Positions 1 through 51,155 are shown, numbered from the stretch's first letter. The stretch: 51,155 bases of DNA from Bigelowiella natans CCMP2755 (GCA_000320545.1 ADNK01001801.1:1-51155); one strand, 5' to 3'. A program made the numbers and translations. Notes: generated by a model not told the origin, from the letters alone.

Positions 1-2100
1 TGATTGGTGTGCGTGTGTGCGTATGTGTGTGCGCGCGCGTACATATGCGCGTGTTTGCGTCCATAAATATATGACACACACACACACACACACAAGTACA
101 CAAATATTGCATATAGCAAAATGTGCATTTAAACTTTGATTCACATAATCTTCAAAGATGCCATGCTTTGTTGTTCATCATAGCAACCATCATTAATATT
201 ATCATCCATCATCTTATCGAGAACTCAAGCAGATGACCTCCATGCCATTTCCATGCTGAACCCACGTCTTCGTTATCGTTATTCACGTTTCTATCATCAT
301 CATTATTATCATTATTATAATTATCATTATTATTATCATCAGCAGTGCTTGAAGAGGACGACGATGATGATAACAACGAGGAATCAGAGATTATGTCGTC
401 GCTATCATCCTGCGCATACGAGGAACCAATGAGCTCAACCTGAAATTTCCAAAAAAAATGAATACTTACTGTCTATCTGTCAGTGTGTGTGTGTGTGTGT
501 GTACTTATGTGTGCAATAGCAAGGATATTAACGAGTTGTTTTTAATCTCTTCTACCCCCCCCTCCCCCCCTTCCCCCTCATCTCTTTCTCCCAATCAACC
601 CTTTGATTCCTTGGATCCACACGCAAAACACGATTCGCGGTGTATGGTATGCAGTATATGCGCCCGTCTGCGCCCTCAATCCCGCCGTACCTTTACCAAA
701 AAAGTGGATAAGGAGGAAATTCAACGAAGTAAGCAAGGAGAGAGAAGCCCCTTAGTAATCGTCAATCATGCATACACCTTTCTTATATCACCATTCCTTT
801 TGACACTAGTGATGACGACGATAGAAGTAGCGGATGTACCATTTGTTCTGGCCATCAAACGAGGGCCCTATGAGCGATATCTCAAGACTTCTTGGGTCGA
901 TTTTCAGGACCTTATCGGCATTTGAAGGAACTCCTGGAGGAGAGCGAGCACGCATGTTATCATTATGATCACAGTGTGAAATTGCAGCAGAACAACACTC
1001 TTGTACTGAATGACACACGCCGCGCTGAGCTTTCTTTCAAAAGCACAGATATTGGCCAACAACTAGCACCAACCACAGAACGAACATTTTGTGCATCAGT
1101 AGTTCCAGTAACAGTAGTAGTAATATTAGTAGTAGTAGTGGTAGGGTGTATGAGTAGCTCAGACCGTAAATATTGCCGTCAACGCCCAAACAGCCTCCAT
1201 GCCACTGCCATGTTCCTTTCGTCTGCCTCTTTTTCCCCTCACCAAAGCTCGGAAGGACGACGCTCGGTGATGATTCTATTGTGGTAATTTCACGATCTAT
1301 CGGGTCGATCTGGATCACTGAGTCCGCCCAGCAAGGCACGCCATCTAATACCACGACGGCACTCACTTTTTATTGATGATAATAATGATGGTGATAAATA
1401 TGGTGATTATGGCTATCATAAAGATGGCTAGAGGATGCTATGTAGTACGTGGTCCACACACGCGGCCGTGCGCTCTCACTCGCATGGCCTCTTACTCCAT
1501 GCAGGCGCGCTATGTGTGTCTCTCTATGTCTAAATGTTGTTTGGAAAGTACAGATTTTCATATTTTCCGCCACAACTCCTCGGAGCCACTGAAATCGCTT
1601 CTTTCTAGGAAGTTTTCCGAACATTCCTACCCGGCAACCACCCTTTAATATTACAATATGTCAAAGGGCCACAACACGGTAACATCGGTGAAGATCGAGC
1701 TTCGAAATAGCACGCGTATGAATGATGATTGGACAATTGAAACTATTCCTATTAGAAACCGATATAGCTGACGAATTTATTTGGACGATATGTGAAATGC
1801 TCGCTCTTTTCTTATCTGTCATTTAGCTGTCAGTCGGGCATTTATGTCACCGGGACTCGAGCACGTTCTTCGGGCGTTATACAGGGATCCACAGTTAGGA
1901 CAGACGTCGCATGAGAAGGAATGCCTATTATAGTCGATCCAAACGCGGAGGCGCCGAGCCATTTGTTCCTGCCGGGAATGGGGTCTCCAACTATCGTCTT
2001 GATCGAAGTTCCGTGTGGCGGAGCTTGTTTTGGCCTTGGAGCAGATGGGTGGGGTTGCAAGCTACACCGCAACACTCTCTTCTCCTAATAGAGACATTGT
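1..2100 (-). CDS. Multi-exon beta-propeller repeat protein (KWxGG..DG.IYGIP.NA..VL.IDP repeat type); 3' end runs off the window start
   Basis: Repeated blades in separate minus-strand exons: NKWLGASAFGSTIIGIPSHATSVLTVDP (~1885-1970), RFQWLRGVV (~1570-1600), TWQWHGGCLGVDGNIYGL (~1160-1215), PSNADKVLKIDP...QNKWY (~835-930), AWKWHGGHL (~230-260). Exons are separated by microsatellite-rich introns. Exact start codon not resolved. Confidence 0.65.
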
Positions 2101-3329
2101 CGTCATTATACGTCGGTGATTGTGTTGGAAAGAATGGCAAGCGATGAGGCAACATCGTAACAACCAACGTCAGGCAAGTCTAAAGTATGATTTACAGCCT
2201 CAATGAGTGAGAGAAAGATATCCTTCAAAGTGCTCAGTTGATGTACCATGTCCCTCTCCATTTCGGGCCCCCATTTTTTGGTTGATAGCCAGAAGATGCC
2301 CACCACCAGTGTCGCCAAGTAGCAGAAGTAGTTGCGGTTGAAGTGGGATGTTGACCGCCTCAATGGCCGCAAAAGCATAGATGCCAGCGAGGCGCGATCA
2401 GGTTTTGCTTCTGCACACCGAGAACGGGGGGGGCACTACGGTTTTGGCGTTTTATAGGCACGATTCACGCCCTCTCTAATATGATGCTGTGCTAGCTGGC
2501 CGCCTGGCTGCAGAGTGAGCTTGGAGGTGCCGATGATGAGCGAAACACAGTAGGGTACTACCACTGCTACTACTACCATGTAATTTTGGACTGCGACAAG
2601 AATATAGTAAAGGAGAATCCAAGAATTGCCTTCAATTTCTGTTTAACTGTTTTTTTGGTTAAAAATACTCGTAGACAGCTACTTCGTGCTCCCACATTTC
2701 TCCTGGTGTGCGCTCATTTTGGTGATCTTGCAGATCGAGGAGGGCACGGATGAGTTAGCCTGTCCCATGACCCTTTCAGCTGTACCATTGAAATCGCTTC
2801 ATTCATTCATGCAAGGCCTGTTCCCCGCAGCTTGCACAAGCTGTAGTTGTTCGTGCGATGGAGTGCACATCCGATTTTGTTCGAAAATTGCAGATTTCCA
2901 GCCACATGGCTTGTCTTCGATCATCGGGAGCTGGCGGCAGCATTCAGGGCCGAGCAGCTATCATGCCCATTTCATGGTTGTGATTCGGTGTTGTGGCAAC
3001 ACAAACAATGCTGCAAGGTTGCAAAGTAAGCACGCTACACATTCGCATGCGATGCATGCCTGTCAATGAGGCACACACATGCTAGCATGTGGCTCAACTA
3101 ACCCAGTCTTCGAGAATGCAATGTGGCGCAATGCATGTCGTCGTGTCACGTGTGCACGACATGCTACGAATGGTGCCATGCATGGATAGACGAATCAGAA
3201 CTGCAAAATCCCCCAAAAACTGAAGTATTAGGAGATCATAATGTGTGATGCAAGTCACGCGTAATGGCCTTCGCAATTGGAATTAATGTACATCATGAAT
3301 GACTAGACAATGCTTTCCATTCCTTAAAG

Positions 3330-4931
3330 GTCATCTTTAATAAGGTCAACATAATTGTGGAACCGAGTTTTATGCATTGTCTAAGAGAGAGGATCTTGCT
3401 GTAGCCACCAGAAGTAGAAACAATAGCCTACGACACCATGATAGAGTCCCAAGGGGAACAAGTTGCATTGCTTCGGGTAGAACAAACTCCAGGGAAGCCC
3501 CAGCAAGAATGTGACTAGCATAAGCCCCTCGTGGGGGTAGTGCACCTAATAAGTATGAACCATTGTAACGAATTATCTGAGTCTACATTCATAATGAATG
3601 TGTCTGTGTCCATTGCATTGCACGTTTTTCTTTTCGAAGTATATGCTAACATTTCTGCTAAATTAGGTGTACCTGCCACTTTAAAAACAAGTTGGACCAC
3701 GAAGCATCATTGATAAAACATGCGTGAGGAGGTGGTAGGAATTACTGCTGAGAACATCGTCGCATCGCGTGATGATAGCTAAGGAATCTGAGAAAGAGAG
3801 GGATGCAAGGAATGCTATAAATCTTTGGCAGAGTCATTATCCTCGTGAAAAGATAGCCTGCCTTACCTAATTGTGCCATAGTATTTCGTTCATCTTGCAT
3901 GTGATCGCCAACTCCCTTTTCGTACCCTACATTTCCATCGAAAGTAGTCTCTGAAAACACCGGTCAATTTGCAGAAGTACCCACGTTTTCCATCTCTAAT
4001 TTTTCTTCGAGATCAAGGGAGGACTCCTCCTAAAGAGCTGTACGACGTTACAATATTTGGGGGAATCGGATTGGAAGAACAAGTAAATGAGAAGAGTCGT
4101 AGAGTGAAAGAATTGGAATTACGAAACCAAGCAAACAGTAAGAAAATGAAGTGTTTATTGGTAAGACCCCTCGTCAAGTGGCACCCCTCGCCAACACAGA
4201 TACGACGAGGGGGAGGGGGGGAGTTGAGATAGGGCTCAATGACTACCTAAAGGACGGTGGTTGTGTGAATTTGGGGATGCAATTAAGGCAGCGGGATCGA
4301 AGACAGTAGTATGGCGAGGTCCTGTTATCAAGAAACTCAGATTGCCTGTCCATATTGCCTGTGTAGAACATTGAATGCATGGAATAACATGAAATATTTG
4401 TTAATAGTAAATCAGTAAACTAATGTGGTGTATGTGTCATGCGCTATGCAAGTGCTGGCTTTATGTTTATCAAGATCAGAACGAGAAATTGTTGCACGAT
4501 GCCCCAGAATGGATACAACAAGTCAAATAAGATTCCCCGTTAGTCTTACTTTCCTGAGAAGAAATAGCACGTCACTGATGCAGAAAGAACTAACATTTCC
4601 ACTGAGAAGTCGTTGATTCCACTACGCCTATCATTGCACCGTGGCCGATCGTCTACCATATTCACGTTATCATGTCGAAAACAATATGGACATAATGATC
4701 GATGCCAATGATGTGCTAATTCTGTAGTGTGATCTATGATTGCCTTCCCGTCGCAAAGCAGAGAATGGCTGTCAAGATTAGGGAGGCAAAGGAGAAGATG
4801 CTCAGATCAGAGAAAGTTGGATTGGCAGAGACAGCATTATTTACCTTCCACAAAAACAGGGCGGCGGTTGAAGCTGCGAGGAACATCTCGATCACCTGTC
4901 TCGTGGTTCGAATGGCGAACCGTCGCGCCAT
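3330..4931 (-). CDS. Probable multi-exon membrane protein of unknown function
   Basis: ATG at 4931 is followed by two hydrophobic stretches (MFLAASTAALFLW; LSIFSFASLILTAILCFATG). Further coding-looking minus-strand segments at 3742-3960, 3515-3700 and ~3400-3515. Divergent from the acyltransferase gene. No recognisable motif; boundaries approximate. Confidence 0.3.
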
Positions 4932-5122
4932 GCTCCTTCAGCCTCACTACGAGTACTTCCTCCAAGTGTTCATACTCGTACTCCTTTCGGAAGGGAGGAA
5001 CGTGACGCTCATAACAAGCGATCGATTAGGTGAAAACAAAGCCGATTTTTATTTCATTTTTTAAAAATTAAAATTTCGGCCCATTTTTGCCTTCAGATAT
5101 TTCCCCCCAGCACTTCCGATCG

Positions 5123-5305
5123 ATGTCGCCCACGTCTGGGGAGGAGGTCGTTGCTATGGCCGCCTCCACGGGCCAGGATGGCCAAAATCGGGGCAGGGAG
5201 CTCGAGGCAAAGGATTCCAAGGGCAGTGGTTCGAAAGCAGCGATTTCGCTTAAGACGCTGGAGAAAATGGTCGATTAATTTACGTGCACAGTGGCTATTG
5301 TCGTA

Positions 5306-5344
<39 letters not shown>

Positions 5345-6095
5345 TTGCGTGTGTGTGTGACGATTCATCCATGCATATACGGAGTAGCATCCGCTTTTCT
5401 TCTTATTTCATTCTTATAATGTATCGAATCTTTGCTGCATCTTAGGTCGACGCGGCGATGGCCAAAGACCCTGAGTTCGAAGAGACGAAGAAGTTGAAGG
5501 CCGCGGTCCTGCTTAAATTAAATTTTAGTTACTTGTTGTTGCTGCTAATTCCCTGGTTCATATGAATCATACATGTCAAGATCATGATGATCAATGAATA
5601 AATCTGCAGGTCTACTTCGAGCTGGAGTCGTATCATATGCGGTACGTGTCGCAGCCTGATGTGGCCGAATACTGCACAAAGCGACGGCGACTACTAAGGG
5701 ACGCGAAGAAGGATAAATCGAAAAAGGCTGCAGTTGACATATTAGACAGGTATGGTTTGCAAGTTTAGTATATGCGAGTGTGTGGATGAACATATCTGCG
5801 ACCAACCTTAGATCAAACGCATCTCTGCATGCTTCCATCGAGAAAGTAAACCATCTGCGACAACGCCTTGCCCTTCGGCCTCCAGAGCACACTTTCCTCG
5901 ATGTCCTCGTGGCAATTTTACGCAATATCGCAATGTTTACCTGGATCACTTGCGCGGTCCCTCTTTGCTTCGCAGTGGCGCTCCTCCGGTGATTCACGCT
6001 GCTGTTGTTCCTGTGTGCGTGCGTGTAATCAGTTTTCCATTGAAATCTCTGTCTATGATTCGAGTCTTTGGTCGCCCAAATTCTTACTTACGCGC

Positions 6096-6138
<43 letters not shown>

Positions 6139-6333
6139 TATATATAATATTTTTATATATTAATGCGAGTTTGTGTTTGGGGGGTGGTTTCTTAAGAGTT
6201 GTCATTGACGGATGGTTGAATCTGCCAGTGTGCTGCACCCTCCTCTTCGGAAGCTTGGAGTAAAAAACGGACAGCTTCCCCTCGATTTGGTGAGAATAAA
6301 TCAGCAAAACAAATATATGTTTCTTGCTTAAAA

Positions 6334-6372
<39 letters not shown>

Positions 6373-6596
6373 TTTTGTCCTGTGCGCGGTGCTTATTTGT
6401 GTGATTGCTTGTGTGTGTGTGTGTGTTATAGTTTCAAATGTATCTGGCGCACACGATTTTGGCTATTTTAGGAGTAACTGTGCGTTATAAAGGTCGACGT
6501 AGTTTTACATGCATTGTTGTGATTCTGTTAGACGATCAATCCGCTTTATACGATGCGGTGTTTTTCCTTCCTAGCGTGTGTTTGTATGTGTGTGTA

Positions 6597-6654
<58 letters not shown>

Positions 6655-7062
6655 TTGGACCTATTTGAGGGTAGAGCATGAAGTATGTGTATGTTGTATG
6701 TTTTGTTTCCTTAGGACTGAGTCGCATTACCAAGTTTACTGACGGAAACGTAAGTCTGCCACCGACAGGATACTTTCTAAACACGCAATATGACTTTAAT
6801 CTTCTTCCGAAATCCGTGTTCTGTGCGCAACTTATATCGTTGAATTTGTGTGTGTGTGTGTGTGTCCCAATCTCATCATCGTTATGACCAAACTATTACT
6901 AAATTATTATCAAATAATCATCGTCGTTCTTCATATAGTCTTTCACTATCATATTAATTTATAATTTATCATTATCAATTAGGGTACCATAGGGATGTTC
7001 TCCCACTCTAGTAATCTCGACCCTTTTGTCGTCACAGCAGGTAGCAGAACCAGCAGCAGCAC

Positions 7063-7100
<38 letters not shown>

Positions 7101-7830
7101 CGACGAGAGGGGGCACAATGCTCAGCGTGCTCGAAGGACAAATCATCGTGTCATCATCGTCATCGTCGTCTTTCAACATCTTCACCCGATGGTGCACATG
7201 CCAGGGCCGCTTGCTTTTAAATGGGTGGGGAAACGACAGCTGTTTCTCGTGCCGGTTTTCGGATGGATTATGAGCTTGTACGGTACGGATCTACAACAAG
7301 AAAGACTACATCATCCTCAATGAATTTCTATAGTTACGACATATGCGTATGCCGATCATTGTCAGGCCATATCGCCATAGATCGAAAGAATCTTCAAAGT
7401 GCCAAAGACGCCATTAATAACTTAGTTGCCGGCAAGATAAAGAGATGGAAGTAGTACATTCGAAATTAGCAAGAACAACAACTACGATAACAATAATAAT
7501 AATGACAATAATAGTAATAATAAACACATGAAGAGAAAATATTCCGGTAAGTTAATTAGACATATTCTAAGCTGTCTCTAACGGTGTCTAAAGCACCACT
7601 TGATTCTTGGCCATAGCGCACGCATGCATAGACAATAAAGATATTGCTCCATTGCAGAAGGAAGTCTGTCATATATACTGTTTTGGTGCTTCGCGAATAA
7701 TCGAAGGAAACTTATCATATTTATTTGACAGCCGTTCGATAGCAATCTCACCGGAAGGGACACGATCACGTTCAGGACGATTGACTGACTTTAAGAAAGG
7801 TTATTAGCAACAATACCCCCCCCTATCTTA

Positions 7831-7873
<43 letters not shown>

Positions 7874-8091
7874 GCGACACATAAAGCATTAATAGATCTG
7901 GGAAGCGCACACTCACACAGATGTCCGGCTAAATTATATAGATGTATAAATAACATATTCACGTGTATGTGTGTGTGTGTGTGTGGTATACTCTAATTAC
8001 ATGGGTACGTAGGACCTTTCCACCTGGCTCATAATGCCCAGATGCCAGTGACTCCCATATATATCGAGGGTGTGTACATGTGTGCATATAT

Positions 8092-8141
<50 letters not shown>

Positions 8142-9113
8142 TGTGTGTGTGTGTGTGTGTGCGTGTGAGTGCGTGTGAGTGAGGAAATTTAATGCGATTA
8201 TGACATTGTAAGACGTCAGTGAGACATCGTGACTAGACATCCTATCTTCGGTGTTACGAATCCTCCACCATCATCATTACCACTTAATAGCTTAGAACGG
8301 ACGCAGTTGCAAAACGTAAAAGAATACCGTCGTTAATATGTGCAGGGGCATGGGCGCTAAATCCTCCAGGGTCAAAGATCATCTACCCAGGAAACGTCTT
8401 GTTAGAGTTTCTGCCGACGATAGAAGTGGGGGTGGGTGCATGCCTAGTAGTTGTCACTAAGAATTCTTCGAGGATTAATACCAAATGAGGGAAAGTAGTG
8501 ATGGTAGTTGTTGACCTGCTTTTCGCCCTTTCTTCCTCCTTAGAAAAGCGATGGTATAGAGGATCTCTCAAGACAGGTACGAGAGGTAATGCTGGCAAGA
8601 ACGAAGCCACAGGTGCGTGTCATCATCATTATCATCATCGTTATCATCATTCTCGTATCGGATGCGCTAGATTTCCCCCCCTGACGTCGTACGAAACTCT
8701 TCGAATTGTCAAATAATGGGGGGTGCGGTGAGCAATACTGGCGCGTTGCCTTGTGAGACCAAGTCATCGTAGGAATTGTTTATCTGCCGCTATAATTCCA
8801 AGTATCTTTTGTGATGCCATGCCATGCCAGGAGAGCACGAACTCTCCCTCAAACTCCAACCACTACTCACGCAAGGAATTGGCCGCGGATGGCGAAGACG
8901 ATAGCAACAAGCAAGAGGAAGGAGAATTCACACGGCCAGCAAACATGGTGGGTCGAGCGCATGCTGGAAAAATAAAGGCATAAATTAAAAATACGCTTCT
9001 CCTTTTCATTCAATTGCCCCCTCTTGGTGTTAAGTAAAGAGAGGAAATGATATTACGACGCTTTCCAGTTGACTAATTCACGTCTTTTGGAGACTGCTTC
9101 TTATCTTCGCTGA
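5123..9113 (+). CDS. 1-acyl-sn-glycerol-3-phosphate acyltransferase (PlsC/LPAAT family), multi-exon
   Basis: Motif I HxxxxD in GMFSHSSNLDPF (~6990-7025); FKWVGKRQLFLVPVFGWIM (7215-7275); GHIAIDRKN (~7365-7392); motif III ISPEGTRSRSGRLTDFKKG (7745-7800); GPFHLA..MPVTPIYIEG (8013-8070). GT-AG borders are visible. ATG 5123; 3' end approximate. Confidence 0.85.
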
Positions 9114-9923
9114 ACTCTTTCTCATCCATTATTTCCAACTACTCCGTTCCGTGACATGCATCCTCCTCAAACCGAACTTATACGATAGGTGAAGCTAATG
9201 GCCGCGGCGCCGTTCATATTTTTGCTAATAATGTGGATGTTGCTTTATCTACTTCTCCGCTGGTAATTTGATAAGGATAATAGCTCTTCCAAAGAAAAGA
9301 AAATGTAGCCTTGATAATTTATGATGGGACAATGTATTTATGATCGCAAGCGAAGCGAACGAAGCAAATGTTACCTACTATATCTCGTAGATTCGTGATA
9401 CCACGTAACGTATTGTAGAGCGTATCTTTAATGCTACATATCTAGATGTGCGGTACTTTCTCCAGATGTCCAATTTATCATGCACTAAGTATTTAGAGTT
9501 TATATCAGACTAGCAAGGGAGCGTGATGATGTCCATCATAAGACATAGCGCAAACGCATACAAATAATCATATATCATACTTGCAATAGTGCAACCTATT
9601 TTTGGAAGATTCCATGTGACCAAATGATGGCGACAAAATGCTTACTCTGTCTAGTCTATGTCGTCAGATGCCTTTCGTGGACGTATACGACGCAAATCTC
9701 ATAAAAAATATGCGTGCGCAACGCCTGAACATAGCATGGAATGCAGCCTGCACACATGCCGTGATGCTTAGTAATTGCGAACTGGACGCACGTTCTTCAC
9801 CTTTTCTCAATCTCCTTTAGGCATAAAATGGCTTTAGTTTCATCCCCACGTAGCATGGTGACTAATTATTTGACATTGCTGAGCAAGCTCTTATTCAGAA
9901 TAACTTGATCCTAACAGCAAAAA

Positions 9924-10249
9924 TGTAGCGCGTACCACTACGCGGGCACAAGTCACGTGCGACAACAAAGGGGTTGTCGCGGATATAGAATATAGATAAC
10001 GTAGATATTAATACAGCATAGGCACGTGGGTTCCGGCGGGACTCATGGCAGCACACCGGAAGTGTGCTGCCCCACGTGCGGCGGCATTCGCGAAAGCTTC
10101 GCGAATGATTACGCAGTGCACGATTTAATAAAAATATAATCTTTAATAAAAATAAACACAACTCTTCAAAAGGAAGCAAACGTGCCTTTCCCCCCCCCTG
10201 CCTACTTGTGCACGTAGCGCCTCGGCCTGTGAACACCTTACGCGCAACA
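9924..10249 (+). repeat. 5' LTR of copy A
   Basis: TGTAGCG...GCAACA; same sequence at 15314-15639 and 28366-28691, inverted at 33511-33835. AT-rich TATA/polyA-like block at ~10124-10156. Confidence 0.97.
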
Positions 10250-10254
10250 ACCTT

Positions 10255-10272
10255 TGGCTTCCACACACGGGA
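10255..10272 (+). promoter_or_regulatory. Primer-binding-site-like sequence TGGCTTCCACACACGGGA
   Basis: Starts with TGG 5 nt downstream of the LTR, the usual PBS position. Cognate tRNA not identified. Confidence 0.55.
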
Positions 10273-10288
10273 AACGATTTGACTAACA

Positions 10289-13200
10289 ATGTCACAGCAG
10301 CTAGAAGAACAGCAGGACTTTGGCTCGCAGGCCGTGCAAGGGCACGAGCAGAAACAGGAAAGGAAGGGCGATACGGACGCTAAGGAAGGAGGAGGAACAC
10401 CTCCACAGGCACCGCCGGGACCAGCACCCGGGATTAAGAAAGCAGATGCAGCAGCAGAGGCACTGGAGAACTTCTACGAGGCGGACGACGAGGACGTGGC
10501 CGCCGAAAGCAAGAAGGTCGTAATGGCATTACGAGCCTTGCGACCCAGGGCGAGCAACTACGCCAAACTGAAAGTATCGATAGAATACAAGTATCAGACA
10601 CATGATGTTTGGGCAGCTATCATGCAGGACATCATGGATTACGAAGCAGACTTACCTCCAGAGTGGGCAGCTTTGTTTAGGAACGACGGGGGTCTGGGCG
10701 CCTCGCGGGGGACGACCCAGAGCACCGTCAAGCAGCAGCAGCCGGTACAGCGGAACACCCAGTTCATGTCTGTTAAAACAGCACCGGTTATGATAACGAA
10801 ATACAACGGGAAAAGAGGTGAGGCAAGGAGGTGGTGGAAGAACGCTAGGAGTATACTCTGCGACTTTACCCCTAACCCCACCGAAAACGACAAGCTCAAA
10901 TGGCTAGCTATAATAAAGCAAGCCATGGACCTTTACGAGACAGGCAGGACCCGGATCAGGCAGCTAGAGAAAATACACACTACAGTTAGTGGGCTACGAG
11001 ACGTTGAGGCGATAATGAAGGCTTTTGTAAATGAACAGGATGCTAACTCCCTACCCCAGGCTATTAGAAAATACAGAGCAATGATGCAGCATGAGAGAGA
11101 ACCTGTTAGAGACTTTGCCACGCGCTTCCAGGATATGATCGACGAACTACATGATTTTAATTACAACACAGGTGATGATCAGGCAAGGTTTGAAGAGTTC
11201 AAGTTAAAGATAAAGGAATCCACTTACGTTACGGAGAAAGGCTACACCACGATGGAGGCAGCAGTGCAGGCTATATCCCTACGCGAGCAGGAGCAGGACC
11301 GCAAGTTTACCAGCCCTAAGGTACCTGGCATAGGAAACATTAACGCTATTAAGCCGCAGCGAGACTGGTACAAGGACAGGGAAGGTAACCGACGTTGCGG
11401 ATACTGCTCACGTAAAGGGAAACACACCGCTAAAGACTGCAGAGACAGGAAAGAAGGACGACCCAGGATGACGATCAGGCAGCTCAACGAACACTACGAG
11501 AAGTTAAAGAGAAAGAAAGGCAGAGGACAAGGATATAACAACAGCAAATGGCAAGGCAGCAACAACGGGAAGAACAATAAATATAAGAACAAAAAGCAGA
11601 ACAGTATCAATGCTATACAGCAGCAGATAAACGGAATATTAGATCACCTTAAGCAGGCGCCGACGAAGACAGCAGTACCAGCAACGCAGGACCAAGACAA
11701 GCCCATGACCCTAGACGACATAAAGAACTTAGGAGTATGCAACATTAATGACGAAGACGCTAACAGGACTATCAAAGTTGCTATGACCAAGGTTAAAGTT
11801 AAAGACAGCTACGGAGACTACAAGAAACTACCTGCCCTTTGGGATAGTGGCAGCATGCCGAAGTCCTTCATAAGCCTAAGCACAGTAAGAAGGTTAGGAC
11901 TATTGGATCAAGTGACTAAGAAAGAACGTAAATATGCTCAAGCAGACGGAAGCTCTTCCATGAAGACCGTCGGTGAGCTAATGCTAAAGCTACAGATACC
12001 TGGCAGCGACGCGGAGACCCAAATCAAGACCCGAGTAGCCATGACTTTATCCATGGAACTACTCCTCGGACAGGATGCCCTAGAAAAATTAGGGGGGATC
12101 ATATCATTCTACAATCACAAGATATACTTTGCTAAGTTGCCAAAGAAGTCAGGCAGGACCATCAGCCAGAACATGATACGGCTTGACGAGTGGACCTCTG
12201 AGTCAAGCGTTAATGCGTTAGAGTTTATGGACCTAGCGGACAACAAGCTACCTACACCTACCGAGCTACGGAAGAAGAACCCCGGCAAGACCATCCGACA
12301 GATAACGGAGCTACTGGACAAGACCCCCCCAGCTGATGATTGGGATATCGACAAAGGCAAAAAGTACATTAATAAAATATTAAACGAGAAGTACTCTGAC
12401 ATCACCAAGCCGACGACGAAGCCCTCCAGCAAGCTTACCCCAGTAAAGATCGAGCTAAAGAAGGGATACGAAGAGTGCATCATCAATGACCCAGAACATA
12501 GGCGACCGGAAGCGGACTGGGAAAAGATAGAGTGGCAGATCAATGAATGGGCAAAGGAAGGGAAGATAGAGCCAAGCAACTCACCATGGAACGTGAGACA
12601 TGTGCTAGCTAAGAAACCTACTTACCCTTTCTTCCGCCTGGCGCACAACTTCATCCGCCACAACCGAGTAATAAAGAGGATCCAGACACCTACACCAAGG
12701 ATAGATGACGTTATTGAACACGTCATAGGATACAAATACTACTCTTCCCTAGATAAAAATGAATCATACATGCAGACACCCATCCACAAAACCTCCCGCC
12801 CCATTACCGCGTTCTCCAGCAGGCACAGGAAGTGGCACTTCGTCGTATTCCCTTACGGCCTAAGCATATCAGGGGATGCGTTCAGTAGTCAGAACTACAG
12901 GGCATACACACATGATGGGATGGCGTCTGTGTTGTGGGTGTTTGTGTTTGTGTATGTGGATGATGACATAATATGTACCAACACAGTCGTCGCTCAGATC
13001 TTCCTCCTGGAAAATATATTTATTAGGTTTGCACACTTCGGTTTTACTATTAGACTGCAGAAGTGTACATTCCTAGCTACAAGAATCAAGTGGTGTGGAT
13101 ATTACCTGGAGCAAGGCCGCATCACCCCAAACCCCGAGAAAGTAGCAGCACTACAGCAAGCCCCTAAACCTAAGAATGCAAAGGAGTTAAAGTCATTCTT

Positions 13201-15262
13201 GCAGACTGCAGCTTGGATACTACGTAGGTTCTCCCCTACCTACGCTAGGACTGCAGCTGCTTTTACTACTGCTTACCGGAAGGAGAACTCTGTAGGCCTC
13301 AGCTTCGCTAAGGTGTGGGCCAAGGCTGGCCTTGATGCCCACTTCGATAACCTAATAAAGTTATGCAGCAACACCCTATTGAATGCTAAGCTAGACACTA
13401 CTAGACCAGCTACCCTATGGACAGACTGGTCTAAGCTAGGTATGGCTGCTGTACTTACCCAAGACCAGCAGATCATACGGGTGTGGGGCAGGGCCTGCAC
13501 AGCAGCTGAGGCCAAGTACAGCCCTACAAAAGGAGAGTATAAAGCCATGACTGAGGCGCAGAGGAAACTAAGATACTACCTGCTGTCGGTGCCCAGCTTC
13601 ACCTTAATGACTGACCACAAGCCCCTCCTAGGCATCGACCGCAAGCTCGAAGCGCCTAACGATGAGTATGCAGCTATGAGGGCGGACACGGAAGAGTTTA
13701 GGGACAAGAGGACAGTGGTCTACGCACCAGGAGACAAGCAGCTTGCTGACTATTTCAGCAGGCTGTTCGAAAAGAAAGTCCCTACCCAGGTCACCCCTAT
13801 GGTTAACGCGATTACCTTCGAGGACGGCGACTTCCTGCCTGAGCCAGAGGAGCTCCAGCACCTTCAAGAACACCTGGATAAATACAAACACAAGCATGAG
13901 GTACTTAGTGATAGGATATATGTATACACTAATAATGTTAGGCGTACCTACGTGCCACGGCGGACCAGGGGAGCCCTTCTCTTTACCGCCCATGGACCTG
14001 CACACGTAGGAGAAAACCATATCACTGCTCTACTCTACCATTACTACTGGCCCTACAAGCTAAAAGAGATAAGGACATACCTGCGTGGCTGCAGGTGCTC
14101 CAGCTTGAAGGCGGCAGGCGTCGCCACCAAGGAGTCCAGCAAGAGCCGTGCATCTAAGAAAATCAAAGCAAGGAACTTCTTAGATATCGTGCAAATTGAT
14201 GTTTATAAGTACGATGGCTATCACTACCTTACCTTCGTTGATGTGGCCACTGGAAAGTGCTGGGTTAAAAAGATTATCAAGGTCAACGTTGCTAAGAAGA
14301 ACAAAGGCTTATATAAGCAGAGGCTTACTAACTGCTACCGTACCTGGGAGTCTGAGCTCCAGGCTATCCCTGATGAAGTTAGCATAAACAAGATACCAAA
14401 GAAGTTACATGTGGATAATGAGACCTCTCTTCTACAGCTACCACACCCTAATATTGATGCCTCACCTGTATACTATGCCCAGTCCAACTCCAAGGTAGAG
14501 CGACTCCACCGCACCTTGGCCAACCTAAGCAGGATAAATAGCACCACACCAGACAAGATACAAGGGTTAGTAAACGACACCTTCACGTCTGGGGGAGGTA
14601 TCAAGGATAAGGAGAGGGAAGAAGGCGACGACAACGACGACGATACCGAGAGCGAAGACGAGAAGGTCCCGTACGATGGCCGAGTTCTAAAGGAAGGACA
14701 GTATGTTAGGGCCAAGGTAAATCTGAGATCGAGAAATAAACAAGACCCCTTCTGGGGTGGCGTTGCAAAGGTTACCGAGAGGAAGGGGAGGAAGCAGTAC
14801 TACATCTATGATGGGAACAGGGTCACCTTGCGCCACATCAGTCACCTAAAGAATTATGATATCGGTGAGAAGCTCCTAGAGGATGTTAAAGTAAACCCTA
14901 CTGTGTGGGAGCGAGCAATGCCTTGTTTAGGACCCCGACCTAAGTTCGATGTGGAATATGGAAACAATAAGGTCAGGGTGAACGACGATTGGCGCATGAA
15001 GATTGTCTATCTAGGCTACCCTGGATTACGAAATATGGAGAGGGTAGCTATGAAAATAAAGGACGGAAAATATCAGCTACTCTACCTAGCTGTTCCCGAC
15101 TTACCCTTTGAGCACTGGTATAAGGTCCTGGGGGACCTTGATGCAGAGGGCTGGTATGGACACGAACCTAAGGACGAAGGTGAGTTCTGGGTAAGCGACA
15201 AAGGAGATAAGGTTAGAGAGGAATCTATTACCTGGTGGTTGGTGAAGTTCCGAAAGCGATGA
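10289..15262 (+). CDS. Gag-Pol polyprotein, 1657 aa (Gag, Zn knuckle, aspartic protease, RT, RNase H, integrase, C-terminal extra domain)
   Basis: CGYCSRKGKHTAKDC knuckle; LWDSGS protease; SPWN...LD...PYGL...YVDD RT; TDWS...E...TDHKPL...ADYFSR RNase H; H-x3-H...CxC, QIDV...HVDN...SNSKVERLHRTL integrase DDE core. Confidence 0.97.
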   Translation: MSQQLEEQQDFGSQAVQGHEQKQERKGDTDAKEGGGTPPQAPPGPAPGIKKADAAAEALENFYEADDEDVAAESKKVVMALRALRPRASNYAKLKVSIEYKYQTHDVWAAIMQDIMDYEADLPPEWAALFRNDGGLGASRGTTQSTVKQQQPVQRNTQFMSVKTAPVMITKYNGKRGEARRWWKNARSILCDFTPNPTENDKLKWLAIIKQAMDLYETGRTRIRQLEKIHTTVSGLRDVEAIMKAFVNEQDANSLPQAIRKYRAMMQHEREPVRDFATRFQDMIDELHDFNYNTGDDQARFEEFKLKIKESTYVTEKGYTTMEAAVQAISLREQEQDRKFTSPKVPGIGNINAIKPQRDWYKDREGNRRCGYCSRKGKHTAKDCRDRKEGRPRMTIRQLNEHYEKLKRKKGRGQGYNNSKWQGSNNGKNNKYKNKKQNSINAIQQQINGILDHLKQAPTKTAVPATQDQDKPMTLDDIKNLGVCNINDEDANRTIKVAMTKVKVKDSYGDYKKLPALWDSGSMPKSFISLSTVRRLGLLDQVTKKERKYAQADGSSSMKTVGELMLKLQIPGSDAETQIKTRVAMTLSMELLLGQDALEKLGGIISFYNHKIYFAKLPKKSGRTISQNMIRLDEWTSESSVNALEFMDLADNKLPTPTELRKKNPGKTIRQITELLDKTPPADDWDIDKGKKYINKILNEKYSDITKPTTKPSSKLTPVKIELKKGYEECIINDPEHRRPEADWEKIEWQINEWAKEGKIEPSNSPWNVRHVLAKKPTYPFFRLAHNFIRHNRVIKRIQTPTPRIDDVIEHVIGYKYYSSLDKNESYMQTPIHKTSRPITAFSSRHRKWHFVVFPYGLSISGDAFSSQNYRAYTHDGMASVLWVFVFVYVDDDIICTNTVVAQIFLLENIFIRFAHFGFTIRLQKCTFLATRIKWCGYYLEQGRITPNPEKVAALQQAPKPKNAKELKSFLQTAAWILRRFSPTYARTAAAFTTAYRKENSVGLSFAKVWAKAGLDAHFDNLIKLCSNTLLNAKLDTTRPATLWTDWSKLGMAAVLTQDQQIIRVWGRACTAAEAKYSPTKGEYKAMTEAQRKLRYYLLSVPSFTLMTDHKPLLGIDRKLEAPNDEYAAMRADTEEFRDKRTVVYAPGDKQLADYFSRLFEKKVPTQVTPMVNAITFEDGDFLPEPEELQHLQEHLDKYKHKHEVLSDRIYVYTNNVRRTYVPRRTRGALLFTAHGPAHVGENHITALLYHYYWPYKLKEIRTYLRGCRCSSLKAAGVATKESSKSRASKKIKARNFLDIVQIDVYKYDGYHYLTFVDVATGKCWVKKIIKVNVAKKNKGLYKQRLTNCYRTWESELQAIPDEVSINKIPKKLHVDNETSLLQLPHPNIDASPVYYAQSNSKVERLHRTLANLSRINSTTPDKIQGLVNDTFTSGGGIKDKEREEGDDNDDDTESEDEKVPYDGRVLKEGQYVRAKVNLRSRNKQDPFWGGVAKVTERKGRKQYYIYDGNRVTLRHISHLKNYDIGEKLLEDVKVNPTVWERAMPCLGPRPKFDVEYGNNKVRVNDDWRMKIVYLGYPGLRNMERVAMKIKDGKYQLLYLAVPDLPFEHWYKVLGDLDAEGWYGHEPKDEGEFWVSDKGDKVREESITWWLVKFRKR

Positions 15263-15268
15263 AGGTCT

Positions 15269-15313
15269 AAGGGAATAAGGAAGGAAGGAAGGAGCAACGT
15301 GACTTGGGGGAGG
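15269..15313 (+). promoter_or_regulatory. Polypurine tract region
   Basis: GGGGGAGG immediately abuts the 3' LTR (15306-15313), preceded by purine-rich AAGGGAATAAGGAAGGAAGGAAGGAG. Confidence 0.8.
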
Positions 15314-15639
15314 TGTAGCGCGTACCACTACGCGGGCACAAGTCACGTGCGACAACAAAGGGGTTGTCGCGGATATAGAATATAGATAACGTAGATATTA
15401 ATACAGCATAGGCACGTGGGTTCCGGCGGGACTCATGGCAGCACACCGGAAGTGTGCTGCCCCACGTGCGGCGGCATTCGCGAAAGCTTCGCGAATGATT
15501 ACGCAGTGCACGATTTAATAAAAATATAATCTTTAATAAAAATAAACACAACTCTTCAAAAGGAAGCAAACGTGCCTTTCCCCCCCCCTGCCTACTTGTG
15601 CACGTAGCGCCTCGGCCTGTGAACACCTTACGCGCAACA
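15314..15639 (+). repeat. 3' LTR of copy A
   Basis: Matches 9924-10249 base for base by eye, including the C9 run. Confidence 0.97.
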
Positions 15640-16556
15640 AAAAGTACTGAGATTGGACACACAGAGAAGGTTCATAACAAAGGGAAATCATGGAACTGGA
15701 TCGGAAGACCACGGACGTTTCCAAACTTATCCACTGGGATGATGTAATGGACTCTCGTTGTCCAGGCCACATAGAAAGGGTGCAGCGTGTTTTACGTTCC
15801 GTGGTTCGTCCTCGAGCGATGATGGGTTGGCATTGGTCCGAATCGTGTCGTCCTTCCTTGCCTGTTATGCAGTAATATTGATCATTTCGATTGCGTATGT
15901 CTCAACGATGATGATTTTGACGATGATGAGCATGATGTAACGTGCTGACCCATCCGCAGATCCTGTCAAACGAAGATCTCTTCGAGAGCAGCAGGCAGGC
16001 AGGGTGTGTTCCCTTCTGAGCGAAGAGATACTGATCATATTGAATGCCGTCCATTTTCGACAATTTCCTTCAACTTTCTTAGGTCGCAGGATCGAAAAGC
16101 CATTCTCTCTGAATTCACCTGAAACGGCCCTGTCGCAGGTGCTCATCGCCTTGCAAACGGATCAAAGTTCTTCTCAACCCGAGCATTGAGCCGAAAAGCC
16201 AATTCGAAACGGCCTATAAAAGTAGTCTGAGACATAGAAATATTACGGAAACGAAAATCGCATGTTTAGGGAACCGAGGCCAGACTGTCACAGAATAGTT
16301 TGGCAGAATCAGACCACGTACTCGCCCCCACTCGAGCAAATTCCCCTCATAAGGAGGAGAAGATAAGCATACGGGTACAGCTTAGGAAGGATGCAAATCG
16401 CATGAAGGCTCGTAGCTATCGTGTGTGGGGATATGTATGTAGCGTTGCAACGGCGTCGGCATTTACCCCACACAGAAATATATTGCTTCCAGGTGTGATA
16501 CGGCGGGGGGTTGCACTACACTCAATTGGGAAACAACGTCATCGTATCGTTCGAAC

Positions 16557-17228
16557 ATGAAGCGCGAGGGCAAGAAGGCGCACGGGCGAGTTGTTCTCAC
16601 GGATGAGATGCTACGATGGGTCGGGTTTGTCTCTGGCGCCATTGCTGGAATCAGCAGGGTGATGGTAGGCCATCCCTTTGACACCCTCAAGGTGTACATG
16701 CGGCCGAGTAGTAGTTGGAAATACTGTTCGCTTCACCCGCATTTCTCCGCCCCTCTCATTTCTAACACCCACTCCACTCTCCTATCCCCGTTCTGTCAGG
16801 TTCGGCTGCAGACAGGGGGCACTCTGCTGCCGGAGACGTCCTTGCGAGGACTCTCCTCGTTATATCGGGGAATACTCCCCCCGCTCTTTTCTGTCGGCTT
16901 CTCCACGTCAACAAACTTCGGAATATATGAAAACACAAGGTATTGCGCTGTATTAATGTTAAATCTTCGAAAGAGAATATTTTGCTACTTAAATATAGCG
17001 GTGGAGTGAATCGCTCTAGCTGTAGCTATTTGTAATACCCACACGCATACACGCCCTCGCTCTCTCCCCCCCCCCCCCCAACCATCGGTTGCGCCACCTC
17101 CCATCGTATTCTGCGATCCTCGTACGAATGAAGCTAGTATAGACATAAATGCATGAATGTATGCACGCACACACACGCACACACACACACACACACACAC
17201 TTAGAATGGTTTATATGTGTGTGTGTGT

Positions 17229-17265
<37 letters not shown>

Positions 17266-17731
17266 GTTGTGTTTCACATATAATCTCTGTGGTGTGTGTG
17301 TGGGGGGTCGCTGCAAGGTTGAGCTTATTGCACCGAAGAGAACCCACGACAATATGGGGACACGTAGCACTCGAATTTATCGCAGGTAGCCAAATAGCAT
17401 CCTGAGACATGATAAATCTCGAAGTACTGTTTCCGTGTACATCCCTCAACGTGCTACTTTCCAAAGGTACTGTTGCTGGATCAGTAATGGCGCTGGCATT
17501 GATTCCCCTCGAAAATGCCAAGGTCAAGGAAGCATCATATTGTGAAGAACTTTTTTGTGAGTTTTCCCCAAAGTGAGAATCGTACACCGATAACGTGACT
17601 TTTGTTGCTATTCCAAATCAATATAAGGTGATACAGCAGACTTCATCGGAGTCGCGAGGCACTGTAGGATGGCTCCGAACCCTGTCCGTGCATATTATAG
17701 CAGTGAGAGGAGGGGGGATAGCGTACAGAAA

Positions 17732-17800
<69 letters not shown>

Positions 17801-17892
17801 GGGGGGAGGGGACTACTCATAGAATTCTGAGCAACACTAAATTCTGGAGTTGAAGCAGAACGCTGAGACGACTGTTGCGTCGCAGCTTCCCC

Positions 17893-17929
<37 letters not shown>

Positions 17930-19110
17930 CTCTTCGTCAGAATTCTGTATTTCTTCACCTTATGCTGTTTACGTGGTTTATTGGAAAATTAATCAAGGTA
18001 TTCACGCCGCGGGATTAAGGCATGGTATCGAGGTGTTGTGCCACATCTCTTCCAAGCAGGGGTTGCTTCTCTTACGATGTTACGAAATATATCATGTCAC
18101 GAAAACAATACCAAACATATTGAGAACAGCGTCATGGCGCATTGAACATGAACATCAAGATGATCGTCATTATCATCATCATCCTTTCACATCATCGACC
18201 GTCAGGCTGGCAGGGGTTTCTACCTCAGCGCATACTTCATCGTGAAAGCAGCAGAAGACGGCAAGATTCTGAAAGACACCATCCCACAGAGATTTCGTGA
18301 TAATCTTTCCTCCTCTACCGTCCACGGAAAGATCGCAGCAGCAGCATGTGCTGGGGTATATCTAACCCCCCCCCCCCCCCCCCTTACGATTGTCTGGGCA
18401 ATTATTCATTTTTGTTGTAGCACTGAACCAAATATACGTGCTCGGGTAACTGATCATCGTATTCATAATACCCGTTCTTTCAACGGCACATACATAGATT
18501 GCAGGCTGGTCGTTCACGTATCCTTTCGATGTTACGCGTAGCAATATGATGCGCGACTGGCGCTTGGAACATCACAAGACGACTTTCGGGTGATAGGTGG
18601 TGAGGGAAGGGGGAAGATTATAGCATTCTGTCGATGAGATTCTCGTCATCTTTATTGGAATTTCAACATCGTGTTGTGTAAGGTCTCCCCATCCCTTATC
18701 CACATTCTCTTGTTTCTTCATTTCTCTCTCTCTATCTCTCTCTTGCCCGCATGAATACTCCACCGTAGGTGTATGCGCTCGCTAGTTCAGAAGGGGGGGA
18801 TAGCCCAACTTTATGCCGGATTCGGGTGAGATTTCGACAAAAATCAGCAATACCGACGGGCTATAGAGCGTTTTCCAAATTCACAGATAGTCCTACCAAA
18901 ACAGAAGAAAACCACAGGGTGTTCCCTGTTCCAGTGCTTGCGGCACGCACATCAATTGTCTAGGATGATCAGGCCAATGGCTAATTACTTTCTGAATGCA
19001 GGTTCACACTGTTACGATCGATACCGGTTGCTTGCGTTGCATTGCCCTCGTATGACATATCGCGAAGATGGATGCTAAGGGCTTTATCATATGACGCCAA
19101 CCATTGCTAA
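16557..19110 (+). CDS. Mitochondrial carrier family (SLC25) protein, carnitine/ornithine-carrier-like, multi-exon
   Basis: Three PX[DE]XX[KR] signatures: GHPFDTLKVRLQ (16668-16810, intron-split), IPLENAK (~17502-17522), TYPFDVTR (~18515-18540). Also LYRGILPPL, GGIAQLYAGFG, and final exon FTLLRSIPVACVALPSYD...TAA at 19110. Confidence 0.9.
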
Positions 19111-19670
19111 TAGGGCACAGAAGCCTGAAATATTAAAATGATGAGGGCATTCTAGCATTGCGTAGCTATTGGAATGAATGCTTGAATTTTTGGATGATTT
19201 GTTGCCTCGCAGTAGCAATGAATGCTCTGAAGAGTCACGAGCATGCACAGCGATTATTGGCAACCGTTTCATTTTTGCATGTGACTCTTAATGTATTATA
19301 TGAGAAAATCCAAGGATCTATGCAAGATTTTCCCGCAAATAATTTGACTTGAATGCAAGTCCAAACGCATGCACACCTACTAAATCTAGACACGCGTGCA
19401 TTAGCCTTTGTATTTGCGTCGCTAGAGCACATACGAATACGAAGCGCGTAATTCAGAGTCATGGCGTTGTATTTCGCGCAGGCATGGGGCATTGGCAATG
19501 ATTACTTTAACATGTAATCCAACCCAGTGCAATATTATATAGACTCTGTCAAGATGCACACACAAATCGATACTATCTAGGGTGCTCACAAAGCTTCACA
19601 GGCTGTTCAAATTTTGACGCTAATTTTCGGTCACCACTGTATGTTAGTCTTCTGTGCGAATCTTGCTTAC

Positions 19671-21125
19671 TTATTTGTCGCAAGAGAGAACGAAGTACCC
19701 ATCTTTGGTATGGCCCGTCGCGAGCGAGAATAAGTCATCATTCTTCTCCAAACGCCATGTTGTGGGCCCGCAAGGGCTGCTCCTGAGCTTCGGGTCATCA
19801 GTTCGCAGTTTATTCTCTTCACAAACGGCTCCGTTTGTGTTAGGGCCAGATTTGTAAAACATATTACCCTGCTGGCCTGCCTGAGTGAGTCCACTAATCA
19901 CGCTATCACTTCCGTCATTATCATCCATATCAATAGCAATGTTTAGTGTCGGAGCATAATGGGTGCTGGCAGGATGCCAGCTTGTGCGTGTAGGGATTAC
20001 TTCCAGGGCTAGTGCATTCTTGCCGTTGAAGCGGGGGCAGGAACAAGAAACTTCGTGATTGTGCTTCCCTGGGCTAGTACATGCATCTCCAAAGTCGCCT
20101 GTATCACCAAGAAAATGGCTGCTACTTGCATCGAGATAGTAAACGTTGAAAGATTTCACGGTTTCGTTTACGCGCCAATTGTCCATTGTCTCGTGAGATA
20201 GATGGGCGATCATCACAGTGCTACCGCACTTGAACCCAACAGCACGGGTGTAGTGATGTCCATTGACGCTGTTATAGAAGCATGACTGAATGCTTTGTTC
20301 GCCCTTCCCCAATCCGACGTTGAGGTAGGCTCCTGGAGAGGACACAAAATAGGTGTTTCCTGAAAAATCCGTTATCATGGGGTCACCCTTCTGTTCGGAG
20401 TGCTTCTTCTTCCTCTTGCCGTGATACTTTTCGATCTTCCAAATCTTTTTCTTGATGCCTTCTTTAATCTTCTTTGCGATCTTCTTGAGCTTCTCCTTTC
20501 CGGATTTCTTGACCTTGTCCTCCTCTCGGTGTCTTTTCTTCTTGCTCCAATACTTCCATTTCCATGTGAATTTCTTCCTTGGAAACGTTGTCATGAGCAT
20601 CTCAGAATCATCATCCTCTTCTTGCCCCTCTTCCTCTACGACAACTGCCTCTGTTGCTACATTCTCACCACTGTCGCAGCTCACACTGCTCTCTCCACCC
20701 CTCTTCAAAGTCCATATTATGGAGGATCCAGAGGGATGGGAAATGCGAAGATCTGCTGCGCTGGCTGGTGTAATAACAAGACCCCCGTCCTCTTCTTGGA
20801 AGCATGATGTAGTATCCGTACCGCATGACCATTCAAATTTTGCGCCAGAAGACTTGGACAAGGTGACAGGACCTTGCTGGAAGTTGCATGTGAAGGCGAA
20901 GTCGTTAACGGCGCGGAATGCCTCATTATTCACACCATCGTTGACAGTAATGTTGCCTCTGAGATAAGAGGCACCAAAGAGGAGTTTGAGCGAATACACA
21001 GATTCGGTTTGTGGCTGGCGATCCAAGATGGCAATGGATGACACTTGATGATGGGACCTCCACAAAGCAGTAACAGATTGGTGGGAGGAGAGAGCAAAGA
21101 CGAGCGACGAGAGCAACATACTCAT
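19671..21125 (-). CDS. Intronless 484-aa predicted secreted protein with acidic/Lys-rich linker and VWD-like C-terminal domain
   Basis: Uninterrupted ORF; N-terminal hydrophobic signal (MLLSSLVFALSS). GDPMITDFSGNTYF resembles the GDPHxxTFDGxxYxF opening of von Willebrand factor type D domains and is followed by a Cys-containing domain. Confidence 0.75.
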   Translation of the reverse strand: MSMLLSSLVFALSSHQSVTALWRSHHQVSSIAILDRQPQTESVYSLKLLFGASYLRGNITVNDGVNNEAFRAVNDFAFTCNFQQGPVTLSKSSGAKFEWSCGTDTTSCFQEEDGGLVITPASAADLRISHPSGSSIIWTLKRGGESSVSCDSGENVATEAVVVEEEGQEEDDDSEMLMTTFPRKKFTWKWKYWSKKKRHREEDKVKKSGKEKLKKIAKKIKEGIKKKIWKIEKYHGKRKKKHSEQKGDPMITDFSGNTYFVSSPGAYLNVGLGKGEQSIQSCFYNSVNGHHYTRAVGFKCGSTVMIAHLSHETMDNWRVNETVKSFNVYYLDASSSHFLGDTGDFGDACTSPGKHNHEVSCSCPRFNGKNALALEVIPTRTSWHPASTHYAPTLNIAIDMDDNDGSDSVISGLTQAGQQGNMFYKSGPNTNGAVCEENKLRTDDPKLRSSPCGPTTWRLEKNDDLFSLATGHTKDGYFVLSCDK

Positions 21126-22269
21126 GATAGAGGCGCAGGGAGGCTTTTGCTGAGATTTGAGATTTGGATCAGACTCCCTAATTCGGATTTGGTAGCGAGA
21201 TGGCAGGGCAAAGTGAGATGTGATGGACTCATTTCTTCCTGGTTGAGCACACGGTAGGCCATTTTGCGGATTCTTTTGAGAGGAGAGCGAACAACTGGAG
21301 TTTTCTCCTAGAACCTTTTTCCACCATAGTGCTGCAAGAGGTCATCGATCCATGCTGCGCAAAATCGTCACATTCCTTGATCTGTGCAAGGCAATACCAA
21401 CGAAACTGATATATCTTGGTGCTGCATAATGAACACTGGAACCAGACGACAACAAAAGTGTGCGTTGCAGCGATCCATCATCTCCTGCCGGCAGTGCCGA
21501 AAATCTTCGTAATCCCCGGTGTTATTGTCGCGAAAATCGGCAGGATCATCGGCAGGCCGATGGCGTTCATGCTTGTGCACACCCCTTCGTCCATTGTCCT
21601 CTTTCCAGCAGTTCCCAGTCACAACTTCGAGGTTGAAGCTTTTGCTCTAGCACTCCCGAACACGTGCTCACAATGCCACGTGGTCACATTGCTACAGTTG
21701 GTCCGCCTAACAAGCGAATCCAACTGGCCAAACTTTCGGCGTGTGTGCCTTTGCCTTGTTCGTCACATTCTCAATGTCATGATCGTGCATCCATGCACAT
21801 GCAGATTGTTCATTCACACCTGCTAGCCTGCATGACGCATCGCATTTTGCTCGTTTGCATGCTGAGAACACGATTGTTTGCTAGTTTGGTTCTGGAGTTG
21901 TGCAGTTGGGTCCAGCTAGCCAGGGGTCCAGTCTGGCAGTGCTGGAGTGGGTGCTATGCGACAGCTGGACAGGTCCAGAGGTGGTCAATTTGCGTCGCCA
22001 ACTTGATCGATTGGGCACCAATCTCGAGAAATGCTAGCTTTTTGCACACAGCCATGATCTTTGACGAAGCATGCATCATCATCATGATCTGTCTTCCGAA
22101 TGAGATGGTTTCATGGAGAGTCTTTTGGTGTTTGACGCGTCAGCAGCAGCTGAGTAGCAATGCACATGAGCAATGAGCAACGCTTCGAAACACCAGATGA
22201 TTGACTACACATTTAGAATGGTCCAAATCTGTGTCATTTTCACGCTGAATATGGTGATGTGGGTCTTTG

Positions 22270-22620
22270 CTACAAAAAATATTGCAGATAATCTTCTTGT
22301 TCTGCTGTGCCGGAGCAACCTAAATCTACTGAATTCTTTGTTTCATCTATGACAAGGTTTTGTATTTCGTCTCCATCCTCAAAAAGGAACAAACAAGTAC
22401 CATCATCATGCATTTTTTTAATGAAGCCGGTGCACCAAATTTTTCTTCCACATGCCAATGTCCATTTTCCAAGCTTGTATCCATGTTTAATGCATCCCTT
22501 AATTCTGTAACGTACTTTTTTCGAATTCGTAACATTTGGAGATTTTTTAGAGGTTGCTAAAATCAAAGGAATGTTAGTCGGTCCTTTCCATCCCAGCCAA
22601 TAGAATTGGCGCCTGATTAT
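22270..22620 (-). pseudogene. Fragment encoding a Tudor-like beta-barrel
   Basis: WCTGFIKKMHDDGTCLFLFEDGDE matches the pattern W/Y-x-G-x-I...DGT-x-x-x-x-F-[DE]DGD of Tudor-like domains. No clean gene structure. Confidence 0.4.
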
Positions 22621-22764
22621 TACAGGGGAGACATTAAGCTTCAGGTTTGCTTTTAGATTGCTACATACAATTTTTGTACATCACAAATGATGTGAATTAT
22701 GATAGCTTGATACCTGACGTCCCATTCTCGAATCTTTTGGTTACAAAACTGACGAAAGGCTAGG

Positions 22765-23079
22765 CGTGTAAAAGGACTCCAGAGCTTTATTGAGAAATCG
22801 TTATCGGATGGGTAAGCTAGACTGTTTGTGGATGATGCTGATATTGATGGAAAGACAGTTTTGATGTGGGCTGCTTTTCACAACCGCTTAGCAGTTGCGC
22901 AATACCTTCTTTTGGAAGGCGCGGATATAGGATTGAGGGATAAAGTGGGCAAAAGCGCTGAAGATTGGGCTCTTGAGGGGAATGCAACAATTTTAGCTCG
23001 ATATCTTAACGAAGTGATGGCTCTTATCCATCTCACTTCTAAATTTTGGAATAGGATGGGAGTAGGTTTGGCAATGTAG
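22765..23079 (+). pseudogene. Ankyrin-repeat gene fragment
   Basis: DIDGKTVLMWAAFHNRLAVAQYLLLEGADIGLRDKVGKSAEDWA is a clear ankyrin repeat. In-frame TAA (22813-22815) just upstream and no start codon. Confidence 0.7.
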
Positions 23080-23099
23080 TTTTGACATCCAACTTGAAT

Positions 23100-23990
23100 C
23101 ATCCAGGAAAAAACTGCAATGGAATCCCCGGTTGCATGTTGGCCTTGAGTCGTGATTCTCTTTCCATCGTCCCCAGTGGTTTTCTCTCATTAATTCGAAA
23201 AAGAAGGTATTTGCCATTTGAAAAGTGCTTAATATTTCTTGCTCACTTCATTATTTCAGGCAAAATACCAGCGTATTTTTGATCGAGATATTTTTAAGAT
23301 ACATATGCTGCACGGAAGTATCACCTCTGCAATAGGAAGAAGCTCGATTTTTGCTATCGAATGGAAGCCAGGAGACTCTGTGTGGTCAAGTTATACCCAT
23401 CATTTTCCTTACATCAAGATCGTCAATTAAGGCTTTAGGGTTGAAGAAGTAGCTTAATGATTTACACGTTTGTGCATGGGATGGACCAAGCTCGAGCAAC
23501 AACTTTAACGCATTTTTCAAAACTCCATCTACTACATCGTTATCAATCATAAAAATTATGGCCCGAATTGTATCAGCTCTTAATTTATACGGTATCGTCG
23601 GATGTTTTATTTCATCAGATAGCCATCGTAGCTCTGGATAAGACGAAGGGCGAATTTCGTGTGCCGGTGCAGTCGACCATATATCACCATCATCGAACTG
23701 AACAAAAACTGTACCATCACTTTCAACCTTTTCAATTACACCTGAATATATACCACGTTCACTCTTATATATATATATATAGACACACACAATATAGATG
23801 TAAGTATTTGTACACATTTAATTTGTTGGTCGTTTTCCCCAAATCCGGTGAATCTGACATTGAAACGCTTTGATGCTTTTCTACTAGTCTCTCCTCGATC
23901 TTGTTGCAAATCACCTCCATGTCCGGGATCTTGCGATAAAGGCAAAGTTGAATATATATATAAAATATTTATTTATTTCCTACACTTGTA
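23100..23990 (-). pseudogene. Degraded gene with a second Tudor-like domain
   Basis: YSGVIEKVESDGTVFVQFDDGDIW (~23680-23750), with an apparent intron upstream. Downstream reading is broken by several stops. Confidence 0.4.
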
Positions 23991-24386
23991 ATAATTAAGT
24001 ATCAGCCAGGTGGCCGACTAGACATTTTCCATGCGGTAATTTATCTCATTTTCTCAGATGTCGAGGTTAAAGATCGATACCTTTGACTCAATGAGCTTTG
24101 CATGCCTCTTAGGATATAGATGAAATAGCCTGCCGTCAAATATCACGTTCCCAACAATGTGCAGGTATCAACTTGTGCCATTCGCAATTTTGGTCATCTT
24201 GCATCCAATCACAAGCAAACAACGCACCGCGGCGAGGGACGAACGCCATCACTCATGCCAACCACGAAGAATGTGGAAATTCGCAGTGTTTTCATTGACT
24301 GCGACATGGAATCTTGATGCTCAACGACCAAAATGAGTCAGGCGTTTCACTCCGTCACACTGCGTGCTGGTCGATCCGATTGATTT

Positions 24387-24440
<54 letters not shown>

Positions 24441-24776
24441 TCACATCACGTTGGTACCATTCTCAATGCCATTCTTACAGCGGAAACTACCGGAAGATTA
24501 TGCCCTACGACGAATCACCTCTGGACCCGTCTTTCTGGAAATGTCTCCGATGTCACGTTGCTCGGGACACACGAAAGCCGTTTTCTACCGGCGAACTTTC
24601 GGTGCGTCGCAATGCGCTGGAGTCGTGTATTTCATCCCTGCGACAAGGGAAGTGAACGCTAAGGACAGTTCATAGCTTGGAATTTTAGCCTGCGACATGA
24701 TCGGAATGAGCACTAACTTACACTGCATGTCGGAGGCAAAGTCTGCCATAGCTCAAAAACAGTGCGGTAGTAGACC

Positions 24777-26738
24777 ATGGGCGTGGGCAAGAGCAGAAAG
24801 CGGGGTTCGAAGGATGAGCAAGTTGTATCGAAGAAGATCGACGCGGTAATGAACCTCGCCATCGCCACATTTTCTTCATTGAGGAGAATGGTTTACCGTG
24901 AGATAAATCATTTGGTCAAATGCGTCAGGGAATGCAAAAAGAGGCAATGGTGAACGCAAGAGTTATAAAGCTGTTGCTCTTGGGGTATTTCATGATAGTG
25001 GGAAATACATCCGATAGATTATATAAATCCTACACATAAAATTGAATATTATTTTTATTTGATTAGGGCTGGAGAGTCTGGGAAGTCTACTTTGTTCAAG
25101 CAAATGAGAAAGTTCTTCTATGACAGCCAACTTAAATAGAACATGGCTTCATTCTTTCCTATTCTTTTTACAGTCTCTATGGCGATAAGTTCGAGGAACA
25201 GGAACTATTGATCTATAAACCAGGGATTCATAGAAATATTATCCAGTCGTGTAAAGAACTTTACAACCAAGCCCGAATACTTGATAAAACCATTTTTCCA
25301 AGACCTGAAGTCGGAAAAGACTGTAAAGAAGCCGGCGATGAACTCATGAAAGTGTCAGATGGTAATTCTACAATATGGATTAACTAATATTGTAATAACG
25401 ATTAAATTGACTATTTTTTGGGTATTGACAGGCACATCATTAAACAAGAAATTGGGAGGGATTCTCAAGACAATGTGGAAGGTGGATGGTTTCCTGATCG
25501 TCAATCGAATTTGTCATTGATACATTTTTATTTCTCAGGATGAAGCGATTCAAACAGTCTACAAATATTCATCTGAGTTTCAAATGGTAGATGAAATGAA
25601 ATATATGAGTCACATTTCGTATCACTCTAAGTATCTCCAAATATTTTGTGTTCAGATCGATTCTATCGACTATTTCATGACGGAAATAGATAGAATTTGT
25701 GAGAAAGATTATATCCCTTCGTTTATGGACTCGCTTCGGTATCAACATAAGCGTGTAATAAACACGGCTCCTTACCTGGATTTATATTTTAGATGTCGAA
25801 TTCGCACAACTGGCATAGTTGAAACAAAGGTACTAAGCAAAGAGAGTTTACTTGGCTCATTAAATACTTTATCAAACCTTAATCTCCTTGTGGTAGAATT
25901 TCCGTCTTCTTTACGAATTGTTGTGTTGAAAACTACAATATTTATCTGTTTGACACATTCAATGGGAACCTTGTGGATAGTTCGAAGTGGAAAAAAGTCA
26001 GGTTTATGGCACCTCATATTTCTAGTGAACACATAGTAGAAAGATGAAGTGCTTTGAATTTTTTCCTTCTATCCAGTTCACTGTTATCGATGTCGGAGGG
26101 CAAAGAAGTGAGAGGAAAAAGTGGTTGCACTGTTTCCAAGGTGGCAAATTTAATTTCTTTTCGAGCTATGTTCATTAACTTTACTGCACACATTAGATGT
26201 CACTGCAGTAGTTTTTGTCGCCGCGGTTAGTGAATACAATCAGGTTCATTTAACTTTTATTTGAGTGTATTAAGTGAAAACAATTTACTGATTAACTCAT
26301 AAAAAAAGGTGCTATTTGAAGATGCAAAGACAAACCGTCTCAAGGAATCTTTAAGTCTTTTCCGCCAAATCGTTAATTATGATTGTTTTCGGGATAAAAC
26401 ATCGATGATCCTTTTCCTCAATAAGTCTGATATCCTAAAAGAAAAGATTAAGACTGTCCCCCTGAAGGTTTGTGGTATTGTATAAAGAAGATCCACGGTA
26501 ATACTATGATTTATTTATTAAGGTGTGTTTCGAAGATTATGAGGGACCAAACGATTATGACGCAGCTTGCGAACTTTTTCGCGATGCATTCACTGCTCAA
26601 GTCGAAGGTGGATGCGCTCAAAAGTTATACATCCACATAACTTGTGCTACGGATACCCAACGTATCCATACCGTTTTTGCTGCTGTCAAAGACACACTTC
26701 TTCAACAGTCGTTGATGACTTCAGGGTTGATAGAGTAA
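24777..26738 (+). CDS. Heterotrimeric G-protein alpha subunit (13 exons, 12 GT-AG introns)
   Basis: MGxxxS myristoylation start; [14 protein letters not shown] (G1), RIRTTGI (G2), [12 protein letters not shown] (G3), FLNKSD (G4), TCATDT (G5). Exons join in frame, including a 21-nt micro-exon FEVEKSQ (25981-26001). TAA ends at 26738. Confidence 0.97.
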
Positions 26739-27031
26739 TTTAAAATCAGTAGTACCAACGTGTGCATGAATGTATGCATTGTAATATCTGTAAATGATGA
26801 CACCAGCAGCGATCTAAAGTCATCTGCATTCGATATAAACTCTTCACATAAAGTTGCTGATTTATTTGAACTGTCGAATTCCTTGCTGGACCACATCAAG
26901 GAAGACACATATGTGATGTGTAAGTAATGACAATGACAACCATCATGACCGCCAATGGTGGTGTGGTGTGCAAACATACCCTCGCAAAGCAATGCTGCTG
27001 CATCACACCAGTGCATTGTGCTACTCTAGTA

Positions 27032-28365
27032 CTGCATCATTGCATCTTTCACATCATGTTGTGCACACTCAAAATGCAAGCCCAGGGTGATTCCACACTA
27101 GCACACTCTGTCAACAAAAAAGGCCAGAAGGGAACTGGTGAAGTTTTGACATGCATCCCTTGAGAAGGTCCCTTTCGTGATGCAGCTGCCGTGGAAGGCA
27201 TGTGCATCATGACACATCCAACACCAGAGCTAGCAGAGTGTTCCAGTGTTGGACACCAGCTGCCGTGCTGGTGTGGAAGGCAGCACAGTGCTAGAGTGTG
27301 TTGTGATGCATCCAACACGATGGTGTTGGATGCACGTTGCTGCCGTGCTGACGCAGGCAAGGTGTGATCATGGATCCAACACCGTTGTGTTGGTGAATGC
27401 CACACGTGCAACAGCCCTCTCAGTGCACGCCGAAGGCATCCATTGGGGGGGAGTCCAAGAGTCACACCGGCAAAAGGAGTCACGCTGCAATGTGGAACAA
27501 GCTCAAAAAGAACCAGAGAAGCTCAAGATGGCCATCAAACAGTGAGTGCACAACACGAACGTGTTCGGTTCAGGGGGAGCGTGAGAACGTGAACGCACAC
27601 GTCACGCATCGTTGGAAACTGCAATTCTCCGACACGCACTTCAGGCCGTGGGCAATCAGTCCAAGCAGTCGTGACTTTGGACGTGCGATGACGTCCTGTG
27701 AATTGGTTGCAACAGAATTGGAGGGGGTTTCCCCAATTCACTGTGTTTTTTTTTACTAGGCCATGTGATCCAGCGATCTGTGGGTCACGTGGACCCTTCC
27801 CCCACGCTGACGTGGAGGAACCTGCGTGCAAAGCGTGCAAGAATCAACTGGTGCAGTCACTGAACATGATTTCAGATGCACCACGTTGAGTTGTTGCGTG
27901 ACGCTGCAAATCTGTCATGCAGTGCACGTGAACAACAAGCTGCGCAACGCCGAAAGTTCACGTTGCGACGGTGCAGAAGTGAACTGTGCCAAAGTGTCAC
28001 GTGCGCATTGCTGAATTGTGCGCATTGTGTCACTGTGTCTGACAAACATCACGTTGGACAACGTGTGATGTCACAATGTCACGCACGTGTCGTGCACATT
28101 GAGCATTGAACAATGATGAAAAACTGCACTTCCAAAGAGTGACAAGACACTTGCAATGTGTGAAGTGCAGTGCCTCGAACTGCTAGACTGGCTTCAGTGA
28201 GGACTGACTAGCAAACCAGCGGGATTCATGCAAGTTGGCACGAACTGAACATTGAATGCATCACAACTAGCAGCCAAGTGACGACGACGCAAAGCACCCA
28301 TCCTGAGCAGGAACTTCCTGACAGTCACGTCCACACGGACACGGAGAACAGATCAACGTCAGGGA
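27032..28365. other. TpA-free compositional island
   Basis: Manual count: 8 TpA in ~1330 bp, 7 of them in CTAG. Confidence 0.92.
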
Positions 28366-28691
28366 TGTAGCGCGTACCACTACGCGGGCACAAGTCACGT
28401 GCGACAACAAAGGGGTTGTCGCGGATATAGAATATAGATAACGTAGATATTAATACAGCATAGGCACGTGGGTTCCGGCGGGACTCATGGCAGCACACCG
28501 GAAGTGTGCTGCCCCACGTGCGGCGGCATTCGCGAAAGCTTCGCGAATGATTACGCAGTGCACGATTTAATAAAAATATAATCTTTAATAAAAATAAACA
28601 CAACTCTTCAAAAGGAAGCAAACGTGCCTTTCCCCCCCCCTGCCTACTTGTGCACGTAGCGCCTCGGCCTGTGAACACCTTACGCGCAACA
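28366..28691 (+). repeat. LTR, + orientation, followed by PBS-like leader
   Basis: 326 bp; no differences seen versus the copy A LTRs. Confidence 0.95.
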
Positions 28692-28774
28692 ACCTTTGGC
28701 TTCCATCTGCTTGGGAAACGATTTGACTAACAATGTCACAGCAGCTAGAAGAACAGCAGGACTTTGGCTCGCAA

Positions 28775-31700
28775 GTCGTTCACCCTGACCTTATTATTTC
28801 CATATTCCACATCGAACTTAGGTCGGGGTCCTAAACAAGGCATGGCTCGCTCCCACACAGTAGGGTTTACTTTAACATCCTCTAGGAGCTTCTCACCGAT
28901 ATCATAATTCTTTAGGTGACTGATGTGGCGCAAGGTGACCCTGTTCCCATCATAGATGTAGTACTGCTTCCTCCCCTTCCTCTCGGTAACCTTTGCAACG
29001 CCACCCCAGAAGGGGTCTTGTTTATTTCTCGATCTCAGATTTACCTTGGCCCTAACATACTGTCCTTCCTTTAGAACTCGGCCATCGTACGGGACCTTCT
29101 CGTCTTCGCTCTCGGTATCGTCGTCGTTGTCGTCGCCTTCTTCCCTCTCCTTATCCTTGATACCTCCCCCAGACGTGAAGGTGTCGTTTACTAACCCTTG
29201 TATCTTGTCTGGTGTGGTGCTATTTATCCTGCTTAGGTTGGCCAAGGTGCGGTGGAGTCGCTCTACCTTGGAGTTGGACTGGGCATAGTATACAGGTGAG
29301 GCATCAATATTAGGGTGTGGTAGCTGTAGAAGAGAGGTCTCATTATCCACATGTAATTTCTTTGGTATCTTGTTTATGCTAACTTCATCAGGGATAGCCT
29401 GGAGCTCAGACTCCCAGGTACGGTAGCAGTTAGTAAGCCTCTGCTTATATAAGCCTTTGTTCTTCTTAGCAACGTTGACCTTGATAATCTTTTTAACCCA
29501 GCACTTTCCAGTGGCCACATCAACGAAGGTAAGGTAGTGATAGCCATCGTACTTATAAACATCAATTTGCACGATATCTAAGAAGTTCCTTGCTTTGATT
29601 TTCTTAGATGCACGGCTCTTGCTGGACTCCTTGGTGGCGACACCTGCCGCCTTCAAGCTGGAGCACCTGCAGCCACGCAGGTATGTCCTTATCTCTTTTA
29701 GCTTGTAGGGCCAGTAGTAATGGTAGAGTAGAGCAGTGATATGGTTTTCTCCTACGTGTGCAGGTCCATGGGCGGTAAAGAGAAGGGCTCCCCTGGTCCG
29801 CCGTGGCACGTAGGTACGCCTAACATTATTAGTGTATACATATATCCTATCACTAAGTACCTCATGCTTGTGTTTGTATTTATCCAGGTGTTCTTGAAGG
29901 TGCTGGAGCTCCTCTGGCTCAGGCAGGAAGTCGCCGTCCTCGAAGGTAATCGCGTTAACCATAGGGGTGACCTGGGTAGGGACTTTCTTTTCGAACAGCC
30001 TGCTGAAATAGTCAGCAAGCTGCTTGTCTCCTGGTGCGTAGACCACTGTCCTCTTGTCCCTAAACTCTTCCGTGTCCGCCCTCATAGCTGCATACTCATC
30101 GTTAGGCGCTTCGAGCTTGCGGTCGATGCCTAGGAGGGGCTTGTGGTCAGTCATTAAGGTGAAGCTGGGCACCGACAGCAGGTAGTATCTTAGTTTCCTC
30201 TGCGCCTCAGTCATGGCTTTATACTCTCCTTTTGTAGGGCTGTACTTGGCCTCAGCTGCTGTGCAGGCCCTGCCCCACACCCGTATGATCTGCTGGTCTT
30301 GGGTAAGTACAGCAGCCATACCTAGCTTAGACCAGTCTGTCCATAGGGTAGCTGGTCTAGTAGTGTCTAGCTTAGCATTCAATAGGGTGTTGCTGCATAA
30401 CTTTATTAGGTTATCGAAGTGGGCATCAAGGCCAGCCTTGGCCCACACCTTAGCGAAGCTGAGGCCTACAGAGTTCTCCTTCCGGTAAGCAGTAGTAAAA
30501 GCAGCTGCAGTCCTAGCGTAGGTAGGGGAGAACCTACGTAGTATCCAAGCTGCAGTCTGCAAGAATGACTTTAACTCCTTTGCATTCTTAGGTTTAGGGG
30601 CTTGCTGTAGTGCTGCTACTTTCTCGGGGTTTGGGGTGATGCGGCCTTGCTCCAGGTAATATCCACACCACTTGATTCTTGTAGCTAGGAATGTACACTT
30701 CTGCAGTCTAATAGTAAAACCGAAGTGTGCAAACCTAATAAATATATTTTCCAGGAGGAAGATCTGAGCGACGACTGTGTTGGTACATATTATGTCATCA
30801 TCCACATACACAAACACAAACACCCACAACACAGACGCCATCCCATCATGTGTGTATGCCCTGTAGTTCTGACTACTGAACGCATCCCCTGATATGCTTA
30901 GGCCGTAAGGGAATACGACGAAGTGCCACTTCCTGTGCCTGCTGGAGAACGCGGTAATGGGGCGGGAGGTTTTGTGGATGGGTGTCTGCATGTATGATTC
31001 ATTTTTATCTAGGGAAGAGTAGTATTTGTATCCTATGACGTGTTCAATAACGTCATCTATCCTTGGTGTAGGTGTCTGGATCCTCTTTATTACTCGGTTG
31101 TGGCGGATGAAGTTGTGCGCCAGGCGGAAGAAAGGGTAAGTAGGTTTCTTAGCTAGCACATGTCTCACGTTCCATGGTGAGTTGCTTGGCTCTATCTTCC
31201 CTTCCTTTGCCCATTCATTGATCTGCCACTCTATCTTTTCCCAGTCCGCTTCCGGTCGCCTATGTTCTGGGTCATTGATGATGCACTCTTCGTATCCCTT
31301 CTTTAGCTCGATCTTTACTGGGGTAAGCTTGCTGGAGGGCTTCGTCGTCGGCTTGGTAATGTCAGAGTACTTCTCGTTTAATATTTTATTAATGTACTTT
31401 TTGCCTTTGTCGATATCCCAATCATCAGCTGGGGGGGTCTTGTCCAGTAGCTCCGTTATCTGTCGGATGGTCTTGCCGGGGTTCTTCTTCCGTAGCTCGG
31501 TAGGTGTAGGTAGCTTGTTGTCCGCTAGGTCCATAAACTCTAACGCATTAACGCTTGACTCAGAGGTCCACTCGTCAAGCCGTATCATGTTCTGGCTGAT
31601 GGTCCTGCCTGACTTCTTTGGCAACTTAGCAAAGTATATCTTGTGATTGTAGAATGATATGATCCCCCCTAATTTTTCTAGGGCATCCTGTCCGAGGAGT

Positions 31701-33471
31701 AGTTCCATGGATAAAGTCATGGCTACTCGGGTCTTGATTTGGGTCTCCGCGTCGCTGCCAGGTATCTGTAGCTTTAGCATTAGCTCACCGACGGTCTTCA
31801 TAGAAGAGCTTCCGTCTGCTTGAGCATATTTACGTTCTTTCTTAGTCACTTGATCCAATAGTCCTAACCTTCTTACTGTGCTTAGGCTTATGAAGGACTT
31901 CGGCATGCTGCCACTATCCCAAAGGGCAGGTAGTTTCTTGTAGTCTCCGTAGCTGTCTTTAACTTTAACCTTGGTCATAGCAACTTTGATAGTCCTGTTA
32001 GCGTCTTCGTCATTAATGTTGCATACTCCTAAGTTCTTTATGTCGTCTAGGGTCATGGGCTTGTCTTGGTCCTGCGTTGCTGGTACTGCTGTCTTCGTCG
32101 GCGCCTGCTTAAGGTGATCTAATATTCCGTTTATCTGCTGCTGTATAGCATTGATACTGTTCTGCTTTTTGTTCTTATATTTATTGTTCTTCCCGTTGTT
32201 GCTGCCTTGCCATTTGCTGTTGTTATATCCTTGTCCTCTGCCTTTCTTTCTCTTTAACTTCTCGTAGTGTTCGTTGAGCTGCCTGATCGTCATCCTGGGT
32301 CGTCCTTCTTTCCTGTCTCTGCAGTCTTTAGCGGTGTGTTTCCCTTTACGTGAGCAGTATCCGCAACGTCGGTTACCTTCCCTGTCCTTGTACCAGTCTC
32401 GCTGCGGCTTAATAGCGTTAATGTTTCCTATGCCAGGTACCTTAGGGCTGGTAAACTTGCGGTCCTGCTCCTGCTCGCGTAGGGATATAGCCTCATTTAC
32501 AAAAGCCTTCATTATCGCCTCAACGTCTCGTAGCCCACTAACTGTAGTGTGTATTTTCTCTAGCTGCCTGATCCGGCCTGATCATCACCTGTGTTGTAAT
32601 TAAAATCATGTAGTTCGTCGATCATATCCTGGAAGCGCGTGGCAAAGTCTCTAACAGGTTCTCTCTCATGCTGCATCATTGCTCTGTATTTTCTAATAGC
32701 CTGGGGTAGGGAGTTAGCATCCTGTTCATTTACAAAAGCCTTCATTATCGCCTCAACGTCTCGTAGCCCACTAACTGTAGTGTGTATTTTCTCCAGCTGC
32801 CTGATCCGGGTCCTGCCTGTCTCGTAAAGGTCCATGGCTTGCTTTATTATAGCTAGCCATTTGAGCTTGTCGTTTTCGGTGGGGTTAGGGGTAAAGTCGC
32901 AGAGTATACTCCTAGCGTTCTTCCACCACCTCCTTGCCTCACCTCTTTTCCCGTTGTATTTCGTTATCATAACCGGTGCTGTTTTAACAGACATGAACTG
33001 GGTGTTCCGCTGTACCGGCTGCTGCTGCTTGACGGTGCTCTGGGTCGTCCCCCGCGAGGCGCCCAGACCCCCGTCGTTCCTAAACAAAGCTGCCCACTCT
33101 GGAGGTAAGTCTGCTTCGTAATCCATGATGTCCTGCATGATAGCTGCCCAAACATCATGTGTCTGATACTTGTATTCTATCGATACTTTCAGTTTGGCGT
33201 AGTTGCTCGCCCTGGGTCGCAAGGCTCGTAATGCCATTACGACCTTCTTGCTTTCGGCGGCCACGTCCTCGTCGTCCGCCTCGTAGAAGTTCTCCAGTGC
33301 CTCTGCTGCTGCATCTGCTTTCTTAATCCCGGGTGCTGGTCCCGGCGGTGCCTGTGGAGGTGTTCCTCCTCCTTCCTTAGCGTCCGTATCGCCCTTCCTT
33401 TCCTGTTTCTGCTCGTGCCCTTGCACGGCCTGCGAGCCAAAGTCCTGCTGTTCTTCTAGCTGCTGTGACAT
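28775..33471 (-). pseudogene. Disrupted gag-pol of copy B
   Basis: Gag frame stops at 32560 after an internal duplication/deletion. The remainder (32512-28775) is identical in protein to copy A but lacks the last ~90 aa. Confidence 0.92.
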
Positions 33472-33510
33472 TGTTAGTCAAATCGTTTCCCGTGTGTGGA
33501 AGCCAAAGGT

Positions 33511-33835
33511 TGTTGCGCGTAAGGTGTTCACAGGCCGAGGCGCTACGTGCACAAGTAGGCAGGGGGGGGGAAGGCACGTTTGCTTCCTTTTGAAGAGTTT
33601 TGTTTATTTTTATTAAAGATTATATTTTTGTTAAATCGTGCACTGCGTAATCATTCGCGAAGCTTTCGCGAATGCCGCCGCACGTGGGGCAGCACACTTC
33701 CGGTGTGCTGCCATGAGTCCCGCCGGAACCCACGTGCCTATACTGTATTAATATCTACGTTATCTATATTCTATATCCGCGACAACCCCTTTGTTGTCGC
33801 ACGTGACTTGTGCTCGCGTAGTAGTACGCACTACA
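33511..33835 (-). repeat. 5' LTR of the minus-strand copy (diverged variant)
   Basis: 325 bp; 6 substitutions and a 1-bp deletion versus the other three LTRs (manual comparison). Confidence 0.93.
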
Positions 33836-34890
33836 TAGAAGCGTGAGTAAATCAAGGGTGGGGAAGGGAGGAGAAGAAGGGGAGGCATGGAAAATAATTA
33901 GAGAAAATAAATAATCCAAGTCCCGGAACATCAAAAGTCTCTACAATCTCGGAAAAGGAAATCAAAATTTTGCAACACTGACAGCGAAATATGCAATTAC
34001 CAGAGTTTTGCAACATCGTTTTCCCCACTTTCTATCTGTGAAGTCGTCAACGTTTTTCCGTCTTCCTTCAGTTTTTAAAAGAAATTTTGTTTAAATTTAG
34101 GGCTACAACAGATTTCGGCGATTGACGAAGGTAGCTCTTCTGATAAGAAACTGATTGATCGGAATAATACTACCATCCACACAAGGTTTGGAGCTGAGAT
34201 GCAGAATGGACCTCTCCTGGATCGGCACAGCCGGGTCATCAGAGTCCAATTCTCAGGGACTTTATATGCAAGAGGTGAAATGAATTACCATGAAGTTATC
34301 GAAATAAATATTAAGATTTGTAAGTACGTGTAAATATGACATGCATGTTGTACTTAGGGCGAGTCAGGTCCACATGAAAGCATCGAAGCAGGTTTATTTC
34401 ATAAATAAATCACTCCTCTACTACTACTACTGCTGCTGAACATAATTGCTGCTATTTTATAATTAACTACCACCTCAGGGGCAGATGAAACAGGAACCCC
34501 TGGAGAGCTTGCTGGAGGTTGCGAGAGATTTTATAATTTCCGACTAATTGAAAGGAGGAGAAGGAGGAGTAGGAGGGTCTCTCCTTGGAAACTCTGCTTA
34601 TTCTTCTTAAACCTTCACTAACCTTGTTCTTCTTGAATTTCACCCCTAGATTATCCTCCTTTAATTTACTAGTGGGAAATCTTCTTCAAACACCTACGGT
34701 GATTCCAGAGATCCCTTCGCCTCCCCCAACATCGTCAATCGGCCATTTTCCGGTCATAAGTCTCACGCCTTTATCATCACTGCTACTACCTCTAGAGTTG
34801 TAATGACAATTCTCATTTTTTGGTTAGAGAGTGGGGGGGAGACGCAAAGAGAGAGGGGAGGTGGGGGGGAGGGGGGTAGAATAATTCATA

Positions 34891-36648
34891 ATGATGGTGT
34901 GCCTTAGTGCTGATCACTTGCCATAGTTCTTCAATCTCTGCTATGAATTAGCCAGCTTATATAGTTCTTTTTTTTCCCTTCTTCCAAAAATGAATTATAT
35001 TAGTTGCAGTCCCCCAGCAGCAGCAGGGGTCATCCATTCCTAGAAACTTCCAGCGGTTTTCAAATGATTTCTCCTTCACAATCTACGCATCTAGCAGCTA
35101 CTGCCTCTCAAACACATCCTACTACCACAGGTACTGTAACACTGTTGAAAATATAGTATTATACGTTCTACACCAACATCTAAAATGGAAAGTATCAACA
35201 GGACAAAGAAAGCATTTATTGGCCATATTGCATACACTATGCGTAATATTGCATTGTCAACCACCCCTGTCTTTTAGTACAAAGTTAGTAATTTCATCGT
35301 TCTTCCTCATCATCATCCTAACTGATGCTACTGCTAATATTTATAGCCCTGCCCCCCTCAGCTTCCCAGCAGCATCCTCAAACACACTCACTTCAACCTG
35401 TGGAGGTAGTAGTAGTAGTAGTAGTAGTAGTTGCCAAGATTGCTGCTCATCATCATGATCAGAAGCAATATTGTCGTTGTTTATTGACAATATGCTCTAT
35501 TTATACTGGACAACTCTTATCCATGCTATTACTACTATTCAGATCCAAACACAAGGGAGAGAGCAGCATCATTCCCACCACCACCAACACTTCCGTACCG
35601 CAACATCGTCGTCATCATCATTATCATCTATATCAGCAGCTGCTGCTGCAGTAGTTATTCCTCGTGGGTATTCTGTGCAGCAAGATCAACCTTCTTCCAC
35701 ACAGCAACAACAGTATCTGTATCAGCAATCAACAACGACAGCAGCAGCAGCAGCAGGACACCACCCGCATCATGTCTCACGTATGTACGCTGCTAATAGA
35801 AAAACCATATACCCTTATATCATATCAATATTGTGGTGTATCATCTACGTTTCTGTTTACAAATGTTATTCTTATTTTTTTTTATATTGTGGTGCTACGA
35901 TGTCCATGCCTGCTTTGTTTTCTTCTTCATTCTAAATTGATATGAATGTGATCATCGTTATCATCGTTAGAATCGTCTAGTGGTAATAATGTACCAACGG
36001 GAAGTAGAAGGAGAAAACGCATCAATTACACTACTACTACTACTACTACTACTGCTACTACTATCACCGCCAGTAGTAGTAGTAGTAGTGGCAATGAGCA
36101 GGAGGAGGTGGTGGAAGAGGTAGGTGGTCCGTCCTAAAATTATGATGATGATGATGGTGATGATGATGATGATGATGCTATTAGAAGCCATCATTATGAG
36201 ATTAAAAACAGAGAGAGCTCTGTTTCACTATAGCTACCCAAAGCAGTCACATAATCATACGATGATGATGATGATGATAATAATGATGAGGATCATGATG
36301 ACGATGGAAGATAGATGAATAAATTACACTACAAATTTCACCCTAGGACAAGAAGACGATGATGATGACAACGACAGCAGCTGGTGAACAACAGTATCCT
36401 TCTCATCAGCATCATCATCCTCCTCCCCCTTCTTCTTCTTCCCAACTGCATCATCATCATCATCATCAGCAGCAACAACAACAACAACAACAACAACAAG
36501 GGATTGCTGCAACTGATACTACTACTGCAACAACAGAAACTTCTATCTTGGTTAATAAATATTGTCTTAGTGATTATACGTTGTAGTAATAGTAAAATGG
36601 TGGTGTATGGTGATGATGTTGATGACGAATGGTGAATTGATGATATCA

Positions 36649-36688
<40 letters not shown>

Positions 36689-37673
36689 GTGATGATGTTG
36701 ATGACGAATGGTGAATTGATAATATCATCTCTCTCTGTGTGTGTATGGTGATGATATTGATGACGAATGCTGAAATAATATTATCATCGAAAAGCAGGAG
36801 GGAATACCAGTGTATGATCGGTTAACCACCCTAATGCCTCCCCCGAGGAGTACCAGCGGTACTGATGCTACTACTGCTGCCTCTACTAATACTAATACTA
36901 CCAATACTGTACCAACATAGATTCTTACGTATGCATAGAAGAAAGCTATTATATTGATCCTCGTTATTACACTAGAAATAATAGTAGTTCTCCTATGCAT
37001 GCAAAGTCTAATAAAATAGTGATTAAAAGAAGAATGAACAAGAGCAAGAGTAGCAGCAAGGAAGAAGAAATGATAGGATGATGATGATGATGATGAGTCA
37101 TTTGCGTCTTTTCTCTATAATTTTTATCATCTGAAATGATGAGTGATATAAGAAGTTATAACAATAGGGAGGACCGATCAACTTCACCAGCTGCGTACTA
37201 GTGCTGCTGCTGCCCCCCCACACTTTGCTAGTAGTAGCAGTAGTAATGAACATTCAGATCTCAGGTTTAATGATGATGATAACAAGGATTACCAGGATTA
37301 CTGGACATATTGTTAATGAATTGTTCATCCTGCCACCGTCTTTTATATTCTCATCAAATAGGAAGAAGAAAATCATAAATGATATGTTTGGAAAAATCGC
37401 ATCTATCGTCTATATATAATATCGGTATTATTATTATTATTCATAGGATGATGATGATGATAAAACTATGTTATCTGTATTATTTGAAACAGCAGTAGCA
37501 GTAGACGAGGGGCAATAGTAGTCCAGAGGCAGCATCTTGCATTACGTCATCCTCAAACGGAGGATGACGACAAGACCGCCTCCACCACCACCACCACCAC
37601 CACCACTCCTACTACTAGCACAAGAAGAACAATAGTAAGATTATGCTCGATTATCCTATCTTTGTCTTTCTGA

Positions 37674-37726
<53 letters not shown>

Positions 37727-37984
37727 ATGATGATGATGGAAATCAATCATCACCAATGTAGTAGTAGTAGTAGTGGTAGTAGTTAAAGCTTATACATCCT
37801 GCATTATAACTCAATCACCTTTCAATATTAACAATAATAGTCAAAACTATAATAAGAATATTGTAATCATCGTATATGCTGTGTAATAAATTCTGATATT
37901 TTATGTTTGTTTTGTAATTGTACCACCACCTTCAGCAGCAGCAGCAGCAACAACAACAAGAAGAAGAAGAAGAAGAAGGCGACC

Positions 37985-38015
<31 letters not shown>

Positions 38016-38527
38016 GCAGCAGGATGATGATGATGATGATGATCAGCTTCCCTCCCTTCAACGAGGAGGAGCTCGGGGTGCTATACAGCAGCAGCAGCAG
38101 CAGCAACAACAACAACATAGGAGTCGCGATCTTGTTCTCCTTCATCCTCCTCTGCGTAGCACTACTACTCGTCACCCCTCTCCTCCTCCTGCCTCTTCCG
38201 TCATGGTTAAAAAAGAAAGGTAAGATAATGGATGATGATGATGATGATGATAATGATAATACCATATTTCTCTATCTCACGTAGATTCACATGCTTCTCA
38301 GCAACAACAGCTTTCTCATGATAACCATCATGATCATTATGATCATCATTATAATCATCTTGCTTATCAGGATGAGCCAGCAGGAGATAACTACACATCC
38401 AGAGCATAGAATCCTTACCTCGTCCTCGTTCTATTCGTCGAGTCACCCTCATCATCCTCCTCCCCCTCATGAGGCTAGCACCAAACAACGACACATTATC
38501 CATCATCCTCATCATCCTCATCATCCT

Positions 38528-38566
<39 letters not shown>

Positions 38567-39223
38567 GATTTAGTATCCTCCTCCTCCTTTTCCTCCTCCT
38601 ACTATAGGGGGGGGGGGCAATACCCCCACCCCCACCACCACCAACCGTCATCATCATCCTACCATCTTCTTCATCATCATAGAGGAGCAATGGGGGTTGG
38701 AGTGCCTTTAAATGTTAGTGATATTATTCTTGCTGCGGCTCAGAAGAGCTCTGCTCCTGTCGCATCACCTATAGGAGGAGGAGGAGGAGGAGGAGGAGGA
38801 GGAGGAGGAGATACTAGCAGTATTTTAGCTGCTGCTAGTGGTCGTCGAGGTGGTGCTGCTGGTTCTTCTTCCACACACGTGGTGGCAGAACAACTAAAGG
38901 GTGAAAGAAGAAAGCGACAAAGGTACAAGGAGTGTGACTATATAAGGGGAATGAATGATGGGGGACAAATCGATCACTCCTTGTTCTTGTTGTTGTTGTT
39001 GTTGTTGTTGTGGTTATTGTTTTTGTTGAGCAATAAAACATCAATTTAGTGTAGAGGTAGTAGGAAGAAGATGAAGGAGGAGGAGGAGGAGGAGGAGGGA
39101 ATGTGAAAATCAGCTACTGCTGCTGCTGCTGCTAGCAATGACGCATAGCGTGTTGACGTAGTAGTAGTAGTAGTAGTAGTAGTAGTAATAGTATCTGCTA
39201 TCAATGACGCATAGCGTGTTGAC

Positions 39224-39256
<33 letters not shown>

Positions 39257-39352
39257 ATAGTATCTGCTATCAATGACGCATAGCGTGTTGACGTAGTAGT
39301 AGTAGTAGTAGTAGTAGTAGTATCTGCTATCAATGACGCATAGCGTGTTGAC

Positions 39353-39389
<37 letters not shown>

Positions 39390-40067
39390 AGCAGTACTAG
39401 TAGTAGCAGCCCATCAGCTTTCTCCTACTCTATCTCCTCTCTCTCCCTCTCTTTCTCTCTCGCTCTTATTTGTGTTAATGTGAGTGTGTAGGTGTGGGGG
39501 TGTTTTCCAAAAGCGTCTACTACCACTTATTCTTCCTTCCCCGTTCTTCAATATTATTATTCTCTCCCTCATTCATATTTAGCAGCTTTCATCATTATAT
39601 TCCATTATTATCATCATTATCATCATCATCATCGTCATCATCATCATCATCGTCATCATCATCACAGATTAGCTCGAAAGGCAGAACTTGCTCGTCAAAG
39701 CCGCAAAAGGAAAAAGGATAAAATAGGGTTAGTTGTAGTAGCAGCTTCCTACACGAATAATATTATAATAATAGTAGTAGAATATTGGTTTCAAGCAGCA
39801 CGTTGTTGTATTTGTCGTATATGCTTAATACGTCGTAAAAGAGCAGCTAGCAAGCTTAATTAGTAGTATTTTGAAGTAGTTGTCCTTGGGTAAGCTATAC
39901 TAGTATTTTAAGTAGTTGTCCCCTTTTGCTGTTGTTTTCGTCTCCTTATTCATATTCTCGAAACGCTGTTGATCATAATCATTTTAACAGATTGTAGTAA
40001 TATCTGTATAAAATCAAGAATAATATCACTAATGCTACCCTCTCTGAATCATAAATACTACTTTATA

Positions 40068-40100
<33 letters not shown>

Positions 40101-40364
40101 TTCTACACTAATAAAAGGCAAATGAGGAAACAAGTAGAGATGCTCAAAATGGTAATATAGTCGTCTTTGTCATCGTAGTATTAGTAGTAGTAGTATTAGT
40201 AGTAGTGGTGGTGCAGTAGTAGTAGAGGTAGCAGTAGTAGTATCAGCAATAGGATGGCTAATATATATATATATTATATCACCCACCATCACATCATCAA
40301 TCAGGCCATAGAGTCAGAGAAGGAACAACAAGGACTAACAAAAGAGTGCAAGGCTTGTTTCGGA

Positions 40365-40396
<32 letters not shown>

Positions 40397-40593
40397 TATA
40401 CTACTAGAAGCTAGCAGCTAAATCCTGAATAGGGACCTACCTACCTACTCCGCGAGGGAGAATTGATTCTTTTGGATTAGCAGCAGAGTATAAAACAAAT
40501 GTTTGAAGAGTAGTGGGTATTGACGACTACCTCCTTCTCCTCTTTATACATATGTAGTGGGTATTGACGACTACCTCCTTCTCCTCTTTACAC

Positions 40594-40640
<47 letters not shown>

Positions 40641-40813
40641 CCTTATTACTTTCTAAGGGGGTCTAAAGCTGACGTCAAATACGTGGATATGACCTCTGAA
40701 AAGGTAAAAATAGTATTAATTCCAGCAATGGAAGTAGAGTAGCATGGTGAAGAGGAAATATATGTCTGTGCTGATTAGATATTATTATGTTCAATCTCTG
40801 TCCTATACCCACC

Positions 40814-40860
<47 letters not shown>

Positions 40861-41247
40861 AATGATAACGTTTAACTAATGTTTGCTTGCAGAATGAAGT
40901 TGATCGTGTCATCTTTGAAATGGTAATAAGAGTAGTCAGCCAGTGATTTCGAAGACTGAGTTTGTCCTCCTTCTCCCTACCGAGGAGGAGGAGGAGGAGG
41001 AGGAGGAGGAGGAGGAGGAAGGGAAACTTCTTATCAATATATTATCAAATTTTTGATGAATTTTCTGATCTGAGTACTTCTAAAAATAACATGTCATCTT
41101 CTATGATCGTGTCATCAGAGGGAGGCTCAGAAAATAAAAATGGATTGGCTAACCAAGGTAATTATCTTACTATATGCATTTTTATATATTATTTTTACTT
41201 GCTGCTGAATACTTCCTGTTAATGTTGAAACGTCTACATGATGATAC

Positions 41248-41278
<31 letters not shown>

Positions 41279-41286
41279 CGACATGG

Positions 41287-41324
<38 letters not shown>

Positions 41325-42566
41325 CAGCAGCAGCAGCAGCCATTATTATCGTCGTCTTTTTCCCTTTCTTCATTTGTAGTAGATTGCTGAGCTGCAAGCC
41401 GCACAATGTTTCCCATCATCATAACCACCATCATCATACTCACTGTTGTCATCACCGTCGTCATCATTTATTGCACTTAACTGTCTAATTACATCATCAT
41501 CACTACTAGCAGCTCATAAGTGAAGGAGGAGGAGGAGGAGGAGGAGGAATGGGGGCATCGTCTTCTTCTTCTACTTCTCCTTCGTCGTCATCCAAACAGC
41601 TACCACCACCACCTCAAAAGATGATATATCAACCCCAGCAACCAGTGGTAATAAATAAATGAATGAATAAATAAATAATAGGGTTATAGATTGTTTTCGT
41701 CCTCATACAAAAAATGGAGGAAGATATACACCATCAAAGTAGACCGAGAAAACAAGTATTCTTCTACCAACAAAGCATTCCATCAAACATAATGAATAGC
41801 TCTCATCACATTTGCCATACCTAATTTTAATTATCACAACGAATACGTGGTGTAGATGGTATAGATTCTATTGATGGTTGGTACTTGAGCAGCATCACTT
41901 AGCTTATAAAGATAATAATGCTGCTGCTGCAGATGATTATGATGATTTATTTATGATGAAAATAGTAGGCATACTACTAAAATATTATTCTAATTTGCTG
42001 TTATTATTCTTTTTCTTGTTGTTTTTCCTACTTCTTTTCCTTGTTCTCTCTTCGTAATTTCCCCCTCATCATCATTATCATCATGATCATTATCAGATTT
42101 CTGCTGCTGTATCGTCATCATCTACCTCGTCTCCCTTGGCAAGAACGATAATATCCACGATTTTTAAGGACGTAATATGATGAGAATGATGATAGATGAT
42201 GATGATGATGATGATGATGATGAAGAAGAAGAAGATGAAGAAGACGTAAAAGAAGAAGGTTGACTGAGTCATCTCTCGTGGTTGTGATGACGTTGTATTG
42301 GTGCTGCTCTCTTTTTCTTCTTTTTGTAGGCTCTTTATCGGAATGAACGTGCTTGCTCACATTTAGAAAGCCTCAGCGACTGCCTCGGTAGTAGTAGTAG
42401 TAGTAGTAGTAGTAATAGTAGTAGTAGTAGGAGGAGGAGGAGGAGGAGGAGGAGTTGTCGTTGTTTTCATGGTAGCAGTGGTAATCGATAGCAAACATAA
42501 CGATTGATCATTAGAGTCACTAATACAAGGATCACGTTTGCCGGCATCATCATTATCAACATCAAT

Positions 42567-42601
<35 letters not shown>

Positions 42602-42927
42602 TGCCACCACCACCCCCATCACCAAAACTATACTCAATAACAAACAACCAGATTTGTGCCCTCCAGCAAGATTTTTGGCGTGGGCTCTGGGGCATGATGC
42701 AGCCCCTCCGAATAGGGTAGTAGTAGTAGTAGTAGTAGTAGTAGCAAAATGATAACAAGTAGTAATAATGGAGAATGCTTCTATTGCAGGATCCACGTGG
42801 GATTTGGATGCGTTTGTGGGTAAATGAGTTAGGTCTTAAAGAATCAAAAGTACTTCAAATTGAATCGATGAGAAGTTTATGTCGCACACTAAGATTGACT
42901 GCCCACCAGATAAGACATGCTCTTAGG

Positions 42928-42960
<33 letters not shown>

Positions 42961-43694
42961 ATGGTAGTCTATACCAAAATAGTCGTGTTAGTGACGACGA
43001 TAGAACCACTCATCACAACAGCAAGAAATATCCTGTTTCACAACTCACACACAACAAACCGATCGATATACAAGAAATAATAGGTCATGTGAAATAATTC
43101 TCCCTTTGATTATTTTAGTTTTTGTTTAATAGAACTAGTGTTCTCTATCCCTTCGTTCTTTTAATATTTATACTTACTCTCTTAATATACTTTGATTGAT
43201 GATACATATCAGCAGCAGCGGTATCCTCAGACAGTAACAGTAGGAAACATATCAACAGTAGCAGCAGCAAGTAGTAGTAGCAGCAGCAGCAGTCGTCATC
43301 ATCATCACCCTCTCAGTTTAGCACTAGTTAGACGAGGAGAAGGAGGAAGAGGAGGAGGGGAAGGAGGAGGAGGAGAAGGACAAGAGCTACCACAACAGCA
43401 TGGGCAGCAGCAGTCATCGTTGTCTTCTTCGTCGTCCTCATCGTCTCAACTGGCACAAGGAATCCTCTCACGGTAACAAACAGAGGCTATAGTGAAACGA
43501 TAGTGCTACTGAAACCAACAAATAGCAGCGAGAATACATGGTAGTTTTATGCATATCATCCATAAACGCGTTGTAATTGCGATTTAAAGTTAAAACGAGA
43601 TTATTTACAGCAGTAACAGGTTGAGAATGCAAGTAGGAAGGAATGTTGAGAATGATGATGATGTTGAGAATGCAAGTAGGAAGGAATGTTGAGA

Positions 43695-43726
<32 letters not shown>

Positions 43727-44428
43727 ACTAATATGGCATTGATGAGAATGATGGTCTCGATGCGGGAAAAGAGTTGTCCTCTTTACATTTTACCGATTTT
43801 TCTCTTCTACTTCTTCTTCTATTTTACATGTTCTTTGTTAGTGCCAAAGCCGCTACCAACATCACATCCAGTAGTACAAACATAGCTAGAAGGAGAAGCA
43901 CCTTATCTGCTACTGCATCTTCGTCATTTACATCGTTATTTCCTAGCACCAGCACCAGCACCAGCAGTAGCAGTAGCAGCTTACAAGCTTTGGAAATAGA
44001 ATGCCTAGAAAGGTAATAACTACAACGAACGATGACTTTAATCTCCATATTTTTCCATGACTTTCTGATGTATTTTTCAATACCTTATCCCCAGCTAGTG
44101 TAAAACTAGCCAGAATTGGTATGAGATCACTATTGCAAGCGCTTGGTGATCAATCTCTACTACTGCCACTTTTCACTACTTCAGAATACGACGTATTCTA
44201 AGTCCTATAGAAATGATACGCTTTTGTGTTTGGGCAAACCAGGTAGGTGATAGGAGGAGGAGGAGGAGGAGGAGGAGGAGGAGGAGGAGGAGGAGGGGGG
44301 GGGATAGAACATAGTGGGATATCTGCTAAGCATCAATTCTTGTTGCTAATGTTTGTTTCAGAATCGTCTTACAATGCTAATGTTTGTTTCAGAATCGTCT
44401 TACAATCGCGGCTTTAGATTTGCAATGA
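34891..44428 (+). CDS. bZIP transcription factor with long Gln/His/Ser/Gly low-complexity regions and a C-terminal helical domain; many exons
   Basis: Basic region split by an intron: EQLKGERRKRQ (38888-38921) / RLARKAELARQSRKRKKDKI (39667-39727). Zipper-like exon QMRKQVEMLKM (~40119-40151). C-terminal exons DPRGIWMRLWVNELGLKESKVLQIESMR and IRRILSPIEMIRFCVWANQ/NRLTIAALDLQ-stop (44428). The 5' end, and whether all upstream low-complexity exons belong to one gene, are uncertain. Confidence 0.7.
36603..36785. repeat. Three tandem copies of a ~48-bp unit separated by (TG)n/(TC)n
   Basis: GTGTATGGTGATGATGTTGATGACGAATGGTGAATTGAT.ATATCATC repeated with slight decay. Confidence 0.85.
39136..39384. 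repeat. Intronic minisatellite: 4 x CAATGACGCATAGCGTGTTGACG-(TAG)n-TATCTGCTAT
   Basis: Units start at 39136, 39202, 39271 and 39331; length differs only in the (TAG)n tract. Confidence 0.92.
44344..44405. repeat. Perfect 31-bp tandem duplication spanning a 3' splice site
   Basis: TGCTAATGTTTGTTTCAGAATCGTCTTACAA x2. Confidence 0.92.
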
Positions 44429-45514
44429 GGTCTACTGCTGCAACAGAAACGTATCGAGAGAAATTCATGATGATAGCAAAAAGCAGATACATTCCAGCAC
44501 TTCTAGCAAACTAAGCATAATCCTCGTTTTGCATTTCCCTTTTGGGATTCACGTTTTAAGCATGTGGATAGGTTTACATACAATGAACATGTTGGAATGC
44601 AAAGTCATGTTAGATAATTTACCTTTTTCCGCTTTGGTGTGATCCAGATGATGACATAAGTGCACATTCTTCCCACTTTTTTTCCATGTGCCAAGTGTCT
44701 ACCCATCCATCCTAGCATTTCCCCGCCCTTCAAGAACAAGTAGTGAAAATTGAATGCAATTGTCAGTGCATCTTCTCGCAGTGGTTGCTGCTGAACAGGA
44801 TGTTTGCCAACATCAAGATTTGAAACAAATTGAAACAGATTCTAGAAACATGATTCAACAATTTCGAAGGATCCGCCTCAAAGCATCTGTCACTGCACAC
44901 ATGCATGCATGCGCATTGAAGTGCATGCTCGTGCTGGCTAGCTGGTGCGCATCAGCTGCTGATCCACAAGGTGACAGGTCTAATGGAGGCATGACGCGCG
45001 GCGAATTTGAGCAGCTAGGAGCAGAAATGGTGAAATAAACAATTGCTAAGTCCTGCTACGCTTCGATTCGAATTGTGGGTGATTCGACATGTTGCGCGAG
45101 ATTCCAATGGACATCATGTGCGACCTATAGCTACTTCGCTTTCAATTTCATTTTGATTGCAAAACAATGGACATGTGCTACACATGCACGGCATTGTTGT
45201 GTCTATTGTCAAACCACTGATGATGGTCACCACATGTTGCTGACGACACGCAATGGGCTGCAATCAATGTCAATGGCGATGCTGGCGCACATTGTCAACA
45301 TGGCGCTCTCATGCTAGCATGCTCTTCCAATGAACGATCGCACTACCACAGCTAAAGGTGCATACATGCAGAGTGTGCGTCACATCATCTCTGTGAACAA
45401 ATCATTCTTTGCTGTAACGAACTTTGAATGTGAAGAACAGACATCAATGCACATGCCACTATTGGAAAAACATCACATCGAAACCATTAGCATCTACATC
45501 GCTACGCACAATTC

Positions 45515-46825
45515 TTAATCTTTCTTTCCTCTTTTAACAGCCTTCCTATATGAAGCCATAACACGCTGCTTGACCCCGCTAGCAGTTTTTGCGACAGCAT
45601 TTATCCCTTCTTCAACCTATCAATGATATAATGCAAAGATTGTTTGACCAATTCGCCGTAAAGTTCATTTCTCACTTATATAAATTACCTTCCGCCTTGC
45701 AATTTTGCCCCCTACCGTAGTGAGGTCAACACCATCCACTGAATTTGCAGGGCTTACCACTCTATTGTGATTGTTGTACACTCTCTTACTACCTGGGAAA
45801 AGAAGAAGAAGAAGAACAATGAGGTTGCGAAGGATTGAAGATTACTACCACTCATAGCATACCACCGTTTGATCGTGAGTTGTTGTATAGTCTCGACATT
45901 TCCATTTCCGCTCCTCTATCGCCCCTTCTTTTTTTCTTCGCTTCATCTTCCTGTTGTTTTCTTTTCATTTCGGCTTGTGCTTGTGCTCTCCGAGCCAGGG
46001 CCTGTGCTAAGGCAGGGTCAACATGCTCTACTACTACTCCACCGTGAGAATTTCGACCCTGGAATGATTGTCGCTTGAAAGCCGAAAGTACTACTCCGAT
46101 AAAAAACAGCATGAAAAGAAGCGACATCATCTCGTCAGCTTGTTTTTCTTGCATCTCGTGAAGTTTCTGTAATTGCTTGAGCGCTTTGATGGGATCGTTG
46201 ATTGCTGACGGATGAATACCCATTCCTTTAGCCATGCCTGGGATGTCTGGCATCTCTCCAGGACCTAAAACCTTTTCCTCAACTACTTTAAATACGTGGC
46301 CATCTTTATCACGCATGATCCGTTCCATATGCATAACAGTCTGCCCCCTCTTGCCACCTGACCCTCCTCCACCACCACCTGGAAATCCTGGTGGAGGGCC
46401 AAATCCAGGAGGAAACCTGACGACACAAATAAAAATAATACTAACAACAACCACCAATACACTCATTTTGCTGTCTGTCTGTCTGTCTGTCTGCCTGTCT
46501 GTTTACATTAGCATACATTCGTCATATGGGGCATAGTAGTAGTAGTAGTAGTAGTAGTAGGAATAGTAGTAGTAGGAATAGTAGTAGTAGTAGTACCCGA
46601 AAGGCGAACCCCCCATAATTATGTGGTGCTTATGCTTCAAACGGCCACCAGCCCTGCCATCAAATGGCCCTTCTCCATTGAATATAATTCCGGGAGGTCC
46701 TCCCTGTTTAGTAATGACATAAAAGCAAACATGTGATGATGAATGGACTAAAATACAAGAATTAACTTTTCAAATAATCACATTTATTTCTATTCATTAT
46801 ATCCTCTGTTTTCCAGATGCTGCTA

Positions 46826-46862
<37 letters not shown>

Positions 46863-48277
46863 TGCTGAGACATTGACTGTAGAATATCTCCTATTATAGC
46901 ACCCATTGGACCAGGAATTTGATGATCCTTCATTATCTCACGGAAGATATCCATGGGATCTTGAAAAACGTTCTCCCCTCCCTTCTCCCCATTCTTGTAT
47001 TTTTCTGGAGATCTAACTTGATCATATTTTTTTCTTTCGTCCTCGTTACTCAGTACTTGGTATGCTTCAGCAACCTTGTTCATACAACATGAAATGAATA
47101 AAATTATATCAGTAATCGTATCACCTAAATTCATGGGAACCTGGTTGAAAAATTTCTCCATAATTTCTTTCTTTCCTGGTGAGTTTCGATCTAAAAATAT
47201 AACATAGGTAATGGCTTACTGCCCCCCCCCTTCGACAGAGATCACTTCTGGCTGGCATTGGGAGCTAACGGTTGATGTTTGGCAGTTGTACCAGGATGAT
47301 ACTTTAGTGCTCTTTCACGATACGCCTTTCGAATGTCAGAATCTGTGGCCCCCTATAGGTGATCAACAGCACATATTAATTTAACACAAGTTCTATAAAG
47401 CAAAAAATCTGTCACATGTGCGTTTCTCAGGCGGCTTGTAACTGAATGTGCCAGTTGAAAGGTTTATTACTGAATTTACTCCTAGAACTTCGTAGTAATC
47501 CTTGTTTTCGTCGAATACTTCTTGATCTGACTCAGATTCCGGGTCATCTTCAACAATGTGATGTACAGGTATTTTTTCTTTGACGGCAGCTTTTGGAAGA
47601 TCTTTAGATGTTGTCGCACTGGGATCAGAAGGATGAGGAATCGGAGGATGCTGCTGTTGATCTTCTACGTTAGAATCCATAGGAGACTTCTCTGGCTGCT
47701 TCTTGTCCTCCGTGTTTGGGCTATCACTTTCATCGAGTATTAGGGAGCTACTACTACTACTACTACTACTACTATCTTGAGGGCTGCCTCTTCCACCATT
47801 TGCTTGAGTCGTAGTAGTAGTAGGTGTAGTAGTAGTAGTAACGTCTCCATCATCTGCCTTTGTTGCCATTCCCTTTGCAGCTTTCTCTTTCAGTTTAGAG
47901 CCTAGCGGTTTCTTTGGCATCTCATGTTTAGATTCTTCCATACCTAGTGAATCATCATTGCTTGAAGCTTCGAAGGTCTCGGAGGCATGCGTTGGCCCCT
48001 CATCAGTAGTTTCAGGTCTTACCGCTGATGATATACGAACAATGTCAAACAGCATCATGGCAGTTTCAAAGTAGGGTAATCACTAGCACCCGTTTCTTTA
48101 AACATGAATAAACGTTGGCATAGGATGATTTTGGTCAACATGAATACACGTTGGCATAGGACGATTTTGGTCACCAAGTCTCTCCCCTTCCTGATCGGAT
48201 GATGACGCGATGGATGACTCCACCAGGGCAGATAGAAAAAAAAGAAAGACAATAAAAAGCCGCTTTCTCCTCATCAT
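45515..48277 (-). CDS. DnaJ/Hsp40 J-domain protein with signal peptide and C-terminal transmembrane helix, multi-exon
   Basis: KDYYEVLGV / GATDSDIRKAYRERALKYHP / DRNSPG...KFFNQ / VAEAYQVLSNEDERKKYD, with the HPD motif split by an intron. G/F/P-rich region; TM segment LLFMLFFIGVVLSAF; N-terminal LFIVFLFFLSALV; stop at 45515-45517. Confidence 0.88.
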
Positions 48278-48511
48278 GCCTCTTGGGTCCAACTACATTA
48301 ACGAAACAGTAAGAACATAGGTGAATTTTAAGGAAAACTTGGTGACGTCGTCCATCATTACGCGCCACGCTGTGCAAAGAGCCAGCAATTTGCATTCCGC
48401 AATTTTAGCAGAATATTGAGCAATGTACAATCTTTCAATTTTGCATTCTGTGTGCAATTGGAAACCTTGCCTTCAGGCTCCACAAGAATTCGCAAGGGTA
48501 CGACGTGATTA

Positions 48512-51042
48512 ATTTGCGATTGGAATTTCTCTCTTCGCGTGTTTGAGTCAGCACCATCTCCGCAAATCTCCATGTTGTCTCCGAAAGCCTCCAAGAGTTT
48601 CCCGAAAGCGCTGGCCAGGTTCGTTCAGCGTCTTGTTTGATCCTTGTCGCAGATGAGGTGATGCCCACACAAAATTCGCGGAAATTTCCTCGTCCCCGTC
48701 CTCATTGGTCAGGCCGAGGCAACACATTGCATGCGACAATTTTAATGTGAAGTTTTCATGGTGGAATTCTCCTTTGCGGTCTAGGGATTCGGTCCCACAT
48801 TGTTTCGAAAAGGATCGATGAAACTAGAGCAGGGTGCAACTCGAGATGATCACTGGAGTTTCCTTCAACTCCCAAAGTGAGGCAGGTCACTGAATTTTCG
48901 ACATCGTGCCAGAGTCACAAGGATGCTGCCATTGTGACACCAATTCATTGGTGCAATCCACAACTTTCACTTCTGGATCAGAGTGAGCGCAAACCAGCAG
49001 TTGACAGTGGCGAGGCCCATCACTGTGGTCTGAGCCAGAGAGGTCTGGGGATGTGCATGAACAATGACGGTGCGCGGCATGTGTGCATCACGACACTTCG
49101 CACTGCACGTCGCCTCCAACCAGCTGGATCTTGCCGTTCGTGACAAGCGCATGCGTGCTGGCATGGCTGGTCCAGCGGTCCAGTGACCTCCAGTTCCAGT
49201 GATGTGGACACTGCGGTCACAGCAACAATCCCACAATGCACTTGCTTTCTGTTGCTAGCTGGCCAGTGCAGCAGCAGCTGCCACGTGCTGCCATGCACGT
49301 GACACGTGAGTGTGGAGACGCACGTGAACTTGGAAGTGAGATCGAAACATCCGCTGTGCGTGCGCTGCACTTGTTCAGGCACTGTTCATCTGTCCATGCC
49401 AGCATGCGTTGAGCGTGCACATCATCAGAGCGCATGAGCGGAAAGACAAACTTGAATGACCACAACGTTTTGCAAGCCATGCAGCAAGCGTGATGATCAC
49501 AAAGTGCCGTCAGGTGTGCCGTGTCGATGTCCACATCGCATGCATGCATGTCGTTTGTGGTGTGCATGCTGGCATGCTGGCGCATGCTGACCAGTGCTGC
49601 CATGGCTTGCATGATTGTTGGGTTTTGTTTCACACGTGCAACACCGTGTGTGCTGTGTGCTTGACACGAAGCTGGTTCGTGCTGCACTGACAAATTGATG
49701 CACGACGCACAGCGATGGATCGTTGTGTGTGTGCACCGTGCTGGCGTGTGTCACAGATTTGAGATGCGCATTGCTGTGTCCATCATTGTGACGCAATCGC
49801 AGCGACAAACTTTGCACGTTGGAATCACTGCATGCTGAAGCTCAGCCATGCCCATTTTTTCCACTTTCAAACTGCAACAACTTGAACTTCTCGCTCAACG
49901 TGACACGCGTGTGAGTGGATTCGTTCAAAGTGAAGTGACAGGTGCATCAGCGACGTTGGGCAAGCTTCTCAGCTTCTGTGAAGAAAGCACTCACCTGAGA
50001 CGTTGGTGAAGCAATGTGCAAAGTTGTTGTCTTGCATCATCCTGCTCCTTGTTCCATCCACATCCCAGCACCAGGAAGGACATCATCACCGATCACGTGC
50101 AAAGTTTTCTTCTCACCAGCTTTTTTTTGACACGACGTTCACCTTGTTTCGTTTCTGCACGCTGTGCGTGAGTTCAGGAGAAGTGTGGTTGGTGTGCTTC
50201 GTCTCAGTTCGTTCCACCCAGCGATCAACCTGTCGAAGTGTCAGCAGCACCTCGCTGAGTTCCAATTTTGAAACGTTGAAATCCTTTGTCAATTTTGGAG
50301 AAAAAGGAAGAAATCAAGCTTCTTTCTGGCATCATTGCTTCAATCATGGGCGGGCCTGGTCCCAAATTCTTGACATCTTCCAACCTTCTTTTCAAGTCCT
50401 GGTGAGCTTTGTCGGCAGCTGTGGCTTCTCTGAAGGCATTCTTCTGTCCGCAATGTGCAGCAGCAAAGGATGGCGAAAATCGCATGGGATCCACTGAGCC
50501 ACTGCTAGACTGGCGGATGAGGAGGACAATGACGATGGTGATTCTCCAACTTGCGGACCTGCTGCTGCTGCTGCTGCTGCTGAAGGTTGTGAAACACTGT
50601 GATTTTCAATGCCACTGTCATCGTGATTTGCATTGTGATCATCGTTGTGTCCAGGTGGCTTCCTTGAAGATTCTTCCTCTCGTTGTTTGCTGTTTCGTTC
50701 TCCTCTCAACTTGTTTTGTCGCGACGCAATCGAGGCGATTTCTCTCCCTTGTCCTGCTCCAATTCCTTTTTCGCCTTTTCCCTCTTCCTCCGCTGCCTTG
50801 TCATCCACGTGTTCTCTCCTGACCTCTTTGATGAGCGCTTTTGCCTCGAATCGTTGCACGTCCAATGCTCTCTGCTTCTCAAACTCGTGATGGGCAGACT
50901 GCACTCGTTTCGGTGTGAGCTTGCCAACTCTTTCTCTGTTGTCAGCGTCATCGTCTTTTTCAATGCCACTTTTCTGGTCCTCCTCCTCCTCCTGCTGCTG
51001 CTGCTGTGAGGCAGAGTCACATGAAGGATGATGTGAGTTGGG
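48512..51042. other. TpA-free compositional island (subtelomeric)
   Basis: Manual count: 5 TpA in ~2530 bp (TTAA at 48742; CTAG at 48781, 48824, 49255, 50505). Confidence 0.93.
49840..51005 (-). pseudogene. Subtelomeric gene relic (charged/coiled-coil-like protein), Tyr-free
   Basis: Coding-like frames QEEEEDQKSGIEKDDDADNRERVGKLTPKRVQSAHHEFEKQRALDVQRFEAKALIKEVRREHVDD... and DPMRFSPSFAAAHCGQKNAFREATAADKAHQDLKRRLEDVK, preceded by a pyrimidine-rich CAG acceptor. No upstream exon before the telomere. Confidence 0.5.
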
Positions 51043-51155
51043 TTAGGGTTAGGGTTAGGGTTAGGGTTAGGGTTAGGGTTAGGGTTAGGGTTGGGGTTAG
51101 GGTTAGGGTTAGGGTTAGGGTTGGGGTTAGGGTTGGGGTTAGGGTTAGGGTTCGG
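51038..51155 (+). repeat. Telomeric repeat (TTAGGG)n
   Basis: 18 hexamers at 51043-51150 (15 TTAGGG, 3 TTGGGG). G-rich strand runs toward the sequence end, as expected for a chromosome terminus. Confidence 0.97.

Follow-up and report, generated by a model that had tools for sequence, protein, structure and literature searches.

The locus described here raises the question of what a Dam-like N6-adenine methyltransferase domain may be doing at the very end of a Ty3/gypsy integrase. It lies in a contig of the chlorarachniophyte Bigelowiella natans CCMP2755 (ADNK01001801.1; the whole stretch of 51,155 nt analysed is referred to as the window), where a first-pass annotation had described a reading frame continuing past the integrase core and an SH3-like segment into a region reminiscent of the methyltransferase domains of DIRS elements and phages. 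The reading frame does continue in this way: the stretch singled out in the annotation supplies the last 124 residues encoded by the only gag-pol ORF of an intact Ty3/gypsy element, the peptides quoted in the annotation are present, and its proposed start (14888) lies one codon ahead of the quoted valine (14891). The frame on the plus strand (10283-15262) is open for 1659 codons, and a methionine at 10289 gives a protein of 1657 aa. The features of the element are the following:

9920-9923 and 15640-15643: target-site duplication AAAA, 4 bp, flanking both LTRs
9924..10249, plus strand: 5′ LTR, 326 bp with TG...CA ends, identical to the 3′ LTR
10255..10272, plus strand: PBS-like stretch that starts with TGG, 5 nt past the 5′ LTR
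10289..15262, plus strand: gag-pol ORF, 1657 aa, from Pfam domains and motif positions
11396-11440, plus strand: gag CCHC knuckle, from motif position
11837-11854, plus strand: protease DSG, from motif position
12953-12967, plus strand: RT YVDD, from motif position
from about 13340, plus strand: RNase H, within the gag-pol ORF
13952..14570, plus strand: integrase H2C2 zinc-binding domain and catalytic core (Pfam PF17921, E=0.002 for the zinc finger)
14189-14203, 14408-14422 and 14492-14506, plus strand: intact integrase D, D and E motifs, from motif positions
14672..14860, plus strand: integrase C-terminal SH3-like domain (model residues 1-63 match the PFV integrase CTD)
14864..15259, plus strand: Dam-like N6-adenine methyltransferase-fold domain, predicted inactive
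14948-14950, plus strand: motif-I Asp of the Dam-like domain
15014-15025, plus strand: GYPG where NPPY is expected
15095-15097, plus strand: invariant P of the Dam-like domain
15116-15118, plus strand: invariant W of the Dam-like domain
15306..15313, plus strand: polypurine tract, from the sequence
15314..15639, plus strand: 3′ LTR, identical 326-bp partner of the 5′ LTR
28366..33835, minus strand: second, rearranged element copy (minus-strand element 33835-28775)

Pfam matches and sequence features together place the element in Ty3/gypsy, with the PR-RT-RH-IN order, a DDE integrase, LTRs, a PBS-like site, a polypurine tract and a target-site duplication. The complete domain order is gag-CCHC, PR, RT, RH, IN and SH3, followed by the extra Dam-like domain. 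The three acidic motifs are presumably the D-D-E triad, as in retroviral-type integrases, and the SH3-like domain is taken to be of the GPY/F type. A DDE integrase and direct LTRs, not a tyrosine recombinase with inverted or split repeats, set the element apart from DIRS. No chromodomain was detected in it by Pfam, and the C-terminal domain of the structural model resembles methyltransferases instead; the Dam-like domain thus occupies the position directly after the integrase SH3 where, as the annotation had pointed out, a chromodomain would sit. No tRNA gene was found in the whole 51,155-nt window. The second copy is broken inside the Dam-like domain, before GYPG, and there abuts an LTR with leader in plus orientation (28366-28782). 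All 21 proteins carrying the domain among 108 candidates were B. natans gene models, and 20 of them are 99-100% identical, which indicates that the element family has likely expanded recently; one insertion site was seen with both flanks.

The domain is not a peculiarity of this locus. A search of 1.84 billion representatives returned 46 proteins at E<=0.001, of which 37 are 28-42% identical, and the relatives of sufficient length carry integrase and SH3 immediately before the Dam-like domain; in three of them (P0057, P0064 and P0087), full-length gag-pol proteins, the domain stands at the C-terminus. Four of the 30 relatives looked up are labelled B. natans, the rest coming from metagenome or transcriptome collections, one of them found in a bacterial MAG in which contamination is likely. 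No family member was found in IMG/VR. A metagenome scan based on RT/RH yielded 10 loci, with the domain or part of it in three, none of which has NPP, and another five corresponded to distant elements (22-43% identity) with no match to the family profile. Among five long members, the mean identity is 28% in the Dam-like domain, 26% in gag, 49% in RT and 45% in the IN core. Despite this divergence, P78, W85, W97 and W124 occur in 37/37 members of the family profile (42 aligned rows minus five shorter than 90 residues), and P53 and W109 in 36/37, so that the domain seems to be kept rather than decaying, even if its conserved tryptophans could have no role beyond maintaining the fold. Its median net charge, -3.8 per 100 aa, is not that of a basic domain, and 27/37 members are negative; phage Dams are slightly negative too.

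Regarding the ancestry of the domain, its sequence alone gave no match in Pfam, PHROGs, NCBIfam or Atlas, and its structure predicted from the single sequence showed no fold (pLDDT 37). Searches of PDB sequences with the domain alone and with the family profile produced chance-level collagenase and SEM1 rows and no methyltransferase, whereas an AlphaFold model of SH3 plus the C-terminal domain, built from 42 sequences, reached a pLDDT of 96.6 and a pTM of 0.89. Its residues 1-63 superpose on the foamy-virus (PFV) integrase CTD (Z 8.2-9.2, rmsd 1.7-1.9, 61 aligned), and the remainder shows a five-strand sheet with one helix ahead and further helices behind. Foldseek on the BFVD viral models gave five matches at E<=0.001, three of them annotated as DNA N-6-adenine-methyltransferase, one as methyltransferase and one unnamed; on the PDB, it gave none at that threshold, with a list composed mostly of SH3-like folds. 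Among the top 50 rows of two VIA runs on the PDB, the only ones covering the Dam-like domain were CAPAM/PCIF1 (1/50 and 4/50), the best superposition having Z 8.0, rmsd 3.4 and 119 aligned residues, with Z 7-8 being a range that the tool calls common. In the Atlas, the relative P0068 retrieved PF05869 Dam in 28/30 matches (best 0.93, 191/256 features). The structural modelling proposed in the annotation thus delivered a predicted methyltransferase fold, through both the viral models and CAPAM/PCIF1, and the profile and Foldseek searches it had called for were positive with phage Dam and DIRS profiles and with BFVD, but gave no match at threshold in Pfam or with Foldseek on the PDB.

Profile comparisons point the same way. 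The family scored 32.3 (E 8e-5, probability 61%) against a phage Dam profile (80 loci, 77 of them open, 70 distinct sequences), where the reversed control reached 10.2, the best of 39 column shuffles 21.5 and the best of 99 block shuffles 21.6. Against a DIRS profile (22 domains, from 21 of 30 loci plus L089, chosen on the motifs DLFA and [FY]PP) the score was 28.5 (E 2.8e-4, probability 41%), with 12.9 for the reversed control and 19.0 for the best of 99 shuffles. DIRS and phage Dam profiles compared with each other scored 20.4, below either family comparison. A register pairing VNP with LDP, obtained from a one-sequence comparison, was replaced, as both larger profiles give another one. That a small alpha/beta domain without kinship to methyltransferases converged on this fold would fit the empty single-sequence searches of family libraries, the lack of a methyltransferase among PDB sequences for the family profile, the structural Z of only 7-8 and the single relative out of 37 matched by Pfam Dam (PF05869; E 0.032, 14.4 bits, below the cut-off of 28.1; none for the window's own domain). 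However, a true DIRS domain does equally poorly in Pfam (15 bits, E 0.02, also below the cut-off), and Foldseek on viral models, VIA, Atlas and the two controlled profile comparisons agree on N6-adenine methyltransferases, which makes convergence very improbable. The resemblance noticed in the first pass, with profile scores above all controls and N6-adenine methyltransferases as top structural matches, points with high confidence to a Dam-type N6-adenine methyltransferase ancestry, as judged from models and alignments.

The donor is less clear, and the DIRS origin suggested by the annotation does not come out firmly. The DIRS profile detects 14/37 members below E 0.001, among them the domain of the window itself at 2.6e-5, and the phage profile only 2/37, but the motifs used to choose the DIRS set include the P..W segment, so the DIRS profile is favoured in this count. 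Moreover, the two trees disagree: in a quick tree of 75 rows the family and DIRS are joined with an SH-aLRT of 88 and a long-branch warning, whereas in a 44-row tree, which omits three long rows, they are not, although 66% of bootstrap trees join them and the AU p is 0.50 (all tree sets were thinned). A DIRS-type origin is plausible.

As to catalysis, enzymes with the (N/D/S)PP(Y/F/W) motif use its first and fourth residues to position and stack the flipped target adenine. The annotation had noted an altered motif, and GYPG indeed stands in its place; the survey of relatives that it had proposed gave [NDS]PP[YFW] in 0/37 family members, as compared to NPPY/F in 70/70 phage Dams. The forms found in the 37 members are GYPG (16), GCPG (3), GFPG (3), SFPF (3), AYPG (2), SFPL (2), GRPG (2), GHPG (2) and four singles, so that positions 1 and 4 are both Gly in most of them, which argues against catalysis and against the reading of adenine in the old pocket. 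The idea of a modified-base reader is weakened by the same two glycines. The SAM-binding segment is likewise shortened, as had been claimed, since the stretch between motifs I and IV lacks 13 residues with respect to phage Dam and 18 with respect to DIRS, counted as gap positions in the alignments. On these sequence grounds, the domain is likely a catalytically inactive pseudo-methyltransferase, in line with the inactivity already suspected. Some cofactor binding may persist, given that the motif-I Asp is kept in 27/35 members, and the SFPF/L subgroup (5/37), whose first motif residue carries a hydroxyl and whose fourth is aromatic in 3/5, looks intermediate.

What, then, could an inactive domain do on an integrase? 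SH3 and the Dam-like domain follow each other without a linker and are modelled together with confidence, which suggests that the domain likely stays on the integrase, with a predicted tight packing on SH3. The pathway that we favour would start with the capture of a methyltransferase-fold domain, fused behind the integrase SH3, which would have lost NPPY/F together with a portion of the SAM-binding segment, and hence catalysis. The domain would not be cut off by proteolysis, and from its place on the integrase it would anchor the integration complex on DNA or chromatin, like the chromodomain of chromoviruses. A binding role on the integrase is moderately probable, and we lean, with some caution, towards a pseudo-methyltransferase that likely acts as such a tether, a reading that draws on the model and on the chromovirus analogy. 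An active methyltransferase with an unusual site, which would put 6mA on its own cDNA or hybrid to obtain permissive chromatin or to block deamination, could account for the retained fold, the motif-I Asp (27/35), the motif-IV Pro (36/37) and the residues of the SFPF/L subgroup, and DAM-LTR insertions are 6mA-richer in three species (bioRxiv 10.64898/2026.05.21.726589). It is quite improbable in view of the glycines at both adenine-holding positions in most members and the 13-18 residues gone from the SAM-binding side; furthermore, even the DAM-TE domains with an intact NPP gave no 6mA in E. coli (bioRxiv 10.64898/2026.05.21.726589). An inactive module that binds RNA or protein before integration, either for RNA packaging or for nuclear localisation by PCIF1 mimicry, is unlikely: the nearest solved fold among the top 50 rows is the cap-specific RNA methyltransferase CAPAM/PCIF1, the domain is tryptophan-rich and acidic, and the accessible part of PMC4738411 suggests the same for DIRS domains, but in our model it packs on the DNA-binding CTD of the integrase, away from gag and RT, and a WW domain is absent.

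A different role for the inactive domain was suggested by the base composition of the host genome. The available part of a recent preprint reports that viral inserts of B. natans undergo TpA to TpG/CpA hypermutation and that TpA-poor genes are enriched in reverse-transcriptase domains (Mettrop et al., bioRxiv 10.64898/2026.01.13.699255). The erasure of TpA that the annotation had attributed to this genome is also visible in the window, where two tracts retain 6 TA vs 148 expected (48500-51040) and 15 vs 86 (26900-28360), while the intact element appears untouched, with 397 TA vs 351 expected and a TpA o/e of 1.06, as compared to 0.65-0.86 in its flanks. Its description as the only TA-rich repeat was nevertheless overstated, as TA and TAG microsatellites are likewise TA-rich. 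Among the B. natans gene models, P0023 is an element copy in which TpA edits of the window's DNA account for 16/18 amino-acid differences and Tyr is lost at 7/7 positions, and two older families with the domain (P0031 and P0035; 1243 and 670 aa, respectively) lack Tyr altogether. Tyr is also scarce (0-1) in 8/41 relatives without a Bigelowiella label, four of them short and two from one cluster, and several low-Tyr relatives carry GCPG, GHPG or GRPG, which are TpA-edited forms of GYPG; this scarcity suggests that some of their hosts likely edit TpA in the same way. These data offer hints of a counter-defence, also advanced in the first pass, in which the inactive domain would shield TpA DNA or compete with a host adenine-editing enzyme and so delay hypermutation: foreign DNA undergoes TpA mutation in this host (bioRxiv 10.64898/2026.01.13.699255, in its available part), erased tracts lie beside an untouched element and the family often lives where editing acts. 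However, B. natans copies with the domain have themselves been erased, so the domain gives no lasting protection, and the identical LTRs together with the 20/21 gene models at 99-100% identity point to a recent burst that alone would explain the TA content. Although the domain may still delay TpA erasure, the claim is thereby weakened and such a role is decidedly unlikely.

The element also appears to be covered by a spliced RNA of the opposite polarity:

10404..15300, minus strand: antisense transcript over the element, spliced at 27 distinct GT/GC-AG introns of 56-165 nt, from transcript contigs

Contigs in 4/5 metatranscriptome runs omit short stretches of the element, and no such skips were seen, among the matches listed, in three DNA runs compared alongside run X15. 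All of the 22 listed short junctions correspond to GT/GC-AG introns on the minus strand, and a contig from a metagenome collection added 13/13 canonical junctions, five of them new, for a total of 27 introns, 15 of which occur in two or more sources. The antisense strand is deduced from these splice signals and not from the contigs directly, the runs may share campaigns, and the share of the words present in runs X16-X20 is only about 0.1. The antisense RNA is not taken to encode a protein, as the spliced form has stops in every frame and a longest open stretch of 113 aa (contig L150). Any U-rich transcript may be spliced in a host with many introns. In the literature searched, which left subscription papers mostly outside, there is no report of antisense RNA across the element. 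A far-reaching scenario would be a widespread, unrecognised Ty3/gypsy clade that has made a captured adenine methyltransferase into an integrase accessory domain of a new kind, a pseudo-enzyme able to read adenine-containing DNA and to steer or shield integration. It would have arisen in response to a TpA-hypermutating defence, with the host marking the element through a heavily spliced antisense RNA; as a whole, we regard this scenario as doubtful.

A last question is how this element relates to known systems. Five lineages of DAM-LTRs have been described, from chlorophytes, chloro-ochrophytes, ichthyosporeans, Pyropia and Euglena (Fernandez-Moreno et al., bioRxiv 10.64898/2026.05.21.726589), with conserved Asn-Pro-Pro, 6mA-richer insertions and no activity in E. 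coli. Like them, as far as the published description allows comparison, the B. natans element is an LTR element of the Ty3/gypsy type that encodes a Dam-like domain within pol, with a five-strand sheet and a similar helix arrangement; NPP is intact there, whereas here the motif is G-aromatic-P-G and the domain is 13-18 residues short and Pfam-invisible. The element is thus a DAM-LTR by architecture that lacks the defining NPP. DIRS1-type domains match the family profile along 95 columns, among them those of the helix and the P-x6-W segment that follow motif IV, and are also thought to be inactive: the accessible part of Iyer et al. (PMC4738411) groups them with PCIF1 and argues that they are likely inactive binders. 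They differ in lying behind RNase H in YR elements and in keeping DLFA and [FY]PP, on which our set was selected, instead of following a DDE integrase. Phage and prophage Dams (PF05869) share the fold and the W-x2-3-VWL context before motif IV, but have NPPY/F in 70/70 and a full motif I, and are not part of a retroelement polyprotein. CAPAM/PCIF1, the nearest solved fold among the top 50 rows (Z 7.0-8.0 over 109-119 residues), shows 6-9% identity, carries additional domains and is catalytically active on RNA. Chromoviruses also carry an accessory domain at the C-terminus of a Ty3/gypsy integrase; Pfam finds no chromodomain in the B. natans element, and targeting by its Dam-like domain would be an analogy, under which the domain likely works as an inactive DIRS domain in the chromodomain's place.

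The combination of an LTR element with Dam is therefore already described, and the motif-less G-aromatic-P-G family is a new variant. The DAM-LTR preprint does not mention Bigelowiella, Rhizaria or Cercozoa in its main text, and its supplements may list Bigelowiella; the accessible main text of PMC12695648 does not mention the B. natans host, and the literature searched, with most subscription papers outside its reach, described no family with G-aromatic-P-G at the end of an integrase. DAM-LTRs were found with Pfam at E 1e-5 (bioRxiv 10.64898/2026.05.21.726589), and as Pfam Dam barely sees the relatives or a true DIRS domain, such a screen would miss the family. Our results add a Rhizarian host to those of LTR elements with DAM and reveal a class beyond the sight of Pfam-based screens. 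Moreover, selection that keeps the domain after the loss of its catalytic motif suggests that the useful role of captured methyltransferases can be non-catalytic, which bears on the question left by the negative activity test of the preprint. In any case, the element is intact and multi-copy in a cultured alga with measured TpA hypermutation, and the presence of both pristine and erased copies in its genome makes targeting, 6mA marking and counter-defence directly testable.

The whole Ty3/gypsy element is spanned by an RNA of the opposite strand:

10404-15300, minus strand: antisense RNA, seen in spliced contigs from metatranscriptome runs and in L150, a contig of a metagenome collection

This antisense RNA is non-coding and carries 27 distinct canonical introns of 56-165 nt, three of which lie in the region of the methyltransferase-like domain. 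Its splicing is recurrent, being found in four of the five metatranscriptome runs as well as in L150, and one alternative joint leaves out 11874-15231. The density of TA is 9.3 per 100 nt in the antisense introns, as against 3.9 in the short exons.

Elsewhere in the window, the following features were delimited:

19671-21341, minus strand: open frame of 556 codons
26900-28360: TpA-erased tract (15 TA seen, 86 expected)
28366-33835: rearranged second copy of the element, with LTR and leader on the plus strand joined to a minus-strand copy
48500-51040: TpA-erased tract (6 TA seen, 148 expected)
51040-51155: telomeric TTAGGG array

The minus-strand part of the second copy is truncated at the position equivalent to 14986, an 84-bp internal segment is duplicated in place of a different one, and the PBS-like site of the plus-strand leader is altered, a structure that could reflect either true recombination or an assembly chimera. 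The telomeric array, which adjoins the longer erased tract, indicates that the window is a chromosome end. In the erased tracts the observed/expected ratio of CpA+TpG reaches 2.0; four ORFs in them gave no Pfam match, and the tracts matched none of the gypsy or DIRS proteins with which they were compared. The 556-codon frame (TpA observed/expected ratio 0.52; weak Pfam match to a CERLI1-like PH domain, E 0.47) is likely a piece of a host gene.

Regarding related elements, P0087, a full-length gag-pol relative, harbours a CCCH zinc finger (residues 354-380) downstream of the gag CCHC knuckle. Eukaryotic DIRS elements (loci L089-L120) turn up in a single IMG/VR record as well as on 21 of 30 contigs from bacterial genomes or MAGs, and P0044, a member of the gypsy family with the methyltransferase-like domain, is annotated in a Nitrospirales MAG; all of these are likely contamination. 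Finally, the absence or scarcity of Tyr in eight relatives (P0028, P0054, P0055, P0056, P0058, P0059, P0061 and P0085), together with a TpA observed/expected ratio of 0.38 at locus L149, suggests that TpA hypermutation also operates in other hosts.
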